Below, one piece after another: positions 1-64,000 of a stretch of 64,000 nt of DNA. The DNA lies in assembly GCA_963833095.1 (NCBI GenBank), contig CAWHWQ010000005.1, positions 288,001 to 352,000 of the forward strand, written 5' to 3'. Numbering within the stretch: the first letter of the stretch is position 1; every line of letters begins with the position of its first letter. Source of the stretch: Vulcanimicrobiota bacterium (lineage in GTDB: Bacteria > Vulcanimicrobiota > Vulcanimicrobiia > Vulcanimicrobiales > Vulcanimicrobiaceae). The position numbers and the translations under genes are program-made. Below the pieces are notes generated by a model that worked only from the letters and a program-made list of their open reading frames with translations, was not told the origin of the DNA and ran no database searches.

Positions 1-61
1 TCGACACACGCGATCGCCGCTATATCGGCCGCGTGAACTCGTAGTTATCTAAGGAGGCGCC

Positions 62-2010
62 ATGTCCGCTCGCGTGAAGTCGCTACTCATCGCCCTACTT
101 CTCGGCATGGTAGCGAGTGCGATCGCGTTGACGCTCCTCCTCGTCAAGAAGGACGATATCCCGCTCTTCCATCGCGTCACCGATTTGCGGTCGCATTACG
201 CGGCGCTCAATGCGCGCCCCAACTCGGCTTCGGTACCCCTTGGTATGACCGCAGCGACGACAAAAACAGCAAGATCGTCATCATACCGATCGACGAAGTG
301 ACCTTCGGCAGCAACGTTCCCGAGCTTCATCAGTATCCGCTGCCGCGGCATATCTACGGAACGATGCTCAAGCATCTTGCGGCAGCCGGAGCAAAAGTCG
401 TCGCGTTCGATATCGATTTCATCGAGCCTGCGGCCGACCCGACGCAGGATCAAGCCTTCGCGGCGGGCATGCGCGGCATGCCGACGATCCTGGCGTTTCC
501 GATCGATACAACCAGCACCGGGCAACTCGGCATCGAATTGCCGTCCCCGACGCTGATGCCGTACGCCAAAGGCATCGGGTACTCTTCGGTCGATTTTCCC
601 GGCAACGTGCTCATCGGCCAAGCGATGCAGATTCACACCGCTTCAACCGGGCAGTACAGCAACCGCACGTTTTTGTCATTAGCCGCTGCCGGAACCGAAC
701 AGCTCACCGGCCAAACGATCGATATCTCAAAGTTGCCCACCGACGAAGACGGTCGCTTCTTGCTGGTCGTGCCCCGCGTTGCGGTCAAGCAAGTCACGAC
801 CGATCACGGTCAGCAGGTCGAAGAGCACACGCAGGACTTCGTCGCTAATCAGCTCTCGTTCTCGGACGCGTACTCACTGTCGATTCCGGATCTGCGTCAG
901 TCGGTCAACGGCGCGCTCGTCTACATCGGCTACACCGCGCAAGCGCAAGGCGACTTCGCGCACACCGCGCGCTCCGCCGAATTTCCGGGCCTCTTCGCCA
1001 ACGCGCGCCTAGCCGACCAGCTCATGCGCCACATCTATATCACCGAGGCGCCGCTCTGGCTCGAGATTTTGCTGATCGTGTTGCTGCCGCTGGCGATCGC
1101 GCTTGCGTTCAACTTCATGCAGACGCCGATCGCCATCGTCATGTCGCTCGGCGCAACCGTCGTGTATGCCTACGTCAACGAGTCGCTCTTCGTCAAGCGG
1201 CTCTACTGGCTCGACCTCATTCACGTCGTGATTGCGATGGTGACGGCCACGATCTTTGTCGGCATCTATCGCGTGCTTTACGAAGGCGCGCAGCGGCGCA
1301 TGGTCACCAACCTCTTCGGCATGCACGTCAGCCCGGCAATCGTCAGCGACATCCTCTCGCACGAGGATCCGCGCAATGCGCTTGCGCTCAAGGGCAAGAA
1401 GTGCAAGGCCACGATCTTCTACAGCGATATTCGCGGTTTCACCGCGATGTCGGAGAACATGACGCCCGAGGAAATCTACAATCAACTCAACGAGTACTTC
1501 GAAGAGATGTGCGCGATCATCTTCCAGTATGGCGGCTACGTCGATAAGTTCATCGGCGACTGCGTGATGGCGGTCTTCTCGGCGCCGTATCAGACGCCCG
1601 ATGATGCCGCGAACGCGGTGCGCGCGGCGGTCGCGCAGCAGAAAAAGATCCTCGAACTCGCCGAGAAGTGGAAGGCGAGGGCAAGCGCGAGTTCACCGTG
1701 GGCATGGGCGTAAATACCGGCGACGTCGTGATGGGCAATCTCGGTGCGAGCTCAGCGCATGAACTACACCGTCATCGGCGACAACGTCAACCTGGCCGCG
1801 CGGCTCTACAATGTTGCCAAGGCCGGCGAAATCATCATCAGCGACTACACCTATCAGGAAGTCAAAGACTTCGTCGTAGCCGACGAACTCGAACCGGTGA
1901 CCGTCAAAGGCAAGAAGGACCCAATCCGCATCTACAACATCCGCGACGTCAAAGACGCACCGGTACCTGCGACCAATGGTGCGGCAATCACCCAGCCCAC
2001 TCCGGCATAA
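62..2010 (+). CDS. CHASE2-domain class III adenylate/guanylate cyclase (frameshifted in this sequence)
   Basis: AAGGAGG RBS before 62. ORF 298..1713 has a CHASE2-like region (GAKVVAFDIDF), three TM helices and the cyclase motifs ATIFYSDIRGFT and YVDKFIGDCVMAVF. The protein continues in other frames (VGMGVNTGDVVMGNLG at ~1696; MNYTVIGDNVNLAARL, VTVKGK in 1744..2010). About three frame breaks (~240, ~1670, ~1750). Confidence 0.88.
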
Positions 2011-2018
2011 TCTGGGGT

Positions 2019-2792
2019 ATGCCCCCGAGTGTAGAACTCTTCGCCGCTGCGTTCATCGCAAGCGTCTGCGGATCGATGGTGGGTCTGGGCGGCGGCTTCA
2101 TTCTCGTTCCGTTGCTGCGCCTGGTCTTTGCCCTTCCTCCGGCGGAAGCCGCCGGCACGTCGCTGGTGCTCGTTACCGCGAATAGCGCCGCCGGCGCCTT
2201 CACCTATTTCTTGCAGCGCCAAGTCAACGTGCGCCTCGGGCTGATCTTCGCGTGCGGTGGGCTTCCCGGGAGCATTGCCGGCGCGATCGTAACCAAGTAC
2301 ATCTCGGGGCCCGCATTCGATTGGATTTTCAGCGGGTTCTTGCTGTTGATCGCTGCCGACATGATCTTCAACGCGAAACTGCGCGTCGCGGGGCGCGTCG
2401 AGCATCCGGCCGGCGGGTCGAAACCAATGTCGTATCGCGCGGCGGTCGGTCTCGGATTTTTGGTTGGGCTGGTCTCGAGCCTTTTCGGCATCGGCGGCGG
2501 CGTGGTCACCGTTCCCTCGATGCTCTACTTCTCAACGTTGCCTGCGCACGCCATTAGCGCGACTTCGCATTTCGTGCTGATCCTCACCTCGCCAACTGGG
2601 CTCGTCGTGCACGCGTTGCAGCATGACGTCAAAATTTCCGACGTGGTCCCGCTCGTCGCGGGCGGCCTCTTGGGAGGGCCGGTCGGTGCGCGCCTCTCGC
2701 TTCGCCTCAAATCACCGCAACTGCTCATGGTGGTCGGCATTGCTCTCGTGTTCGTGGCGGGCTCGCTCGCGCTGCGCCACCTGATTCACTAA
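2019..2792 (+). CDS. TauE/SafE family sulfite exporter
   Basis: ATG at 2019 in the frame of ORF 1668..2792; duplicated GLGGG/GIGGG motifs and about 8 TM helices. Confidence 0.85.
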   Translation: MPPSVELFAAAFIASVCGSMVGLGGGFILVPLLRLVFALPPAEAAGTSLVLVTANSAAGAFTYFLQRQVNVRLGLIFACGGLPGSIAGAIVTKYISGPAFDWIFSGFLLLIAADMIFNAKLRVAGRVEHPAGGSKPMSYRAAVGLGFLVGLVSSLFGIGGGVVTVPSMLYFSTLPAHAISATSHFVLILTSPTGLVVHALQHDVKISDVVPLVAGGLLGGPVGARLSLRLKSPQLLMVVGIALVFVAGSLALRHLIH

Positions 2793-3382
2793 TGGTGCCG
2801 CAACTGCTCGTTTACACGTTGCCTTATTCCCTGGCTTTCTGGACCGTCTTCATCTGCGTTTTTGCGCCGGAATCTGCCATCGCCGCCCGAGGGCGTGAAC
2901 CGTCGGCGACGCCGCAAGATGCGCACTCAAAGAGTATCCTTGTGAGCGGTCAGTTCATCGCGATGGTAACGGGGTTTGCCGTTGCGTTTCTCGCGCGGTC
3001 GGGGTCGCTCGCGCACCCGGTTCGGTGGTTCTGGCTCGGGGTAGCAACCATGGTCGCAGGTAGTCTCGTGCGTTACCATTGCCGGCGGATGCTCGGCTCG
3101 AGTTTCACCGGAGCGGTGATCGTGCGTGACGGTCACGAGGTAATCGAACGCGGGGCGTACCGCTACGTTCGGCACCCGTCGTACACGGCCGCAGCCCTCA
3201 TCTATCTCGGCATCGGATTGGCGCTGGGGAACTGGATCGCGGTGCTGATCATCATGGCAGGCGTCGCGCTCGCCTTCGGTTATCGCGTGAGGGTCGAAGA
3301 ACGCGCTCTGCTGTCGGTCATCGGCGAGCCGTATCGCGACTACATGGCGCGCACGAAACGGTTCGTACCGTTCCTTTGGTAA
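2792..3382 (+). CDS. Isoprenylcysteine carboxylmethyltransferase (ICMT/Ste14) family membrane protein
   Basis: GAYRYVRHPSY motif, EERAL...Y..Y...T.RFVP C-terminus, TM helices; start overlaps the upstream stop. Confidence 0.85.
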   Translation: MVPQLLVYTLPYSLAFWTVFICVFAPESAIAARGREPSATPQDAHSKSILVSGQFIAMVTGFAVAFLARSGSLAHPVRWFWLGVATMVAGSLVRYHCRRMLGSSFTGAVIVRDGHEVIERGAYRYVRHPSYTAAALIYLGIGLALGNWIAVLIIMAGVALAFGYRVRVEERALLSVIGEPYRDYMARTKRFVPFLW

Positions 3383-3392
3383 TGCGTCCTAG

Positions 3393-4856
3393 CTAAGGAA
3401 TACCGCTCCAGACCGGCGGACGGCGTTCGCGCCACGGCTGCGCGCGCTCGAGTTGCCCGGCCAACCGGAAGAGCGTCGCTTCGTCGTCAAAACGCCCGGC
3501 GAACTGTACGCCGACCGGAAGCCCCTCGTCGCTCCAGTGCAGCGGCGCCGACATCGCGGGCGCGCCGGTGAGATTGAAGATCGGCGTGTACGGCAGCCAG
3601 TCGAACATCGGTGCCGAGATATCGCGCGCAGCTTTGCGAATGAGCGCAGGCATCCGCAATCGCGCGAGGACTTCGCATTGGATGATTTCAGCGCGCGTCA
3701 AGGCTAGCTCCCCGATGCGCACCGGCGGTGCCGCCAGCGTCGGCGTAAGGATGATGTCGTAGCGCTCCATAAACGCATCGTAGGCGGCGCGCAGCTTCCG
3801 TTGGGTCACGACCGCGCCGGTTAGTTCGTCGAGCGCCAGCACTTGCGCGATCGTGAGCATCGCAAGCGTCGCCGGCTCGATGTCACCGCGTTTGAGCCGA
3901 TGCTGCGGCGTCGGGTTGCCCGACCCGAGATGCCATCCGATTTGACTTGCAAAGATCAGCAGCAGCGCATAGCTCACATCCCGGTAATCGATGCCTACGG
4001 GCTCGGCCTCGACGACGGTGTGCCCGAGCGACTCGCACAGCGCGGCAACGCGATCGACGGCAGCTCGCGATTGCGCTGAGATTCCGTGCCCGAGGCCCGG
4101 CCCGCGCATGAGCGCAATACGCAGGCGCACGGGATCGCGCTGAGTTTCGTCAAGAAAGCGCGGCCCGGCGTCACTGCGCACGGCATCGAGAAACGCCGCG
4201 CTGTCGCGTACGGTGCGGGAAAGTGCGTGATCGACATTGGCCGAACCAATGATGCCCCCGGTGGTCGGCGCGCGTCCGCGACTGGGTTTGAGTCCAAACA
4301 ATCCCGTGCAACTCGCCGGTATGCGAATCGAACCACCCATGTCGTTGCCGTGCGCGACGGGCACCACACCTGCCGCGCAAAGCGCCGCACTCCCGCCGCT
4401 GGACCCGCCGGGCGTCCGCGCGAGATCCCATGGATTGCGCGTCGGGCCAAATAACGCACTTTCCGTGTAGGGGAGAAGGCCGAACTCCGGCGCCGTCGTC
4501 TTTGCAAAGAGCACGGTTCCGGCGCTCTTCAAGCGCGTTAAGAATTCGTGATCTGCCTGGGGCACATACGAGGCAAAATACCTACTGCCCATCGTCATCG
4601 GCACGCCGGCAAGCGGCGGCCCGAGGTCCTTGACCAGCACGGGCACTCCGGCTAATGGGCCGTCCGCCGCAACGGTCCGCGCGCTCTCGCGCGCGCGTTC
4701 GTAATCGCGAGCGGCAAGCGCATTCAGGCGTGGATTTACCCGGTCCGCTCGCGCAATCGCCTCGTCGAGCACTTCGCTAGGCGTAACCTCACGCGCGCGC
4801 ACCGCGCGAGCGATCTCGATCGCGTCGCTGCGATCGTAAAAATCGCGCAAACTCAT
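3393..4856 (-). CDS. Amidase signature family amidase
   Basis: [40 protein letters not shown] motifs; start chosen at MSLRDF. Confidence 0.92.
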
Positions 4857-4982
4857 GTGTCGCACTTGCAAGATAACGATACACTTCCCTGCATTAGGAC
4901 ACTAAGGATCGCTCGCTAGGTAGCCGAAGCATTTTATAGTACCGTTGTCCCTTTTTGTTTTGCCTTTCGAAGGTGGTATGAC

Positions 4983-5645
4983 ATGTCGGATCCGGAGACG
5001 ACGCTGGCGTCGTTAGAGGCTCCTTCGATGATCCGTGTCGACGGCTCGGCACCGGTGATGGCGATCATCGAACACGTGAGCGCGCATGAATGCCGCCTGC
5101 GCGCAGTCAGCGTTTTTGAAATCGGTCAGCGCCTGGACTTTACTGTTTCCGTACACGGCGCACCGACGATCGCGCTCTCCGGCAAAGTCGTCACACGGAA
5201 AGAGAACGGCGCTCGCCACGCTTATGTCCTCGCCCTCGCGACCACGCTCGTGCAGAACGAGGCAATCGCAAAGGCCAACGACGCCGCTCGCCATCGCGCG
5301 AAACACGCCCCGGACGTTCGCACCGAAAACGGCCTCACCCGCGCGGCATTGCGCATCGCCGTCGATTTCGACCTCTTCTACACGCTCTCAGGCGCGACGG
5401 CACGGTCGGCGCGCGCCACCAATATTTCAATCGGCGGCGTATTGATGAACACGACTGCCGAACTTCCGGTCGGCGCGTCCATTGAGATGAAGTTTCCGCT
5501 CGGCGACGAACGCGTCGCCGTTACAGGGCGCATCGTGGCTCACCAGGAGATGAGCCCCAACTACAACGTCGCGTTCTACGAAATGAGCGACGAGGCGCGC
5601 GAGAGTATCAGGCGCTTCATCGAGTATCACAGCAAAGCCGCTTAG
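4983..5645 (+). CDS. PilZ-domain protein (degenerate N-terminal plus intact C-terminal PilZ)
   Basis: RAALR (RxxxR) followed by NISIGG (D/NxSxxG) c-di-GMP-binding motifs; beta-rich pattern. Confidence 0.75.
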   Translation: MSDPETTLASLEAPSMIRVDGSAPVMAIIEHVSAHECRLRAVSVFEIGQRLDFTVSVHGAPTIALSGKVVTRKENGARHAYVLALATTLVQNEAIAKANDAARHRAKHAPDVRTENGLTRAALRIAVDFDLFYTLSGATARSARATNISIGGVLMNTTAELPVGASIEMKFPLGDERVAVTGRIVAHQEMSPNYNVAFYEMSDEARESIRRFIEYHSKAA

Positions 5646-5700
5646 GGATTACTGTCAGGCGGCTTCCCTGTCTTCGCTTGTCTTCTGAAGGTGGAAAGAC

Positions 5701-6368
5701 TTGCCCGATCCTCAATCAGCCGCGCCGGCATCGCTGGAGGCGCCCACGATGGTAAGCGTCGACGGCAACGCGCCCGTCATGGCGATCATCGAATATGCTT
5801 CTCAGAGCGAGTGCCGCATGCGATCGATGAACGTCTTCAATGTGGGCGACCGGCTCGAATTCCCGCTTTCCATTCACGGAACACCGACGATTGCGCTGTC
5901 GGGCACGGTCGTCAATCGCAGGCAAATCGGCCCGCGCTATGCCTACGTGCTCGCGCTGCTGCCGGCGCCCACGCAAGCGGAAGCAATCGTGAAGGCCACC
6001 CAGACCGCGCCGGGGCGGACCCGGCCCATACTCCCGACGTGCATACCGGGGACGGGCTCACGCGCGCAAGCGTTCGCGTTCCCATCGACGCCGAAGTGCG
6101 CTATACGCATTCGGGTTCGCCGTCGCGCGTCGCTCGGGCGACGAACATTTCGACCGGCGGCGTGCTGATGAAGAGCACCGACGAGCTGTCGGTCGGCGCA
6201 TCGATCGAGCTGCAGATTCCCCTTAGTGCCGAACATGTCAGCGTGCACGGACGTATCGTCGCGCACCAGCGGCAGAGTGACAGCTATAACGTCGCCTTCT
6301 ACCACGTGACAAACGAAGCGCACGATATTATCGCGCGCTTCGTTGATTCTCATACTCAGACTGAATAG
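5701..6368 (+). CDS. PilZ-domain protein, tandem paralog (one frameshift near 6010)
   Basis: N-terminal half in ORF 5701..6168 ([22 protein letters not shown]) and C-terminal half in ORF 5691..6368 ([21 protein letters not shown]) both align with 4983..5645. Confidence 0.75.
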
Positions 6369-6418
6369 CAACTGATTTTGTTCGAACGAGGCTGACGAAG
6401 AGCCGGCGGAATCAGTGG

Positions 6419-7862
6419 CTACTTCGGGTAGGTCATCTCTTTCGGAACGACGAACTTGTCGTATTCGTTCGGAGGTGACGTGGCCGAGCTCGAGCGCGGC
6501 TTCTTTGAGCGTGCTCTTCCTGTGATGCGCGTGCTTGGCGATCTCGGCAGCTTTGTCGTAGCCGATGTGCGGCGACAAGCGCCGTCACGACCATCAGCGA
6601 TTCGTCGAGGTACTTCTTGATGACCGTCTTCGTTGGCTTGCGAGCCCTTCGACCGCGTGCTCGCGGAACATCGTGCATCGCGTCGCGCAGCAGCGTCGTC
6701 GAGTGCAGGAAGTTGTAGATCATCACCGGGTTAAAGACGTTGAGTTCGAAGTTGCCCTGCGACGCGCCGAAGCTGATCGCGAGGTCGTTGCCGTACACTT
6801 GCGCGACGACCATCGTCATCGCTTCGGACTGCGTCGGGTTCACCTTGCCCGGCATGATCGAGCTGCCCGGCTCGTTTTCCGGAAGCATGAGCTCGCCGAT
6901 ACCGGCACGCGGGCCCGAGGCGAGCCAGCGAATGTCGTTGGCAATTTTCATCAGCGCGGCAGCCGAGCGTCTTGAGCGCGCCCGAGGCGAAGACGAAATC
7001 GTCGTGCGACGCGAGCGCGGTGAACTTGTTCGGATGCGAACGGAACGGCAGGCCGGTGAGTTCGGCGAGTTTCTTGGCCGTGCGCTCGGCCGAACTCGGG
7101 ATGCGCGTTGAGACCGGTGCCGACGGCGGTGCCGCCGATCGCGAGGTCGTAGAGGTGGTGCAGCGATTCTTTGATCGCGACCATCGCGCGATCGAGCTGC
7201 GTCACGTAGCCGGAGAACTCTTGTCCGAGCGTGAGCGGCGTCGCATCTTGCAAGATGCGTGCGGCCGACTTTGACGATGTGATTCCACTGCTTGGCTTTG
7301 ACGTCGAGCGCGTCGCGCAGCTTCTCGACCGCGGGCAGCATGTCGACCATCGCTTCGGCGGCGGCCATGTGCATCGCGGTCGGGAACGTGTCGTTCGACG
7401 ACTGCGACATGTTCACGTGATCGTTCGGGTGGACCGGCTTCTTCGAACCCATCTCGCCGCCGGCGATCTCGATCGCGCGGTTCGAGATCACTTCGTTGAC
7501 GTTCATGTTGGTCTGCGTGCCCGAGCCGGTCTGCCACACGCGCAGCGGGAAGTGCGCGTCGAGTTTGCCGGCGATGACTTCGTCGGCAGCCTTGCACGAT
7601 CAAGATCGGTCTTCTCTTCGTCGAGTTTGCCGAGATCGTGATTGACGAGCGCGGCGGCCTTTTTCAAGGTCGCCATCGCTTTGATGACTTGCTTCGGCAT
7701 GACGTCGCGCGGCCACGTGCCGTCGCCGATGTCGAAGTGGATGAGCGAACGCGCCGATTGCGCGCCGTAGTACTTGTCGGCCGGGACGTCGATCTTGCCC
7801 ATCGAGTCGGACTCGACGCGCGTTTTGGCCGCCCCGTTGGTGGTGCTGTTTACAGTCGTCAT
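6419..7862 (-). CDS. fumC: Class II fumarate hydratase (multiple frameshifts)
   Basis: [73 protein letters not shown] and [13 protein letters not shown] are spread over four ORF fragments; ends [10 protein letters not shown]. Confidence 0.95.
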
Positions 7863-7953
7863 TGCAACACCTATCTTCACCCTTTTTAGGGATTTCCGGC
7901 CTGGACTTAGGTCGGGGAAGGAACCCCTCTTTGCCAAGCTAACGGACGGTTTG

Positions 7954-9747
7954 ATGCGCTGGAGATTGGTTTCCCTGTCCCTGCTCTCGCTGTCGGTCAC
8001 CCTTTTCGTGACCGCCACGCTCTTCGGCATCGGGGGGCGCCCGTGGTTCGGCTGGTGGGACTCCAATGCGCTCCGCGCTGCACCCTACACCGTGCGAATC
8101 GTCGAGCCCCGTCCGGGCGGCGCGACCGAGCGCGCAGGAATTCGCGGCGGCGACCTCATCGATTTACGCGAGCAGTCGCTCGGATCGCGCATTGCCGTCG
8201 TGTCCCAACTTAGCGCCACGCGTCCGACGATCGTAACCGTCGAGCGGGGCGGCAACCGCTCGATTCATAGCGTCATCGGAAGCACATCGTGGGAAGGTGC
8301 CGCGCAGTGGAAGCTGCCGCCCCAAATCCTCACGTCGATTGCCGCGCTCTGGTTCGGCATTTGCGCCCTCGTGCTGGCGTTGCGCCAATGGTCGCGTCCC
8401 GATGCAAGGCTGCTAATCCTGACGCTCCTGTGCTTCTCGACGCTACTACTGGACCCACGCTACTTCGTTCCGCCTTCAGCGACACTCCAGCTCGTGCTAT
8501 TCATCCTCACGCATGCATGCTTGGCAATTGCTCCGCTGCTGCTGTTGCGTCTTTCGTTTCGCACCGGCCAACCATCGCGCCAGCGTACGATCGTGACATG
8601 CGCGGCGATCACCGTGGTCGGTATCGGTTTTCTCGCCGACGTTGCGGCTGCGACCGGCATTGCAACGCTCTGGTTCGATCCACTGCCGTTTATCTACCGG
8701 GTATCGCCCTTACGCCTCTCGATCGACGTCGTCACGTACGCCTTGGTGGCTCTGGCGGCATTTGCCGCGGTCCGTGCAACACCGGCCGACGAACGGCCGC
8801 GCGCAGCATGGCTGCTACTGCCGCTGCCGATAGCGTTCGTTGCCCACGCCTTCACGCAGACAATCGCCGTCTTTATTACCTCCTGGTTTGTCAACGTCGC
8901 TATCATCAGCGCATCCAACAGTATCTACCTGCTGAGCGCGGGACTCGTCACCTACGCGCTGCTCAAGCGCCGCGTGCTCGACTTCGAATTCGTGCTCAGC
9001 CGCACCGTTGTGGTAGCGACGATTTCGGCGATCGTTGTCGCGTCGTTCATCTTACTCGAATTTGTGCTGAATACGGTGCTCACGGGGGTAAGCCACGCGA
9101 CCGGTCTTGTCGCCAACGCTGCGCTTGCGCTACTGCTCGGGCTCACGCTCAACCCGTTGCACAAACGCGTCGACCAAACCGTCGAGCGCGTGCTCTTTCA
9201 TAAGCGCCACGAGGATGAACGCGCGCTCGTCGAGTTCGGACACGAAGCGGTCTTTGTGACGAATTCAGACGCGCTGCTCGACCGCGCGATCGAGAATCTT
9301 CGCGAGCACACCGACGCGCGCAGCGCCGCGATTTTCGTCGACGGCACCGGGCATTTCGCGGCAGCGCGTTCGTTCGGCGAGGGCGTTCAATCAGCAATCG
9401 ACGAGAATGACGCTGCGGTGCTTGCGCTCAAAGCCCACCACGCGCCGATCGACCCACATCGCTACACGAGCGCGTTGCATGGTGCGCTCGCACTTCCTAT
9501 GCTCGCGCGTGGGCGGTTGCTGGGCGTCGTGCTTTTGGGCGAGCGCTCCGGTGGCGAAGCCTATGCACCGGATGAAATTGCAGCACTCGCGTCGATGTCG
9601 CAGGGTGTCAGCAGCGCCCTTGACGTGCTTGCGGTTGACGATGCGGCGTCTCACACGGCAATCGCCGACGCCATGCGCTCTGAGCTCGCGCCGCTCCGCA
9701 CGCAGCTCGACGCGATCGCTAAGGCGCTGCGCGCCGGGCCGCCTTGA
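7954..9747 (+). CDS. Multi-TM membrane protein with extracellular PDZ-like domain and C-terminal GAF-like domain
   Basis: [16 protein letters not shown] (PDZ-like), many TM segments, [30 protein letters not shown] (GAF-like). Start inferred at MRWRLV. Confidence 0.6.
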
Positions 9748-10342
9748 GTCCCTGGACCGTGTCCCCCACCGCGTCCATCCCGGTGATCTCGTAGATCGTC
9801 AGCGGGAACCTGGGATTGAAGCGGCGCCGATCGCAACGCGGGCAACTCGCCGGTTTGCCGGGCCGTTTGCGGCGCAAGACCTCAAACGCGCATTCTTCAC
9901 ACCGCAGGATGTAGCGTTTGCTCGACTCGTTGAGCGGCCGGACATTACCTAGGTCATGATAGATCGAGGTGATCCCGCATTCGCGCATCTTCTTCTTAAA
10001 GCGTGGCCCGTGGCCGGTATCGCGAAAGTGCGTATAGCACCACGCATGAACCATCTCGTGCAGCAGCGTTTCTTCGAGCGCTTGGGGGTACTTGCGAAAA
10101 TGCTTGGGCGAAAGCTCGATCAACAGCGGATGGCCGTAGGTGATGCGGCCGGCCGAATTGGAAAAGCGCGCGTTGTAACGGATGCGACAGTCTGGGATTT
10201 CGCCGTTGAAATGCTGGTAGTTGAGGCGGGCGAACAAGAGTTGGAGATCGGCTTCTAGGGGGAACACGGATGATTGTTTTCGTCTTATGTCCAAACGATT
10301 CTTCGTGCCAGAGCAGAGCGAGCGTGGCCTCCCCCCGCGCAT
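9719..10342 (-). CDS. SprT-like zinc metalloprotease
   Basis: LLHEMVH (HExxH), HGPRFK, C-terminal CEEC/CPRC zinc ribbon; true start may lie downstream of 10342. Confidence 0.85.
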   Translation of the reverse strand: MRGGRPRSLCSGTKNRLDIRRKQSSVFPLEADLQLLFARLNYQHFNGEIPDCRIRYNARFSNSAGRITYGHPLLIELSPKHFRKYPQALEETLLHEMVHAWCYTHFRDTGHGPRFKKKMRECGITSIYHDLGNVRPLNESSKRYILRCEECAFEVLRRKRPGKPASCPRCDRRRFNPRFPLTIYEITGMDAVGDTVQGLKAARRAAP

Positions 10343-10730
10343 CTACCTTCCGATCGTCGCCGCGATCGCCGTCCTCTTCCTTGGATTGATGGGCTATTTG
10401 GTCGCCATCGGCTTCGGCGTGACCGGCTCGGTCTTCGGTAAAAGCGGCAACGGCGCCGTCGGCAGTTCGGCAGGCTCAGCGACGAGCGTCCAAGGCGGTG
10501 GACCGCCGGCCGCTGTGATGGAGCAGCTCTCGACGCTGCGCGCGCGCATCGCCGCGCATCCGAACGACGACGTCGCCATCACCCAGCTCGGCGACGAATA
10601 TCTTGCGGCCGGGAAATTCGCCCAGGCGATTCCCTTCTATCGGCGCGCGCTTGCGATCAACCCGAAGAACGTCGCCGCGCAGACCGGCCTTGCGGAAGCG
10701 CGTGAAAGCGCCCGCGAGGCGCAGCAGTGA
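10287..10730 (+). CDS. Membrane-anchored TPR protein
   Basis: One TM helix, Gly/Ser linker, TPR pattern LGDEYLAAGKFAQAIPFYRRALAINP. Confidence 0.75.
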   Translation: MSKRFFVPEQSERGLPPRIYLPIVAAIAVLFLGLMGYLVAIGFGVTGSVFGKSGNGAVGSSAGSATSVQGGGPPAAVMEQLSTLRARIAAHPNDDVAITQLGDEYLAAGKFAQAIPFYRRALAINPKNVAAQTGLAEARESAREAQQ

Positions 10731-11560
10731 GAATCTATATCAGCGCCGATATGGAAGGCACGGCAGGCGTCGTATCGTGGGCGCAGGTCGATCCCTCGAA
10801 CACGCACGAGTATCCCGTCTACCGGCGCTACATGACGCGCGAGGTTGCCGCCGCAATCGAAGGCGCGCGCGTGTCCGGGGGACGCGAGTTCCTCATAAAC
10901 GACGCGCACTGGAACATGCGCAACCTCCTGTGGGACGAGCTGCCGGAGGACGCGCGCATGATCTCGGGTGCGCGCAAACCGCTTTCGATGGCCCAAGGTG
11001 CGGAGCAACGCTTTGACGCCGCGTTTTTCACTGGTTATCACGCCAAGATCGGCGAGGCAAACGCCGTGCTCTCGCACACTTACAGCGATGCGACGCTGTA
11101 CGACGTGCACGTAAACGGCATCGCGTGCACCGAAGCGTTGCTCAACGCGGCGCTGCTCGGGCTCTACGGCACGCCGGTCGTTCTGGTTACCGGCGATCGC
11201 ACGACGATCGAGAGTGTCGCAAAAACGCTGCCCTGGATCGTCGGCGTCGTGGTCAAGGACGCCATCGGCTATTATAGCGCGAACACGCTTACACCGGCGA
11301 CGGCGTGCGCGGCGATTCGCGAAGGCGCGCGCGAAGCGCTGGTCACGCTCTCACACGCTAAGCCCTTCACGTTCGACGCACCGATCGAGTTGATCATCGA
11401 AACGGTCAAAACTGAACAGGCCGATTTCATGGAACTCCTGCCGCAGGTCGAGCGCATCGGCGGACGTGCGGTTCGCTTTCGCCACAGCGACTACTTCATG
11501 GTCTTTCGCGCGTTCCTGGCCGCAATGCGCCTGGGTGGCGCGGCGAATCTGCCGGCATGA
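10727..11560 (+). CDS. M55 family D-aminopeptidase (DppA-like) 1
   Basis: ISADMEG, INDAH, GYHA, SHT metal-ligand motifs; VTGD. Confidence 0.92.
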   Translation: MRIYISADMEGTAGVVSWAQVDPSNTHEYPVYRRYMTREVAAAIEGARVSGGREFLINDAHWNMRNLLWDELPEDARMISGARKPLSMAQGAEQRFDAAFFTGYHAKIGEANAVLSHTYSDATLYDVHVNGIACTEALLNAALLGLYGTPVVLVTGDRTTIESVAKTLPWIVGVVVKDAIGYYSANTLTPATACAAIREGAREALVTLSHAKPFTFDAPIELIIETVKTEQADFMELLPQVERIGGRAVRFRHSDYFMVFRAFLAAMRLGGAANLPA

Positions 11561-12381
11561 AGCTCTACTGTTCTACCGACATGGAGGGCGTCGCCGGCGT
11601 CAGCGGCTGGGAGCAGGTCGACGCCAGAACGCCGCATCCCGAGTACGCGATCTATCGACGATATTACACGCTGGAGGTCGCTGCGGCGATCGAGGGTGCG
11701 CGACGCGCCGGCGCGCGTGACGTGCTGGTCAACGACTCGCACGGCCCGATGCGCAACCTACTCTTCGACGATCTCCCCAGTGACATCCGCGTGGTCTTCG
11801 GCAATCGTAAGCCCTACTCGATGGTGCAAGACGCCGACGCGAGCTTCGGTGGTGCGTTCTTCATCGGCTATCACGGCGCCATCGGCGATCGTAACGCGGT
11901 GCTCTGTCACACCTACACACCCTCGGTCATCTACGAACTGCGCCTCAACGGCCTGGTTTGCGGCGAAGCCACGCTCAACGCCGCGCTGCTCGGTTCGTAT
12001 GGCGTACCGCTGTTGATGATTACCGGCGACCGCACGACGGTTGAAGGCGTTCAAGCGCAGATGCCGTGGGTACACGGAGTGATCGTCAAGGAATCGATCG
12101 GTACGTTGAGTGCCGACTCGATGTCGCCGGCCGCCGCGCAGCGCGCCATCGCGGAAGGCGCCGCACAGGCCGTTGCGAACGCGGCGAAGGCGACGCCCTT
12201 CGTGCTCGAACCGCCGATCGAAATGCACGTCACGCTCGCTAAGACCGAGCAAGCCGATTACGTCGAACTGATCCCGGGGTTCGAGCGCTCGGGGCCGCGT
12301 GAAGTGCGGTTCGCCGATCCAGATATTCGTACGGTTTTCAAGGCCTTCGTCGCGACGTTCCGTCTGGGAGCGCTCGCTTAA
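11557..12381 (+). CDS. M55 family D-aminopeptidase (DppA-like) 2
   Basis: CSTDMEG, VNDSH, GYHG, CHT; ATGA overlap with paralog 1. Confidence 0.92.
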   Translation: MKLYCSTDMEGVAGVSGWEQVDARTPHPEYAIYRRYYTLEVAAAIEGARRAGARDVLVNDSHGPMRNLLFDDLPSDIRVVFGNRKPYSMVQDADASFGGAFFIGYHGAIGDRNAVLCHTYTPSVIYELRLNGLVCGEATLNAALLGSYGVPLLMITGDRTTVEGVQAQMPWVHGVIVKESIGTLSADSMSPAAAQRAIAEGAAQAVANAAKATPFVLEPPIEMHVTLAKTEQADYVELIPGFERSGPREVRFADPDIRTVFKAFVATFRLGALA

Positions 12382-12394
12382 CGCGAGATTTCTA

Positions 12395-12430
12395 ACTTCA
12401 TGCCATGCTGAAGTGTCGATGCGGTATCAT
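12395..12430 (+). promoter_or_regulatory. Candidate operator (ACTTCA-N8-TGAAGT) and -10 box (TATCAT) of the ArsR-P450 operon
   Basis: Perfect 6-bp inverted repeat at 12395-12414; TATCAT at 12425-12430, 6 nt before the ATG at 12437. Confidence 0.55.
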
Positions 12431-12436
12431 GGTGAC

Positions 12437-13144
12437 ATGGCCACGAAACGGAACGTACGCACTGCCGAACCCCATATTGCCGAAGTTGCGGCGCTGATCG
12501 GTGACCCAGGCCGAGCCGCGATGCTGCTTGCGCTCTTCGACGGGCGCGAACTGACCGCGTCGGACCTCGCGCTGCGAGCGGGGATGACGCCGCAAGCCGC
12601 GACCGCACATCTCAAGAAATTGGTCGCCGCCGGACTGCTCACCGGACGCGCGCAAGGCCGCAATCGCTTCTTTGGCCTCACCTCTGCCGATGTCGCGCAC
12701 GCGATCGAAGCGCTGACCGCCATCGCCAGGCCGGCCCGCATCGTTGCCCTCGATCAGAGCACATCCTTCGAGCGCATGCGTTTGGCCCGTTCGTGTTACG
12801 ACCACTTGGCCGGGCGCTTGGGCGTCGGTGTCACCGATCGTTTGATCGAACGCGGCGCGATCTCGCAACGTGGAAAAGATTTTGCGCTCGGAGCGCGTGC
12901 GAACGCGGTCTTTTCCGAGTTGGGAGTCGACCTTGCAGGAGCCGGCGCACAACGGCGATCTTTCGCGCGCGTCTGCACCGATTGGACCGAGCGGCGTCCG
13001 CATATCGCGGGCAGTCTCGGCGCAGCGGTACTCAAACTGTTTCTCCATAACCGCTGGGTTACGCGCAATGCGAAAGATCGCGCCCTGCACATTACGCCCG
13101 AAGGTGCAAGTGCGTTGCGCGCGAGGTTCGACCTCGCATGGTAA
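12437..13144 (+). CDS. ArsR/SmtB family HTH regulator with extended C-terminal domain
   Basis: LIGDPGRAAML..TASDLA...PQAATAHL wHTH; ARSCYDHLAGRLGV and CTDWTERRPH motifs. Confidence 0.88.
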   Translation: MATKRNVRTAEPHIAEVAALIGDPGRAAMLLALFDGRELTASDLALRAGMTPQAATAHLKKLVAAGLLTGRAQGRNRFFGLTSADVAHAIEALTAIARPARIVALDQSTSFERMRLARSCYDHLAGRLGVGVTDRLIERGAISQRGKDFALGARANAVFSELGVDLAGAGAQRRSFARVCTDWTERRPHIAGSLGAAVLKLFLHNRWVTRNAKDRALHITPEGASALRARFDLAW

Positions 13145-14178
13145 CGCTCACGCCGACCACGGCGGTGACTGCCGAGGACCCATATCCGTACTACGCAGGC
13201 CTAGCCGTCGAGCATCCGCTGCACTTCGATGGCGACTTGAACTGTTGGGTTGCCGCGAGCACCCACGCAGTTGAGGAAGTGCTCAACAACGCGGCATTCC
13301 ACGTTCGGCCCGTCAACGAGGTGGTACCGCCGGCAATGCGCGGCAGCGCACTTGGCGAACTCTTCTCCGGCATGGTACGCATGACCGATGGACCAATGCA
13401 CGCGTCGCGCCGGCGCAGCGCCGAGCAGTTGCTCGAAAGCATCAACGTCGCGGGGATCGCCTCAGCACTGCCCGATTTGCGCGCGGCGCCACTTGATACA
13501 TTGATGTTCGCTTTCCCATCGCGCGCGATCGCTACGCTGCTGGGCATTGCTCCAAGCGACGTCGACGGCATCGAGGTGCATGCCCGCGCGTTAGCGCGCG
13601 CCATCGCGCCGGGGGCGCAACCGGAAACCGCGGCACCCGCATCGCGAGCTGTCGAAGCGCTCAGTGCGATCTTTGCTGAGCGTTTTTCTGACGAGCAGCA
13701 GCGATATGCCGCGATCGGCTTGCTCTTCCAAACCTATGACGGGACCGCCGGCTTGATCGGTAACACGCTCCACCACCTTGCGATCGCCCAGCCCGTGATT
13801 GCGGCGCGCATCGTGCAGGACGCGCCGACACTTGCGGGCTTCGTGGGCGAAGTCGCGAGGCTCGACCCACCGGTCCACAACACGCGTCGCTTTGCCGCCG
13901 CCGACATCACCATCGACGACGCGCTACTCCGCGAAAACGAAAGTGTGCTCGTCCTCCTCGCGGCCGCCAACTGCGACCCGGCCGCTGCGGGCCGTACGCT
14001 TACGTTTGGTGCCGGCATCCATGCGTGCATCGCGTCGCGCTTGGCCATCACGATCGCGAGCGTCGCGATCAAGGCACTCGTTGCTACCGGCATCGACCTC
14101 GCGACGATCGAACGGAACGGCTTCTACCCGTCCCTCAACGTGCGCGTGCCGCGTCTGCTCTACGCGCGCTTGCGCTGA
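13138..14178 (+). CDS. Cytochrome P450 (compact)
   Basis: EVARLDPPV (ExxR), LAAANCDP, FGAGIHACIA heme-thiolate motif. Confidence 0.85.
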   Translation: MVTLTPTTAVTAEDPYPYYAGLAVEHPLHFDGDLNCWVAASTHAVEEVLNNAAFHVRPVNEVVPPAMRGSALGELFSGMVRMTDGPMHASRRRSAEQLLESINVAGIASALPDLRAAPLDTLMFAFPSRAIATLLGIAPSDVDGIEVHARALARAIAPGAQPETAAPASRAVEALSAIFAERFSDEQQRYAAIGLLFQTYDGTAGLIGNTLHHLAIAQPVIAARIVQDAPTLAGFVGEVARLDPPVHNTRRFAAADITIDDALLRENESVLVLLAAANCDPAAAGRTLTFGAGIHACIASRLAITIASVAIKALVATGIDLATIERNGFYPSLNVRVPRLLYARLR

Positions 14179-15452
14179 TCGACCACTCGCACGGCTTTTC
14201 CTTGTGATCGCGGAATCGTGCCGGGCGAAACGATTTCCACGCGCATCGTCACGCCGGCGTAGCTCTTGATCGTCGCTGCGAGCGCGGCCGCGCAATCGTA
14301 GCGATCGCTCTCCGGCACCGCCGGATGCGTTTCGACGTGCAGCGCAACCTCGTCGAGTGCTCCCTCTCGCGTGAGATGAATCTGGTAGTGAAGCGTTAGC
14401 CGATCGTCACGCGCAATGAGCTCTTCTATCTGCGAGGGAAAGACGTTGACGCCGCGCACGATTAGCATATCGTCCGAACGACCCGTTATGCGCTGCAAGC
14501 GGCGCATCGGGCGTGCCGTCCCGGGCAACAGCCGCGTGAGGTCGCGCGTGCGGTAACGAATCGCCGGAAGCGCTTCTTTGGTCAACGTCGTCAGTACCAG
14601 CTCGCCGAACTCGCCTTCGGGTAGCACCGCGCCGGTTTCGGGATCGATGATTTCGGGATAGAAGTGATCCTCCCACAACGTGAGGCCATCTTTTGTCTCG
14701 ATGCATTCGACACCGACGCCCGGGCCCATGATTTCGGAGAGTCCGTAGATGTCGACGGCATCGATGCCGATCAGGCTTTCGATCTCGACGCGCATCTGCT
14801 CCGTCCACGGTTCGGCACCGAAGATGCCGATCTCCAAGCTGCACGCGCGCGGATCGAGGCCTTGGCGCACCATCTCCTCGGCGATCGCAAGCATGTAACT
14901 CGGCGTTACCATGATAATGCGCGGGCGCAAATCGGTGATGAGTTGCACCTGTTTTTCCGTTTGTCCGCCGGACATCGGAATCACCGTGCAACCGAGACGC
15001 TCAGCACCGTAGTGGGCGCCGAGCCCACCGGTAAAGAGCCCATAACCATAGGAGACGTGAACGATGTCACCAGGACGTCCGCCGGCTGCCCGAATCGAAC
15101 GCGCCATCAAGTTTGCCCAGGTATCGATGTCCCCTTGCGTGTAGCCGACGACCGTCGGCTTTCCGGTCGTGCCGCTCGAGGCGTGCAGACGAACCGTCTG
15201 CTCGCGCGGCACGGCAAAGAGTCCAAAGGGATACTGTTCGCGGAAGTGGCGCTTCTCCAAGAACGGAAAGCGCGCAAGGTCGGCGAGGTCGCGCACGTCC
15301 CTCGGATGCGCGCCGGCACGATCGAAGGCCTCGCGATAGAATGGCACACCGTCGTACGCGCGCAACAGCGCCGTCTGCAAGCGCGTGAGTTGGAGCGCCG
15401 CGAGCTCATCGCGGCTCGCGCGTTCGATTGAATCGAGCTGCGCCGTGCTCAC
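14160..15452 (-). CDS. paaK: Phenylacetate-CoA ligase
   Basis: HASSGTTGKP, YGYGLFTGGLG, DIYGLSE, GRSDDMLIVRGVNVFP; GTG start overlaps the paaJ stop. Confidence 0.95.
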   Translation of the reverse strand: MSTAQLDSIERASRDELAALQLTRLQTALLRAYDGVPFYREAFDRAGAHPRDVRDLADLARFPFLEKRHFREQYPFGLFAVPREQTVRLHASSGTTGKPTVVGYTQGDIDTWANLMARSIRAAGGRPGDIVHVSYGYGLFTGGLGAHYGAERLGCTVIPMSGGQTEKQVQLITDLRPRIIMVTPSYMLAIAEEMVRQGLDPRACSLEIGIFGAEPWTEQMRVEIESLIGIDAVDIYGLSEIMGPGVGVECIETKDGLTLWEDHFYPEIIDPETGAVLPEGEFGELVLTTLTKEALPAIRYRTRDLTRLLPGTARPMRRLQRITGRSDDMLIVRGVNVFPSQIEELIARDDRLTLHYQIHLTREGALDEVALHVETHPAVPESDRYDCAAALAATIKSYAGVTMRVEIVSPGTIPRSQGKAVRVVDQRKRA

Positions 15453-16658
15453 ACCCGTTCCATCGCGAGCGCGATGCCCTGACCCACGCCGATGCACATC
15501 GTGCACAGCGCGCGCTTGCCGCCGCGCTCGATCAGCTCAATCGATGCCGTGAGCGCGAGCCGCGCGCCGCTCATGCCGAGCGGATGACCCAGCGCGATTG
15601 CGCCGCCGTTTGGATTGACCTGCGCGGCATCGTCGGGAAGTCCAAGTTCGCGCATCGTCGCGAGCGCCTGCGAGGCAAATGCCTCGTTGAGTTCGATCAC
15701 GTCGAAATCCGTTAGCACGAGGCCGGTACGCGCCAGCAGCTTGCGCGTTGCAAAGATCGGTCCGATGCCCATGATCCGTGGCGCGACGCCGGCCGTCGCC
15801 GTGGCAATCACCCGAGCGCGCGGCGTCAGTCCGAAGCGCTCAACCGCCTGCTCCGAAGCGACGATCAACGCGGCCGCGCCGTCGTTGACGCCCGACGAGT
15901 TCCCGGCGGTGACGGTGCCGTTGTTGCGGAACGGCGTCGGCAACGACGCGAGTTTTTCGAGCGAGGTCTCGCGCGGATGCTCGTCGCGATCGACGGTCGC
16001 CGTTGCTTTGCCGTTGCGCACCTCGACCGGTACGATCTCTTTGGCAAGCCGTCCCGAAGTGATCGCCGCCGAGGCGCGCTGTTGCGAACGCAGCGCGAAG
16101 GCATCTTGATCGTCACGGCTGACGTTGAATTCGGCGGCAACGTTTTCGCCCGTCTCCGGCATACTGTCGATGCCGTAGCGTTCCTTCATGCGTCGGATTG
16201 ACGAAGCGCCACCCGATGGTCGTATCGAACACAGCGTTCTCGCGGGAGAATGCCGCGCTAGGCTTGGGCATGACGAAGGGTGCGCGCGTCATGCTTTCGA
16301 CACCGCCGGCAATCGCGAGGTCGATGTCGCCTGCGGCGATCGCGCGTGCCGCGCTCGCCACCGCATCGAGCCCCGACCCGCAGAGACGATTGATCGTGGC
16401 GCCGGGGACACGTTCGGGCAGCCCCGCAAGTAACGCCGCCATGCGCGCGACGTTGCGATTATCCTCTCCCGCTTGGTTCGCGCATCCGTAGAAGACGTCG
16501 TCGATCGCGGAAGGATCGAGCAGAGGATTGCGCGCGAGCAGCGCGGCGATCGGAAGCGCTCCGAGATCGTCGGTTCGCACCGTGGCAAGACTGCCGCCGT
16601 AGCGCCCGATCGGCGTGCGCACCCCATCGCAAATAAAAGCCGCGTTCCCGTTCACCAA
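15449..16658 (-). CDS. paaJ: 3-oxoadipyl-CoA thiolase PaaJ/PcaF (one frameshift near 16190)
   Basis: GCANQAGEDNRNVAR, NRLCGSG, TTIGWRFVNP, then the second frame with NEAFA, GGAIALGHPLG, CIGVGQG. Confidence 0.92.
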
Positions 16659-17095
16659 GGATCCTTTCCATCAAGTACATTGCCGCGCACGGCAGCCGAG
16701 TATCCGCGAAAAAGCGCGATGACGCGTCCGTCACCGCCGGTAACCGTCGCGTCGTAAATGCCAAAGCGCCCGGTCAAATTCGTTTCCCGGCACTCCACGA
16801 CCAACCGCTCACCCTCGCGGCCTGCCGTCACGTAGGTGATCGAGCAGTGCTGCGCCACCGAGGCGACATTGCGCGAGTTGCAGGCGAAGGCGAACGCGCT
16901 GTCGGCCAACGCAAAGATCGCGCCGCCGTGCGCCGTGTGATGACCGTTGATCATCTCGGGCAGCAAGGTCATCGAGAGCTTTGCGTATCCCGGCGCAACC
17001 GCGTCGATGGTCATCCCCGCCGTTTGCGAGGCGCGATCACGAGCGAACATCGCCTGGGCGCATCGCTCCGCGAGCGTTTGAGCTTCGTCTATCAT
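16652..17095 (-). CDS. paaI: Hydroxyphenylacetyl-CoA thioesterase
   Basis: NGHHTAHGGAIFALADSAFAFACNS hotdog motif. Confidence 0.93.
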   Translation of the reverse strand: MIDEAQTLAERCAQAMFARDRASQTAGMTIDAVAPGYAKLSMTLLPEMINGHHTAHGGAIFALADSAFAFACNSRNVASVAQHCSITYVTAGREGERLVVECRETNLTGRFGIYDATVTGGDGRVIALFRGYSAAVRGNVLDGKDPW

Positions 17096-17868
17096 CGACC
17101 CTCGAACTCGGGCTTGCGTTTGGCTGCAAACGCCTCGACGCCTTCGCGATAGTCACGAGTTGCGCCGAGCAAACGTTGTAATTCACGCTCGCGCTCGAGC
17201 GCTGCGTCGAGTGTCGAGACCGCGCTCGCGTCAAACGCCGCCTTGATCGCTCCAAGCGCTCGCGTCGGTGCTTGCGCGAGCGTGTGCGCGAGCGTATTGC
17301 ACGCGTCATCGAGCCCGTCGTCATCGACGACTTGCCAGATTGCTCCCCACATATGGGCTTGTTCGGCGCTAATGCGCTCGCCCAGCATCGCGATCCCGAC
17401 CGCGCGCGCGTGCCCGAACAGGCGCGGCAGCATCCACGTCCCGCCCGAATCCGGCAAGAGGCCGATGCGCGAGAACGATTCGATGAACGATGCGGAGCGC
17501 GCTGCGACGATAAAGTCGGCTGCAAAAGCCAGGTTCGCGCCCGCCCCCGCGGCAACGCCGTTAACGCGCGCCACGATCGGTTTGGGTAGCGCGCGCATCG
17601 CACGAATCAACGGATTGTAATACAGTTCGATCATCTCTCCGAGGTCACGCCCCGGCGCTACGGCAGGATCGGCCAGATCCTGTCCCGCGCAAAACGCGCG
17701 ACCGTTTCCGGTCAGCACCACGACACGTACGCCGTCGACTCCCGCCGCGTCTTCCAAGGCCTCGCGCGCCGCGCGCGCCAGCGCTCCGTCGATTGCGTTG
17801 AGTTTTTCGGGGCGATCGAGCGTGATGCGCAAAACGCCGGCGTCGCGCGTGACCAGCAGCCCGCTCAT
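17092..17868 (-). CDS. paaG: 2-(1,2-epoxy-1,2-dihydrophenyl)acetyl-CoA isomerase
   Basis: Crotonase motifs FCAGQDL, GVAAGAGANLA, GLLPDSGGTW; located in the paa operon. Confidence 0.92.
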   Translation of the reverse strand: MSGLLVTRDAGVLRITLDRPEKLNAIDGALARAAREALEDAAGVDGVRVVVLTGNGRAFCAGQDLADPAVAPGRDLGEMIELYYNPLIRAMRALPKPIVARVNGVAAGAGANLAFAADFIVAARSASFIESFSRIGLLPDSGGTWMLPRLFGHARAVGIAMLGERISAEQAHMWGAIWQVVDDDGLDDACNTLAHTLAQAPTRALGAIKAAFDASAVSTLDAALERERELQRLLGATRDYREGVEAFAAKRKPEFEGR

Positions 17869-18950
17869 ACCAGTTGCGCCGCAATCGCGTCGACGTCGAG
17901 CGCTAGGTCATCGCTGACCGGGTGGCTCTGGCACATGAGCACGACGCCGCTACGCACTTCGTAGTCCTCGAGGGCAAAATGCACGTCCATATCTACCTCT
18001 CCCGCCGTCAATTGCGCGCGGCAGGTCGAACAAACGCCGCCCTTGCACGAGAACGGCAGATCGATCCCTTGCCGCAGACCCGCTTCGAGCACCGACTCGG
18101 TGTCTTTGCGAATCTCGAACGTTCGTACGGTCCCGTCGAGGACGACGGTGGCGTGAGCGATGCGTTCCGGCTGGCTGCTCGCGCGTTCGCGCCGTTCGCG
18201 TGCGACACGCCCATCGGTGACAAAGCGTTCGATGACGGTTCGCTCCCGCGGAAACCCGCGATCGTCGAGTGCCGCCGCTACACCCTCCATCATCGATTCA
18301 GGGCCACAGATAAACGCATAGTCCGTGGCATCGAGGTCGATCCAGCCCTTGCACAATTCCAGCACGCGCTCGCGATCGATCCGGCCGTTGAAGGCATCGA
18401 TCTCCTGGCGCTCGCGACTGGTGACAAAGATCAAGGCGAGCCGCTCGAGGTGACGGTCCTTGAGATGCTGCAACTCCTCGCGGAACATCGTCGAAGAGGC
18501 CGAGCGGTTTCCGTAGACCAGCGTGAACGCGCTTCGGGGCTCGCGCTCGAGGGTCGTTTCGATCAATGAGAGCACGGGTGTAATTCCGCTCCCCGCTGCG
18601 AAGGCGAGATAGTTGCGCGCGCTGCTCGGATCGAGCGGCACGAAGAAGCGCCCCGCCGGCGAGCCGACCTCTAGTTCGTCGCCTTCGCGCAGCGATCCGT
18701 GCGCCCAACTCGAGAAGATGCCGTCGTCGACGCGCTTGATGGCGACACGCAAGCGTCCCGAGTGCGGGCTTGCGCAGATCGAATAGGACCGCCGCTGCTC
18801 TTCGCCGCCGATCGCCGCGCGCAGGGTGAGGTATTGCCCTTGCGTAAACGCAAACGCCTCGCGCAAATCTTCGGGAACGCCAAACTCGACGACCACGCTA
18901 TCGCGCGTGTCTTTGCGCACGTGACGAATCGGTAAACGATAAAAATCCAT
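17865..18950 (-). CDS. paaE: Phenylacetyl-CoA epoxidase reductase subunit
   Basis: RRSYSIC, AGSGITP, ICGP; C-terminal 2Fe-2S motif CKGGVCSTC...C. Confidence 0.95.
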   Translation of the reverse strand: MDFYRLPIRHVRKDTRDSVVVEFGVPEDLREAFAFTQGQYLTLRAAIGGEEQRRSYSICASPHSGRLRVAIKRVDDGIFSSWAHGSLREGDELEVGSPAGRFFVPLDPSSARNYLAFAAGSGITPVLSLIETTLEREPRSAFTLVYGNRSASSTMFREELQHLKDRHLERLALIFVTSRERQEIDAFNGRIDRERVLELCKGWIDLDATDYAFICGPESMMEGVAAALDDRGFPRERTVIERFVTDGRVARERRERASSQPERIAHATVVLDGTVRTFEIRKDTESVLEAGLRQGIDLPFSCKGGVCSTCRAQLTAGEVDMDVHFALEDYEVRSGVVLMCQSHPVSDDLALDVDAIAAQLV

Positions 18951-18951
18951 G

Positions 18952-19452
18952 CTAGTGCGGCTTCACGTAATCGAAGGGTTCGCGGCAGCTTTCGCAGCGG
19001 TAGAGCGCCTTGCATGGTGTCGAACCGAAGTGACTGATCTCTGTCGTATTTCCGGAGGAACAACGCGGGCATTGGATATGTCCTTCGACTTCGCTCGTTT
19101 CACTCGCTACAGTCAGGATGACAAGGCCGGAGCCAACGTCGTTTTTGGGGGGAGCAATGCCATGCTCGCTCAAGCGTGCTCGGCCGCGCGGCGTGATCCA
19201 ATCGGTCGTCCACGCGGGCGCGAGGCGTCGTTCGATGCGGACGTTTCGCACGCCATGATCGTGCAGCGCGCGCATAACGTCGGCTTCGATCACCGCGGTC
19301 GCGGGACAGCCCGAATAGGTCGGCGTCAGCGCGACAACCAACTCGTCGCCGTCCCAGCGCACGTCACGAACGATCCCGAGATCGGTAATTGAGATAGACG
19401 GCAGCTCAGGATCCGGAACTGCATCGAGCCATTTCCACTCTTGCGTCACCAT
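18952..19452 (-). CDS. paaD: Phenylacetyl-CoA epoxidase subunit D
   Basis: VPDPELP..SITDLG, TPTYSGCPA, CPRC, FGSTPCKALYRC..C.EPF. Confidence 0.95.
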   Translation of the reverse strand: MVTQEWKWLDAVPDPELPSISITDLGIVRDVRWDGDELVVALTPTYSGCPATAVIEADVMRALHDHGVRNVRIERRLAPAWTTDWITPRGRARLSEHGIAPPKNDVGSGLVILTVASETSEVEGHIQCPRCSSGNTTEISHFGSTPCKALYRCESCREPFDYVKPH

Positions 19453-20195
19453 TGTGCGCCCGGATAGCTGCGAGGTAAGACCTGCATCTCGGCCAGCATG
19501 TAGCTTAGGGCTTCACTATGGCGCCCTTGTTTGCCGCCCCTTTGCATCCAGACGTCAGCCGGCAATGCGAGGGTCGCGGTCTTGAGCGCCGCTTCCACGC
19601 GCTCGAGGAACGGTTCGCGCAGCGTTGCCGGATCGACGCCGATGCCTAACGTGATCATTGCGACGTCGATCTCGTCGCCGAGAAAGAGCTCGCCCGTGAA
19701 GCGCCAGAGGTGGTCAATCGCGCGCTGCGCGCGTTCGCGGCTCAGCCCGGTACCGTCGCCCAAGCGCACGAGCCAGTCCTCACTGCGCCGAAGATGGTAC
19801 GCCGTCTCCTTCGCCGCCTTCGCGGCGATCGCGGCGATGCGCTCGTCGCTCGACTGCGAAAGCGCTGTAAGTTGCAAATGCATCCATACATCGTAGAAAT
19901 ATCCGCGCACGATCGTGTCGGCGAAATTGCCGTTCGCTTGCTCAACCAGCAAGACGTTGCGATACGCGTCCGCGTCGCGATGGAAAGCTAGCGCATCCGC
20001 ATCGCGGCCGGCGCCTTCGATCTCACCCGCGTAGTCCAGCCAGAGTTTGGCTTGCCCGAAGAGATCGAGCGCAATGTTGGCGAGCGCAACGTCTTCTTCC
20101 ATGATCGGTGCGTGCGCTACCCACGCGGCGGTGCGTTGCGCCAGTACGAGCGCCGAATCGCCCACGCGGAGCAGATATTCAGAGCGGTCGGTCAC
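19446..20195 (-). CDS. paaC: Phenylacetyl-CoA epoxidase subunit C
   Basis: HAPIMEEDVALANIALD, KETAYH, LGDGT, GGKQGRHSE. Confidence 0.95.
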   Translation of the reverse strand: MTDRSEYLLRVGDSALVLAQRTAAWVAHAPIMEEDVALANIALDLFGQAKLWLDYAGEIEGAGRDADALAFHRDADAYRNVLLVEQANGNFADTIVRGYFYDVWMHLQLTALSQSSDERIAAIAAKAAKETAYHLRRSEDWLVRLGDGTGLSRERAQRAIDHLWRFTGELFLGDEIDVAMITLGIGVDPATLREPFLERVEAALKTATLALPADVWMQRGGKQGRHSEALSYMLAEMQVLPRSYPGAQW

Positions 20196-20476
20196 AGGTG
20201 CTTCACACCGTCGGGGACGTGATAGAACGTCGCATGCCGGTACCCTTTATCTTCCGAGGGTTCGAAAAGCGCTTCGCTCTGTGACGGATCGGTCGCGACG
20301 ATGTCGCTCGACTTGACGACCCAGATGCTCACTCCCTCGTTACGGCGCGTGTAGAGGTCGCGGGCATTTTGCACCGCCATCTCGGAATCGGCGGCGTGCA
20401 AGCTGCCCACGTGTTTGTGCGCAAGGCCGTTTTCGCTGCGCACGAAAATTTCCCAAAGCGGCCATGCTTTACTCAC
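20192..20476 (-). CDS. paaB: Phenylacetyl-CoA epoxidase subunit B
   Basis: [41 protein letters not shown] start overlaps the paaA stop. Confidence 0.95.
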
Positions 20477-21444
20477 GCGCGGCCCAGACATTTGCCGGCA
20501 TAGGCTAGGGCCGCATCGCGCACCCAGGCGCCGTCGTCCCACGCATCGATGCGCGCCTGCAGCCGCTCGCGATTGCACGGCCCATCGCCCTTGATGACGC
20601 GATAGAACTCGTCCCATTCGATCGCCCCGATGTCGTAGTGCTGCGTTGCTTCGTTCCAGCGCAGATCGGAATCCGGGATCGTTAGACCGAGTTGCTCAGC
20701 CTGCGGCACGGTTTGATCGATGAACTTCTGGCGTAATTCGTCGTTGGTAAAGAGCTTGATCTTCCAACGCATCGACTGCTCATTGTGCGGCGAAGCGGAA
20801 TCGGGCGGTCCGAACATCATCACCGAAGGCCACCACCAGCGGTCGAGCGCATCCTGCGCCATCGCATGCTGCTCGGGCATCCCGTGCGCGAGCTTCCACA
20901 TCACGTCGAAACCTTGGCGCTGATGGAAACTCTCTTCCTTACAAATGCGTACCATCGCGCGCGCGTACGGTCCGTAGGAGCAACGGGTCAGTGGAATCTG
21001 GTTGATGATCGCGGCGCCATCCACCAGCCAACCGATTGCGCCGACATCGGCCCAGGTCAACGTCGGATAGTTGAAGATGCTCGAATACTTGGCTTTGCCG
21101 CTCAAGAGCGCCTCGACCATCGCGTCGCGCGGCGTGCCCAGTGTCTCGGCCGCGCTATAGAGATACAGCCCATGGCCCGCCTCGTCTTGCACCTTGGCCA
21201 GTAAAATCAGCTTGCGCAACAAGGACGGCGCTCGCGTAATCCAGTTGCCCTCGGGCAACATACCGACGATCTCGGAGTGCGCGTGCTGCGAGATCTGACG
21301 CAGCAGCGTTTTGCGATACGGTTCGGGCATCCAATCGTTTGGCTCGACTTTCACCGAACGGTCGAGCCGCCCGTTGAACGCCGCCTCGCGCTCGTCGCCC
21401 GATCCCTGGCCGCCGACGATGCCGTCGCTAATTGACGTATACAT
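20473..21444 (-). CDS. paaA: Phenylacetyl-CoA epoxidase subunit A
   Basis: [41 protein letters not shown] diiron motifs. Confidence 0.97.
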
Positions 21445-23501
21445 TACACCGCCTCCAGCGCCGGCACGTGCGCGGCTGTTGCGTTCATCGTCAGCAGATC
21501 GTACGCCGCTGCGATTTCATCATTTTGATTGAAGACGGTGACGGACCACCGGACCTCACCGTACTCAGGCTTGCGCGGCGTCTTCTCTTTCACCGTGAGC
21601 CGCACATGAATCGCATCACCGGGATAGACCGGCTTGACGAAGCGCAGATTTTCGAGACCGTAGTTCGCCAGCACCGGGCCGAGCTGCGACCGCACGAAGA
21701 GTCCGGCGGCAAACGAGAGCACCAGATACCCGTGTGCGACACGACCTTCGAAGAAGGGGCTGACTTTGGCGGCCGCCTCATCCATGTGCGCGTAGAACGT
21801 ATCGCCGGTGAACTCCGCAAAGCGCTCGATATCCTCGATCGTGATTTCGCGCGACGCGGTGTAGAATGTCTCGCCGACGTGCAGCGCTTCAAAGGGCCGC
21901 TCGAACGGATGACTGGCGGTTTGCGTTTCGGCTGCACCGGGGTTCCACACGCCGCTCACGGTCGCAATGCGTTGCGGCGTCCCTTGCACGGCAGTGCGCT
22001 GCATATAGTGGAAGACACCGCGGATGCCGCCCATCTCTTCGCTTCCGCCGGCGCGGCCGGGACCCCCGTGCACGAGCGGGGCAAGCGGCGTGCCGTGGCC
22101 GGTTTGTTCCTTGGCGTCGTCGCGATCGACCACGAGCACTCGTCCGTGAAACGGCGCGATGCCCAGCACGAGGGCGTCGGCCGTCGCAGCGTCGTACGAA
22201 AAGACCGACGCGACGAGACTGCCTTCGCCGCGGTTGGCAATCTCGATCGCGTCGTCGATGGTGTCGTACGCCATAAGGGTCGTGACCGGACCGAATGCTT
22301 CGATGCTGTGAACGCTTACCGATTCCAAAGGCAAATCGCAACGAAGCACGACCGGCGCCATATACGCTCCAGCTCGCACGTCGCCGTCGGTGACACGTGG
22401 CGTCGCAGACGGATCGCCATAAACGATCCGCGCCTCTTTCGCAAGCTCCGCAACCGCAGCTAAGACGTCATCCCGTTGCCCTTGACTGACTAGCGCACCG
22501 ATCGTCACCCCCTCGCTGCGCGGATTGCCGAGGATCGCCCGATCCAAACGCGCGCTGAGCGCGCTTTGCACGCGATCCATCATCGCGCGCGGCACGATCG
22601 CGCGCCGAATGCAGGTGCAACGCTGGCCCGCTTTGGTCGTAATCTCGCGCGCCACTTCTTTGATGAAGAGCTCAAACTCCGGCGCATCGGCCTCGATGTC
22701 CGGGCCGAGAATTGCCGCGTTGAGCGAATCCTGTTCGGCGATGAAGCGCACGCTGTTCGCGAGGATGGCAGGCGTGCGCTGCAACTTGGCAGCGGTCTGC
22801 GCAGAGCCGGTGAATGACACGACGTCTTGCCCGGTCAAGCGATCCAGCAGATCGCCTACGCTGCCGGCAATGAGCTGCACGCTGCCCTCGGGTAAAATGC
22901 CCGACGCGACGATCTCCTCGAACACCGCATGCGCAACATACGCCGATTGCGTCGCGGGTTTGACGATCGCCGGCACGCCTGCGATGATCGCAGGCGCGAG
23001 TTTCTCGAGCATGCCCCAGGTCGGGAAATTATACGCGTTGATATGCACTGCGGCACCGCGCAGCGGGGTCATGATATGACGCGCGGCAAACGTCCCGCCT
23101 TTCGAGAGCGGTTCGAGCGCGCCATCAACGGCAACGCATGCGTCCGGCAACTCACGCCGCGCCTTTGACGCGAACGCAAAGAGCGTCATGATTCCGCCGT
23201 CGATGTCGACGAAGTTGTCTTTGCGCGTCGCGCCTGTTTCAAAAGCCAATTCGTAGAACCGCTCTTTGCGCGCATCGAGATGGAGGGCGAGGCGTTTGAC
23301 CAGGTCGGCGCGCTGATGAAAGGTTAGGGCGCGCAGCGCCGTTCCGCCCGGACCGCGCGCATGATCCAGGACGCGTTGAAAATCGACGCCTTTACTCGAA
23401 ACCAGCGCCACGCTCCGGCTGTCGACCGCCGAGAGGACCTCGGTGAACCCGTCCGGGGCCTCGTGCCACCCACCCGCGACATAGCTACGCAGTTTCATCA
23501 C
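21444..23501 (-). CDS. paaZ: Bifunctional oxepin-CoA hydrolase / aldehyde dehydrogenase
   Basis: ALDH part [28 protein letters not shown]-terminal MaoC domain [15 protein letters not shown]. Confidence 0.96.
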
Positions 23502-23509
23502 GCCTCCGC

Positions 23510-23563
23510 CCTACCGAACGGTAGGTCAGCCTAAATTCTACCTTGCCCCCGCCTCAAAATCAA
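23510..23563 (-). promoter_or_regulatory. Sigma70-type promoter and putative PaaR operator of the paa operon
   Basis: Minus strand TTGATT(23563-58)-N17-TAGAAT(23540-35); palindrome CCTACCG-AA-CGGTAGG (23510-23525) also reads ACCGA-N4-TAGGT. Confidence 0.7.
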
Positions 23564-23569
23564 CAGGAT

Positions 23570-24187
23570 TCAGCCTTCGGCTGAATCTGTGGCGTTTGGG
23601 CCTACGGCCCAATCCGCTCCGACGCCATGGAACGCTATGCGCTCGATCGCTTCAGCGATAACCGAGGCGGGCATGCGGCCGCCGGGACGATACCACTCCA
23701 CGACGGAGTTGGACATCCCGAATATCAGACGGACGACCAAGGGCGCCTCGACGTCGGCGCGGATCTCGCCCGAAGCCTGCGCCTCCCGGACGAGTTCGGC
23801 GACGCGCGCGTCAAATGTGCGCCGGCGTTCCATTGCCTCGCGCTCGGTCGTCGAGTTGCCGCGCACGCGGAAAAGGACGCTAACCTCGGCGCGCATCGAC
23901 ATCGTGATCTCTGCAACCCGGCGCACGATCGTCGCAAGGCGCTCGCGCGCACTTCCGGTGCGTGCCGCTGGTTCATCGAGCACCCCGAAGAGCGCGGTCA
24001 GCGCGCGTTCGAGCCCGCGCGCGAGCAACGCTTCCTTGCTCGGAACGTGGTGATAGATACTCGCCTTGGTGATTCCCGCGGCGCGCGCGACGTCTTCCAT
24101 CGAAGCGGCGTCGAAGCCGCGTTCGGCAAAGATGTGGAAGGCCACGTCGGTGACCGAGTCGATGTCGTAGGGGCGGCGCGCTTCCAT
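23570..24187 (-). CDS. paaR: TetR/AcrR family regulator (PaaR-like)
   Basis: FAERGFDAASMEDVARAAGITKASIYHH HTH; GMSNSVVEWYRP; adjacent to paaZ. Confidence 0.8.
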   Translation of the reverse strand: MEARRPYDIDSVTDVAFHIFAERGFDAASMEDVARAAGITKASIYHHVPSKEALLARGLERALTALFGVLDEPAARTGSARERLATIVRRVAEITMSMRAEVSVLFRVRGNSTTEREAMERRRTFDARVAELVREAQASGEIRADVEAPLVVRLIFGMSNSVVEWYRPGGRMPASVIAEAIERIAFHGVGADWAVGPNATDSAEG

Positions 24188-24245
24188 CCCGCCCGTATGC
24201 GAACCGGAAGGGCCCCTCACCTCCGCCGTCGGAACGATTGGCGCT

Positions 24246-25229
24246 ATGCTCTCCAACGATCAGCTCGTCAAGATGCTCGAAAACATGCTCCTGCAGCGCG
24301 CGGTCGACACCCGCGGCTTCCAGCTGAACCGGCAAGGCAAAATCGGTATCGCGATGGGATCCGAAGGGCATGAGGCCGCGCAGGCGGGGGCCGGGATGGC
24401 CTTCGAACGCGGTAAGGATCTCCTGTATCCGTATTACCGCAACACCGGCATTACACTCGCATGCGGCTTTGCATTGGAAGACGTATTTCGCTCGCAATTC
24501 GCGCGCGCGACCGATACGACGGGCGGCAAGTCGATTATCAATCACGTGACCGACAAAGCCAAAGGCATTGCGACGATCTCCTCCATCCTCGCGGCACAGT
24601 GTCCCCATGCTGTCGGCGCGGCCTACGCGATCAAATATCGGGGCGAGCGCGATCGCATGGTGCTCTGTCAGTTCGGAGAAGGCTCGACCAGCGAAGGCGA
24701 GTGGCACGAGTCGATCAACTTCGCGGCGATCGCCAAAGTGCCGGTCGTTTTCCTATGCGAAAACAACCAATGGGCGATCTCGACCCCGATTTCTAAACAA
24801 ATGGGAAATCCCAGCGTCGCCTCGCGCGCCGAAGGCTATGGCATCGAGGGCGTGGTGGTCGATGGTTTCGATCCGGTCGCCGTGTACGACGCGGTTCATC
24901 GCGCGCGCGAGAAAGCGGTGAGCGGCGGCGGCCCGACCCTGGTCGAAGCCATGTGCTATCGCTTTCTTTCGCACACCACCGATGATGACGAACGTACCTA
25001 TCGCACGCGCGAAGAAGTTGCGGGGCAACGCGTCAACGATCCGGTCCCGCGCTTTGAGCAGCGGCTCATTAACGAAGGAATCTTAACGCCGGAGCGCATC
25101 GAGGAGATGCGCAAGGCCATCGCCGCGCGCGTCAACGCTACCACCGACGCCGTCGAAAACGAGCCGTCACCCGAGCCGTCGACCCTGTATGATCAGGTCT
25201 ACGCCGGCTCGCACGAAATGTGGGTGTAG
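24246..25229 (+). CDS. TPP-dependent 2-oxoacid dehydrogenase E1 alpha subunit (branched-chain type)
   Basis: RQGKIG..GHEAAQ, FGEGSTSEGEWHE...NN TPP motif, YRFLSHTTDDD. Confidence 0.9.
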   Translation: MLSNDQLVKMLENMLLQRAVDTRGFQLNRQGKIGIAMGSEGHEAAQAGAGMAFERGKDLLYPYYRNTGITLACGFALEDVFRSQFARATDTTGGKSIINHVTDKAKGIATISSILAAQCPHAVGAAYAIKYRGERDRMVLCQFGEGSTSEGEWHESINFAAIAKVPVVFLCENNQWAISTPISKQMGNPSVASRAEGYGIEGVVVDGFDPVAVYDAVHRAREKAVSGGGPTLVEAMCYRFLSHTTDDDERTYRTREEVAGQRVNDPVPRFEQRLINEGILTPERIEEMRKAIAARVNATTDAVENEPSPEPSTLYDQVYAGSHEMWV

Positions 25230-25233
25230 CCAC

Positions 25234-25454
25234 CCTTGTTATCCCGAGCGTCGCCGCGAAGCAGCGAAGTCGAGGGATCGACGCAATGTGCGGCCTTCGA
25301 CGTTCGGTCGAACGGGTTAGCCGAGCGGTGAGCACCCTGACAATGTAGCCTTGTGCGAAACGCGAGGCGCTTAGTGAGGCCGAATGTCGAAGGCGGCGAC
25401 GTGAGTCGATCCCTCGACTTCGGCGCAATGCGCCGACGCTCGGGATGACAAAGG
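25234..25454. repeat. Nested inverted-repeat (REP/BIME-like) element, possibly a structured RNA
   Basis: Arms 25236-25253/25434-25451, 25265-25282/25405-25422 (perfect 18 bp) and 25293-25309/25378-25394; lies between convergent genes. Confidence 0.75.
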
Positions 25455-25465
25455 CGATCGCGGTT

Positions 25466-26806
25466 TTAGAGATGTGGCAACTCGTCGCGCGGCGCTAAGC
25501 CCGCGTCGGTCGCCGCGCTCGATTGGGCTTCGCGCGAATAGACGCGCAATTCGGCGATGTCGCGCGGGAAAAGCATCTCAAGCGTCCAGTCGAAGGCCAC
25601 GCGCAGCTTGCGATCAAGCCCGGGCAAACGCGAGAGATAGTACGAGCGCCATAGGAACCACGCGAGGAATCCGGTGAGCACGTGTCCGCCAGGCAGTTGC
25701 GCCACCGCGCGCCTTGCACCCAGCGATGCCATCATGCCTAGGGCCGTGTAGTGAAACGGTTTTGTTGCTTTACCGCGCAACGTCGCCACGATATTGTCGG
25801 CCAAAGCCGGTCCCTCGCGAATCGCGTGCTGCGCGGTCAGCGGAAAGAAGCCGCCGGCGTCGTCAGGGATCGCTGCGCAATCGCCGAGCGCCCAGATATC
25901 ACGTAGGCCCTCGACGGCAAAGTCGCGTCCCACGACGATCGCACCCCGCTTGCTGCGCGGCAACGGAGAGCCGCCGATCGTCGGAGCCGGTGCAACGCCG
26001 GCACTCCACACGATCGTCGCCGTCTCGATACGCGCGCCGCTCTGCAACACGATACCGTCGTCGTCCGCGCTGGCGACGCCGTCGCCCGTGCGAATCTCGA
26101 CGCCGCGCTTGCGCAAGAAATCCGCCGAGTAGCTACCCATGCGTGGCGGAAGGCCAGGCAAGAGTACCGGACCGCCTTCGATCAACACGATGCGCACCAT
26201 CGCGCGGTCGATGCTCGGATAGAAGCGCAGAACGCTGTGGAACAGTTCCACGAACTCGCCCGTTGCCTCGACGCCGGTGAAGCCGCCGCCCACGACAACG
26301 ACGGTGAGATAGCGCCGGCGCAGTGTGTCATCGGCGGTCGTGTCGGCCAATTCGAGCAACCACACCAAGCGATTGCGCAGGATACCCGCGTCTTCGAGCG
26401 TCTTGAGCGCGAAGACGCGCTCGGCGACACCAGGCAACCCGAAGGTTGACGTCGATGAACCGAGCGCTATCACCAATTGATCGTAGGCGATACGTTCGCG
26501 GTCACCAGTGAGCGTATGCGTGATTTCAACCTCGCCCGTAGCGATGTTGAGCGCGCGAACGTCGGCCAGCACAAACTGCGTGCGACCCAGTTGCGAGCGA
26601 ATCGGCGTTACGACGTGACGAATGTCAAGCGCGCCCGAACTGACTTCGGGCAGCATCGGGGTGAATAGCGAAAAATTCTCACGGCTGATCAACGTGATCT
26701 CGCCCTCGCCGGGACGCAGCCTTCGTTCGAGACGCTGAGCAACCGCGATGCCGCCGAACCCGCCGCCGAGAATGACGATTCGCGCAGGACGTGACGAACG
26801 GTTCAT
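25466..26806 (-). CDS. ndh: Type II NADH dehydrogenase-like FAD oxidoreductase
   Basis: ILGGGFGG, FTPMLPEV, VVGGGFTGVE, WALGDCA, AQHAIREG. Confidence 0.85.
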   Translation of the reverse strand: MNRSSRPARIVILGGGFGGIAVAQRLERRLRPGEGEITLISRENFSLFTPMLPEVSSGALDIRHVVTPIRSQLGRTQFVLADVRALNIATGEVEITHTLTGDRERIAYDQLVIALGSSTSTFGLPGVAERVFALKTLEDAGILRNRLVWLLELADTTADDTLRRRYLTVVVVGGGFTGVEATGEFVELFHSVLRFYPSIDRAMVRIVLIEGGPVLLPGLPPRMGSYSADFLRKRGVEIRTGDGVASADDDGIVLQSGARIETATIVWSAGVAPAPTIGGSPLPRSKRGAIVVGRDFAVEGLRDIWALGDCAAIPDDAGGFFPLTAQHAIREGPALADNIVATLRGKATKPFHYTALGMMASLGARRAVAQLPGGHVLTGFLAWFLWRSYYLSRLPGLDRKLRVAFDWTLEMLFPRDIAELRVYSREAQSSAATDAGLAPRDELPHL

Positions 26807-26823
26807 CTGAATGCTCTTCTGCC

Positions 26824-27687
26824 ATGCACGACGAGCAACCCGTCGAGGGAGAGTACCAAGCCCCTGCCGTTCCGCCTGCGCCGGGCGCGCCGCAAAAGAA
26901 GGCTGGTCGCCGCGCGGGCGGGCTCGGCACGATCGCCGCGGGACTCGGCGTCCTCGCGCTAAAATTCAAAGCGCTGCTCGCCATCCTTTTGAACTTCAAA
27001 TTCGTGCTGATCGGCGCGAAGCTGTTTGCCGTGAGCTGGACGTTCATTCTCTCGCTGGCCTTCTATGTCGTGGCGTTCGGATGGCGGATCGGCGTCGTCT
27101 TGGTGCTATTGATCGCCGCGCATGAACTCGGTCACTACTTTGCCTACCGCGCCTACGGCTTGCCGGTGCGCGCGCCGGTCTTCGTTCCATTTCTCGGTGC
27201 CTATACGGCCGGCGCAATCGCACCCGATCTCGAAGCCGACGCGTACATCGCGCTTGCGGGGCCGCTCACCGGTTTCGTTCTCGCCGGCGCGTGCTTTGCG
27301 CTGGGATCGGCAACCAACGATCGCTTTTGGCTTGCCTGCGCCGACATCGGCGCCTTCTTGAACCTCTTCAACATGCTCCCGGTGTTGCCGTTCGACGGCG
27401 GACGCGTCATAGGCGCGATCTGGCCGCCGCTGTGGATCGGCGGCGTCGTGCTCTTTGTTGCGGCCGCCTTTTGGCTCGGCGTACCAATCATCTTTGTATT
27501 GCTCATCGGGCTGCTCGGATTGCCGGCGATGATTTCGGCACTCCGCGGGCATGCAGATCCGCGCGCCGCCGCGATGACGAACGCCGCCCGCGCGCGCGTC
27601 GGCGTTTGGTATCTTGCGACGATCATTGGTCTGATGTACATCGTCGGCCAATCGCACGGCGGCCTGACCCACCCGGGAGCGCTATGA
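26824..27687 (+). CDS. Site-2 protease (M50 family)
   Basis: AHELGH, ALAGP, NLFNMLPVLPFDGGR motifs. Confidence 0.9.
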   Translation: MHDEQPVEGEYQAPAVPPAPGAPQKKAGRRAGGLGTIAAGLGVLALKFKALLAILLNFKFVLIGAKLFAVSWTFILSLAFYVVAFGWRIGVVLVLLIAAHELGHYFAYRAYGLPVRAPVFVPFLGAYTAGAIAPDLEADAYIALAGPLTGFVLAGACFALGSATNDRFWLACADIGAFLNLFNMLPVLPFDGGRVIGAIWPPLWIGGVVLFVAAAFWLGVPIIFVLLIGLLGLPAMISALRGHADPRAAAMTNAARARVGVWYLATIIGLMYIVGQSHGGLTHPGAL

Positions 27688-28241
27688 GCGAGCAACCGCC
27701 GGATTTTGCGATGCAGCGCGCAGTCGAGATTCTCGCGAGTATTTACGAGCGTCAGCATAAGCTGGACAACGCGCCGCCGCCTCCCTCCGACAAGCCGATT
27801 CTGATGTTCAGCGAAGGACTCGCGCTCGACGTGAATACCACGACACGCCCCGACGTCGAGCGTCAACTCGGCATCGCCTTTAGCTATCCCACGCGTGGAT
27901 GGCACACGTACGGTGTACGCGGCCGCGACGGCGCGCGTTTGCTCTTGAGCATCTTTTATTCGAAGCAGCGCCTTGCGTCGGCTGAACTCTATCTGCCCAA
28001 GGTCGATCGTGCGCCAAAACTCGAACCGCAGGACGCGCATTTCCGTCTGGTCCCCGGCGAGATCGAAGTCGGCATGCAATTCACGTCGCTACCCGAACAC
28101 TTCGGTCCCATGAATGGGATGCCGACGCGCATCGGTCCCTACGAAGCTATGTTCGAAGCGCGTTTTCCGGGCGGCGCAGCCTACGCGATGGGCAACGATG
28201 GCACCATCGAACGGCTGGCACTTTACACCCTGCAGGCATGA
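27684..28241 (+). CDS. Hypothetical protein
   Basis: ATGA overlaps with both neighbours; no family recognised. Confidence 0.7.
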   Translation: MSEQPPDFAMQRAVEILASIYERQHKLDNAPPPPSDKPILMFSEGLALDVNTTTRPDVERQLGIAFSYPTRGWHTYGVRGRDGARLLLSIFYSKQRLASAELYLPKVDRAPKLEPQDAHFRLVPGEIEVGMQFTSLPEHFGPMNGMPTRIGPYEAMFEARFPGGAAYAMGNDGTIERLALYTLQA

Positions 28242-29641
28242 CGCCGCGCATCATCTGCGCAGCGCTGGCCGCGATCCTTATTGCCGTTGCGTTGCTCGCA
28301 CTTCGCCCTCCGGAGCGTGCGGGCGGATCGCTACGCGACTTCCAAGTCTATCGAGCCGCCGGCGCCGTTGCCGCGGACCGCGGGGATCCGTATTCTGCGG
28401 CGGTCGCGCGCTATGAACCGGCGTTGCCGCACGGAGCGATGATGCAGTTCGTAAGCACCCCGGCAACGCTCCCGTTTTGGCGATTCTTTGCGCGCCTTTC
28501 CGATCCGGCGGCGACCGCTTTGTGGAAACTGCTCCTGGCTTGCGCCCTCCTTGCGCTCTCACTCGGCACTGCGATGCTCGCTCGTGTACGATCGCCCTTC
28601 GAGCTCCTTTGCATCGCGCTTGGAACACTCGCCTTTGCGCCAAACACTACGGCGCTCGCGCTCGGACAGACGGCGATCGTCGGGGCAGCTGCCGCCGCCT
28701 TGGCTCTGGCGCTGCGCACGTCTGCGGCGCTCGCGACCGGATCCTTCATCGCGCTCGCGTTCCAACCCAATACGGCACTCGGCTTGCTGGCCGCACTGCG
28801 CCGCGGAGGTGTGTGGATCGGGCTTGCGATCGTTGCACTCTATGCGTGCGGTGGGATTGAAAGCGGCCCGCTCTGGCCGATCGCCTACGCGCATCTTCTC
28901 GTCGATCAATCGGCGGCAGAGGGCCGCTCCGTCATGCAGCTTACGCCCGGAGCGATCGCCTACGGATTCGGCGCCACGCCGGCGTCCGCCGGCACGGTCG
29001 CGATTCTAGCGGCGCTTGCGGCGCTCGTCGCGGCAGCTATCGCCGCGTGGCGAAGTCGCAACGAACGTCTTGCCTTCGCCGCAATTTCGTGCGCGCTCCC
29101 CTTTGTCTGCAGCTACTTCCACGCGCAAAATTTCACTGCGCTCTTCGCGCCCGCGATGATCGCGCTTCGTAGTGCGCCGGCGCGGGTCCAAGGCCTCGCG
29201 TTGTGCGCGACGATCGCGATCGGCGGGAACTGGCTTGACTTCGCTGCGTCGCCGCACGCGCTCGCGCAAGATCTCGTGCTGGGTTGCGGATTGATCGCGG
29301 CTTGTCTCGCGCTCTTTTCGGGCATCAGCGCGAAGCTCGTGCTTTATGCCCTCGGGAATGTCGCATTTCTCGCCATCGGCGCGTGGCTCGGCGCAATGCA
29401 TCCGATTCCGTTGTGGCCCGACGGCTTTCCGGGCATCGTCTTTCCCGCACACGCGGGGGCCACGCACCTATGGCACGACGAGCTTGCGGCCACGGGCCTG
29501 CTGATGCCCAATCCTGCGAGCGCGTTACTACGCATGCTCCCGCTCGCCGGCTCCGCGACACTTCTGATTCTACTATGCAAAATGGAAAGCTCTGATTTAG
29601 TTCGGATCGAGGAAGCGAAGCTGACGACAAGCCCGGACTAA
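28238..29641 (+). CDS. GT-C fold membrane glycosyltransferase (GT87/DUF2029-like)
   Basis: LRDFQVYRAAG...DPY after TM1, LALGQ, more than 10 TM helices. Confidence 0.6.
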   Translation: MTPRIICAALAAILIAVALLALRPPERAGGSLRDFQVYRAAGAVAADRGDPYSAAVARYEPALPHGAMMQFVSTPATLPFWRFFARLSDPAATALWKLLLACALLALSLGTAMLARVRSPFELLCIALGTLAFAPNTTALALGQTAIVGAAAAALALALRTSAALATGSFIALAFQPNTALGLLAALRRGGVWIGLAIVALYACGGIESGPLWPIAYAHLLVDQSAAEGRSVMQLTPGAIAYGFGATPASAGTVAILAALAALVAAAIAAWRSRNERLAFAAISCALPFVCSYFHAQNFTALFAPAMIALRSAPARVQGLALCATIAIGGNWLDFAASPHALAQDLVLGCGLIAACLALFSGISAKLVLYALGNVAFLAIGAWLGAMHPIPLWPDGFPGIVFPAHAGATHLWHDELAATGLLMPNPASALLRMLPLAGSATLLILLCKMESSDLVRIEEAKLTTSPD

Positions 29642-29653
29642 ATCAGAGTTTTC

Positions 29654-31285
29654 CTAGATGTCGACGTTCATCATGTCGTCGAACGGCGTAACGCTGTTGG
29701 GGTGGAAGCCCTTTAAATCTTTGTTGTACACGTAGAGATCAGAAACGCTGTACAACACGATCTCGGGAAGATCTTTGGCCAACTGTTCCAAAACCACGCG
29801 ATCGTCGGTATTGCGCTGCGCCTGGTCATAGTGCCCGAAGATCGCCTGAATCGCGGCGTTGGCCGCGGGATTACACCAATGCACGTCGTTTTGGCCCTTT
29901 GGCGGAACCTGATTGCAGGCGAAGAGGGGTGAATAGTCTCCGATCGGATCGCCGATCCAATTGAACAAGATGACATCCCATTTCCCGTTGTAAAGGATGC
30001 CGCCGTCACCATAGGGTGCGAAGAGCATCGGCGCGGGATACTGGTGCACGTTGATACCGACGCCGATCTGTTGCCAGGTCGACCGGAAGAACTCGATCTC
30101 GTGATCAACGTTGACCGCCCCTGTCTGCTCGACCATCGTGAGGTTCAGCTTGACGCCGTTCTTCGCGCGAATGCCGTCCGCGCCACGTTTCCATCCGGCG
30201 GCGTCGAGCATGGCGTTGGCCTTAGCAATGTTGAAGGGAACGAGCGGAATATTCGAATCGTAATAAGGAGCGGCTTTCGAGGCCGGCGTTTCCTGCACTG
30301 TTTGAATGCCGTGCTGGAATTTTTGATTGAGTGCGACGCGATCGGTTGCGAGCTCGATCGCGCGGCGGACGACCGGATCCGAGACCCCCGGATGGGTGAG
30401 ATTGAAATCGAGATGACCCCAGGTGTAACTAGGCTGGTGCATCGCTGTGTAACCGTCGAGATTGCTCACGCGATCGAAGTACGCGCCGGGAACATTGGTC
30501 CACATGTCGAGCTCGTGTCCCTGGATCTGGGCCAGGACCGTGTCGCGACTGGGTACGATCTCGAAGTCGACTTCCGTGAGCTTGGGCTGCCCACGGAAAT
30601 AGTATGGGTTCGGAACCATCACAACTTTCTGCGCGCGAACCCACTCCTTATACTTGAACGGACCGGCGCCGACCGGCAGGGCGTTAAAAGCCACGCTGTT
30701 GATGTTGGGATACTGCGCAAGCAGATGTTTGGGCAGTATCGACGGGTTGCCGCCCGCGCTCGAGAAGAACGTGACGATGAACGGCGAGTAGGGCTTCCTC
30801 AGGTGGAAGGCAACGGTGTATTTGTCGGGCTCATCGACTTTGGTGATGAGATCCCAACCCGAACGGCTGGTGATATTGTTCGCCGGATTCATCACCTCAT
30901 GGTAGGTGAAGACCACGTCGTCGGCGTTGAGGGGGGCTCCGTCTGACCATTTCAGCCCTTTTCGAAGATGATAGGTGATCGTCAAGCCGTCTTGGCTGAT
31001 GCCGCCATTCGCCTTGCTCGGCACCTGCGTCGCAAGCTCGGGATACGGAAGATTGTGCGCGTCCCACTTGATCAAGTATGCCGCCGTCATCGACGACAGG
31101 TAACCCAGGGTGGCCTGCTGATTGAGCAGCGTATTGAGCGTGCTGATGTCTTCTGCGTTGGCGTACCGCAACGTATGCGGAATCGTCCAAGAGTTGGCCC
31201 GTCCACCTTCGCCGGTCTGCGCGGCTTTCGAACACGCACTCATTGCGAGTGCTCCCGCAAGCAACGTTACAGCTAAACGCTTCAT
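29654..31285 (-). CDS. Peptide/nickel ABC transporter substrate-binding lipoprotein (family 5)
   Basis: Lipobox LAMSAC; GLTITYHLRKGLKWSDG..LNADDVVFT; PVGAGPFK. Confidence 0.92.
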   Translation of the reverse strand: MKRLAVTLLAGALAMSACSKAAQTGEGGRANSWTIPHTLRYANAEDISTLNTLLNQQATLGYLSSMTAAYLIKWDAHNLPYPELATQVPSKANGGISQDGLTITYHLRKGLKWSDGAPLNADDVVFTYHEVMNPANNITSRSGWDLITKVDEPDKYTVAFHLRKPYSPFIVTFFSSAGGNPSILPKHLLAQYPNINSVAFNALPVGAGPFKYKEWVRAQKVVMVPNPYYFRGQPKLTEVDFEIVPSRDTVLAQIQGHELDMWTNVPGAYFDRVSNLDGYTAMHQPSYTWGHLDFNLTHPGVSDPVVRRAIELATDRVALNQKFQHGIQTVQETPASKAAPYYDSNIPLVPFNIAKANAMLDAAGWKRGADGIRAKNGVKLNLTMVEQTGAVNVDHEIEFFRSTWQQIGVGINVHQYPAPMLFAPYGDGGILYNGKWDVILFNWIGDPIGDYSPLFACNQVPPKGQNDVHWCNPAANAAIQAIFGHYDQAQRNTDDRVVLEQLAKDLPEIVLYSVSDLYVYNKDLKGFHPNSVTPFDDMMNVDI

Positions 31286-32947
31286 ATCGAGTACTCCCAT
31301 GAATTCCAGAACGGCGAGATCACCGGCGAGGGGTCGAACCCTTGCAAGTCGGTGTTGTAAATGTACGGCATCTTGCGAAAACCGATTACGATGGTCGGCA
31401 CATCGAGCGCAAGTTGCTGTTGAAAGATCACATAGTCAGCTTTGCGACGCGACTGATCGATAGTGCTTAGCGCGTCGCCCAGCGCCTTGGTCGCTGCGCG
31501 GTTCACCCAGAAGAGTGAGTTCTGTCCGCGCGGGGCGAGATTATCAGCCGAATAGAGTGGATTCAAATCGGGGTCGGCAGCATTGGACCAGGCATAGATG
31601 GCGACGTCGTAGTGACCGCCGAGAAGTACCGAATCGGGGCCGTTGGCAAAGAACTGCGCGGCGGGGTAGTTCTTGACGTCGGCCTGAACGCCAACGTCGT
31701 GCCATTCTCGCTGTACGACCGCTTGAATCGCCTTATCCAGGGTTCCCTCCGTCGCCGAGCTCGAGATTGAATTCTAAACGGCGACCCGCTTTCAACCGCA
31801 CGCCGTCGGCCCCGACACGCCAACCGTCCGCGTCGAGCATGGCGCGCGCCTTGGCCGGATCGAACGGATAATGCGTCGTGTTCGCGGTGTAGCCCCATGA
31901 AAGCGCCGGATGCTCAGGACTGTCCGAGGGGGTATCCTCGCCGTGCATGATCTTGGCGATGATCTCCGGACGGTTGGTCGCGTAGATCAGCGCACGGCGC
32001 ACATCGACGTCGGCGAGGATCGGATTGTGTAAATTGAAGTCGATGTGATCGTACGCGTACGAGTCGACGGTGATCGCCTGCAGGCCGCTGTTGGGCGATG
32101 CGGCCAGCGCCTGATAGCGCGGCCAATTGATTGCCGTACCGCGTGCGAGCACGTCGATCGCGTGTGTTTGAACCTGCGTCTCAAGTGTATTCTCGTCGGG
32201 TTCCGAATAAAGGTCGACCTCGTTGAGCTTGGGTTTACCTAAATAATAATCCGGATTGGCGGCCATGCGCACAACGGTGCCGCGCTCCCACTGAATCACG
32301 CGAAACGGTCCGCTGCCGATCGGCATCGCGTTGAACGGCGCCGAGTTCTGCGTGCCCGCGGCGACAAAGGGCGCCAGGATATGCTCGGGAAGGATCGGCG
32401 TGCTGCTGTTTACGCCCCAAAGCTGTTCCAGAAAGGGCGCGTAGAGGCGCTTCATGTGAATGACTGCCACGTGCTCGTCGCCGCAATCGATCGAACCGAT
32501 ATCGCGGTAGCCGTCGGTGATCGCCACGTTCGTCTTCGGATTCATCACGTAACGCCAGGTGAATTTGAGATCCTCGCAGGTCAACGGTTTGCCGTCCTGC
32601 CACGTAATGTTTGGGCGCAACTTATACTTGAGCGTCAGGCCATCTTTGCTTACATCGCCGTTCGTCAGCGAGGGTACCTCACGCAGCGCGTCGGGCACCG
32701 GATTGCCCTTGCCGTCGTAGCGTATCGCATACGAGAAAATAAACATCGACACGTCGAGGCTGATCACACTGGTGTCGAGCGCCGGATTGAGTGATTTTAC
32801 GTCGTACGCTTCACCGATGCGCAGTACGCCGGGACGCGTCCAAGGATGCCGTCCGCCCGTTGCGCCTTGGTCCGTCTTTGAGCACGCCGCCACGCCGCAC
32901 GCGACCAGGACGAGCGCCGCCAGCGCGCGAGCAAATCGTCGGATCAA
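31282..32947 (-). CDS. Peptide/nickel ABC transporter substrate-binding lipoprotein (family 5; two frameshifts)
   Basis: Lipobox VAAC; LKYKLRPNITWQDG; PIGSGPF; C-terminus in ORF 31282..31566 (SPFWNSWEYSI); TTG start overlaps the upstream TGA. Confidence 0.85.
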
Positions 32948-34087
32948 GCGTTGCTGCCGAGCATCGATTCGGGATCGATGCCGTGGAGGGCGCAAAATTC
33001 CCGGTAAGCCTGTGGCGTGATCTCCGAGGGTTTGATCTCGCTGCGTCCGCCCCAAAAGACGTTCGTATACGAAAAATCAATGCCGGCTTCGCGCAGATGC
33101 TCGTCGATCGCAGCTTTGTGCGCAAGCACGCGTTCCTTTTCCATTCCGTGCGCTACCGCCATGACGTTCACGTTCTTGAAATTCCGGACCGCCCTCGCGC
33201 CAATAGGCGTGCGTTATCACGAAGTGCCGCCCGACTTCACGCCCCGCCTCGATCTCGCGCCCGGGCGGAACGGCCCAGTGGAACAGCGCGTTGTAGCGGG
33301 TGACGCGCTCGTCGTTCGCGGTCGCCTTGACGTGTTCGAGGAAGGTCGAAAACCGCCCGATCACCCGCTGCTCGTTGAGTCCGCGCGCCACGCGCGCAAA
33401 TTCCTCAGGGCTTACGCCGGCTTCGCTCGCGCGCGCGAGCCAGACGTCGCGAACGATCTCCTCCGGCGCAAATTCGCGTTTGAGCGCCGTGAGCACACGC
33501 CACTCGAGCGGCGAGAGCTCGACGATTGCCGTATTGTTCGGCTCGGCGAGCGCATCCGCGCGCGCGCCCGGCTCGAGGCCGCGACGGCGCATGTGCCCGA
33601 CGCCCAGCGCGAAGACCATCTTCGCGGGCATCAACGCAAAGTGATCAGCGCCCACTTTGCCGGCGAGAAACTCGGCGTGCTTTTGCAGCGAGTAGCCCTG
33701 GGGCACCTTGAGCGTCGTCCAAAGACGGTAGGTGCTCCCCGGCGTCGCGGTGTCGGTGGACCGTATCACCACGTGGCCCGAAAACGGATCTTCCTTGAAC
33801 ATATAGTCAAAGGCGCGATCGAGCCGATCGGCTGGGACCTGCCACGCCACGAGCGCGCCTCGCGCAAGGTTCGTCGACATCAAGGTCTGGCGCACGCGCC
33901 GGATCGTCCCTGCGCGCAGCATCGCGACCACGCGCTCGATGACGGTGTCCGGCGCGATCCCGCTGCGCGCGGCGATCTCACCGAACGGATCCTCTTGGAA
34001 GCCCTGGAGGCGATCTTCAGAGACCGCCAGGATTGCGGCGTTGACCGGGTCGGAGACCGCGGCTGGAACGGTGGGCTGCGAGGACAT
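32944..34087 (-). CDS. Two-domain Lrp/AsnC-like protein of the siroheme decarboxylase (AhbA/B, NirDLGH) type (one frameshift near 33175)
   Basis: Two repeats of wHTH plus ferredoxin-like domain: DPFGEIA..GTIRRV..ALVAW..GHVVIR..YRLWT, and NALFHW..THAYWR..NVMAVAHG. Confidence 0.7.
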
Positions 34088-34197
34088 GAGCGCAGCCTTT
34101 GACTGCGCGCCGAGATCGCCCTTGCTACCTGCGCGATGCAGGTGAAGGTTCGGAGCAACAGGAGCTGCGACCGGACGCAGCCCACGACCGAACCCGC

Positions 34198-35691
34198 CTA
34201 AAGGCTCAGGTCGCTCGCCCCTAGCGCGTAGTAGTACTGCTGTTCGGCCAGACGCTCGCCATAGAGTCCGGCGACGTAGTCGCGCTGCGCGGTCGCGAGG
34301 TTTGCTTCGGCGATCACGATTGCGGTGATCGTCGACGCACCCACCTTATATTGTGCCTGCGTGGCTTGGAGGCTCACCGTAGCGCTGGTCACCTCGGCTT
34401 GCGCCTGCACCAGCGTGGCCCGCGCCGAGATCAGATTGGCGAGGCCGCCGCGTACGTCGGACTGCACTTGCAGTCGCTCCGCAGTCAATGCGGCGCTGCC
34501 TTCATCGAGTGTCGCGGCTGCGACGGCGACGTTGTAATTGGTCTGCCCCTGATCGTAGATCGGGATGCTCAAGGTGGCGCCGATCGACTGCGGCGTCGAA
34601 TAAGGCAGCGACGCGTTCTCGCCGCTGATGATGGTCCGGCTCTTGCCGGCGCTGGCGTCGGCGGTCAGTGACGGGAAGCGCGCAAGCTTGGCAAAGCGCA
34701 GATTCTCTTTATCCGCTTCGACCGTATGCTCCGCCGCAATAAAATCGGGACGAAGCGTAAAAGCTTGCTGAAGCGATTGCGCGTAACTCAGCACTTTGGC
34801 CTGGGCCGGCGACGCTGCAAGCAATTGTGGATTGATCTGCGTATCCGCGTCGAGTCCGAGCGCCGTCGTGAACGTCGCTTGGGCTGCAATCGCCAGGCCT
34901 TGCGCGGTGATGAGTACTCCGCGCGCCTGCGCGGTCTGAAATTGCGCTGCAGCTAGATCGGAACGAGGCGCGGCCCCGGTACGAATCTGCGCTTCGACGT
35001 ACTGCTCGTTGATCTCGAATTCGCGCACCAGCGCGGCGTCCGAAGCAACCGATGCGTTGTCCTCGAGGAGCGTGTAGTAGTCGGTCGCGACCGTGAACGC
35101 GAGGAGTTGTAGTTGGCGTAAGAGCGTGTCGCGGCCCGCAAAGTCGGCTTCTTTCGCGCTTCGAATGCCCGCGACCGTACGTCCGCCGTCAAAGATCAAC
35201 TCGCTGATCGTTATCTGAGCCGAGAGCGACGTGCTTGTCGCGCCGTTCGGCGCCGTCGTGCTGCCCGGTGCGGCCGTCGCCCCGTTGTTATTGCCACCGC
35301 CGATCGATCCGAACGAGCGATTAGCGGAGGCATTTGCCGAAACGGCTGGGAGCAGCGCGCCCTGTTCGGCGCCGTACCGTGCGGCGATGGCGCGGTATTG
35401 CGCGCGCTCGGAAGAAAACGTCGGCGATTGCGCCACGGCAATGTCGATGGCTTGGTTCAACGTCACCGACATCGGAATGCCCGGCTTCGCGATTTGCGCC
35501 GCGACATCGGGTGCGGGCGATCCGTACGCCGGATAGGGAATCGGCGTACCCGACATGGTTGGCATAGGAGCAGGCGTTGGAACGGCGATCGGCGCTTGCG
35601 ACGGCGCTGCGCCGACCGCAAGCGGCGCGCACAAACCCAGCGCGAGGGCAACCGGCAGCGATCGCGCCATAAAACGGCGAGCAGAGGTCAT
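34198..35691 (-). CDS. TolC family outer-membrane efflux protein
   Basis: Signal peptide, two OEP repeats (ELIFDGG; SIPIYDQG; QYKVG). Confidence 0.9.
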   Translation of the reverse strand: MTSARRFMARSLPVALALGLCAPLAVGAAPSQAPIAVPTPAPMPTMSGTPIPYPAYGSPAPDVAAQIAKPGIPMSVTLNQAIDIAVAQSPTFSSERAQYRAIAARYGAEQGALLPAVSANASANRSFGSIGGGNNNGATAAPGSTTAPNGATSTSLSAQITISELIFDGGRTVAGIRSAKEADFAGRDTLLRQLQLLAFTVATDYYTLLEDNASVASDAALVREFEINEQYVEAQIRTGAAPRSDLAAAQFQTAQARGVLITAQGLAIAAQATFTTALGLDADTQINPQLLAASPAQAKVLSYAQSLQQAFTLRPDFIAAEHTVEADKENLRFAKLARFPSLTADASAGKSRTIISGENASLPYSTPQSIGATLSIPIYDQGQTNYNVAVAAATLDEGSAALTAERLQVQSDVRGGLANLISARATLVQAQAEVTSATVSLQATQAQYKVGASTITAIVIAEANLATAQRDYVAGLYGERLAEQQYYYALGASDLSL

Positions 35692-36947
35692 TGCGAGGAG
35701 CTTCCCCCATTGGCCGGAGCCTGAGCGTTCGTTGAATTGACGGCGACGGTACTGCCGTCTTTGAGGGTATCAGGGCGGGTCGTGATCACTTTGGTTCCCG
35801 CCTGAACCTTGGGCGAGATCACTTCCGACAGGGTGTCGGTCTGCACGCCAAGGCGGACCGGAACCTCTTGCGCCTTGTTGTCCGAGCCGACGATATACAC
35901 TGCATACCCATTCTCGGTTTGGGCTACCGCCGACCGCGGCACGACGATGGTATTTTCATGGGCCTGGCGTGGAACCGTCGCGGTAACCAGCATGCCGCCG
36001 CGCAGCACGTCGCCGGCGTTGGGCATTTGAATGCGTGCCAGGTACGAGAGCGTTCCGGCCGTGGGCACCGCATTCACCGTACTCACGCGCGCTTGAAAGG
36101 TACGCCCCGGCAAGGACGTCGAGGTAAAACTCACCGTCGAACCGGCACGCACGTAGGGAAGATCCGTATCCGGCACGTTGATGTTGATCCAGACCGTGTC
36201 GACGCGCGAGATCGCCAGCACCGGCGCTTGCGGTCCGGCGTACGCGCCCGGGTCAAGCAAACGCTGAGTGATCACCCCGTTGTAGGGCGCATAGAGCGTG
36301 GTCTGCGAGACCTGCGTGCCAAGCGTTCGCGCGTTGGCCGCTGCAGCTTGCGCCGCAGCCACCGCCGCCTTGGTGTTTTGCGCGCTCACGGTATTGTTGC
36401 GCAAGCCGATCTGGGCTGTGTTGTAGGCGTTCTCGGCCTGGACATAGGCTGCGCGCGCGGCCTCGAGTTGCGACTGCGAAACGTAGCCGCTCTTATAAAG
36501 CTCGGTGTCTTGGTCGTAGACGAGTTTAGCGTTGCGCAAGGCCGCCTGCGCAGTCGCAAGCGTGGCCTGGTTTGTCTCGACTAGCACCGGCAGGCCGACT
36601 TGAGAGCCGGTCGCGGTCGCGGATTGTTGCTGCGCCATCGCCTGCGCTTGCGAATATTGCGCGCGCAACACCGTGTCGTCGATCCGAGCGAGCACCTGGC
36701 CGGCACGCACCTGGTCGCCCACATTGACTGAAATCGATGTGATGGTCCCGTTCTGTTGGAACGCCAGCACTGACTGCTCGAGCGGCGCCACCTGGCCATC
36801 GAGCGACACGTACGTTGCGATGTTCTGTCGCGTCGCGGGCGCAACGTCGACGCTCAAAGGCGGCATTTGACGCTGCGGACTGTGGCCGCACGCACTCAAC
36901 GTGAGTGTGGCGCCAAGTGCGAAGACCGCAGCTCGCTGGTAATGCAT
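35688..36947 (-). CDS. Efflux periplasmic adaptor (membrane fusion protein)
   Basis: Lipobox LSAC, GDQVRAGQVLARID, YAPYNGVI, LRGGM, IVVPRSAV. Confidence 0.92.
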   Translation of the reverse strand: MHYQRAAVFALGATLTLSACGHSPQRQMPPLSVDVAPATRQNIATYVSLDGQVAPLEQSVLAFQQNGTITSISVNVGDQVRAGQVLARIDDTVLRAQYSQAQAMAQQQSATATGSQVGLPVLVETNQATLATAQAALRNAKLVYDQDTELYKSGYVSQSQLEAARAAYVQAENAYNTAQIGLRNNTVSAQNTKAAVAAAQAAAANARTLGTQVSQTTLYAPYNGVITQRLLDPGAYAGPQAPVLAISRVDTVWININVPDTDLPYVRAGSTVSFTSTSLPGRTFQARVSTVNAVPTAGTLSYLARIQMPNAGDVLRGGMLVTATVPRQAHENTIVVPRSAVAQTENGYAVYIVGSDNKAQEVPVRLGVQTDTLSEVISPKVQAGTKVITTRPDTLKDGSTVAVNSTNAQAPANGGSSSQ

Positions 36948-37094
36948 GGTACTCCCTATCTTTTTGACGGATCGCTTGTCTATGGCTGGATACGGTCGAC
37001 CCGCCCGCTTTGATTCATGATCCTGGGTCGAAATCCTGATAACTCCCGGAACATCGCTAGGAGCAAGCTCGGTTTCCGCGTATTCTCCCCGGGC

Positions 37095-37496
37095 ATGAGC
37101 GCGAAACTGGAGATCGGCCGCGCGTACAGCCTTCAAACCCGGGTCGAAGAATGGATGACCGCCGAGAAGGCCGGCAACAAGGGCGTCGATGTTCTCTCGA
37201 CCTCGATGCTGGTGCAGCTGGTCGAAACCGCCGCGCTCGCATGCATCGAGCCTGGGCTCGACCCCGCGTTCATCTCGCTAGGGACTCATATCGACCTGGA
37301 ACACCATAAACCCGTTCCAGTCGGTTTCATTGTCCGCACCGAAGTCGAGGTCGTGATGGTCGATGGACCGCGCTTGAGTTTTGCTGTCGCAGTGTTCGAC
37401 GAGCGGGAAGCCGTCGCCGAGGGCACGCACGAACGCTATTTGATCGAACGGTCGAAATTTCTCGCAAAGCTTGAAGAAAAGCTCGCCTCGGGCTAG
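37095..37496 (+). CDS. Fluoroacetyl-CoA thioesterase (FlK)-like hotdog thioesterase
   Basis: VLSTSMLVQLVE, SLGT.IDLEH..PVPVG, GTHER. Confidence 0.85.
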   Translation: MSAKLEIGRAYSLQTRVEEWMTAEKAGNKGVDVLSTSMLVQLVETAALACIEPGLDPAFISLGTHIDLEHHKPVPVGFIVRTEVEVVMVDGPRLSFAVAVFDEREAVAEGTHERYLIERSKFLAKLEEKLASG

Positions 37497-37654
37497 GGTT
37501 AAAGAAACTAAAGGCAGCCTGGGTCTCACTGCAGGGGGGGCAAACGGCCTCCCGAACACATTAAGAAGGATTGTCTCCGGGCCGTGCCCTTTTTTGGCCG
37601 CTGCCTCGAGACAACTCGTGGACTCATAGAATACTCGAAATCTAGGAGGAAACA

Positions 37655-38986
37655 TTGAAGCGACTGAGCACCGGAGTCCTCGCCGCGCTGTTAACGGCCG
37701 GTTTGGGACTTAACGCGGTTGCTGCTCCGACCTCCGCATCGCATGGAAACATTGGAACCAACGCGATTGCGCAGGCCTCGGGTGGCGCCATGGAGGCTCC
37801 GCCGGCGAACTTCGGTTCCCCGCCGTCGGGGCAGATCCCGATTCTCTTCAACGACCACCATGTCTATGCCAAGCCCGACGTCCTCAAGCAGGGTCGCGTG
37901 CTCGCTGCGCTCGTGCGCGGCGGTACCGTGCTCATCCCGCTTCGTTCGATGTTTGAGCAAATGGGCGCGACCGTTTCGTACGACGCGTCAAGCAAGACGG
38001 TGGACGTTAGTAAGCCCGGCGCCGACGTGAAGGTCACGGTCGGCAAACCGGAAGTGGTCATCAACGGTGAATCGCGTCCGTTGGACGTGCCGCCGATCAT
38101 GTACCAAGGGCATGTGCTCGTTCCGGTCCGTGTAATTTCGGAAGGAATGGGCGCGTACGTTCAGTGGGTGCCCGACCGGCAGATTGTCGTCGTGCGGTAC
38201 ATCCCGCCGACGCCGCCGCCGACTCCGACCCCGCCGCCCCCGCCGCCGCCGGCAACTGCACCGCCGACGCCGACCCCGGCGCCGGTTGCAACGCCGTACA
38301 AGGATCTCTTCGTCGCGGGTGATTACCTCGCGTCGCAAAAGGTCTACGACGAGTTCAGCCCGGGCAATAACGCGTGGGGCAACAACAACGGATTCTCGTT
38401 CGGTGTCCATGGAGCCGCTGAGTTTAATCTCTTCGGTCTGCCCTGGATGCTCGAAGGCAACTACCAGCAGCTCAATTACCCGCATAACTGCAGCGTCGAT
38501 TCGACAACCTTCGCGCCGCAGGCGAACTGCTACGTTACGACGATCGGCGGCCTCGGTTCAACCGCGGTTCCGGCGACAACCGTTCGTGACTACGACTTCG
38601 AAGGAAAACTCGGACTCAAGATTGCCGATCCGCGCATCTACATCGGCGTCGGCTATCTGTGGCGTTCGAACAACGTGGGATATCCCAAGCTCGGGAACAT
38701 CGGCTTCGGGCTGGAAAAACTGCCCGACCTCGATAAGCCGTTCTCGGTCTACGGGAGTGTGTGGTACTACGGTAACGTGAAGGGCAACTTCACCGATCCA
38801 TCGGGGAATTCGTACGCGCTTGCGTACAACATTCTCAACTACCAGCTCGGTCTCACGTACGTGTTCGGCACGAGCCCGCTCTTCATCGAAGGTGGACTCG
38901 TCGGTCAAGAGATCAAGAACAAGAGCAATGCTCCGAGCAACGCGTCCAACTTTGGACCGTTCATCGGACTCGGCCTCAAGTTCTGA
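37655..38986 (+). CDS. Copper-amine-oxidase N-terminal (stalk) domain protein with Pro linker and probable C-terminal outer-membrane beta-barrel
   Basis: AGGAGG RBS, signal peptide, VLIPLRSMFEQMGA and VLVPVRVISEGMGA repeats, poly-Pro linker, aromatic beta strands ending GLGLKF. Confidence 0.8.
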   Translation: MKRLSTGVLAALLTAGLGLNAVAAPTSASHGNIGTNAIAQASGGAMEAPPANFGSPPSGQIPILFNDHHVYAKPDVLKQGRVLAALVRGGTVLIPLRSMFEQMGATVSYDASSKTVDVSKPGADVKVTVGKPEVVINGESRPLDVPPIMYQGHVLVPVRVISEGMGAYVQWVPDRQIVVVRYIPPTPPPTPTPPPPPPPATAPPTPTPAPVATPYKDLFVAGDYLASQKVYDEFSPGNNAWGNNNGFSFGVHGAAEFNLFGLPWMLEGNYQQLNYPHNCSVDSTTFAPQANCYVTTIGGLGSTAVPATTVRDYDFEGKLGLKIADPRIYIGVGYLWRSNNVGYPKLGNIGFGLEKLPDLDKPFSVYGSVWYYGNVKGNFTDPSGNSYALAYNILNYQLGLTYVFGTSPLFIEGGLVGQEIKNKSNAPSNASNFGPFIGLGLKF

Positions 38987-39068
38987 AACGGTACGACCCG
39001 GCCCAACGGCCGGGTCGCACACCCTATCCTCCGAACCTTCACCCACCTCGTGGTGGGTTAGGAAAAAC

Positions 39069-39104
39069 AAAGAGGCCTCCGAGAAATCGGGGGCCTCTTT
39101 ATTT
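39069..39104. terminator. Bidirectional intrinsic terminator
   Basis: AAAGAGGCCTCCGA-GAAA-TCGGGGGCCTCTTT flanked by A and T tracts between convergent genes. Confidence 0.85.
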
Positions 39105-39838
39105 TAATGCTTCGGCGTCGGCGTCGGAGTCGGTGCCTGCATCGGCTGGTCGGTCGGAACCGGCGAGGGCTGAACGCATGGCGGCGTGATGATGTCGACA
39201 CTCGGCTGTCCCGCCGCTCGCGGCGGCGTCGCGGTCGCGGAAGGCGCGACCTCCGCCGGCACGACAACCCCGCTTGGGAGAGGCGTCGGGCAGAGCTGCG
39301 CATTTGCAAAATAGTGCTCGGTGAATCCGCGCGCGATATCGGCCTTCTCGAGCTTTCCGAAATACGTCCCGCCGAAACGCGACGTAAGGACGTGCATGTA
39401 CGTCCACGCCTTTTGCTGCGCATCTTGCGTATAGATTTTCCTATACATCACGATCGCCAGATAATAGCTGCGCGCCAACTGTGGATCGCCCGGGTAACGA
39501 TGCGACCACTGTTCGAGCGCTTCGTCCGCAAAAGCGACTTTGTTGATGATGCCCGAGTCGGTCGTATAGTCGCCGGCGCGAATCGTCTCATCGTGGAACG
39601 TGTTGTTGATGCCGAGAAAGCTCATCTTCATGCGGCCGAAATACTCGTCGCCGGGGGCCGAGTGGCTGTAATTTTCGCATTGCTGCTTTTCCCACTTGCT
39701 CTTGAGGCTCGCGCATTTATCTTTCGAAGCCGGCGTCGCGGCCGGTTTGGGCGCGCTCGCCGCCATCGCAGCGGAACCGAGCGCGACGCTCAGTGCAAGG
39801 GACGCGGCACACGCAAAGAACGGAGTAAGTTTCACCAA
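39104..39838 (-). CDS. Secreted hypothetical protein
   Basis: Signal peptide, APGDEYFGRMKMS motif, helical core, Pro/Thr-rich tail. Confidence 0.75.
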   Translation of the reverse strand: MVKLTPFFACAASLALSVALGSAAMAASAPKPAATPASKDKCASLKSKWEKQQCENYSHSAPGDEYFGRMKMSFLGINNTFHDETIRAGDYTTDSGIINKVAFADEALEQWSHRYPGDPQLARSYYLAIVMYRKIYTQDAQQKAWTYMHVLTSRFGGTYFGKLEKADIARGFTEHYFANAQLCPTPLPSGVVVPAEVAPSATATPPRAAGQPSVDIITPPCVQPSPVPTDQPMQAPTPTPTPKH

Positions 39839-39930
39839 GGTGTCTCCCTAGTCGATGCCCGTAGGGGCAGCTTTATCGATTGCAGGTATTCGCAAGGCCA
39901 GGAGCGCCTCCCGCGTAGAATTGTTCTTCT

Positions 39931-41232
39931 GTGACCTCTCAGGTGATTCGCCTTGCGGCGCTGCAGTTGCGCGCGCACGATCGCGGTGATTATGAGCGCC
40001 TGCGCGCTTCCATTATCGAGCGCATCGAGCGAGCCGCTCGTGGACACGATCTCCTCGTGCTTCCCGAAGGGACCTTCCCGTCCTATGTGCTCGGCGACGC
40101 GGGAATCGACGATCGCTTGGTTGCGGACACGCTGGCCGAGCTGGCGCAGATTGCGCGTACCACCTCCTGCGTAATCGTCGCGGGCGCTGCGATGCGTCGT
40201 GACGACGCTCTCTACAACAGCGCGGTCGTCGTAGACCGCGATGGGTCGATCGCCGGGTCGGCGGAAAAGATCTTCCTCTGGCACTTCGACCGGCAATGGT
40301 TCGCGCCGGGATCCGCGATTGCGCCGATCGATACTTCGCTCGGACGCCTAGGCGTCCTGATCTGCGCCGATGGTCGCATGCCCGGAATCGGTCGCGCGCT
40401 GGTCGACGGCGGCGCAGAACTTCTCGTCATGCCGACTGCATGGGTAACTTCGGGGCGTAATCCACACGAACTCGAAAATTTGCAAGCCGATCTCCTCGCG
40501 CAGGTGCGCGCCTTTGAGAACGGCGTGCCGTTCGTCGCAGCCAATAAGTGCGGGGTCGAGCTGCAGATGGTTGCCTACTGCGGAAAATCGCAGATCGTCA
40601 GTGCTGCAGGTGCCCTGCTTGCGATCGCGTCGCAGGCCGAGGAAGAACTCGTCAGCGCGCGGGTAGAATTGGCCGTTCCCGCGCCGAAGCGCGCACGCGT
40701 TCCATCGCCGCAGAAGCGCGCCGAGCAAAGCGAGCGCGTGCTGCGAGTCGCGTTAGCGGCTCACGCGTTGCCGCCGAATTTGGCGGAGCGCTTGCGCATC
40801 CTCGAGGCCGACGTGGCGCTAGCGTCGAGCGGCGCGGATGACTTCGTTGCAGTCGACGCCGTGTTGCCTGCGGTGCGCGTCGATGCCACCGACGCCTTTG
40901 ACCCCGGACTGCTCCTCCAATACCGTATGGCCGGATACCGGCTCGCTATCCTGGATGCGGCGTCGTCACACCCGTGGCTCGAGCGCGTTGCTCGCGCGCG
41001 CGCAGCCGAGCTGCGGCTGTACGTCATCGTCTTTGACCGGGCAGCGCCGCGCGCTTATGCGATCGATCCGGACGGTGCGATCGTCGCCGGTACGTTCGAC
41101 GGCTACGAGATCGCAAGCTTTGCACTCGATTCGCGCCGCACCGCGCAAACGCTCGTGGCCCCCCACACCGACGTCGCCGATGGCGTCGCGCTGGTACAGT
41201 CACTTTCGCAACGCGCGGCGAGCGTTTCGTGA
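39931..41232 (+). CDS. Carbon-nitrogen hydrolase (nitrilase superfamily) with C-terminal extension
   Basis: Catalytic triad VLPEG / AEKIFL / LICADG; AANKCG, YCGKS. Confidence 0.85.
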   Translation: MTSQVIRLAALQLRAHDRGDYERLRASIIERIERAARGHDLLVLPEGTFPSYVLGDAGIDDRLVADTLAELAQIARTTSCVIVAGAAMRRDDALYNSAVVVDRDGSIAGSAEKIFLWHFDRQWFAPGSAIAPIDTSLGRLGVLICADGRMPGIGRALVDGGAELLVMPTAWVTSGRNPHELENLQADLLAQVRAFENGVPFVAANKCGVELQMVAYCGKSQIVSAAGALLAIASQAEEELVSARVELAVPAPKRARVPSPQKRAEQSERVLRVALAAHALPPNLAERLRILEADVALASSGADDFVAVDAVLPAVRVDATDAFDPGLLLQYRMAGYRLAILDAASSHPWLERVARARAAELRLYVIVFDRAAPRAYAIDPDGAIVAGTFDGYEIASFALDSRRTAQTLVAPHTDVADGVALVQSLSQRAASVS

Positions 41233-41726
41233 TCCACCCTTCTGCGCAGCCCCAGCACGAACGCCTCGTTCCATTCTTCACCGCCGTCGTCGCCGTTCTC
41301 GCGGCACTCGGTACCCTCTATTCGCATCACCGGTCCATCCAGGCGCTGGCGCTACGCAACGATGCGGTGCTCCTGACGCAAAAGGCCTCGGACCAGTACC
41401 AGTACTATCAGAGCAAACTGCTGCGGGTCACGCTCTATCAAGCGCTCAAGTTGCCCAAAGATGCGTCGAACGAGCAGCGCTCGTCGCTCGCCGTGTATAC
41501 CGCGGCTAAACATCTCGAGGAGCAAGCCGATCGCGAACAAGATCATGCCGAAGCCCTTTTGACGTCGTTTGAAACGCTCGAGATCGCGACAACACTCTTC
41601 GAAATCTCCATCGCGTTCGCGTCCATCGCCGCCCTCACTGACGCACGCATTCCCTTGTGGTTCGGCATCGGACTGACCGCGATCGGCATGGTCCTCGGTA
41701 TTATCGGGTACTTTCAAGCGCATTGA
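41229..41726 (+). CDS. DUF4337-like membrane protein
   Basis: TM, then KASDQYQYYQSK, coiled coil, then LFEISIAFASI and TM helices. Confidence 0.7.
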   Translation: MIHPSAQPQHERLVPFFTAVVAVLAALGTLYSHHRSIQALALRNDAVLLTQKASDQYQYYQSKLLRVTLYQALKLPKDASNEQRSSLAVYTAAKHLEEQADREQDHAEALLTSFETLEIATTLFEISIAFASIAALTDARIPLWFGIGLTAIGMVLGIIGYFQAH

Positions 41727-42946
41727 AACGCCGGTTCGCGCTCGCGCTTCTTGGACTGGCAGTCGCGGCCGCGCCGCGCGCGCTTCCCGTTGACCGCGCG
41801 GTCGGATCGATTGCCGCGGCTGCGCTTCCCTATCTTCCGGGCAGTACACTGTCGATTCGGGTCGACGGCTTCAGGCCGCCTTTCACACTCTTCGTCAGCG
41901 GCCCAGGAAGCGTCGACGGGAGTACCTATCGCGTTTCGACCGGCGGGAAGCAGAGCACGCTCATTGCATCCGGCGCGCACGGCCTGGCGGTGCGCACCAT
42001 TGCGATCGCGCCAACACCGGATCCGCGCCGCGCCTTTATCGCCGTTGCAAGCTACGACGACGGGATCGTTTTGCACGATTCCATGCCCCCATTTCGCGCG
42101 CGCGCGGCACTCGGAATCGGCGGCGCTCCCGGCGACGTTGCGATCGATCGCAACGGTGCAATTGCGACGACCGCAACCGATGGTGACAGCGCGACCATTG
42201 CTTCGCTTACCCCTTGGCAAGTTCGCCGCTTCACGGGCGTAGCGCTCGGCGATGAGCTCGACTTCGATTCGCGCAGTAACGCGCTCTTCGTTACCAACCG
42301 CGATATAGACGGCTTCGGAGCCCTCACCCGCATCGCAGCCGACGGCACGGTTTCTCACCGAGTCCTCGGGCTGACCGCCGAAGGCCTTGCCATCGACCCG
42401 AAGCGTGAGCGCGTCTATGTCGCGAACGTCAACGACGGTACCGTTTCCATAGTCGATGCAACGAGCATGGTTGAGTTACGTCGCTTTGCGGTTGTCGCGC
42501 GCGTCTTCTCACTCGCTCTCTCAGACGACGGATCGCGTCTGTTTGCAGTTTCGAATCAAAGCCTGGGATCGCCGTTTTCGGCCCCCGGCAGCGTTGTCGC
42601 CGTCGACGTCATTGCCGCTGTCCCGCACGTCACGGCCCGAAGTGAACCTCTGACGTTCCCGATCGGGATCGCGTTCGACGGCGCGCACCACCGCCTCTAC
42701 GTGACCGATGAAGATACGGATGCGGTCGACGTCCTTGATGCGCGCACGTTGCGCGCCGCGCACTCGCCGTTACGCACGTGCATAACGCCGTGGAAGCCTA
42801 CGGTCGATGGACATTGGCTCTTCGTGCCGTGCGCCGGAAGCGATCAGGTCGACGTCTTCGACACAGCAACGCTGCGGCGCGTGCCCGGAGCTCCATTTGC
42901 AACCGGCGGCTATCCGCTTTCGGTGGCCGTGTGGAATCCCACCTAA
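41723..42946 (+). CDS. Secreted YncE/YVTN-type beta-propeller protein
   Basis: Repeats such as GLAIDPKRERVYVANVNDGTVSIVD; signal peptide; TTG start overlaps the upstream TGA. Confidence 0.8.
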   Translation: MKRRFALALLGLAVAAAPRALPVDRAVGSIAAAALPYLPGSTLSIRVDGFRPPFTLFVSGPGSVDGSTYRVSTGGKQSTLIASGAHGLAVRTIAIAPTPDPRRAFIAVASYDDGIVLHDSMPPFRARAALGIGGAPGDVAIDRNGAIATTATDGDSATIASLTPWQVRRFTGVALGDELDFDSRSNALFVTNRDIDGFGALTRIAADGTVSHRVLGLTAEGLAIDPKRERVYVANVNDGTVSIVDATSMVELRRFAVVARVFSLALSDDGSRLFAVSNQSLGSPFSAPGSVVAVDVIAAVPHVTARSEPLTFPIGIAFDGAHHRLYVTDEDTDAVDVLDARTLRAAHSPLRTCITPWKPTVDGHWLFVPCAGSDQVDVFDTATLRRVPGAPFATGGYPLSVAVWNPT

Positions 42947-42947
42947 A

Positions 42948-45026
42948 ATGCTCTTTCCTCTTCTCTTTGCGATTCTGCCGGTGCATCTCGATCCCGCGCC
43001 GCCGTTTCCGCGGATCGCCTTCGACGCGCCGACCATCCAGCGAGTCGCGCCCGGCGTCGAGTACGGCGAGTACGATCTTATAACCAGCGCCGGTCCGATT
43101 GTCGTTCACGCGATCGCGGTTGCACCGCAGACGCCGCAGATCGAACTGAACACCGTGCTTGCCTCCGACGCATTGCAGTCAACCGGCGAAACGGTTTCGT
43201 CGATGGCGCGGCGCACGGGCGCCATCGCCGGGATTAACGCCGATTACTTCGATATCGGAAACACCAATCGTCCAACCAACATCGTCGTGCGTCGCGGAGC
43301 GCTACTGAGCACTCCAACGAAGCGCTACGCACTCATGATCGGCAGTAACGACACTCCGCAAATCATCGAGATGACCTTTACGGGGACGCTGCAACTTGCC
43401 GATCGCACGGTGTCGCTCGACGCGGTCAACCGAATGTCCAACGATGGAACGTCGCTACTGACACCGGCATTTGGTTCGGTCGCACCGCATGACAACGTCA
43501 CCCTGCTGGCACTGACGCCGACCAGTGGAAATCCACCGTTTGCAACATATCGCGTCAGCGCTGTTCTCGACAACACGATCGCGCAGCCGCCTGGATACTA
43601 TCTTGTAATCGGCCTCGATGCATACGCGCAGGTGGGCGTGCCCAATCCCGGCGACGCGATTGCGGCGAGCGGCGATCTCGCGCCCTTCCCGCTCGCTAGT
43701 CTCACAGCGGCAGTTGGCGGTGGTCCGCTCATCTTGAGCGCTGGTTCGTGGATCGACGACCCCGATGGGCCCAGCGGTGGCGAATTTGCGCAACGCATTC
43801 CTTGCAGCGGCGCGGCGCTGAGCAGCGACGGCACCTTGTACCTTCTCGAGGTAGATGGGCGGCAACCCGAACTCTCCGTCGGCATCACGCGCCCGGAGTT
43901 TGCCGCATTGATGCGGGCGTTTGGTGGCGTACGCGGGATGGCTTTCGATGGTGGCGGGTCGTCTGAGTTGGTGGCACGCATACCGGGCGAGACGAACGCG
44001 TCACTCGTGACGATGCCCTCGGATGGACACGAGCGTAAAGTTGCCGACGGAATCTTCGTGTATGACACGGCTCCGCTTGGGCCCGCGTCGCAGCTTCTCG
44101 CCGCACAGCCGGCGGTTCGCGCGCTCCCCGGGGCAAGCGTGAGCGTGCATTTCGTCGGCGCCGACGCTGCGCAACACGTCGTTGCCCTTCCGCAGCCTAT
44201 CGACGTGCACGTCGAGCCGTCAACGCTGGGGACGTATCGCGATGGGACGTTCACCGCCGCGGAACCCGGCGAGGGCGCGCTCGTCGCACGTGCCGGCGCG
44301 CTGATTCAAAAAGTACCCGTGCACGTTGTCGCCGAGCCGGCGCGGCTCGCGATTCTTCCGCAGGTTCCAAGTGTTGCGCAGGGCGGGCGCCTGACGCTAC
44401 AAGCGCGCGCGTACGACGCGCAAGGGTATGCTCTTGCATTGCCCGCGCAACTGCCCTGGCGCGCACAGGGCGCATCGATCGACGCAAATGGAACGCTCGA
44501 CGCGGGAAACACGAACGTTCTTGTCTCGCTGCTTCTCGGCGACCATCTGGCAAACGCTCGTGTCACCGTCGGGTTTCACGACGCGGCCCTCGCCTTCACG
44601 CCTTCGTTTATGACCGCGCCACGCGGCGGCGATGGCGCTGCCGGGCCGAGTCCCGAGTGCGCGTCGTGCACCCAGCTTCGCTACTCGCTCGGGCCGCAGG
44701 AACGAGCGGCATACCTCGTCACCGACGTCACGCTACCACAAGATAGCGTCGGAATCGCGTTCGAGGTCTTCGACGACGGTGAGGGAGAGCAGCTTAAGCT
44801 CGCGCTGCGCAATGCGATTAACGAAGAAGTTCTACTCTCGGCAGGTGTCATGAATCATCCCGGTTGGCGGGCGGTAGAGGTGCGGCTGCCATCCGGGCTC
44901 GCGCAACCAGCGCGCCTCGTCGCGATCTACGTCATCGGATCGAGCGCTTCGGCTTTGCTGCGCGGCAACATTTCGGTAAGGAATCTTCACGCTGTTGTAG
45001 CAGGCCAGGAGTCGAGTCGACCCTAA
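42948..45026 (+). CDS. Phosphodiester glycosidase (NAGPA/DUF2233) family secreted protein
   Basis: AGINADYF, AVGGGP, EVDGRQ, AFDGGGSS; Ig-like and carbohydrate-binding-like C-terminus. Confidence 0.85.
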   Translation: MLFPLLFAILPVHLDPAPPFPRIAFDAPTIQRVAPGVEYGEYDLITSAGPIVVHAIAVAPQTPQIELNTVLASDALQSTGETVSSMARRTGAIAGINADYFDIGNTNRPTNIVVRRGALLSTPTKRYALMIGSNDTPQIIEMTFTGTLQLADRTVSLDAVNRMSNDGTSLLTPAFGSVAPHDNVTLLALTPTSGNPPFATYRVSAVLDNTIAQPPGYYLVIGLDAYAQVGVPNPGDAIAASGDLAPFPLASLTAAVGGGPLILSAGSWIDDPDGPSGGEFAQRIPCSGAALSSDGTLYLLEVDGRQPELSVGITRPEFAALMRAFGGVRGMAFDGGGSSELVARIPGETNASLVTMPSDGHERKVADGIFVYDTAPLGPASQLLAAQPAVRALPGASVSVHFVGADAAQHVVALPQPIDVHVEPSTLGTYRDGTFTAAEPGEGALVARAGALIQKVPVHVVAEPARLAILPQVPSVAQGGRLTLQARAYDAQGYALALPAQLPWRAQGASIDANGTLDAGNTNVLVSLLLGDHLANARVTVGFHDAALAFTPSFMTAPRGGDGAAGPSPECASCTQLRYSLGPQERAAYLVTDVTLPQDSVGIAFEVFDDGEGEQLKLALRNAINEEVLLSAGVMNHPGWRAVEVRLPSGLAQPARLVAIYVIGSSASALLRGNISVRNLHAVVAGQESSRP

Positions 45027-45036
45027 AACCGAGTCC

Positions 45037-46485
45037 ATGGGGTTTGAGGCTCTTGGTCGCCGGGCGCTTGACACGGCGAGCACTCGTGGTGCCCATTACG
45101 CCGACATTCGTTTCGAAAACGTGCACGGTGAACGCATCGAGGTGCGTAATGGTGTCGTGGCGTCACTCGCCGACGGGCAGAGTTGCGGCTACGGGATTCG
45201 CGCGCTCATTGACGGTGCCTGGGGATTCGCCGCGAGCAGTGACCTTTCCGATTCCGGCGTCGATCGGACCGCGGCTCGCGCGGTCGCGATCGCGCGAGCC
45301 AGCGCAGCGATAGCGCGCGAACGCTTCGGCGAGGCTCCGCTCCATGCGTACATCGATCGCTATCATACCCCGATCGTGCGCGATCCGCGCAAGGTCCCGC
45401 TCGGCGAACGCGTTGCGCTTCTCCTCGAAGCCGAGAAACTCGTTCATGCCGGCGAGCGTATCGCCGTCGGACGCGCGTGGCTGGACTTGTGGCGAACCGA
45501 GAAGTTCTTTTATAGCACCATCGGATCCGCGATCGAGCAAACGATCGTGCAGACGGGAAGCGGTGTGCAAGCGATGGCGGTCGGTGACGGCGACGTTCAG
45601 ACGCGCGCCTTTCCCGGCGACATCGGCCTTTACAAGTCGGGCGGTTGGGAGATCGTCGAGGAAGCAGCGCTCACGCAAAACGCGCAGCGCATCGGCGAGG
45701 AAGCCGCCGCGCTGCTTAGCGCTCCACAATGTCCAAGCGGCACCTTCGATATCATCCTCGGCGGCTCGCAGGTTTCGCTGCAGATTCACGAATCATGCGG
45801 CCATCCAGCCGAACTGGATCGCGTGATGGGATGGGAAGCCAATTTTTCCGGCACGAGTTTTCTCGAGGTTTCGCAACTCGACAAGCTGCGGTACGGATCC
45901 CCGGCCGTCACGATCGTGGTCGACAACAACCTGCCCTCAGGGATGGCGACATGCGGCTACGATGACGAGGGAACCAAATCCGGCACCTCGGACGTCGTGC
46001 GCGACGGCGTGCTGCGCGGATACGAGATGAGCAACGATACGGCGCGTGCGATCGGACGCACCAGCAACGCGTGCGTGCGGGCCCAGAGCTGGGAGTTCGT
46101 GCCCATGATCCGCATGTGCAACCTGAACCTTCTGCCGGGCGACGTCCCGTTCGAGGGGCTCTTCGACGGGGTGCGCGACGGTATTTATATGGAAGGCAAT
46201 CGGTCATGGTCGATCGACGATCGGCGCTTGAACTTCCAATTCGGTTGCCAAATCGGCTGGGAGATCAAGAACGGAAAGCGCGGCCGCATGCTCAAGAATC
46301 CCACGTACGCGGGCGTCACTCCGCAATTTTGGAACGCGTGCGACGCGATCGCTGACGTGGCGTCATGGAACGCGTGGGGGACGCCGAACTGCGGCAAGGG
46401 TGAACCGATGCAGTCCGGGCGCACAACGCAAGCCGCCTCGCCGGCGCGTTTTCGACAGGTGAGCGTCGGAGTCGGTTACCAGTGA
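45037..46485 (+). CDS. tldD: TldD family metalloprotease
   Basis: IHESCGHPAELDR (HExxxH), GYDDEG, CGKGEP. Confidence 0.92.
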   Translation: MGFEALGRRALDTASTRGAHYADIRFENVHGERIEVRNGVVASLADGQSCGYGIRALIDGAWGFAASSDLSDSGVDRTAARAVAIARASAAIARERFGEAPLHAYIDRYHTPIVRDPRKVPLGERVALLLEAEKLVHAGERIAVGRAWLDLWRTEKFFYSTIGSAIEQTIVQTGSGVQAMAVGDGDVQTRAFPGDIGLYKSGGWEIVEEAALTQNAQRIGEEAAALLSAPQCPSGTFDIILGGSQVSLQIHESCGHPAELDRVMGWEANFSGTSFLEVSQLDKLRYGSPAVTIVVDNNLPSGMATCGYDDEGTKSGTSDVVRDGVLRGYEMSNDTARAIGRTSNACVRAQSWEFVPMIRMCNLNLLPGDVPFEGLFDGVRDGIYMEGNRSWSIDDRRLNFQFGCQIGWEIKNGKRGRMLKNPTYAGVTPQFWNACDAIADVASWNAWGTPNCGKGEPMQSGRTTQAASPARFRQVSVGVGYQ

Positions 46486-47813
46486 AAGCGCCGGAGCGGG
46501 AGGCGATCGCGCGGCGCGCAGTGGAACGCTCGCGCGCGGATCAGACCGAGGTCCGCATCAGTTGCAGCGACGAGTCGCTCACCCGCTTCACGCGCGGCAT
46601 CTCGAACCAAAACGTCGCAGCCGAGGATGTGACGATTTCGATTCGAGCGATCGTCGACGGACGTACCGGCGTCGCGACCTCCAACGACACTAGCGATGCG
46701 GCGGTCGACGCGTTGCTCGCGCAAGCGCTCGACATGGCCTCGTTCGCGCCCAGCGACCCGCTCGTGCCAGTGTTGCCGGAGGGCGGTCCGGCCCAAGCGC
46801 CGGCCGGATGTTACGTCGAGGCGACGGCGACGTGCGACCCGGCAACTCGAGGAACGATCGCGGACGCCATTTTGACGCGAGTGGAGCACGAGCGTTATTG
46901 GTGCGCAGGATACGTGTCCACTTCGAGCGGCGGGACGACAATCGCCAACTCTTCCGGTGCGCTTGCCTCGTTCGACGGCACCGACGCACAGGTCAACGTC
47001 AAGGCGACGGCCCCGGACTCGACCGGCTTTGCCGAGCATTACACCGTCGACGTACGAGAGCTCGACGGGAGCGGAGTCGGTGCGCAAGCGGTAGAGCTCG
47101 CGCGGGCAAGCGCGCAACCGCGCGCGGTCGAGCCTGGACCATGGACGGTGATCTTAGAGCCACCGGCCTTCGGCGAGCTTCTGACCTATCTGCTCGCGCA
47201 TTTTTCGGCCCAAAATTTCAGCGACGGCTCGTCATTCTGCTCCGATGGACTCGATCGCAAATACTTTGACGAACGCGTTACGATGGCTGACGACTTCAGC
47301 CATCCGCTTGCACCGGCGATGCCATTCGATTACGAGGGACAGCCGAAGTCAAAAGTCGCGCTCGTCGTGGCCGGCGTGGTGCGTAACGTCGTGACCGACA
47401 GCTACTATGCAAAAAAGCTTGGCCGGCCCGACACCGGTCATGCGCTTCCCGCACCCAACGCATACGGTCCCCAGCCGCTCAACGTCGTCGTTGCGCCGGG
47501 GACGCAAAGCACGCAAGACCTGATTGCAGGTACGAAGCGCGGGCTCTTGATTTCGCGCTTCTGGTACATTCGCACGGTCGATCAAAAACGCGCGATCGTG
47601 ACCGGGATGACGCGCGACGGCACGTTCTTGATCGAAAACGGCAAGATTGCGGGCGGCGTGCGCAACATGCGCTTCAATCAAAGTATCGTCGAGGCCCTCG
47701 GCTCGGTTGAATTCTCAAACGCGCAAAAGCGCACGGGATCCTACGCGGGATCACTGGTCGTCCCGACCGCGAAGATCGACCGCTTCACCTTTACTAGCAC
47801 AACCGACTTTTAA
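46482..47813 (+). CDS. PmbA/TldE family protein
   Basis: PGPWTVILEP, PFDYEG, TGMTRDGTFLIENG; no HExxH. Confidence 0.9.
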   Translation: MKAPEREAIARRAVERSRADQTEVRISCSDESLTRFTRGISNQNVAAEDVTISIRAIVDGRTGVATSNDTSDAAVDALLAQALDMASFAPSDPLVPVLPEGGPAQAPAGCYVEATATCDPATRGTIADAILTRVEHERYWCAGYVSTSSGGTTIANSSGALASFDGTDAQVNVKATAPDSTGFAEHYTVDVRELDGSGVGAQAVELARASAQPRAVEPGPWTVILEPPAFGELLTYLLAHFSAQNFSDGSSFCSDGLDRKYFDERVTMADDFSHPLAPAMPFDYEGQPKSKVALVVAGVVRNVVTDSYYAKKLGRPDTGHALPAPNAYGPQPLNVVVAPGTQSTQDLIAGTKRGLLISRFWYIRTVDQKRAIVTGMTRDGTFLIENGKIAGGVRNMRFNQSIVEALGSVEFSNAQKRTGSYAGSLVVPTAKIDRFTFTSTTDF

Positions 47814-47843
47814 CGGCCCTTCGGGCCGATCCGCAGATTTTCT

Positions 47844-48578
47844 CTACCGCCCTCCCGCTGCCAGGGCTGCCTTCATCAGTGTGGCGCGGAGTTTGCCGTC
47901 TTCGAGTTCGAACAATCCACGGATCGTGCGTCCTCCCGGCGTCGTTACCTCATGTTTGAGCGCGCCCGGATGGGTTTCGCTCTCCAATACAAGGCGTCCC
48001 GAGCCAAGCACGGTTTGCGCGACCAATACGCGCGCCTGTTCGTACGGAATGCCAAGCGCGATCGCAGCATCGATCAGTGCTTCGATCACAACAAAGATGA
48101 AAGCCGGTCCGCATCCGCTAATCGCGGTAACCGCGTCCATCAACGATTCGTCGAGCACGAGCGTACGGCCGAAGGTATCGAACAGCCCTCGCGTTTGCTC
48201 CAGCGCTTCTTCGTTGCTCTCGCGGGCGCGTGCGAGCACCGTCATCGCAGACGAGACGCGCGCGGGCGTATTCGGCATCACTCGCACGATCCGCGCTCGA
48301 TTCGCCGTCCAGTCGCGCAGCGATCCGGTCTCGACCGCCGCGACCGCCGAAACGAGGATCTGATCTTCGCGTAGCACCGGTGCGATCTGCGTGCAGACCT
48401 CGGCGGCGTCGCGCGGCTTCACGCAGACCACGACGATGTCGCTTCCCGCTGCAACGGCGCAGTTACGTAGCGCCGACGCGCGCGTGGTCGAGTCGATCTC
48501 GCGCACTTGTGGATTGCGCTCGAAGCCCCGCTGCAGCGCACCCCCAAGCGTTCCACGACCGATGATGCCGATCCGCAT
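47844..48578 (-). CDS. proC: Pyrroline-5-carboxylate reductase
   Basis: IGRGTLG, VCVKP, RVMPNTP, TAISGCGPAF, VTTPGGRTI; SD GAGGGA. Confidence 0.95.
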   Translation of the reverse strand: MRIGIIGRGTLGGALQRGFERNPQVREIDSTTRASALRNCAVAAGSDIVVVCVKPRDAAEVCTQIAPVLREDQILVSAVAAVETGSLRDWTANRARIVRVMPNTPARVSSAMTVLARARESNEEALEQTRGLFDTFGRTLVLDESLMDAVTAISGCGPAFIFVVIEALIDAAIALGIPYEQARVLVAQTVLGSGRLVLESETHPGALKHEVTTPGGRTIRGLFELEDGKLRATLMKAALAAGGR

Positions 48579-48594
48579 GTTTCCCTCAATTAAT

Positions 48595-48633
48595 AAAAAA
48601 GACGAACCGCCCCGGTAACCGGAGCGGTTCGTC
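48595..48633 (-). terminator. Intrinsic terminator (attenuator) upstream of proC
   Basis: Minus strand GACGAACCGCTCCGG-TTA-CCGGGGCGGTTCGTC-TTTTTT, ending 16 nt before the proC ATG. Confidence 0.9.
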
Positions 48634-48656
48634 GCAAAGTGCTTTGACGACGCGCG

Positions 48657-48719
48657 CTACCGAACCGGCATCTCCTGATGCGGCTGCGGCGGGCACGGCG
48701 GGATGTGCACGTACGTCAT
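48657..48719 (-). CDS. Putative Pro-rich leader peptide MTYVHIPPCPPQPHQEMPVR
   Basis: ATG at 48719 to TAG at 48657; six CCG Pro codons, five within codons 7-13; absent from the ORF track because it is too short. Confidence 0.75.
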   Translation of the reverse strand: MTYVHIPPCPPQPHQEMPVR

Positions 48720-48731
48720 TGTCCGGCGATC

Positions 48732-49556
48732 TTACCCTGCCGCGCGCCTGCGCGTCAAGAGCACTCCAATGAATAAGGCGAGAAACCCCGCAGCAACGAC
48801 CGCCAGATCGGGAATCGACACCACCTCGATCGCCGGATAGGAAAGGACGCTGGCGCGCAATCTCAATCCGCCCAAGAGCACCGCTTGGCCGTCAGGCGCG
48901 ACGCCGATACCGTGCCGAACCGGCGCTCCGGTCTCGTCCTCGAGATCGAAGAGAACAACCGGTCCATGGATCGTCGACAGCGCCGGGATTGACGCCGCTT
49001 GTGCCGCCGAAAATAGTACCGCCTTGACAACGCGGTGTGCCGCTGGAACTGCAAACGTATCATATGGTAACGAGAAACCTGCGATCGTCTGCGTGTTTTC
49101 CATCAGTAGCACCGGTGAGAGGAAGGCGCTCCCAGTCGGCTGCGTGATCGTCAAATGCGCGCCGCGCTGATCGAAGGCCTCGACGCCAAGCACGGTGCGC
49201 GGCACGCTGCGCAGCAACGCCGTGGCGGTGTAGCGCCACGCGGCGATCGGCTGCGCATGCAACGGCGGAAATCTCATCGCTCCGCCAGCTTCGTCGACCT
49301 TCAAACTCGTGCCGGGAGCACCGATAACCGTCCGCGTATCCGGACCGAGCAGCCCGCTCGCTATCCCGGCGAACGCGATTGCACCAACGCCAAACGCGAC
49401 CAACGGGGCGCGGCGCATGCCCGCGATCGCCCACATCGCAAGGGCGGCAAGTCCTACGTTGTACCATCCTGCGTGATAGACTGCGCGTCCGGGCAGAACC
49501 ACCTCAAACACGACCGCGAGCACAACGAGCGCCGCGAGGAGCGTTGCGCTCCTCAC
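48732..49556 (-). CDS. Membrane protein, possibly a divergent ResB/Ccs1-like cytochrome c biogenesis protein
   Basis: Three N-terminal TMs with VYHAGWY, soluble beta domain, C-terminal TM; GTGA-coupled to the TlpA gene. Confidence 0.45.
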   Translation of the reverse strand: MRSATLLAALVVLAVVFEVVLPGRAVYHAGWYNVGLAALAMWAIAGMRRAPLVAFGVGAIAFAGIASGLLGPDTRTVIGAPGTSLKVDEAGGAMRFPPLHAQPIAAWRYTATALLRSVPRTVLGVEAFDQRGAHLTITQPTGSAFLSPVLLMENTQTIAGFSLPYDTFAVPAAHRVVKAVLFSAAQAASIPALSTIHGPVVLFDLEDETGAPVRHGIGVAPDGQAVLLGGLRLRASVLSYPAIEVVSIPDLAVVAAGFLALFIGVLLTRRRAAG

Positions 49557-50087
49557 GTAGCGCGCACGGCTTGACCGATCGCCGAACGCATCTGTTCGAT
49601 GGTAAGCGGCCCATCGAATCCGCGCTCGACGATACCACGCCGGTCGATCACCACCGTCGTCGGCAATCCCAAGCGCCGAAAAGACCCGTCCATATTGCTG
49701 GGCATCGTCGATCCAAATCGGGAACACGATACCGAGCGAACGCGCGAACGCCGCAGCGCGCGCCGCCGATTCGCCCTGATTCACGCCGACGACCGCCACG
49801 CCGTCTTTCGCGTACTCGCGCGCGACGGTTTGCAGATCCGGCATCTCGGCACGGCAAGGCGGACACCACGAGGCCCATAGATTCATCACGACGATTTTGC
49901 CGCGATACTGCGTCAGCGAGACCGGCGACGCCGCGATCGTCGCGAAGCGCAAAGACGGGAGCGGATCGCCCGACCAATCCAGCGGGACCCGGCCGGGCGC
50001 GCCCCGGGCGCGAAACAGCGGGACAATATGAGCAGCCGCGACCGCGATCGCCGCGAACGACAGCAGCCAACGGGCGCGCGGACTCAC
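49553..50087 (-). CDS. TlpA/ResA family thiol-disulfide oxidoreductase (one frameshift near 49665)
   Basis: N-terminal TM; YRGKIVVMNLWASWCPPCRAEMP; the LPTTVVID region is shifted. Confidence 0.85.
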
Positions 50088-50400
50088 CAATCGCCCATCC
50101 GATCTTCGTCGACTTCGCCTTCGAAGACGACCGTTCCGCTGGGCAAAACCGCCGCGAAAAACGGCATGTCGCGAAAGCGAACCTCGCGCTGCCGCGCCGC
50201 TTCGTCGCCGAGACTCGAAGAGCCGGCAGTAGCGATCCAGCACGTCGGGGCTGCAGCGCGCCACGTGCGGCGCGACGTTATAGGTCTCGACGAAACTTTC
50301 GTACGCGCGCTCGAACTCACGGCCCCAAAGCGGGCTTCGAGAACGATCTCGCGTCGGACGCGTTCCAGGGATGCCTCCTCGGTTACGGAGAAATCGCGAC
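50084..50400 (-). CDS. Small hypothetical protein (frameshifted; start uncertain)
   Basis: Fragments EFERAYESFVETYNV and FRDMPFFAAVLPSGTVVFEGEVDEDRMGDW*; stop overlaps the TlpA start. Confidence 0.45.
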
Positions 50401-50403
50401 GGC

Positions 50404-51275
50404 GTGCCCGCCCGAATACTCGACGGAAAAGCTCTTGCCGCCGAATTGCGCACGGAACTGCTCGCGCGTACCAATGCGCTGCGGGATGCCGGTATTCATC
50501 CCAAGCTGGTCATCGTTTTCGTGGGTGAAAACGAGTCGAGCGTCGCCTACGTCAGAAATCTGGTCAAAACGGCCGAGCGCGTCGGGATCGCGGTCGACGT
50601 CGACCGCCTGCCCGAGCTGCGACCGCGGCCGAGGTGCGCGCACGGCTCGAGCGGCTGCATGACGACCGTTCGGTCCACGGCGTCATGCTCCAGCAGCCGC
50701 TCCCGCCGCATCTTTCGATCCGCGAGATCGCCGACGCGATCCCGGCGCACAAAGACGTCGACGGCACGCATCCGATGAATCAGGGACACCTCGCGTTCGG
50801 CAGCGGCACCGAATACGTGCCCGCGACGCCGGCCGCGGTTATGCTGCTGCTCGAACGCAGCCCGCATTGGCCGCTGCGCGGCCGTCGCGCCGTGATGATC
50901 GGCCGATCGATCGTCGTCGGCGCACCGGTCGCGATGCTGATGCTCGCCCAGGACGCGACCGTCACCGTCCTGCACAAAGAGACGCGCGAGATGCGCCGTG
51001 ACGTAAAGAACGCGGAGATCGTCGTCGTCGCGACCGGCGTGCCGGGACTGATCACCGGCGACGACATCATGCCCGGCGCAACAGTCATCGACGTCGGCAC
51101 GACGGTCGTCGACGGCGTGCTCAAAGGCGACGTCGATTTCGAAAGCGCGGTAAAAGTCGCCGGCGCGATCACGCCGGTTCCCGGCGGCGTCGGCCCGGTC
51201 ACCAACGTCGCGCTGCTGCGCAACGTCGTCAAGAGCGCCGAAAAGATGGGCCTCTCCGCTTCGCTCGCGCTAACG
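50404..51275 (+). CDS. folD: Methylenetetrahydrofolate dehydrogenase/cyclohydrolase (frameshift near 50625; end uncertain)
   Basis: ARILDGKALA, SVAYV, HGVMLQQPLP, KDVDG, GRSIVVG, ITPVPGGVGPVT. Confidence 0.93.
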
Positions 51276-51279
51276 GCTG

Positions 51280-52001
51280 CTAGTTCAGTGAGAAGTACTT
51301 TCCGAAGAACTTCTCTTGGCCGGGGCGGTACGAGAGGTCTTCGCCGTTTTCGCTCGCGCTCGCGTAATTCCACTGCGGCGACGTTCGAGCAGCCGGCGCA
51401 ATTGCGGCAGCAGGCGCTCGAGGAAGTCGTACTCGGCGCGCAGGCGCGCCTTCGTGTCGAGAATTCGAGCAAACGCTGCTTGACGCGCTCGGCGACCTGA
51501 AGCGTGTCGCCGATCAGGTACGACGTGCCTGCGCGGATCGTCGGGCAGAGCGACCGTGCTCTCCTGACCCGAGAACTCGACGAGCATCGCGATGTACTCT
51601 TCGAAACGCTCGCGCACGCGTCGGTAGCAACTCGTCGACTTCGTCGATCGGCTGTCTGTTCCGGTTCCTCGATCACGTCGACGTCGGCAATCAAGTACGG
51701 TTCGCGGCTGATGACTTCGCGTGATGCGAAAACGCGTGCGCCCGACGGTCGAGACAAAAAAGCGCCCAAAAGGAAGCGGCTGCACGTCGAGGATCTCGGC
51801 GATCGAACCGACCTCATGCGGCAGTACGTTAGGATCGCCCGCCTCAGCCCCTTCGGCGATCAGCGCGACGCCGAAACCTTCTCCGGATTCCAGGCACTCG
51901 TTGATCATTTGCTTGTAGCGCGGCTCGAAAATATGAAGGTTGAGCACGGCGCCCGGAAACAGCACCGAGTTCAGTGGGAAGAGCCGCAAACGCCGAGCCA
52001 T
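51280..52001 (-). CDS. LON peptidase substrate-binding domain protein (several frameshifts)
   Basis: LRLFPLNSVLFPG..LHIFEPRYKQMI; reconstructed end KYFSLN*. Confidence 0.85.
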
Positions 52002-52061
52002 AGAGGGGACCTTGATTCGGGCAGGTTGGCGGAGGTTCCCCGCTAACTGGAGAGCCGTACG

Positions 52062-52643
52062 ATGGACGACTTTAAGCGTTATCTCGACGCCCTGCATCCT
52101 GAGCAACACCCGTTGCTGCTCGAGCTGGAGCAGCATGGCCGCAAAGACGGCGTTCACGATCGTCTCGCGCGAGGCCGGACGCCTTCTCTCGGTCGTCGTC
52201 CACATGATGCAGGCTAATCGCATTTTAGAAATCGGCACCGGCTACGGCTATTCCACGCTCTGGATGGCGCTGGCGCAGCCGCCGATGGGCAAGATTTGGA
52301 CGATCGATCCCGATAGCGAACGAACGACATCGCCAACTCCTACTTCCGCCGCGCAGGTGAAGACGACTACATTACGATCTTCAACCAGGATGCGCTCGAG
52401 CTGCTCGAAAATTTTCAGCAGCGCAACCTCGATATCGTCTTCATCGACGCCGATCGTCACCTATATCGCGCGTATCTCGATTTGGTTATCCCAATGCTCA
52501 AGCTTTCCGGCATCGTCGTCGTCGACGATTGTCTCATCGGCGAGCTCGACGAGTTCAACGAATATTTCCTGTCGCATCCGGATCTCGACGCGACCATTCT
52601 TCCGCTTGGTAACGGAACCGGTATCGGAGCGCGTATCAAGTGA
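52062..52643 (+). CDS. O-methyltransferase (frameshifted)
   Basis: ILEIGTGYGYST, WTID, DIVFIDAD, ILPLGNG spread over frames. Confidence 0.85.
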
Positions 52644-53137
52644 ACGCCCGCGCGGCCGATCCGGCCGCGTTCAGAACGGCGATGCGACGCCATCCATCGG
52701 GCGTCACCGTCGTGACATCGCTAAGGGAGGGCGAGCCGCGCGGCATTACGCTGAGCGCGTTTGCGAGCGTCTCGACAGACCCGCCGATGCTTCTGATCTG
52801 CGTGAACCGCAAGGCCCGCTCGTATTTGTATATCTGCGAGCTCGCGGATCTTCTGCGTCAACCTCCTTGCCGTGGAGCAGCGTGAACTCGCCGAGCGCTT
52901 CTCCGGCCGCATCAAGGAACATCAGTTCGACGACATTGCGTGGTCGACCGATGTAACCGGGGCGCCGGTGCTTGCCGGAACAATCGGACATTTCGATTGC
53001 GTGGTGGAGGCCGAACACCACGCCGGGTCGCACTCGATCCTCATCGGCAAGGTGCTCGCGTGCTCGGCGCGCGAGGGCGCACCGCTAGGTTACTACGAAG
53101 GCGCCTTCCGCGACTTCCATCTGCGAGCAAACGATGA
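52640..53137 (+). CDS. Flavin reductase family protein (frameshifted)
   Basis: FRTAMRRHPSGVTVVT, SVSTDPP, GAPVL, AGSHSILIG, PLGY. Confidence 0.85.
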
Positions 53138-53769
53138 TCGTCGAGACCTTCCCCGTTGGCTTGCTGGCCTGTAACGCGACGATCGTCGGCGACGAGGAGA
53201 CGCGCGACGCGATCGTCATCGACGGCGGCGACGGCGTCGATGACGTTCTCACACGGCTCAAGCAGCTCGGATTACGTGCGCGTTACCTTGTGCACACCCA
53301 CGCTCACTTCGATCATATTGCGGATGTCGGGCGTCTGCGCGAAGCCACGCGCGCTCTGGCATTACTCCACCACGATGACCTGCCGATCTATCACGACCAG
53401 CCGCGACTACTCAAACTGTTTGGGTTGCCGTCGATGCCACCCGTCGTGGCACTCGACGGCGACTTGGAAGACGGCTATCGAATGTCCATCGGTAAGGTCA
53501 CCTGCGACGTCTTGCATACGCCAGGACACACGCCGGGCAGCGTCTGCTTTGCCATCGAAGGCGGCGGTGCTACGCGACTCCTCACCGGTGACACGCTCTT
53601 TGCCGGCGCAATCGGACGTTGGGATTTGGGCGGCACGTCGATGGAAGACATCGTCGCGTCGATTCACCGCAAGCTGATGGACTATCCCGATGCGACGCCG
53701 GTCGTTCCGGGCCACGGCTCGTTCACGACGATCGGGCACGAACGCGCAAACAATCCGTACCTTCAGTAA
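53134..53769 (+). CDS. MBL-fold hydrolase (glyoxalase II/YcbL-like)
   Basis: HTHAHFDH, HTPGHTPG, TGDTLF, PGHG. Confidence 0.92.
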   Translation: MIVETFPVGLLACNATIVGDEETRDAIVIDGGDGVDDVLTRLKQLGLRARYLVHTHAHFDHIADVGRLREATRALALLHHDDLPIYHDQPRLLKLFGLPSMPPVVALDGDLEDGYRMSIGKVTCDVLHTPGHTPGSVCFAIEGGGATRLLTGDTLFAGAIGRWDLGGTSMEDIVASIHRKLMDYPDATPVVPGHGSFTTIGHERANNPYLQ

Positions 53770-54320
53770 GGCGCCTTGTTAACTCTCCATTTCTCGCAAA
53801 CAGTAGTGAAACGAATCCAATACAGCTTATCTTCAAGACGCTCGTGGGCGATGTACTTTCGGCCGAACCGGTAAAGCGTGAAGAAGCTTTGCTCAAGCTC
53901 GTGCCGCAGCATCTTGTCATCATAGACGCCTTTCAGCACCCCTGTAGCGATGTACTCACAATCGTCTAACTCGCCATCTAGTGCTTCATAAACGTCTCTG
54001 TCGCGTGGGACAGTGACATACTCACCGGGCGGTTCCAACACGGTTGTCTCGGGGTCATAAGAGTTGATTATGTCCCAGCGCCGGATGCTCTCGGTACTCA
54101 AGCCATACCGTTCTAAGAGCTTGAGCGTATGCTCAATCTCGTTGCTCCTCATCGTGTTGAGATTCGTAACCATCCATCCCGCCGCTACAAGCAATGAGCC
54201 GATGATCGGCGCCGCGTGCCAAATGTTACCAGGGTATCCCTCATATATGAGCCACCCCGATGCGACCAAACCGATCAACAGGATGAGCCCGCAAGCGAGC
54301 CGGAACGATAATCTTGACAT
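53763..54320 (-). CDS. DUF4760-like membrane-anchored protein
   Basis: Two N-terminal TMs; LDDCEYIATGVLKGVYDD...YI...R...W pattern; visibly lower GC than the flanks. Confidence 0.65.
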   Translation of the reverse strand: MSRLSFRLACGLILLIGLVASGWLIYEGYPGNIWHAAPIIGSLLVAAGWMVTNLNTMRSNEIEHTLKLLERYGLSTESIRRWDIINSYDPETTVLEPPGEYVTVPRDRDVYEALDGELDDCEYIATGVLKGVYDDKMLRHELEQSFFTLYRFGRKYIAHERLEDKLYWIRFTTVCEKWRVNKAPY

Positions 54321-54326
54321 TGGACA

Positions 54327-54356
54327 AAAGAAAAACCCCGCTACTTAGGCGGGGTT
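54327..54356 (-). terminator. Intrinsic terminator between the small ORF and the DUF4760-like gene
   Basis: Minus strand AACCCCGC-CTAAGTA-GCGGGGTT-TTTCTTTT. Confidence 0.8.
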
Positions 54357-54402
54357 AGTGTGCGGCTTTCCGTTTCTTGCCCTTGGCCTTGAGGTCTATC
54401 AT
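54355..54402 (-). CDS. Putative 15-aa basic small/leader peptide MIDLKAKGKKRKAAH
   Basis: Extended SD TAAGGAGGTGA 6 nt before the ATG; its stop overlaps the terminator stem. Confidence 0.65.
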   Translation of the reverse strand: MIDLKAKGKKRKAAH

Positions 54403-54489
54403 AGATTTTCACCTCCTTACCGGATCAGCTTATCACCTTTTCCTGAGACTCGGTACCTATCACGCCACAGCCTCGCAGCGGCAAGGCCT

Positions 54490-54972
54490 TTAGCGCAATG
54501 AAATGGTGAGTTTGCCGTCGGCAACCGCTTGCGGTGGCGAAGCTGCCGGACGCGAGGCTCGCGGCGCAGCTTCCATCGCACCGAAATCCGGCACGGCACC
54601 ACTTGCGACCTTGGCGCGGTAGTCGTCGATCGCGACCTTCAGCGCCTCGAGCGCTCGCTCGGGATAGTCTTTCTTCTTTTCAGGATAGCCCGAGAGTTCG
54701 GCTTCGACCTGCGCTGTCGTAATCGCGCCGGCTTCCTCGATCGTCTTGCCCTTGGCGAGTTCGACGACCAAGCTGCACGTAGCGGTCCCGAAGCCGCAAC
54801 CCGTGGTGAAATAGGAAATGTCCTCGATTACCGCGCCCGGCCCGACCTTCAAAAAAAAGTTGTACATGTCGCCACACGAGTCGCTGAAATATTCACCGCT
54901 CGCCGTCGGCGCATCCATCGTTTGGAATCCCGGGCGGGCTTCCACGAGCTGTTGAAACTTGGCAAAATCCAC
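54490..54972 (-). CDS. Atypical IscU/NifU-N family Fe-S scaffold-like protein
   Basis: SCGDMY, GCGFGTATCS, GKTIEEA; the third conserved Cys is absent. Confidence 0.75.
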   Translation of the reverse strand: MDFAKFQQLVEARPGFQTMDAPTASGEYFSDSCGDMYNFFLKVGPGAVIEDISYFTTGCGFGTATCSLVVELAKGKTIEEAGAITTAQVEAELSGYPEKKKDYPERALEALKVAIDDYRAKVASGAVPDFGAMEAAPRASRPAASPPQAVADGKLTISLR

Positions 54973-54975
54973 GAG

Positions 54976-55608
54976 TTAACTTACTCCCTTGAGTTGGAAC
55001 GTGCAGGCTTTCCCACCGGTCGCGAGCGACTCGATCTGCTCGTGTTCACCACCGATCGTCTCTTCGAGAACGTGATGGATCACCGAGCAGACTTCGGGAT
55101 GTTCTTTCACCACACCTGAGTAGGGACAGGTGTGCTCTTGTAACAAGAACCCCCCGTCGACCAAACTGTATTCGGCTACGACGCCCCGATCGCGCAAAAC
55201 TTGCGTGAGCTGAGCAACTTTGCCCTCGGGATCTTTCGCGGTGACCCTGTTCTTTACGCGCTCGACCGTCCGGCGCGCGATGCGATCGAAGATTTGCGCG
55301 ACCGCCGGCGGTCCGTACCGCTCCTTGACGTCGCGAAGCACCGCGGCGAGCATCTTGTCGTACTGCTGCGGGAAGAGGGTATCCGCTTGGGGCGTGAGCG
55401 AGAATTCGAGCGTCGGTTTGGTCGGTCCGCGCCGCACGGCGTGTTCCTCGACCAGACCATCGCGTTCGAGGACGACCAACTGCTGGCGCACCGCGTTGGG
55501 TGAGAGCCCGAAGAGCGCGGCAAGCTCGGCGGCAGAGGCAGTGCCTCGCTCGCGCAGCTCGGCAACGATCTTGCCGCGGGTAGTCTGGAAAAAGCGGTCG
55601 ACCTGCAT
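54976..55608 (-). CDS. SufR-like transcriptional regulator
   Basis: N-terminal wHTH (AVRQQL..LERDG, GPTKP); C-terminal HTCPY, PEVC, KAC cysteines; divergent from sufC. Confidence 0.8.
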   Translation of the reverse strand: MQVDRFFQTTRGKIVAELRERGTASAAELAALFGLSPNAVRQQLVVLERDGLVEEHAVRRGPTKPTLEFSLTPQADTLFPQQYDKMLAAVLRDVKERYGPPAVAQIFDRIARRTVERVKNRVTAKDPEGKVAQLTQVLRDRGVVAEYSLVDGGFLLQEHTCPYSGVVKEHPEVCSVIHHVLEETIGGEHEQIESLATGGKACTFQLKGVS

Positions 55609-55621
55609 GGCGTTCGACGGT

Positions 55622-55689
55622 ATCCTACCATGGCGTGGGACAGATAGTAAAGTAAATCCTTGACTTTCTGCGGGCGCCTACCATAAGCT
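55622..55689. promoter_or_regulatory. Divergent sufR/sufC promoters with candidate operator
   Basis: Plus strand TTGACT(55660)-N18-TAAGCT; minus strand extended -10 TGGTAGGAT (55630-55622); imperfect palindrome AAAGTAAA-TCC-TTGACTTT at 55649-55667. Confidence 0.55.
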
Positions 55690-55777
55690 GGATTCCGTCG
55701 GCTTTTCGCCGATCGCGCATTGTGCGCTCGGAATCTTTGGCCGCCTCGTGCGGCAATATCTAATCTTGGAGGAAACA

Positions 55778-56548
55778 GTGGCCGATCAAGGGCTCCGCAT
55801 CGCCGGTCTACGCGCGAGCGTCGAGGGGAACGAGATCCTCAAAGGTATCGACCTGGTGGTCGAGCGCGGGAAAGTCCATGCCCTGATGGGCCCTAACGGC
55901 AGCGGCAAGTCAACGCTCGCCTTCTCGCTAGCCGGTCACCCGCACTACGACGTCACTGCGGGGACCGCGACCCTTGACGGCGAGGATCTGCTCGGACTCG
56001 CCCCCGATAAGCGCGCACGCGCCGGACTCTTTCTCTCGTTCCAATATCCCGCCGCGATTCCGGGGGTGAAAGTTCCAAACTTTCTCTACGCCGCGCGTCA
56101 AGCGGTGCGGCCGGGCGAACTCACCCCGGCGAAATTCCGCGCGCTGCTGCTCGAGAAAATGGACGTGCTTGGCATGGACCCCTCGTTTCTCGGACGCTAT
56201 CTCAATGACGGTTTCTCCGGCGGTGAAAAGAAGCGGCTCGAGATGCTGCAGATGGCTGTACTCGCGCCCAAGTATGCGATCCTCGACGAGACTGATTCCG
56301 GACTCGACGTCGACGCGCTGCAGGACGTCGGCGACACGATACAAGCCTTACGCGCGAGCGACGAGGGCAACGCCACCGGCTTTTTGATCATTACGCATTA
56401 TCCGCGCATTCTGCAACACATCACGCCCGACGTGGTGCACGTCATGATCGACGGTCGCATCGTCAAGACCGGCGGCCCGGATCTCGCGCAGCGTATCGAA
56501 CGCGAAGGATACGACGCACTGCGCGAAGAGAGCGGCGCACTTGCCTAG
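55778..56548 (+). CDS. sufC: Fe-S cluster assembly ATPase
   Basis: MGPNGSGKST, FQYP..IPGV, GFSGGEKKR, LDETDSGLD. Confidence 0.95.
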   Translation: MADQGLRIAGLRASVEGNEILKGIDLVVERGKVHALMGPNGSGKSTLAFSLAGHPHYDVTAGTATLDGEDLLGLAPDKRARAGLFLSFQYPAAIPGVKVPNFLYAARQAVRPGELTPAKFRALLLEKMDVLGMDPSFLGRYLNDGFSGGEKKRLEMLQMAVLAPKYAILDETDSGLDVDALQDVGDTIQALRASDEGNATGFLIITHYPRILQHITPDVVHVMIDGRIVKTGGPDLAQRIEREGYDALREESGALA

Positions 56549-57674
56549 TCTTCTCACGCCGCAGGAGCGCGACGTGGCGCTCGACGCCTTCGCGACGACG
56601 CGCACCGGCCGCGAAAAACCCAGCCAATATTGGAAGGTCGATCTCGAACGCCTCGTGCCGAACGCAGCGGCAGACGGCGCGGCCGGTGAGGTCGCGATCG
56701 AGAGCGCGTCGCAGCGCGCGATTGCGTGCGACCTGCAAACGGCGGCGCGCGACCACGCAGCGCTGCTCGCGCGCGCGTTTCGTCAGGCGATCGAACCGCA
56801 GCACAAGTTTGCGCACCTGGCGCTCGCCAACGCGCGCCTCGGCGCGTTCATCTATGTCCCGGCGGACTGCGCAATCGATGAGCCGATCGTCGTGCGCTAC
56901 CGCGCGGCTGACGGCGAGACGATCTTTCCGTATACCGTCGTCCTGGCTGAACGCGGCGCGCGCGTAACGATCATTGAGCGTCTCGACCTCGGCTCCGGCA
57001 CGTTTGCCTGCGGCGTCGCCGAAGTCGTTACCGAAGATGGCTCCGACGTGACCTATGCATCCGCGCAATTTGCTCCACAGGATGCGCGCGTACTCTTCAC
57101 GCGCGTCGCGCGCCCCGGCCGCGATGCACGCGTCGCGTGGGCCTGCGCTGAGCTCGGTGCGGCGCTCTCGGTTAGCGAACTCGCGATTACGATCGCGCAG
57201 CCAGGCGTCGATGCGAAAATCGCGACACTCTTCTTCCCCACCGGCTCGCAACACGTGGACGTCCTAAGCAGTGTCGATCACCGCACCGGCGACGCAACTT
57301 CCGAAACGTTGGTCAAAAGTGCCGCGTCCGGTCGCGGACAAGGGCGCTACCTCGGCAACATCCGGATCGCCGCGCACGCCCAGCGCAGCGATGCGTCGCT
57401 GCGCGATGACGCGCTGCTCCTCTCGAAAACGGCGCACATCGATTCGGTTCCCGCGCTGGAAATCGCCGCTAACGACGTGAAAGCCTATCACGGCGCAACC
57501 GTCGGCGCGCTCGACGACGAGAGCATCTTTTATATGACGACTCGAGGCATCGAACGCGCGGCGGCGGAGCGCATGATCGCGCTCGGGTTCTTTGAACCCG
57601 CGATCGACCGCTTCCCGACCGAGGCGCTGCGTGAAGAACTGCGCGTTGCCCTCCAGGCCAAGGTGATTTCATGA
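56541..57674 (+). CDS. sufD: Fe-S cluster assembly protein SufD
   Basis: PALEIAANDVKAYHGATVG..FYMTTRGI (SufD-type HGAT motif). Confidence 0.85.
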   Translation: MPSLLTPQERDVALDAFATTRTGREKPSQYWKVDLERLVPNAAADGAAGEVAIESASQRAIACDLQTAARDHAALLARAFRQAIEPQHKFAHLALANARLGAFIYVPADCAIDEPIVVRYRAADGETIFPYTVVLAERGARVTIIERLDLGSGTFACGVAEVVTEDGSDVTYASAQFAPQDARVLFTRVARPGRDARVAWACAELGAALSVSELAITIAQPGVDAKIATLFFPTGSQHVDVLSSVDHRTGDATSETLVKSAASGRGQGRYLGNIRIAAHAQRSDASLRDDALLLSKTAHIDSVPALEIAANDVKAYHGATVGALDDESIFYMTTRGIERAAAERMIALGFFEPAIDRFPTEALREELRVALQAKVIS

Positions 57675-58909
57675 TCGCGATTCGCACGCCCGAGGCGATT
57701 GCCGCGGATTTTCCGATTCTCCACAAGTTGACCTCGCGCGGCAAGCGGCTGGTGTATCTTGATTCGGCCGCGACCTCGCAGAAACCACAAGCCGTTATCG
57801 ATACGCTGGTTACGTACTACAGTGAGTACAACGCCAACATTCACCGCGGCGTGTATGAGATCGCCGAGCGCGCGACCGAGGCCTTCGAAACGGCGCGCAG
57901 TACGGTAGCTCACTTTATCAACGCCGATCATCGCGAGGTGATCTGGACGCGTAACGCCACCGAGGCGATCAACCTAGTCGGGTATAGCTGGGGCTTGCAA
58001 AACGTGAAACCCGGTGATGTGATTCTTACCTCGCAGCTCGAACATCACTCCAACCTCGTGCCTTGGCAACTGCTGGCCGAGAAAACCGGCGCGACGCTGC
58101 GCTTCATCACTGCCGACGATCGCGGCATTTTACAGCTCGACAATCTGGACCAGCTGCTCGACGGAGCAAAGTTGCTCGCGATCTCGCAGGTGAGTAACAC
58201 GCTTGGAACGATCACGCCGCTCGAGCGCATCGTGCCGGCGGCGCGCGCAGCCGGCGCGACGATCCTGGTCGACGGCGCGCAAGGCATTCCGCATCTTGCG
58301 GTCGACGTGAAAGCGCTCGATGTCGACTTCTACGCGTTCAGCGGTCACAAAATGCTCGGTCCGACCGGCATCGGCGTGCTCTACGGCAAGCGCGAGCTGC
58401 TCGAAGCGATGCCGCCGTTCCTTGCCGGTGGCGATATGATCCGCAAGGTCGAGTACGATCACACGACCTTCAACGATCTCCCGTGGAAGTTCGAGGCCGG
58501 CACGAGCAACATCGCCGACGCCATCGCGCTTGCCACCGCGGTTGACTATCTCTCGGATCTCGGGATGGATTGGGTACGCGCGCACGAACGCGAGCTGCTC
58601 GGCTACGCGCTCGAACGTCTTGCACCACTTCAATCGCGGGGTCTCGCGCTCTATGGGCCCAAGGATCCGGCACTCGCCTCGGGCGTGCTCTCCTTCAACT
58701 TCGCCGACGTTCATGCGCACGACCTGGCCTCGATCCTCGACACCGAAGGCATCTGCGTTCGCGCCGGGCATCATTGTACGATGCCACTGATGGAAAAGAT
58801 GGGTTGGCCGGCAACCGCGCGCGCATCATTCTACATTTACAATTCGAACGCCGACATCGATGCACTTGCTGAGGGCATCGAGAAGGCAGCACGCGTCTTC
58901 AAGATCTAA
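57671..58909 (+). CDS. sufS: Cysteine desulfurase
   Basis: YLDSAATSQKP, FSGHKMLGPTG, RAGHHC. Confidence 0.96.
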   Translation: MIAIRTPEAIAADFPILHKLTSRGKRLVYLDSAATSQKPQAVIDTLVTYYSEYNANIHRGVYEIAERATEAFETARSTVAHFINADHREVIWTRNATEAINLVGYSWGLQNVKPGDVILTSQLEHHSNLVPWQLLAEKTGATLRFITADDRGILQLDNLDQLLDGAKLLAISQVSNTLGTITPLERIVPAARAAGATILVDGAQGIPHLAVDVKALDVDFYAFSGHKMLGPTGIGVLYGKRELLEAMPPFLAGGDMIRKVEYDHTTFNDLPWKFEAGTSNIADAIALATAVDYLSDLGMDWVRAHERELLGYALERLAPLQSRGLALYGPKDPALASGVLSFNFADVHAHDLASILDTEGICVRAGHHCTMPLMEKMGWPATARASFYIYNSNADIDALAEGIEKAARVFKI

Positions 58910-58927
58910 GACCTTGGTGTTTCACTA

Positions 58928-59317
58928 ATGGACGATTTTTACCGCGACTTCATCCTTGACCATTACCGCAATCCGCGCAACTTCGGGCACCTCGATCAGC
59001 CCGCCGCATCTGCGGAAGATCTCAATCCGCTTTGCGGCGATACGATCCGGATGGAGTTCGACGTCGACGACGGCATCGTACGCGACGTGCGCTTTTCGGG
59101 CCGCGGCTGTGCGATCAGCCAGGCCTCCGCATCGATGCTCACCGAGACCATCAAGGGGATGCGACTCGAAGAGGTCGCGAAGCTCTCAAAGGACGTCGTT
59201 CTCGAAAACGTCGGCATCGGCATCAGTCCGACACGGATGAAGTGCGCCACGCTTGGCCTTCGCGTGGCCAAGAGTGCCGCGATCGGCGAAATCGCCGGCT
59301 GGCCGGACGAAGAGTAG
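58928..59317 (+). CDS. sufU: SUF system U-type protein
   Basis: ILDHYRNPRN, NPLCGD, GCAISQAS, RMKC. Confidence 0.9.
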   Translation: MDDFYRDFILDHYRNPRNFGHLDQPAASAEDLNPLCGDTIRMEFDVDDGIVRDVRFSGRGCAISQASASMLTETIKGMRLEEVAKLSKDVVLENVGIGISPTRMKCATLGLRVAKSAAIGEIAGWPDEE

Positions 59318-59347
59318 CCCCGCGACCGGGCAGCGAATGCCCCGCCG

Positions 59348-59677
59348 ATGCAGCACCACCATTTGACGGCGAGCGAATGGGATACGCTTGCGAAGGACCC
59401 GGAGTACCTTGCATTGCTGCGCGCGCGGCGACGGTTCGTCGTCCCCTCGACGGTCTTCTTTCTGCTCTTCTACCTCGCGCTGCCCGTCGGCATCGCGGTT
59501 GCGCCCGCGTTCATGAACCAGCCCGTGCTCGAGTCCTTGACGATCGCCAACCTCTACGGCTTTGCCCAGTTCATCATGGCGTGGGTCTTGCTCGCAGCGT
59601 ATATGCACGCCGCCCGTTCGTTCGATGACCGCGCGCAAACGCTGGTCGACCGGTTGACGGCTGAGCTCGCGAAATGA
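59348..59677 (+). CDS. DUF485 (YjcH-like) membrane protein
   Basis: LLRARRRF, two TMs, AAYMHAARSFD; precedes actP. Confidence 0.88.
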   Translation: MQHHHLTASEWDTLAKDPEYLALLRARRRFVVPSTVFFLLFYLALPVGIAVAPAFMNQPVLESLTIANLYGFAQFIMAWVLLAAYMHAARSFDDRAQTLVDRLTAELAK

Positions 59678-61302
59678 CCCAGGCGACACTCGTAATGTTC
59701 GCGATCTTTGTCGCGATGGCGCTGGTCATCACGTATTGGGCCGCCGGGCGCAGCACCTCGCGTCGCGGCTTCTACACCGCGCACCGGGAGATCAGCGGCG
59801 TGCAAAACGGTTGGGCCATCGCCGGCGACTACATGTCGGCGACGTCCTTTCTGGGCATCACCGGCCTCATCGCATTCTACGGCTTCGACGGGTTCATGTA
59901 TTCAATCGGATGGCTCGTCGCCTACCTCACCGTTCTTTTGCTACTGGCCGAGCCGTTACGCAACACCGGGCGCTACACGGTCGCCGACGTGATTGCGTTT
60001 CGACTACGCGGGCGAGGCGTGCGGGCGATTGCGGCCGTCACCACGCTCATCATCACGCTCTTCTACATGGTAGCCCAGATGGTCGGTGCCGGGTCGCTCA
60101 TCAACCTCCTGGTCCAACGCATCAACGAAACTGACGCGATCATCGTCGTCGGTCTGCTGATGTTGATCTACGTGCTGTTCGGCGGCATGCTTGCGACTAC
60201 GTGGGTGCAGATTATCAAGGCCGCGCTTTTGCTTGCAGCCTCGATTGCGCTGAGCCTCCTTGTGCTCGCGCACTTCGGCTTCTCGCTTTTCGCGTTTCGT
60301 GACGCTGCAATGTCCACGAGCGCAGGCGGCCATACGGTCGACCTGCTTCATACGGGACTCTTCTTTTCCGGTCCGCACGGCGCATTCGACGTCGTTTCGC
60401 TCGGCCTCGCGCTCGTACTAGGAACCGCAGGACTTCCGCACGTCTTGATGCGCTTTTTCACGGTTCCAACCGCGCGCGCGGCGCGCATTTCGGTTGGCTG
60501 GGCGATGGGTCTCATCGGCGCTTTCTATATCTTGACGACGATTATGGGCCTGGGTGCGGGAACGATCGTCGGACAAGCCGACATCGGTAAACATCTGCGC
60601 GACACACAAGCGCTCCGTTACATCATCAGTCATCCCGGACAGGCGACGCAGCTCAATGCCGAGTTGGTGCGTAATCAGGGCTACATCGTTCCCATAGAGA
60701 ACAGCAACTTGGCAGCGCCGTTGCTAGCCGACAAGCTCGGCGGCCCGTTACTCACCGCGTTCGTCGCGGCGGTCGCTTTCGCGACGATCCTTGCCGTCGT
60801 CGCCGGGTTGACGATCGCCGCTGCATCGTCCTTTGCGCACGACATTTGGTATAGCTTGATTCGAAGCGGCGCGGGGACCGAGAGCGAGCATATCTTTGTG
60901 GCGCGGAGCGCCGCGTTGGTCGTCGGCTTTACTGCGATCTTTCTTTCGGTTGGGCTACGAACCGTCAACGTCGCGTTCTTGGTCGGCCTCGCTTTTGCGG
61001 TCGCGGCAAGCACGAACGCGCCCGCCTTGATTCTCGCGCTCACCTGGCGGCGCTTCTCGCGTACCGGAGCGATTTGCGGGATGCTCGCAGGATTGATTTC
61101 ATCGCTGGTGCTGATGGCGATCAGTCCCGCCGTCATGGGCGATCACGCGATCTTCCCGCTGCGCAATCCGGGTATCGTCTCAATTCCGCTGGGCTTCATT
61201 GCTGCGATCCTCGGCACGTTCATCGCACGCGACCCCGAATCTGAGGCAATGTTCAATCAGCTCCAAGTAAGAGCCAACACTGGAATAGGAGCAGAGATTT
61301 AG
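59674..61302 (+). CDS. actP: Cation/acetate symporter (SSS family)
   Basis: NGWAIAGDYMSA, GMLATTWVQIIKA, GTAGLPHVLMRFFTVP, AFATILAVVAGL. Confidence 0.92.
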   Translation: MTQATLVMFAIFVAMALVITYWAAGRSTSRRGFYTAHREISGVQNGWAIAGDYMSATSFLGITGLIAFYGFDGFMYSIGWLVAYLTVLLLLAEPLRNTGRYTVADVIAFRLRGRGVRAIAAVTTLIITLFYMVAQMVGAGSLINLLVQRINETDAIIVVGLLMLIYVLFGGMLATTWVQIIKAALLLAASIALSLLVLAHFGFSLFAFRDAAMSTSAGGHTVDLLHTGLFFSGPHGAFDVVSLGLALVLGTAGLPHVLMRFFTVPTARAARISVGWAMGLIGAFYILTTIMGLGAGTIVGQADIGKHLRDTQALRYIISHPGQATQLNAELVRNQGYIVPIENSNLAAPLLADKLGGPLLTAFVAAVAFATILAVVAGLTIAAASSFAHDIWYSLIRSGAGTESEHIFVARSAALVVGFTAIFLSVGLRTVNVAFLVGLAFAVAASTNAPALILALTWRRFSRTGAICGMLAGLISSLVLMAISPAVMGDHAIFPLRNPGIVSIPLGFIAAILGTFIARDPESEAMFNQLQVRANTGIGAEI

Positions 61303-61355
61303 CGTGCGCGAGCGCAGCGAGCCACCACGGCTCTAGTCGCGCGGCTTCGCTCGCG

Positions 61356-62180
61356 CTATATGTGAGTTGCGGAGTGGCCGGTGATTTGCATGCCGTACGT
61401 CCCCATGCGTAGCGTGAAGCTCGCAATATAGGTCCCTTTCGACGTTACGATCTGCGCGGTGACGGCGTAGGCGCCGTTGTCAGTGCGGCTCGTGCGTAGG
61501 TCGGCCACGTTGACCGTCACCTCCGGATTGATGAACGACTCGGTCGGCAATCCACCGGCCAAATAGCCTGCTGCCGTCGCCGAATCCCCGCGCGCGAGCG
61601 AGGAGATGTAGGCGCGCACGATCGCCGCGGCGTGTTCGGCGCTGTTTGCACCGGTAATAAGGACCGGCGTCGACGTCGCAATCGACGCCGTGGTCGGCGC
61701 GAACGCCGGCGGTGCGGTCGGCGGCGCTGTTGCAGGCGCGGGTCGCGTGGCGAACGTTACGCGGGTGGCGCTCGGCGTGGGTGTGAGGATCACGATTGCC
61801 GGCGTGGCATGCGTCGTTGGACGCGCCGTCGCAAGCGCTTTTGCGCTCGGGGAGGGCTTTGCGCTCGGTGACGCGCTCGCCGATGCTGATGCGCTCGGCG
61901 ATCCCGGCCCGCTCGGCGATGGCGTATGAGACAGCGCGGCTGTATGTGAGGGCGTCGGCGACGTCCTGGGCGCAAATGTCGCGGTGCTCTCCGGGAGAGG
62001 CGTGAAGCTTGGACGCGCGGTCGGTGCCTGCACGGGACCACCCGAACCAAAAACTTTCGTAAGCAAACCGCCGAGAAGCAACCCACCCAGAATCACCAAC
62101 ACCATCAATGGAATGATGGGAATTCCACCGCGTTTGGGTGGTTCGGGTTCAAGCCTGCGACGGCGCGGATAATCGCTCAA
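61356..62180 (-). CDS. Membrane-anchored Pro/Ser/Thr-rich hypothetical protein
   Basis: Basic N-terminus, one TM, long low-complexity linker, small C-terminal alpha/beta domain. Confidence 0.7.
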   Translation of the reverse strand: MSDYPRRRRLEPEPPKRGGIPIIPLMVLVILGGLLLGGLLTKVFGSGGPVQAPTARPSFTPLPESTATFAPRTSPTPSHTAALSHTPSPSGPGSPSASASASASPSAKPSPSAKALATARPTTHATPAIVILTPTPSATRVTFATRPAPATAPPTAPPAFAPTTASIATSTPVLITGANSAEHAAAIVRAYISSLARGDSATAAGYLAGGLPTESFINPEVTVNVADLRTSRTDNGAYAVTAQIVTSKGTYIASFTLRMGTYGMQITGHSATHI

Positions 62181-62193
62181 GCGTTAGTGGCCA

Positions 62194-62580
62194 CTAAAGG
62201 GCGCCCGAGATGCCGTCGACCAGTGGTGCAGGCAACTCGCCCAATTCGCTCGGGTTCTCCTCGGCGTAGTGCGTCATCGCTTCCTTGAGGAGTCCAGGAT
62301 TGACTCGCGCATAGTCGATAAGTGCAGCCACCGCGTGAATGTCGGCGCTTTGGAGCCGATCGAGCGCAGCGTTCGCGCCCTCGGCCGCATCCTCCGACGA
62401 TTCGCCGCGGTCGCGAAATGCATTGAAAATCGATGTTACCAGCGCGTGTAGGGCGTTGTGCGGCATCGAGGAGACGCCGCCACGCAGGACATCGGCCAGA
62501 GCGGCGTCATCCATGCGCGCAACATGCTTTTCGACCGCATCGACCAGCGTCTGCACCGGCACGTTCCCAAAGGGAGGCAT
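62194..62580 (-). CDS. Hypothetical helical protein
   Basis: ATG at 62580 (MPPFGNVPV...AFRDRGESSEDAAEGA). Confidence 0.65.
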   Translation of the reverse strand: MPPFGNVPVQTLVDAVEKHVARMDDAALADVLRGGVSSMPHNALHALVTSIFNAFRDRGESSEDAAEGANAALDRLQSADIHAVAALIDYARVNPGLLKEAMTHYAEENPSELGELPAPLVDGISGAL

Positions 62581-62641
62581 CGGAGAGTACGGTACTCCCT
62601 CGCGGCAGGCGGCTCCTCGAAGATGCGCCAAAAGATACGTC

Positions 62642-62962
62642 GTGATTCGCGTTCGCGTGCCGCTCGATCTCCACGCCGTCACCGCTGCCGGCTCGGCGGC
62701 GTTTGCCCTCGCGACGCCGTTACGCATTCGCGATCTCCTTGCGCTCGCCGTGCGCGAATCGATCGGGCCACGCGCGCCGCACGACAAATTCCAGCGCAGC
62801 ATGGTCCGCACGCTCGCAGGGCTCGCCGCAGGCGACTTTACGGTCGACATCGACGGCCGCCTTTTCGCCGATGGCGAGGCGGTCGTCGTGTGCGAAGGTT
62901 CGGTCGCCGTGCGCTTCTTCGTTAGCCGCGGTCGACGCGCGGGCCTCGAGCTACAGCCGTAG
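62642..62962 (+). CDS. Hypothetical protein (start uncertain)
   Basis: The 3' part of ORF 62339..62962 fills the gap between neighbours with a plausible alpha/beta sequence. Confidence 0.5.
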   Translation: MIRVRVPLDLHAVTAAGSAAFALATPLRIRDLLALAVRESIGPRAPHDKFQRSMVRTLAGLAAGDFTVDIDGRLFADGEAVVVCEGSVAVRFFVSRGRRAGLELQP

Positions 62963-63066
62963 ATCCTTCACCAACGCCGACGCCGCATGCGCCGCTCCTT
63001 GTCTTAGCCCGGCGCGCCCTGCAGTCGCTCGCGCGTCACGCGCTGGTCTATTTCATTAGCGCCGTC

Positions 63067-63702
63067 GTGGTCATTGCGCTGGAAGCCGCCATCGTATTCA
63101 CGTGGCGGGCGAATATAGCCGTAACGCTGCCGGTTGCAAGCGTCGTGGTTGAGCCATTTTTTGTCGCGATCGTCACCGCTTTTACCTATGCCGACGTCAG
63201 AGTAGATTTTCCAATGGGAGCCGTGTGGCTTCGCGTCCTCGAACGCTCGTGGGCGGTGCTCGTGATCGGGCTCTTAGTCAACCTGGTCGCGGCTCTGGGC
63301 TTTCAATCAATAGCCATCGCCGATCCGTTTCAAAAGCTGCTTGGGGCCGCGGTCCTCGTCGTCGCTATCTCGCTCATTTTTGCCGACGTTCACGCAACCG
63401 TGATCGATGATGCCGAACCATGGTGGCTGCTCGTGCCGCGATCGCTCAGCGCGAGTATGGTCGTCGTATGGCAAGGCCTTGCCTTCGCTCGCGCAATCAT
63501 TCTCTTCGCGCTCCAGATGTTGGTGCCAACGCTGCTAAGCTTGCTCGCGGTGGCCGCGCTCGACAAACGCCACGTGCCGCAAGCGCCGTTTTGGGCAAAC
63601 GCGGTGACCGTTGTGCTTCTCTTGGCGCCTGTGCAAGCGTTTTGCACCTATGTGTACCTCGACTTAATCGGGTATGAATCAAAGCACACTTGCAGCCGAT
63701 GA
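63067..63702 (+). CDS. Hypothetical multi-TM membrane protein
   Basis: About six hydrophobic segments; the frame is open further upstream, so the start is uncertain. Confidence 0.65.
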   Translation: MVIALEAAIVFTWRANIAVTLPVASVVVEPFFVAIVTAFTYADVRVDFPMGAVWLRVLERSWAVLVIGLLVNLVAALGFQSIAIADPFQKLLGAAVLVVAISLIFADVHATVIDDAEPWWLLVPRSLSASMVVVWQGLAFARAIILFALQMLVPTLLSLLAVAALDKRHVPQAPFWANAVTVVLLLAPVQAFCTYVYLDLIGYESKHTCSR

Positions 63703-63719
63703 TAGTCTAAAGGTAGGAG

Positions 63720-64000
63720 ATGCAATTCCCGATTCGGGTCGCCGTCGTCGCTGCCGCGCTGATCCCCTCGCTCACTCTGCACGCGCTCGCCGATCAGGTC
63801 TACGGCGTCGCCGGAGAGGACACGTATCGCATAGGACGGGTGGTTAGCGAGACGCACATCACCTATCGCGGCGTCGAGCATCTCGGCGTCGCAACCGATA
63901 GCCATGGGCGCCGTTACGTCGCTGACGTCACCTACACGCGGGTCGACGATGCGGGCAAAGCGTCAGTTCGCGGAAAATTCGAGCAGGAGCTTCTTGGCGA
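63720..64000 (+). CDS. Secreted hypothetical protein (truncated by window end)
   Basis: AGGAG then ATG at 63720; MQFPIRVAVVAAALIPSLTLHALADQVY signal peptide; open to the window end. Confidence 0.65.
   Translation, partial: MQFPIRVAVVAAALIPSLTLHALADQVYGVAGEDTYRIGRVVSETHITYRGVEHLGVATDSHGRRYVADVTYTRVDDAGKASVRGKFEQELLG

Follow-up and report, generated by a model that had tools for sequence, protein, structure and literature searches.

A putative proline-sensing leader-peptide attenuator upstream of proC in Eremiobacterota

The pyrroline-5-carboxylate reductase gene proC in the window (the whole 64,000-nucleotide stretch of DNA analyzed here) is preceded by a leader that is probably a trp-type, ribosome-mediated transcription attenuator, one that would control proC by sensing the supply of prolyl-tRNA. 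A preliminary description of this DNA had proposed a proline attenuator, and that proposal is now supported by the conservation of the upstream open reading frame (uORF), by the recurrence of such leaders in 12 genera, by covariation in the terminator and by the trp-like layout. The leader is most likely a textbook mechanism acting on an amino acid for which no published case was found; the literature search, which did not reach comparative genomics in subscription journals, returned no proC attenuator. In the order in which they would be transcribed, the features are:

48732..50474, minus strand: upstream gene, 580 aa, with a redoxin/AhpC-TSA domain; its 3' end carries the predicted leader promoter
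48753..48758, minus strand: -35 hexamer TTGACG of the predicted leader promoter, within the last codons of the upstream gene (promoter scan, conservation)
48729..48734, minus strand: -10 hexamer TAAGAT, which includes the upstream gene's TAA stop (promoter scan, conservation)
48720..48723, minus strand: predicted transcription start, about 7 nt past the -10 box and about 3 nt before the AUG (promoter geometry)
48657..48719, minus strand: leader peptide uORF, 20 codons plus UAG, MTYVHIPPCPPQPHQEMPVR followed by the stop (frame, ATG and UAG kept in 25 distinct leaders)
48699-48701, minus strand: Pro codon 7, Pro in the window and unconserved
48681..48698, minus strand: putative regulatory Pro-codon cluster, codons 8-13, P C P P Q P (conservation across leader types)
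48677..48697, minus strand: segment 1, the 5' strand of the 1:2 hairpin or anti-antiterminator (RNAalifold consensus)
48666-48668, minus strand: Pro codon 18, conserved
48651..48672, minus strand: segment 2, the 3' strand of the 1:2 hairpin, including the stop codon UAG at 48657-48659 (RNAalifold consensus)
48630..48652, minus strand: variable spacer hairpin CGTCG-T-CAAA/TTTG-CGACG, the 3' side of which overlaps the base of the terminator arm
48619..48633, minus strand: segment 3, the 5' arm of the terminator (alignment columns 112-117 invariant in 25/25 leaders)
48601..48615, minus strand: segment 4, the 3' arm of the terminator (terminator call, covariation)
48595..48600, minus strand: U6 tract of the intrinsic terminator
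48583..48587, minus strand: Shine-Dalgarno sequence GAGGG of proC (a purine-rich Shine-Dalgarno sequence is conserved in relatives)
47844..48578, minus strand: proC, pyrroline-5-carboxylate reductase, 244 aa (P5CR_dimer, 2.2e-36; F420_oxidored, 1e-07; TIGR00112, 215 bits, above cut-off)

In the proposed mechanism, a sigma-70-like promoter in the end of the upstream gene would start the transcript about 3 nt before the AUG, and a ribosome would load onto this near-leaderless RNA. When proline is plentiful, the ribosome would reach the UAG, cover segment 2 and block the antiterminator, and the 3:4 terminator of 15 pairs would form and stop transcription at the U6 tract. The terminator would also be expected without translation, with segment 1, which holds Pro codons, pairing with the stop-codon region in segment 2. 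When Pro-tRNA is scarce, the ribosome would stall in the Pro cluster at codons 8-13, holding segment 1 and freeing segment 2, which could then capture the 5' arm of the terminator before the 3' arm is made and so permit read-through into proC. The antiterminator fold reaches only -21.1 kcal/mol, short of the -28.5 kcal/mol of the terminator, and read-through would therefore have to be kinetic.

The uORF was originally described as 20 codons with six Pro, all CCG, and this holds at 48657-48719 on the minus strand, where Pro occupies codons 7, 8, 10, 11, 13, and 18 (6/20). A Pro content of at least 30% is reached by 0.29% of the 6,953 small ATG ORFs of 15-30 codons in the window's genome, and the core motif of the uORF occurs there a single time. 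About 9 of the 327 small ORFs that precede terminator-like sites in this genome (62% G+C) nevertheless have at least 5 Pro, and thus the composition of a single genome is unconvincing on its own. By eye, the window's uORF also has an alternative frame that is without stops. Two other Pro-rich small ORFs located before weak terminator-like sites (C1:818976 and C3:64913) were dropped, their downstream genes being unrelated or unclear.

A Pro-bearing uORF followed by a terminator precedes proC at 21 of the 30 loci from relatives and at 22 of 60 additional loci of the phylum; no such leader is present at 8 and 38 of these loci, respectively, and one more locus from the relatives is cut by a contig end. 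The Pro-bearing leaders span 12 genera of two families and have quite different nucleotide sequences, and none was seen in the 7 loci fetched from outside families f1 and f2 (G062-G076). Weak terminator-like sites do occur in two of these loci, G062 and G067. When 185,579 species genomes were scanned for the pattern, 23 matches were obtained, 22 of them the proC leader, and in the distinct matches examined the frame just 3' of the leader opens with the ProC N-terminus. Over 12 leader types, Pro is the most enriched residue, making up 22.6% compared with 8.2% in the 6,953 small ORFs of the genome (2.77-fold).

According to the preliminary description, a uORF that was not conserved would have refuted its proposal. 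The uORF is conserved in the 25 distinct leaders of type 1a, which keep frame, start, stop, Pro codons, and the core PCPPQPH..PVR-stop. These uORFs are 20 or 21 codons long, their N-terminal 6-7 codons vary freely, the first Pro of the window's IPP is not conserved, and the indels within them are of 3 nt only (L017; L018/L040). All of the type-1a Pro codons are CCG and lie in a stem, where codon constraint and RNA constraint are inseparable. The sister type 1b, from 8 genomes of another genus, reads ..PPC(L/P)PTPP.. and swaps its Pro codons synonymously (CCT/CCG, CCT/CCC, and CCG/CCA). Pro at codons 8, 11, 13, and 18 is common to the 25 type-1a and the 8 type-1b leaders, and codon 7 of type 1b, which is outside the predicted helices, is Pro in 8/8. 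Conserved Pro18 lies inside segment 2, where a stall would favor termination. Elsewhere the Pro codons are arranged differently: variant leader L052 reads PLPPPP, genus g8 has Pro-poor leaders with 2-3 Pro per 25-29 codons, and both the g8 leaders (NPRPRC) and G316a (SPAPAPTP) are without a Pro-Pro pair.

All 8 type-1b leaders have 7/20 Pro even though two positions are Pro in some of them and another residue in others. Such a constant number of Pro codons would be explained if the leader were a combined switch for proline supply and EF-P-dependent translation capacity, or a sensor of free proline acting through release arrest at P-x-R/G-stop, a reading that is given a small chance here and that, if true, would represent a new sensing mode on attenuator hardware. 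It is unlikely that the leader mainly reads the transit of Pro-Pro, and hence EF-P activity or general translation capacity, instead of tRNA-Pro charging. Most leader types do contain Pro-Pro (PCPPQP, PPC.PTPP, LPPPP, IPPL, and VPP), efp is found in 5/5 genomes, and the available part of a 2026 review describes proline-driven pausing in SecM and MgtL as a means of regulation (PMC12856214). The two leader types without Pro-Pro (G316a and genus g8) argue against this explanation, nothing ties proC to EF-P, and the controlled gene makes proline, which fits the sensing of an end product.

The genomic context of proC fits the attenuator reading. No proB or proA scored above cut-off in 5/5 genomes of the window's genus, while ornithine aminotransferase is present in all five, which makes ProC the dedicated proline step of the genus. 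The window's genome has no second Pro leader before its ornithine aminotransferase gene. It does have a leader with 7 His codons before hisG-hisC-hisB and a Phe leader (F/Y/W) before prephenate dehydratase, both with a trp-type layout and with a promoter-to-start-codon geometry equal to that of the proC leader.

The terminator agrees with the preliminary description, which had placed a 15-bp stem with U6 some 23 nt after the uORF stop and before the proC Shine-Dalgarno sequence. The stem (48633-48601) has 15 pairs, 11 of them G-C, with a 3-nt loop, and its U6 tract ends 16 nt upstream of the proC ATG. The predicted transcript as a whole (48722-48595) folds at -61.8 kcal/mol (z = -4.52; 0/200 shuffles as good). 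Among the 25 type-1a leaders, compensatory changes are seen in 6 of 7 pairs of the lower terminator stem; where the upper stem is variable, the changes are confined to the segment-4 side.

Upstream of the terminator, RNAalifold predicts an 18-pair 1:2 hairpin with the Pro codons in its 5' strand and the stop codon in its 3' strand. The small hairpin GCATC-AGGA-GATGC noticed earlier is present, but it is only the tip of this larger anti-antiterminator, which extends from the Pro codons to the stop. In the 25 leaders, 99.6% of the cells of the 1:2 hairpin are paired, 13 pairs are invariant, and 3 show one-sided changes that keep the pairing; no two-sided covariation was seen. Its substitutions fall in the loop, at the unpaired U63 and bulges, or preserve pairing, and the architecture is also retained in type 1b. 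The spacer hairpin varies in sequence between genomes and is retained in per-sequence folds. By eye, its CGTCG/CGACG becomes CGTTG/CAACG in L004 and TTCATC/GATGAA in L017.

The candidate antiterminator is formed by CGCUCC in segment 3 (48621-48626), which is complementary to GG-U-AGCG in segment 2 (48655-48661). With the 3' arm omitted, 2:3 pairing appears in the folds of 25/25 type-1a and 8/8 type-1b leaders, and the alternative hairpin reported in the preliminary description, with 9 nt of the terminator arm captured, is recovered in the minimum-energy fold of the leader L001. The specific pairing named there, CGGTT with AACCG, holds in the window's genus but is confined to it, and GG-U-AGCG with CGCU-CC is the better conserved. 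CGGTT:AACCG was rejected as a general antiterminator, being impossible in L018/L040, where the arm reads AUCGCUCCG; by eye, L011 and L035, in which GUU has changed to GUC, also show no clean compensation in this register.

A helix centered on the stop codon, with 6-7 pairs and always within the terminator arm, was found in 35 of 42 leaders and was not found in the other 7 by a search that is anchored and seeks complementarity, and is thus biased. Its -1 pair is G-C in 25 leaders, A-U in 9, and G-U in 1; at the -3 pair, 21 leaders have C-G, 8 have G-C, and 6 have a C/A mismatch. These compensations across types rest on few independent lineages. Within the 25 type-1a leaders every antiterminator pair is invariant, and covariation is accordingly absent. 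The energy of the 2:3 duplex is mostly no better than that obtained with a shuffled segment 2: 2 to 160 of 500 shuffles are at least as good as the real duplex for 24 type-1a leaders and 369/500 for L052, and the type-1b values (429-477/500) were obtained on shortened arms and are not meaningful. On alignments ending before the 3' arm, the RNAalifold consensus was weak (-5 to -7 kcal/mol), and in a leader of 62% G+C nearly any segment can pair. Comparison therefore lends weak support to the antiterminator, which remains a candidate defined by complementarity.

It is very unlikely that the 47-nt hairpin is a site for a protein or small ligand that governs the terminator, with the reading frame incidental to a G+C-rich stem. 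The type-1a core would be consistent with such a site in that it is invariant at the nucleotide level, its 13 codons showing no synonymous change except GUU/GUC, and remains so where ProC is only about 49% identical, which points to constraint on the RNA. The frame, the stop and the fixed distance of the start codon from the -10 box are nonetheless kept with indels of 3 nt only, and type 1b and other leaders preserve Pro codons with different nucleotides and synonymous variants. The hairpin also matches no Rfam family (best score 20.3 bits, gathering score 40), and the window's genome has His and Phe leaders of like build.

Another reading is a nascent-peptide arrest sensor of the kind known from TnaC, where the arrest responds to tryptophan. 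Here the C-terminal ..MPVR-stop or ..VPAG-stop would stall release or elongation on free proline or another metabolite, and a C-terminal P-x-(R/G)-stop is indeed kept in several types (PVR, PAG, and PQG before the stop). This is highly improbable, however. The nucleotides concerned belong to segment 2 and the candidate antiterminator, and this accounts for their lack of change; the variation at residues 15-16 (QE, RE, LE, HE, and RR) falls exactly at the RNA loop, very different C-termini exist (..RIALSAT-stop and ..GLRMLG-stop), and a ribosome stalled at the stop would occupy segment 2, favoring termination.

The preferred reading, attenuation through prolyl-tRNA supply, also depends on how the uORF is transcribed and translated. 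The preliminary description had noted an upstream stop 12 nt before the ATG, which is correct (TAA, 48732-48734), and had suggested translation by reinitiation on an operon transcript, which is not needed and was set aside in favor of a conserved promoter. A promoter scan for TTGACG-18-TAAGAT found 1 match against 0.2 expected. The -35 hexamer is invariant in 17/17 sequences of the genus, with a varying spacer, and 34 of 42 leaders have TTGACG; in the general arrangement, TTGACG-17/18-TAnnnT, a TAnnnT hexamer lies 6, 9 or 10 nt upstream of the start codon in 41 of the 42. Because this conserved promoter directly precedes the start codon, transcription would begin about 3 nt upstream of the AUG and the uORF would be near-leaderless. 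Shine-Dalgarno-like words occur in 3 of the 42 leaders, all three within the -10 hexamer. Among public sequencing runs, this DNA was found in 4 DNA runs from a single study and in no RNA run.

That there is no regulation at all, the hairpin being the terminator of the upstream redoxin gene, with proC expressed by leak-through or from its own start and the ORF a by-product, hardly seems probable: the terminator does follow the stop of the upstream gene by about 100 nt, where it would end the transcript of that gene, and the relatives L020 and L060 have proC after the same upstream gene without a leader, but conservation of the promoter extends to synonymous sites in the upstream gene, the distance from the U tract to the proC Shine-Dalgarno sequence is too short for another promoter (16 nt to the ATG), the leader is retained beside a different upstream gene (L043/L088), and the uORF and 1:2 hairpin are conserved.

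In its layout the proC leader resembles trpL, hisL, pheL, leuL, thrL, and ilvL of E. coli and Salmonella, which likewise have a short ORF with codons for the end product, alternative 1:2, 2:3, and 3:4 pairings and an intrinsic terminator before a biosynthetic gene. As in these classical attenuators, segment 1 contains the regulatory codons, and a ribosome terminating at the stop would stand where it blocks 2:3. It differs from them in concerning proline, in having the single target gene proC, in belonging to Eremiobacterota, and in a uORF without a Shine-Dalgarno sequence about 3 nt from the predicted 5' end. Its stop codon itself is in both the 1:2 and the 2:3 helices, and its Pro codons are interspersed (P.PP.P) with no long run. 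Leader-peptide attenuation in general is summarized in the available part of a study of Deinococcus deserti, which lists 14 predicted leader peptides, including some at a 5'-AUG (PMC4007540), and leaderless leader ORFs have been reported as attenuators with polycysteine in mycobacteria (bioRxiv 10.1101/834739, as far as its available part goes). Like the proC leader, these have an ORF at or near the 5' end, no Shine-Dalgarno sequence and downstream amino-acid genes; they concern other amino acids ("Proline" occurs 0 times in the available Deinococcus text), whereas the proC leader has an intrinsic terminator with covarying stems.

Proline itself is sensed by leaders of another kind. In the mgtP and mgtL leaders, adjacent Pro codons are reported to sense low charged tRNA-Pro, switch leader structures and raise transcription, and Pro codons 10 and 11 of Salmonella mgtP are described as necessary and possibly sufficient for sensing proline limitation (PMC3641672, available part). 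The conserved Pro-Pro of the proC leader is also at codons 10-11. In contrast to the proC leader, mgtP and mgtL control Mg2+ transporter and virulence genes and are ORFs led by a Shine-Dalgarno sequence in long leaders with ATP and Mg2+ signals; mgtA is reported to be controlled through Rho (PMC12856214, available part). No sequence relation to mgtL or mgtP was seen, and with proC as its downstream gene the leader is not a member of that group. The same logic and the same target are found in B. subtilis, where proBA and proI, which encodes P5C reductase, are reported to be under T-boxes that respond to tRNA-Pro by relief of a terminator (PMC9245794, available part, citing Brill et al. 2011). 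In both cases scarce or uncharged tRNA-Pro relieves, or in the proC leader would relieve, a terminator before proline genes; the T-box RNA, however, binds tRNA directly without translation, and neither a specifier nor a T-box sequence is present in the proC leader. Scanned against Rfam with E up to 10, the region 47500-50000 gave 7 weak matches, all below gathering and none of them the T-box (RF00230).

Leader-peptide attenuation is the textbook case of the ribosome as a metabolite sensor. In the literature searched, proline-synthesis genes are under T-boxes (Bacillus) or enzyme feedback, and leaders with Pro codons stand only before Mg2+ transporter genes. If the reading given here is true, attenuation of this design copes even with proline, the one amino acid that by itself makes ribosomes slow down, and the proC leader would give Eremiobacterota, a phylum of soil and peat that is widespread and nearly uncultured, a first concrete regulatory element. 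Together with the His and Phe leaders, it suggests that near-leaderless attenuators may be routine in this phylum. The natural variants PCPPQP, PPCLPTPPP, PAPAPTP, and LPPPP would then form a series on the number and spacing of Pro codons needed for sensing.

On the minus strand of the window, the end of a redoxin-domain gene is followed by a proline-rich upstream open reading frame (uORF), a hairpin, a T6 tract, the sequence GAGGG and proC. The uORF, the terminator with its U tract, the Shine-Dalgarno sequence and proC had been named in the preliminary description. All were confirmed in the sequence, as were its spacings: 12 nt between the upstream stop codon and the ATG, and 23 nt between the stop codon of the uORF and the terminator.

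48732-50474, minus: upstream gene with redoxin domain, 580 aa (ORF and domain match)
48758-48729, minus: predicted promoter TTGACG-18-TAAGAT (promoter scan)
48657-48719, minus: uORF MTYVHIPPCPPQPHQEMPVR and stop, 20 codons, six Pro, all CCG
48633-48601, minus: terminator hairpin, 15 pairs, G+C-rich
48600-48595, minus: T6 tract 3' of the hairpin
between the T6 tract and proC, minus: GAGGG, Shine-Dalgarno sequence of proC
47844-48578, minus: proC (P5CR_dimer, E=2.2e-36)
45037-46485 and 46482-47813, plus: TldD/PmbA pair, 3' of proC and convergent
within 42807-47813, plus: NAGPA (phosphodiester-glycosidase-domain) gene, 3' of proC and convergent

No connection to the leader was seen for the NAGPA gene and TldD/PmbA pair (42807-47813, plus strand). 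The leader RNA between its predicted start and the U tract has a folding energy of -61.8 kcal/mol (z = -4.52); none of 200 shuffles was equally stable. Rfam gave no family match at the leader, T-box included (top score 20.3 bits, gathering score 40).

A search of 61 relatives detected ProC in 31 and yielded 30 loci. The window's leader type (type 1a) precedes proC at all 17 loci of the genus, Candidatus Aquilonibacter (ProC 72-100% identical), and at one locus of another genus (ProC 49% identical). A pattern derived from the leader core and scanned against 185,579 species genomes matched 23 places, 22 of which are type 1a leaders; the other, in Lysobacterales (L050), is a chance match with neither ORF nor terminator. 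Four leaders (L034, L037, L038 and L048) are the same as those of genus-mates of the window (L004, L016, L010 and L006, respectively), and the public titles of their contigs (Alphaproteobacteria, Acidoferrum twice, Acidiferrales) are likely wrong. Once duplicates were removed, 25 distinct type 1a leaders could be aligned (alignment A1). All 25 retain the ATG, the UAG and the reading frame, with length differences exclusively of 3 nt, so that the proline-rich uORF which the preliminary description proposed to seek upstream of related proC genes is indeed kept as a frame. Codons 2-7 vary freely, the window's first Pro (codon 7) included, and codons 8-20 read PCPPQPH(Q/R/L/H)E(M/V)PVR except in one variant, PLPPPPHHEMPVR, and one group, PCPPSPHRRMPVR. 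By this comparison, the leader is a real, conserved regulatory element.

A Pro-bearing uORF and a terminator are found before proC in 12 genera, which belong to two families. In the relatives set they occur at 21 of 30 loci, with one more locus truncated by a contig end. Among 60 further proC genes from the phylum, 22 have a strong terminator directly before proC and a Pro-bearing small ORF upstream of it (five coincide with pattern-scan matches), and 38 lack such a leader. None was seen at seven loci of other families, two weak terminator-like sites there lying outside the uORF inspection. In two relatives proC directly follows the upstream gene without a leader. Three unpublished genomes were counted, G025 (locus L027, no leader) in the relatives search, the 30-locus set and a 401-genome survey, and G211 and G278 solely in the survey; no positive claim depends on them. 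The sister type 1b is found in seven genomes of genus g40 and on a small contig of G316. It has a GTG start and the peptide M..(H/R/Y)(S/L)(M/I/L)PPC(L/P)P(T/L/M)PP(P/S/Q)(R/Q)VPAG*, in which seven of the 20 codons are Pro, and synonymous variation at codons 7 (CCT/CCG), 11 (CCT/CCC) and 15 (CCG/CCA). In these leaders (L059, L061-L066 and L069), codon 10 is Pro exactly when codon 15 is S or Q, and the total therefore stays at 7/20 in all eight; this may reflect compensation or shared descent. The single metagenome-assembled genome G316 carries two proC genes with two leader types (L064 on C211, L097 on C160); its 3.4-kb type 1b contig resembles g40 contigs and may be mis-binned. Further types are MFARFSPAPAPTPHRRMPVR, MITLRRPQFPPCWKERVPQG, MSNRTIARPLPPTLKGPVR, MTTLRATVRPVPPTHTEGSTVR, MFCAAALRQLPPPPYHPVRRRIALSAT and MLAATVRVPPRRPMRSAPVRVRHG, together with MFHPVSFRPSIPPLRFARPIGLRMLG in the second family (three genomes) and MFLTLRRMPSNPRPRC... 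in genus g8 (three genomes). No residue is more enriched than Pro, which accounts for 22.6% of residues across the 12 leader types vs 8.2% in 6,953 small ORFs of the window's genome; the proteome-like figure is 5.3%.

The stop codon of the upstream gene falls within the -10 box of the leader promoter. Neither hexamer of this promoter varies within the genus, in contrast to the coding spacer between them. Across all types, TTGnnn-17/18-TAnnnT precedes the start codon in 41 of 42 leaders, and the -10 box lies 9 nt (33 leaders), 10 nt (five) or 6 nt (three) from it. Transcription would start about 7 nt 3' of the -10 box and thus 0-3 nt ahead of the AUG, making the uORF near-leaderless. Words resembling a Shine-Dalgarno sequence occur in three of 42 leaders, every one within the -10 box. 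A weak Shine-Dalgarno sequence with reinitiation on an operon transcript, as previously suggested, is therefore replaced by a conserved promoter and a predicted near-leaderless start.

RNAalifold predicts two elements in the 25 type 1a leaders: a hairpin between the Pro-codon strand (segment 1) and the stop-codon strand (segment 2), and the terminator, whose 5' and 3' arms are segments 3 and 4. The 18 pairs of the 1:2 hairpin lie within alignment columns 29-75, equivalent to 48697-48651 of the window. The Pro-codon stretch, CGUGCC-C-GCCG-CA-GCCGCAUC, makes up the 5' strand, and the stop codon is part of the 3' strand, GAUG-C-CGGU-U-CGGU-A-G-C-GCGCG. Pairing holds in 99.6% of cells: 13 pairs are invariant, three change on one side and still pair (U-G/U-A, G-U/A-U, U-A/U-G), and two deviate in one leader (L052) alone. 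The remaining core substitutions are confined to the internal loop, the unpaired U63 and the 4-nt loop (AGGA, GGGA, UGGA, ACGA, AAGA or GCAG). Type 1b retains this architecture with partly changed letters. Of the covarying stems anticipated in the preliminary description, the terminator, with compensatory changes in six of seven lower-stem pairs, is by that measure a real hairpin. Two-sided covariation was not found in the 1:2 hairpin of these 25 leaders because its strands are nearly invariant, which is expected of strands serving as both code and stem but is not proof of it.

The antiterminator was modelled with the terminator 3' arm omitted, mimicking transcription, and segment 1 removed, mimicking a stalled ribosome. 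Segment 2 then pairs with the terminator 5' arm, enclosing a spacer hairpin of variable sequence, in 25/25 type 1a and 8/8 type 1b folds, at -15.6 to -21.1 kcal/mol vs -15.4 to -33.1 kcal/mol for the terminators. The most conserved helix joins GG-U-AGCG (last codon, UAG and 2 nt) to CGCU-CC. An anchored search, biased towards complementarity, places this stop-codon helix in 35 of 42 leaders, each 25-32 nt ahead of the U-tract end, and not in the other seven; its -1 pair is G-C in 25, A-U in nine and G-U in one, and its -3 pair C-G in 21, G-C in eight and mismatched in six. In the upper terminator stem, variation is restricted to the segment 4 side and CGCUCC is invariant in 25/25, a pattern to be expected if that arm has a second pairing partner. 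The antiterminator pairs are invariant within type 1a and hence carry no covariation information, a shuffled-segment-2 control was mostly not significant, and the consensus fold of the truncated alignment was weak. The antiterminator is thus plausible, being consistent with the data rather than demonstrated by them. From the structures first proposed, the terminator stands, an alternative pairing with its 5' arm is kept as a prediction, the small hairpin gives way to the 18-pair 1:2 hairpin, and the proposed antiterminator becomes centred on the stop codon.

With its frame and Pro codons conserved, its terminator covarying and a geometry that fits the classical model, the leader is likely a proline-codon attenuator of proC, as the preliminary description had it. 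By the rule quoted in PMC3641672, the ribosome shields 12-15 nt on the 3' side of the P site. A ribosome awaiting Pro-tRNA at codons 8-13 would reach about 48668-48670 at most and hold segment 1, leaving GG-U-AGCG free to form the antiterminator, and proC would be transcribed. At the UAG, it would cover 48659 to about 48645, the whole of segment 2, and the terminator would form; without a ribosome, the 1:2 hairpin and terminator would both form. As the terminator exceeds the antiterminator in stability, the choice must be kinetic; the same order of stability holds in the trp leader.

The same hardware might instead report EF-P activity or translation speed, which appears improbable; efp was found in all five genomes of the genus searched (the window's and four congeners). 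Binding of the RNA by a protein or ligand, with the ORF incidental, is more doubtful still; codon 7 of type 1b lies outside all predicted helices yet is Pro in 8/8 leaders, and selection there is for codon meaning rather than pairing. Just as doubtful is a nascent-peptide arrest sensor. A plain terminator for the upstream gene, against which stand the leader's own predicted promoter and conserved uORF, is the least likely reading.

Two further predicted attenuators were met in the window's genome while a null set was being built. A His leader (L118:103-240 = G000:C1:403202-403340, plus strand) has the uORF MSVFQAHVHHHHHHGLASRVR with 7 His, a TATAAA box 11 nt upstream of the ATG and a terminator-like hairpin of -25.9 kcal/mol, followed by hisG, a class I/II aminotransferase gene (hisC) and the IGP dehydratase gene (hisB). 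An aromatic leader (L119 = G000:C1:45300-46400, minus strand) has the GTG-start uORF MTVHSFSYAFWYYYFGLGGPRGFAHA, beginning 9 nt past a -10-like box, and a terminator-like hairpin of -29.6 kcal/mol before a prephenate dehydratase gene (PDT, 8.7e-38). Both share the promoter-to-start geometry of the proC leader, and the organism therefore plainly uses leader-peptide attenuation. A small ORF with two adjacent Trp, MDWWLLRPIRHK, was also seen (G000:C2, minus strand, T-run at reverse-complement offset 93107; terminator-like hairpin of -17.7 kcal/mol); the next long ORF, 166 nt farther on, encodes 523 aa and is no obvious trp gene.

The window's genome (2.8 Mb, 62% G+C, 81% complete) and four near-complete congeners (G001, G002, G006 and G010) have no proB or proA over curated cut-offs, and all five have ornithine aminotransferase (TIGR01885) over cut-off. 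The genus therefore probably makes proline from ornithine via P5C, in which case ProC would be its single dedicated proline step. No Pro leader was seen upstream of the ornithine aminotransferase gene of the window's genome. Across the phylum, Eremiobacterota, proC (TIGR00112) is present in 139 of 401 sampled genomes (85 of 247 high-quality ones) and nearly missing from the large genera g33 (4/80) and g31 (3/33); this scarcity hints at widespread proline auxotrophy or an alternative route.

Our search of 8.1 million open-access papers and 0.36 million preprints found no leader-peptide attenuator of a proline-synthesis gene, in keeping with the earlier statement that none was known for proC. 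By term search, the word proline does not occur in an attenuator survey (PMC2965389) or in a paper on leaderless leaders in Deinococcus (PMC4007540). SecM and MgtL are given as regulatory uses in a review from 2026 on the role of proline in translation (PMC12856214), in which neither 'attenuat' nor 'proline biosynthesis' occurs. The closest known systems are the classical leader-peptide attenuators, the Salmonella mgtP/mgtL leaders (PMC3641672), the T-box that binds tRNA-Pro in B. subtilis proBA/proI (PMC9245794) and the mycobacterial leaderless Cys leaders (bioRxiv 10.1101/834739). Most likely, the proC leader adds a member to the textbook attenuator class from an almost unstudied phylum.
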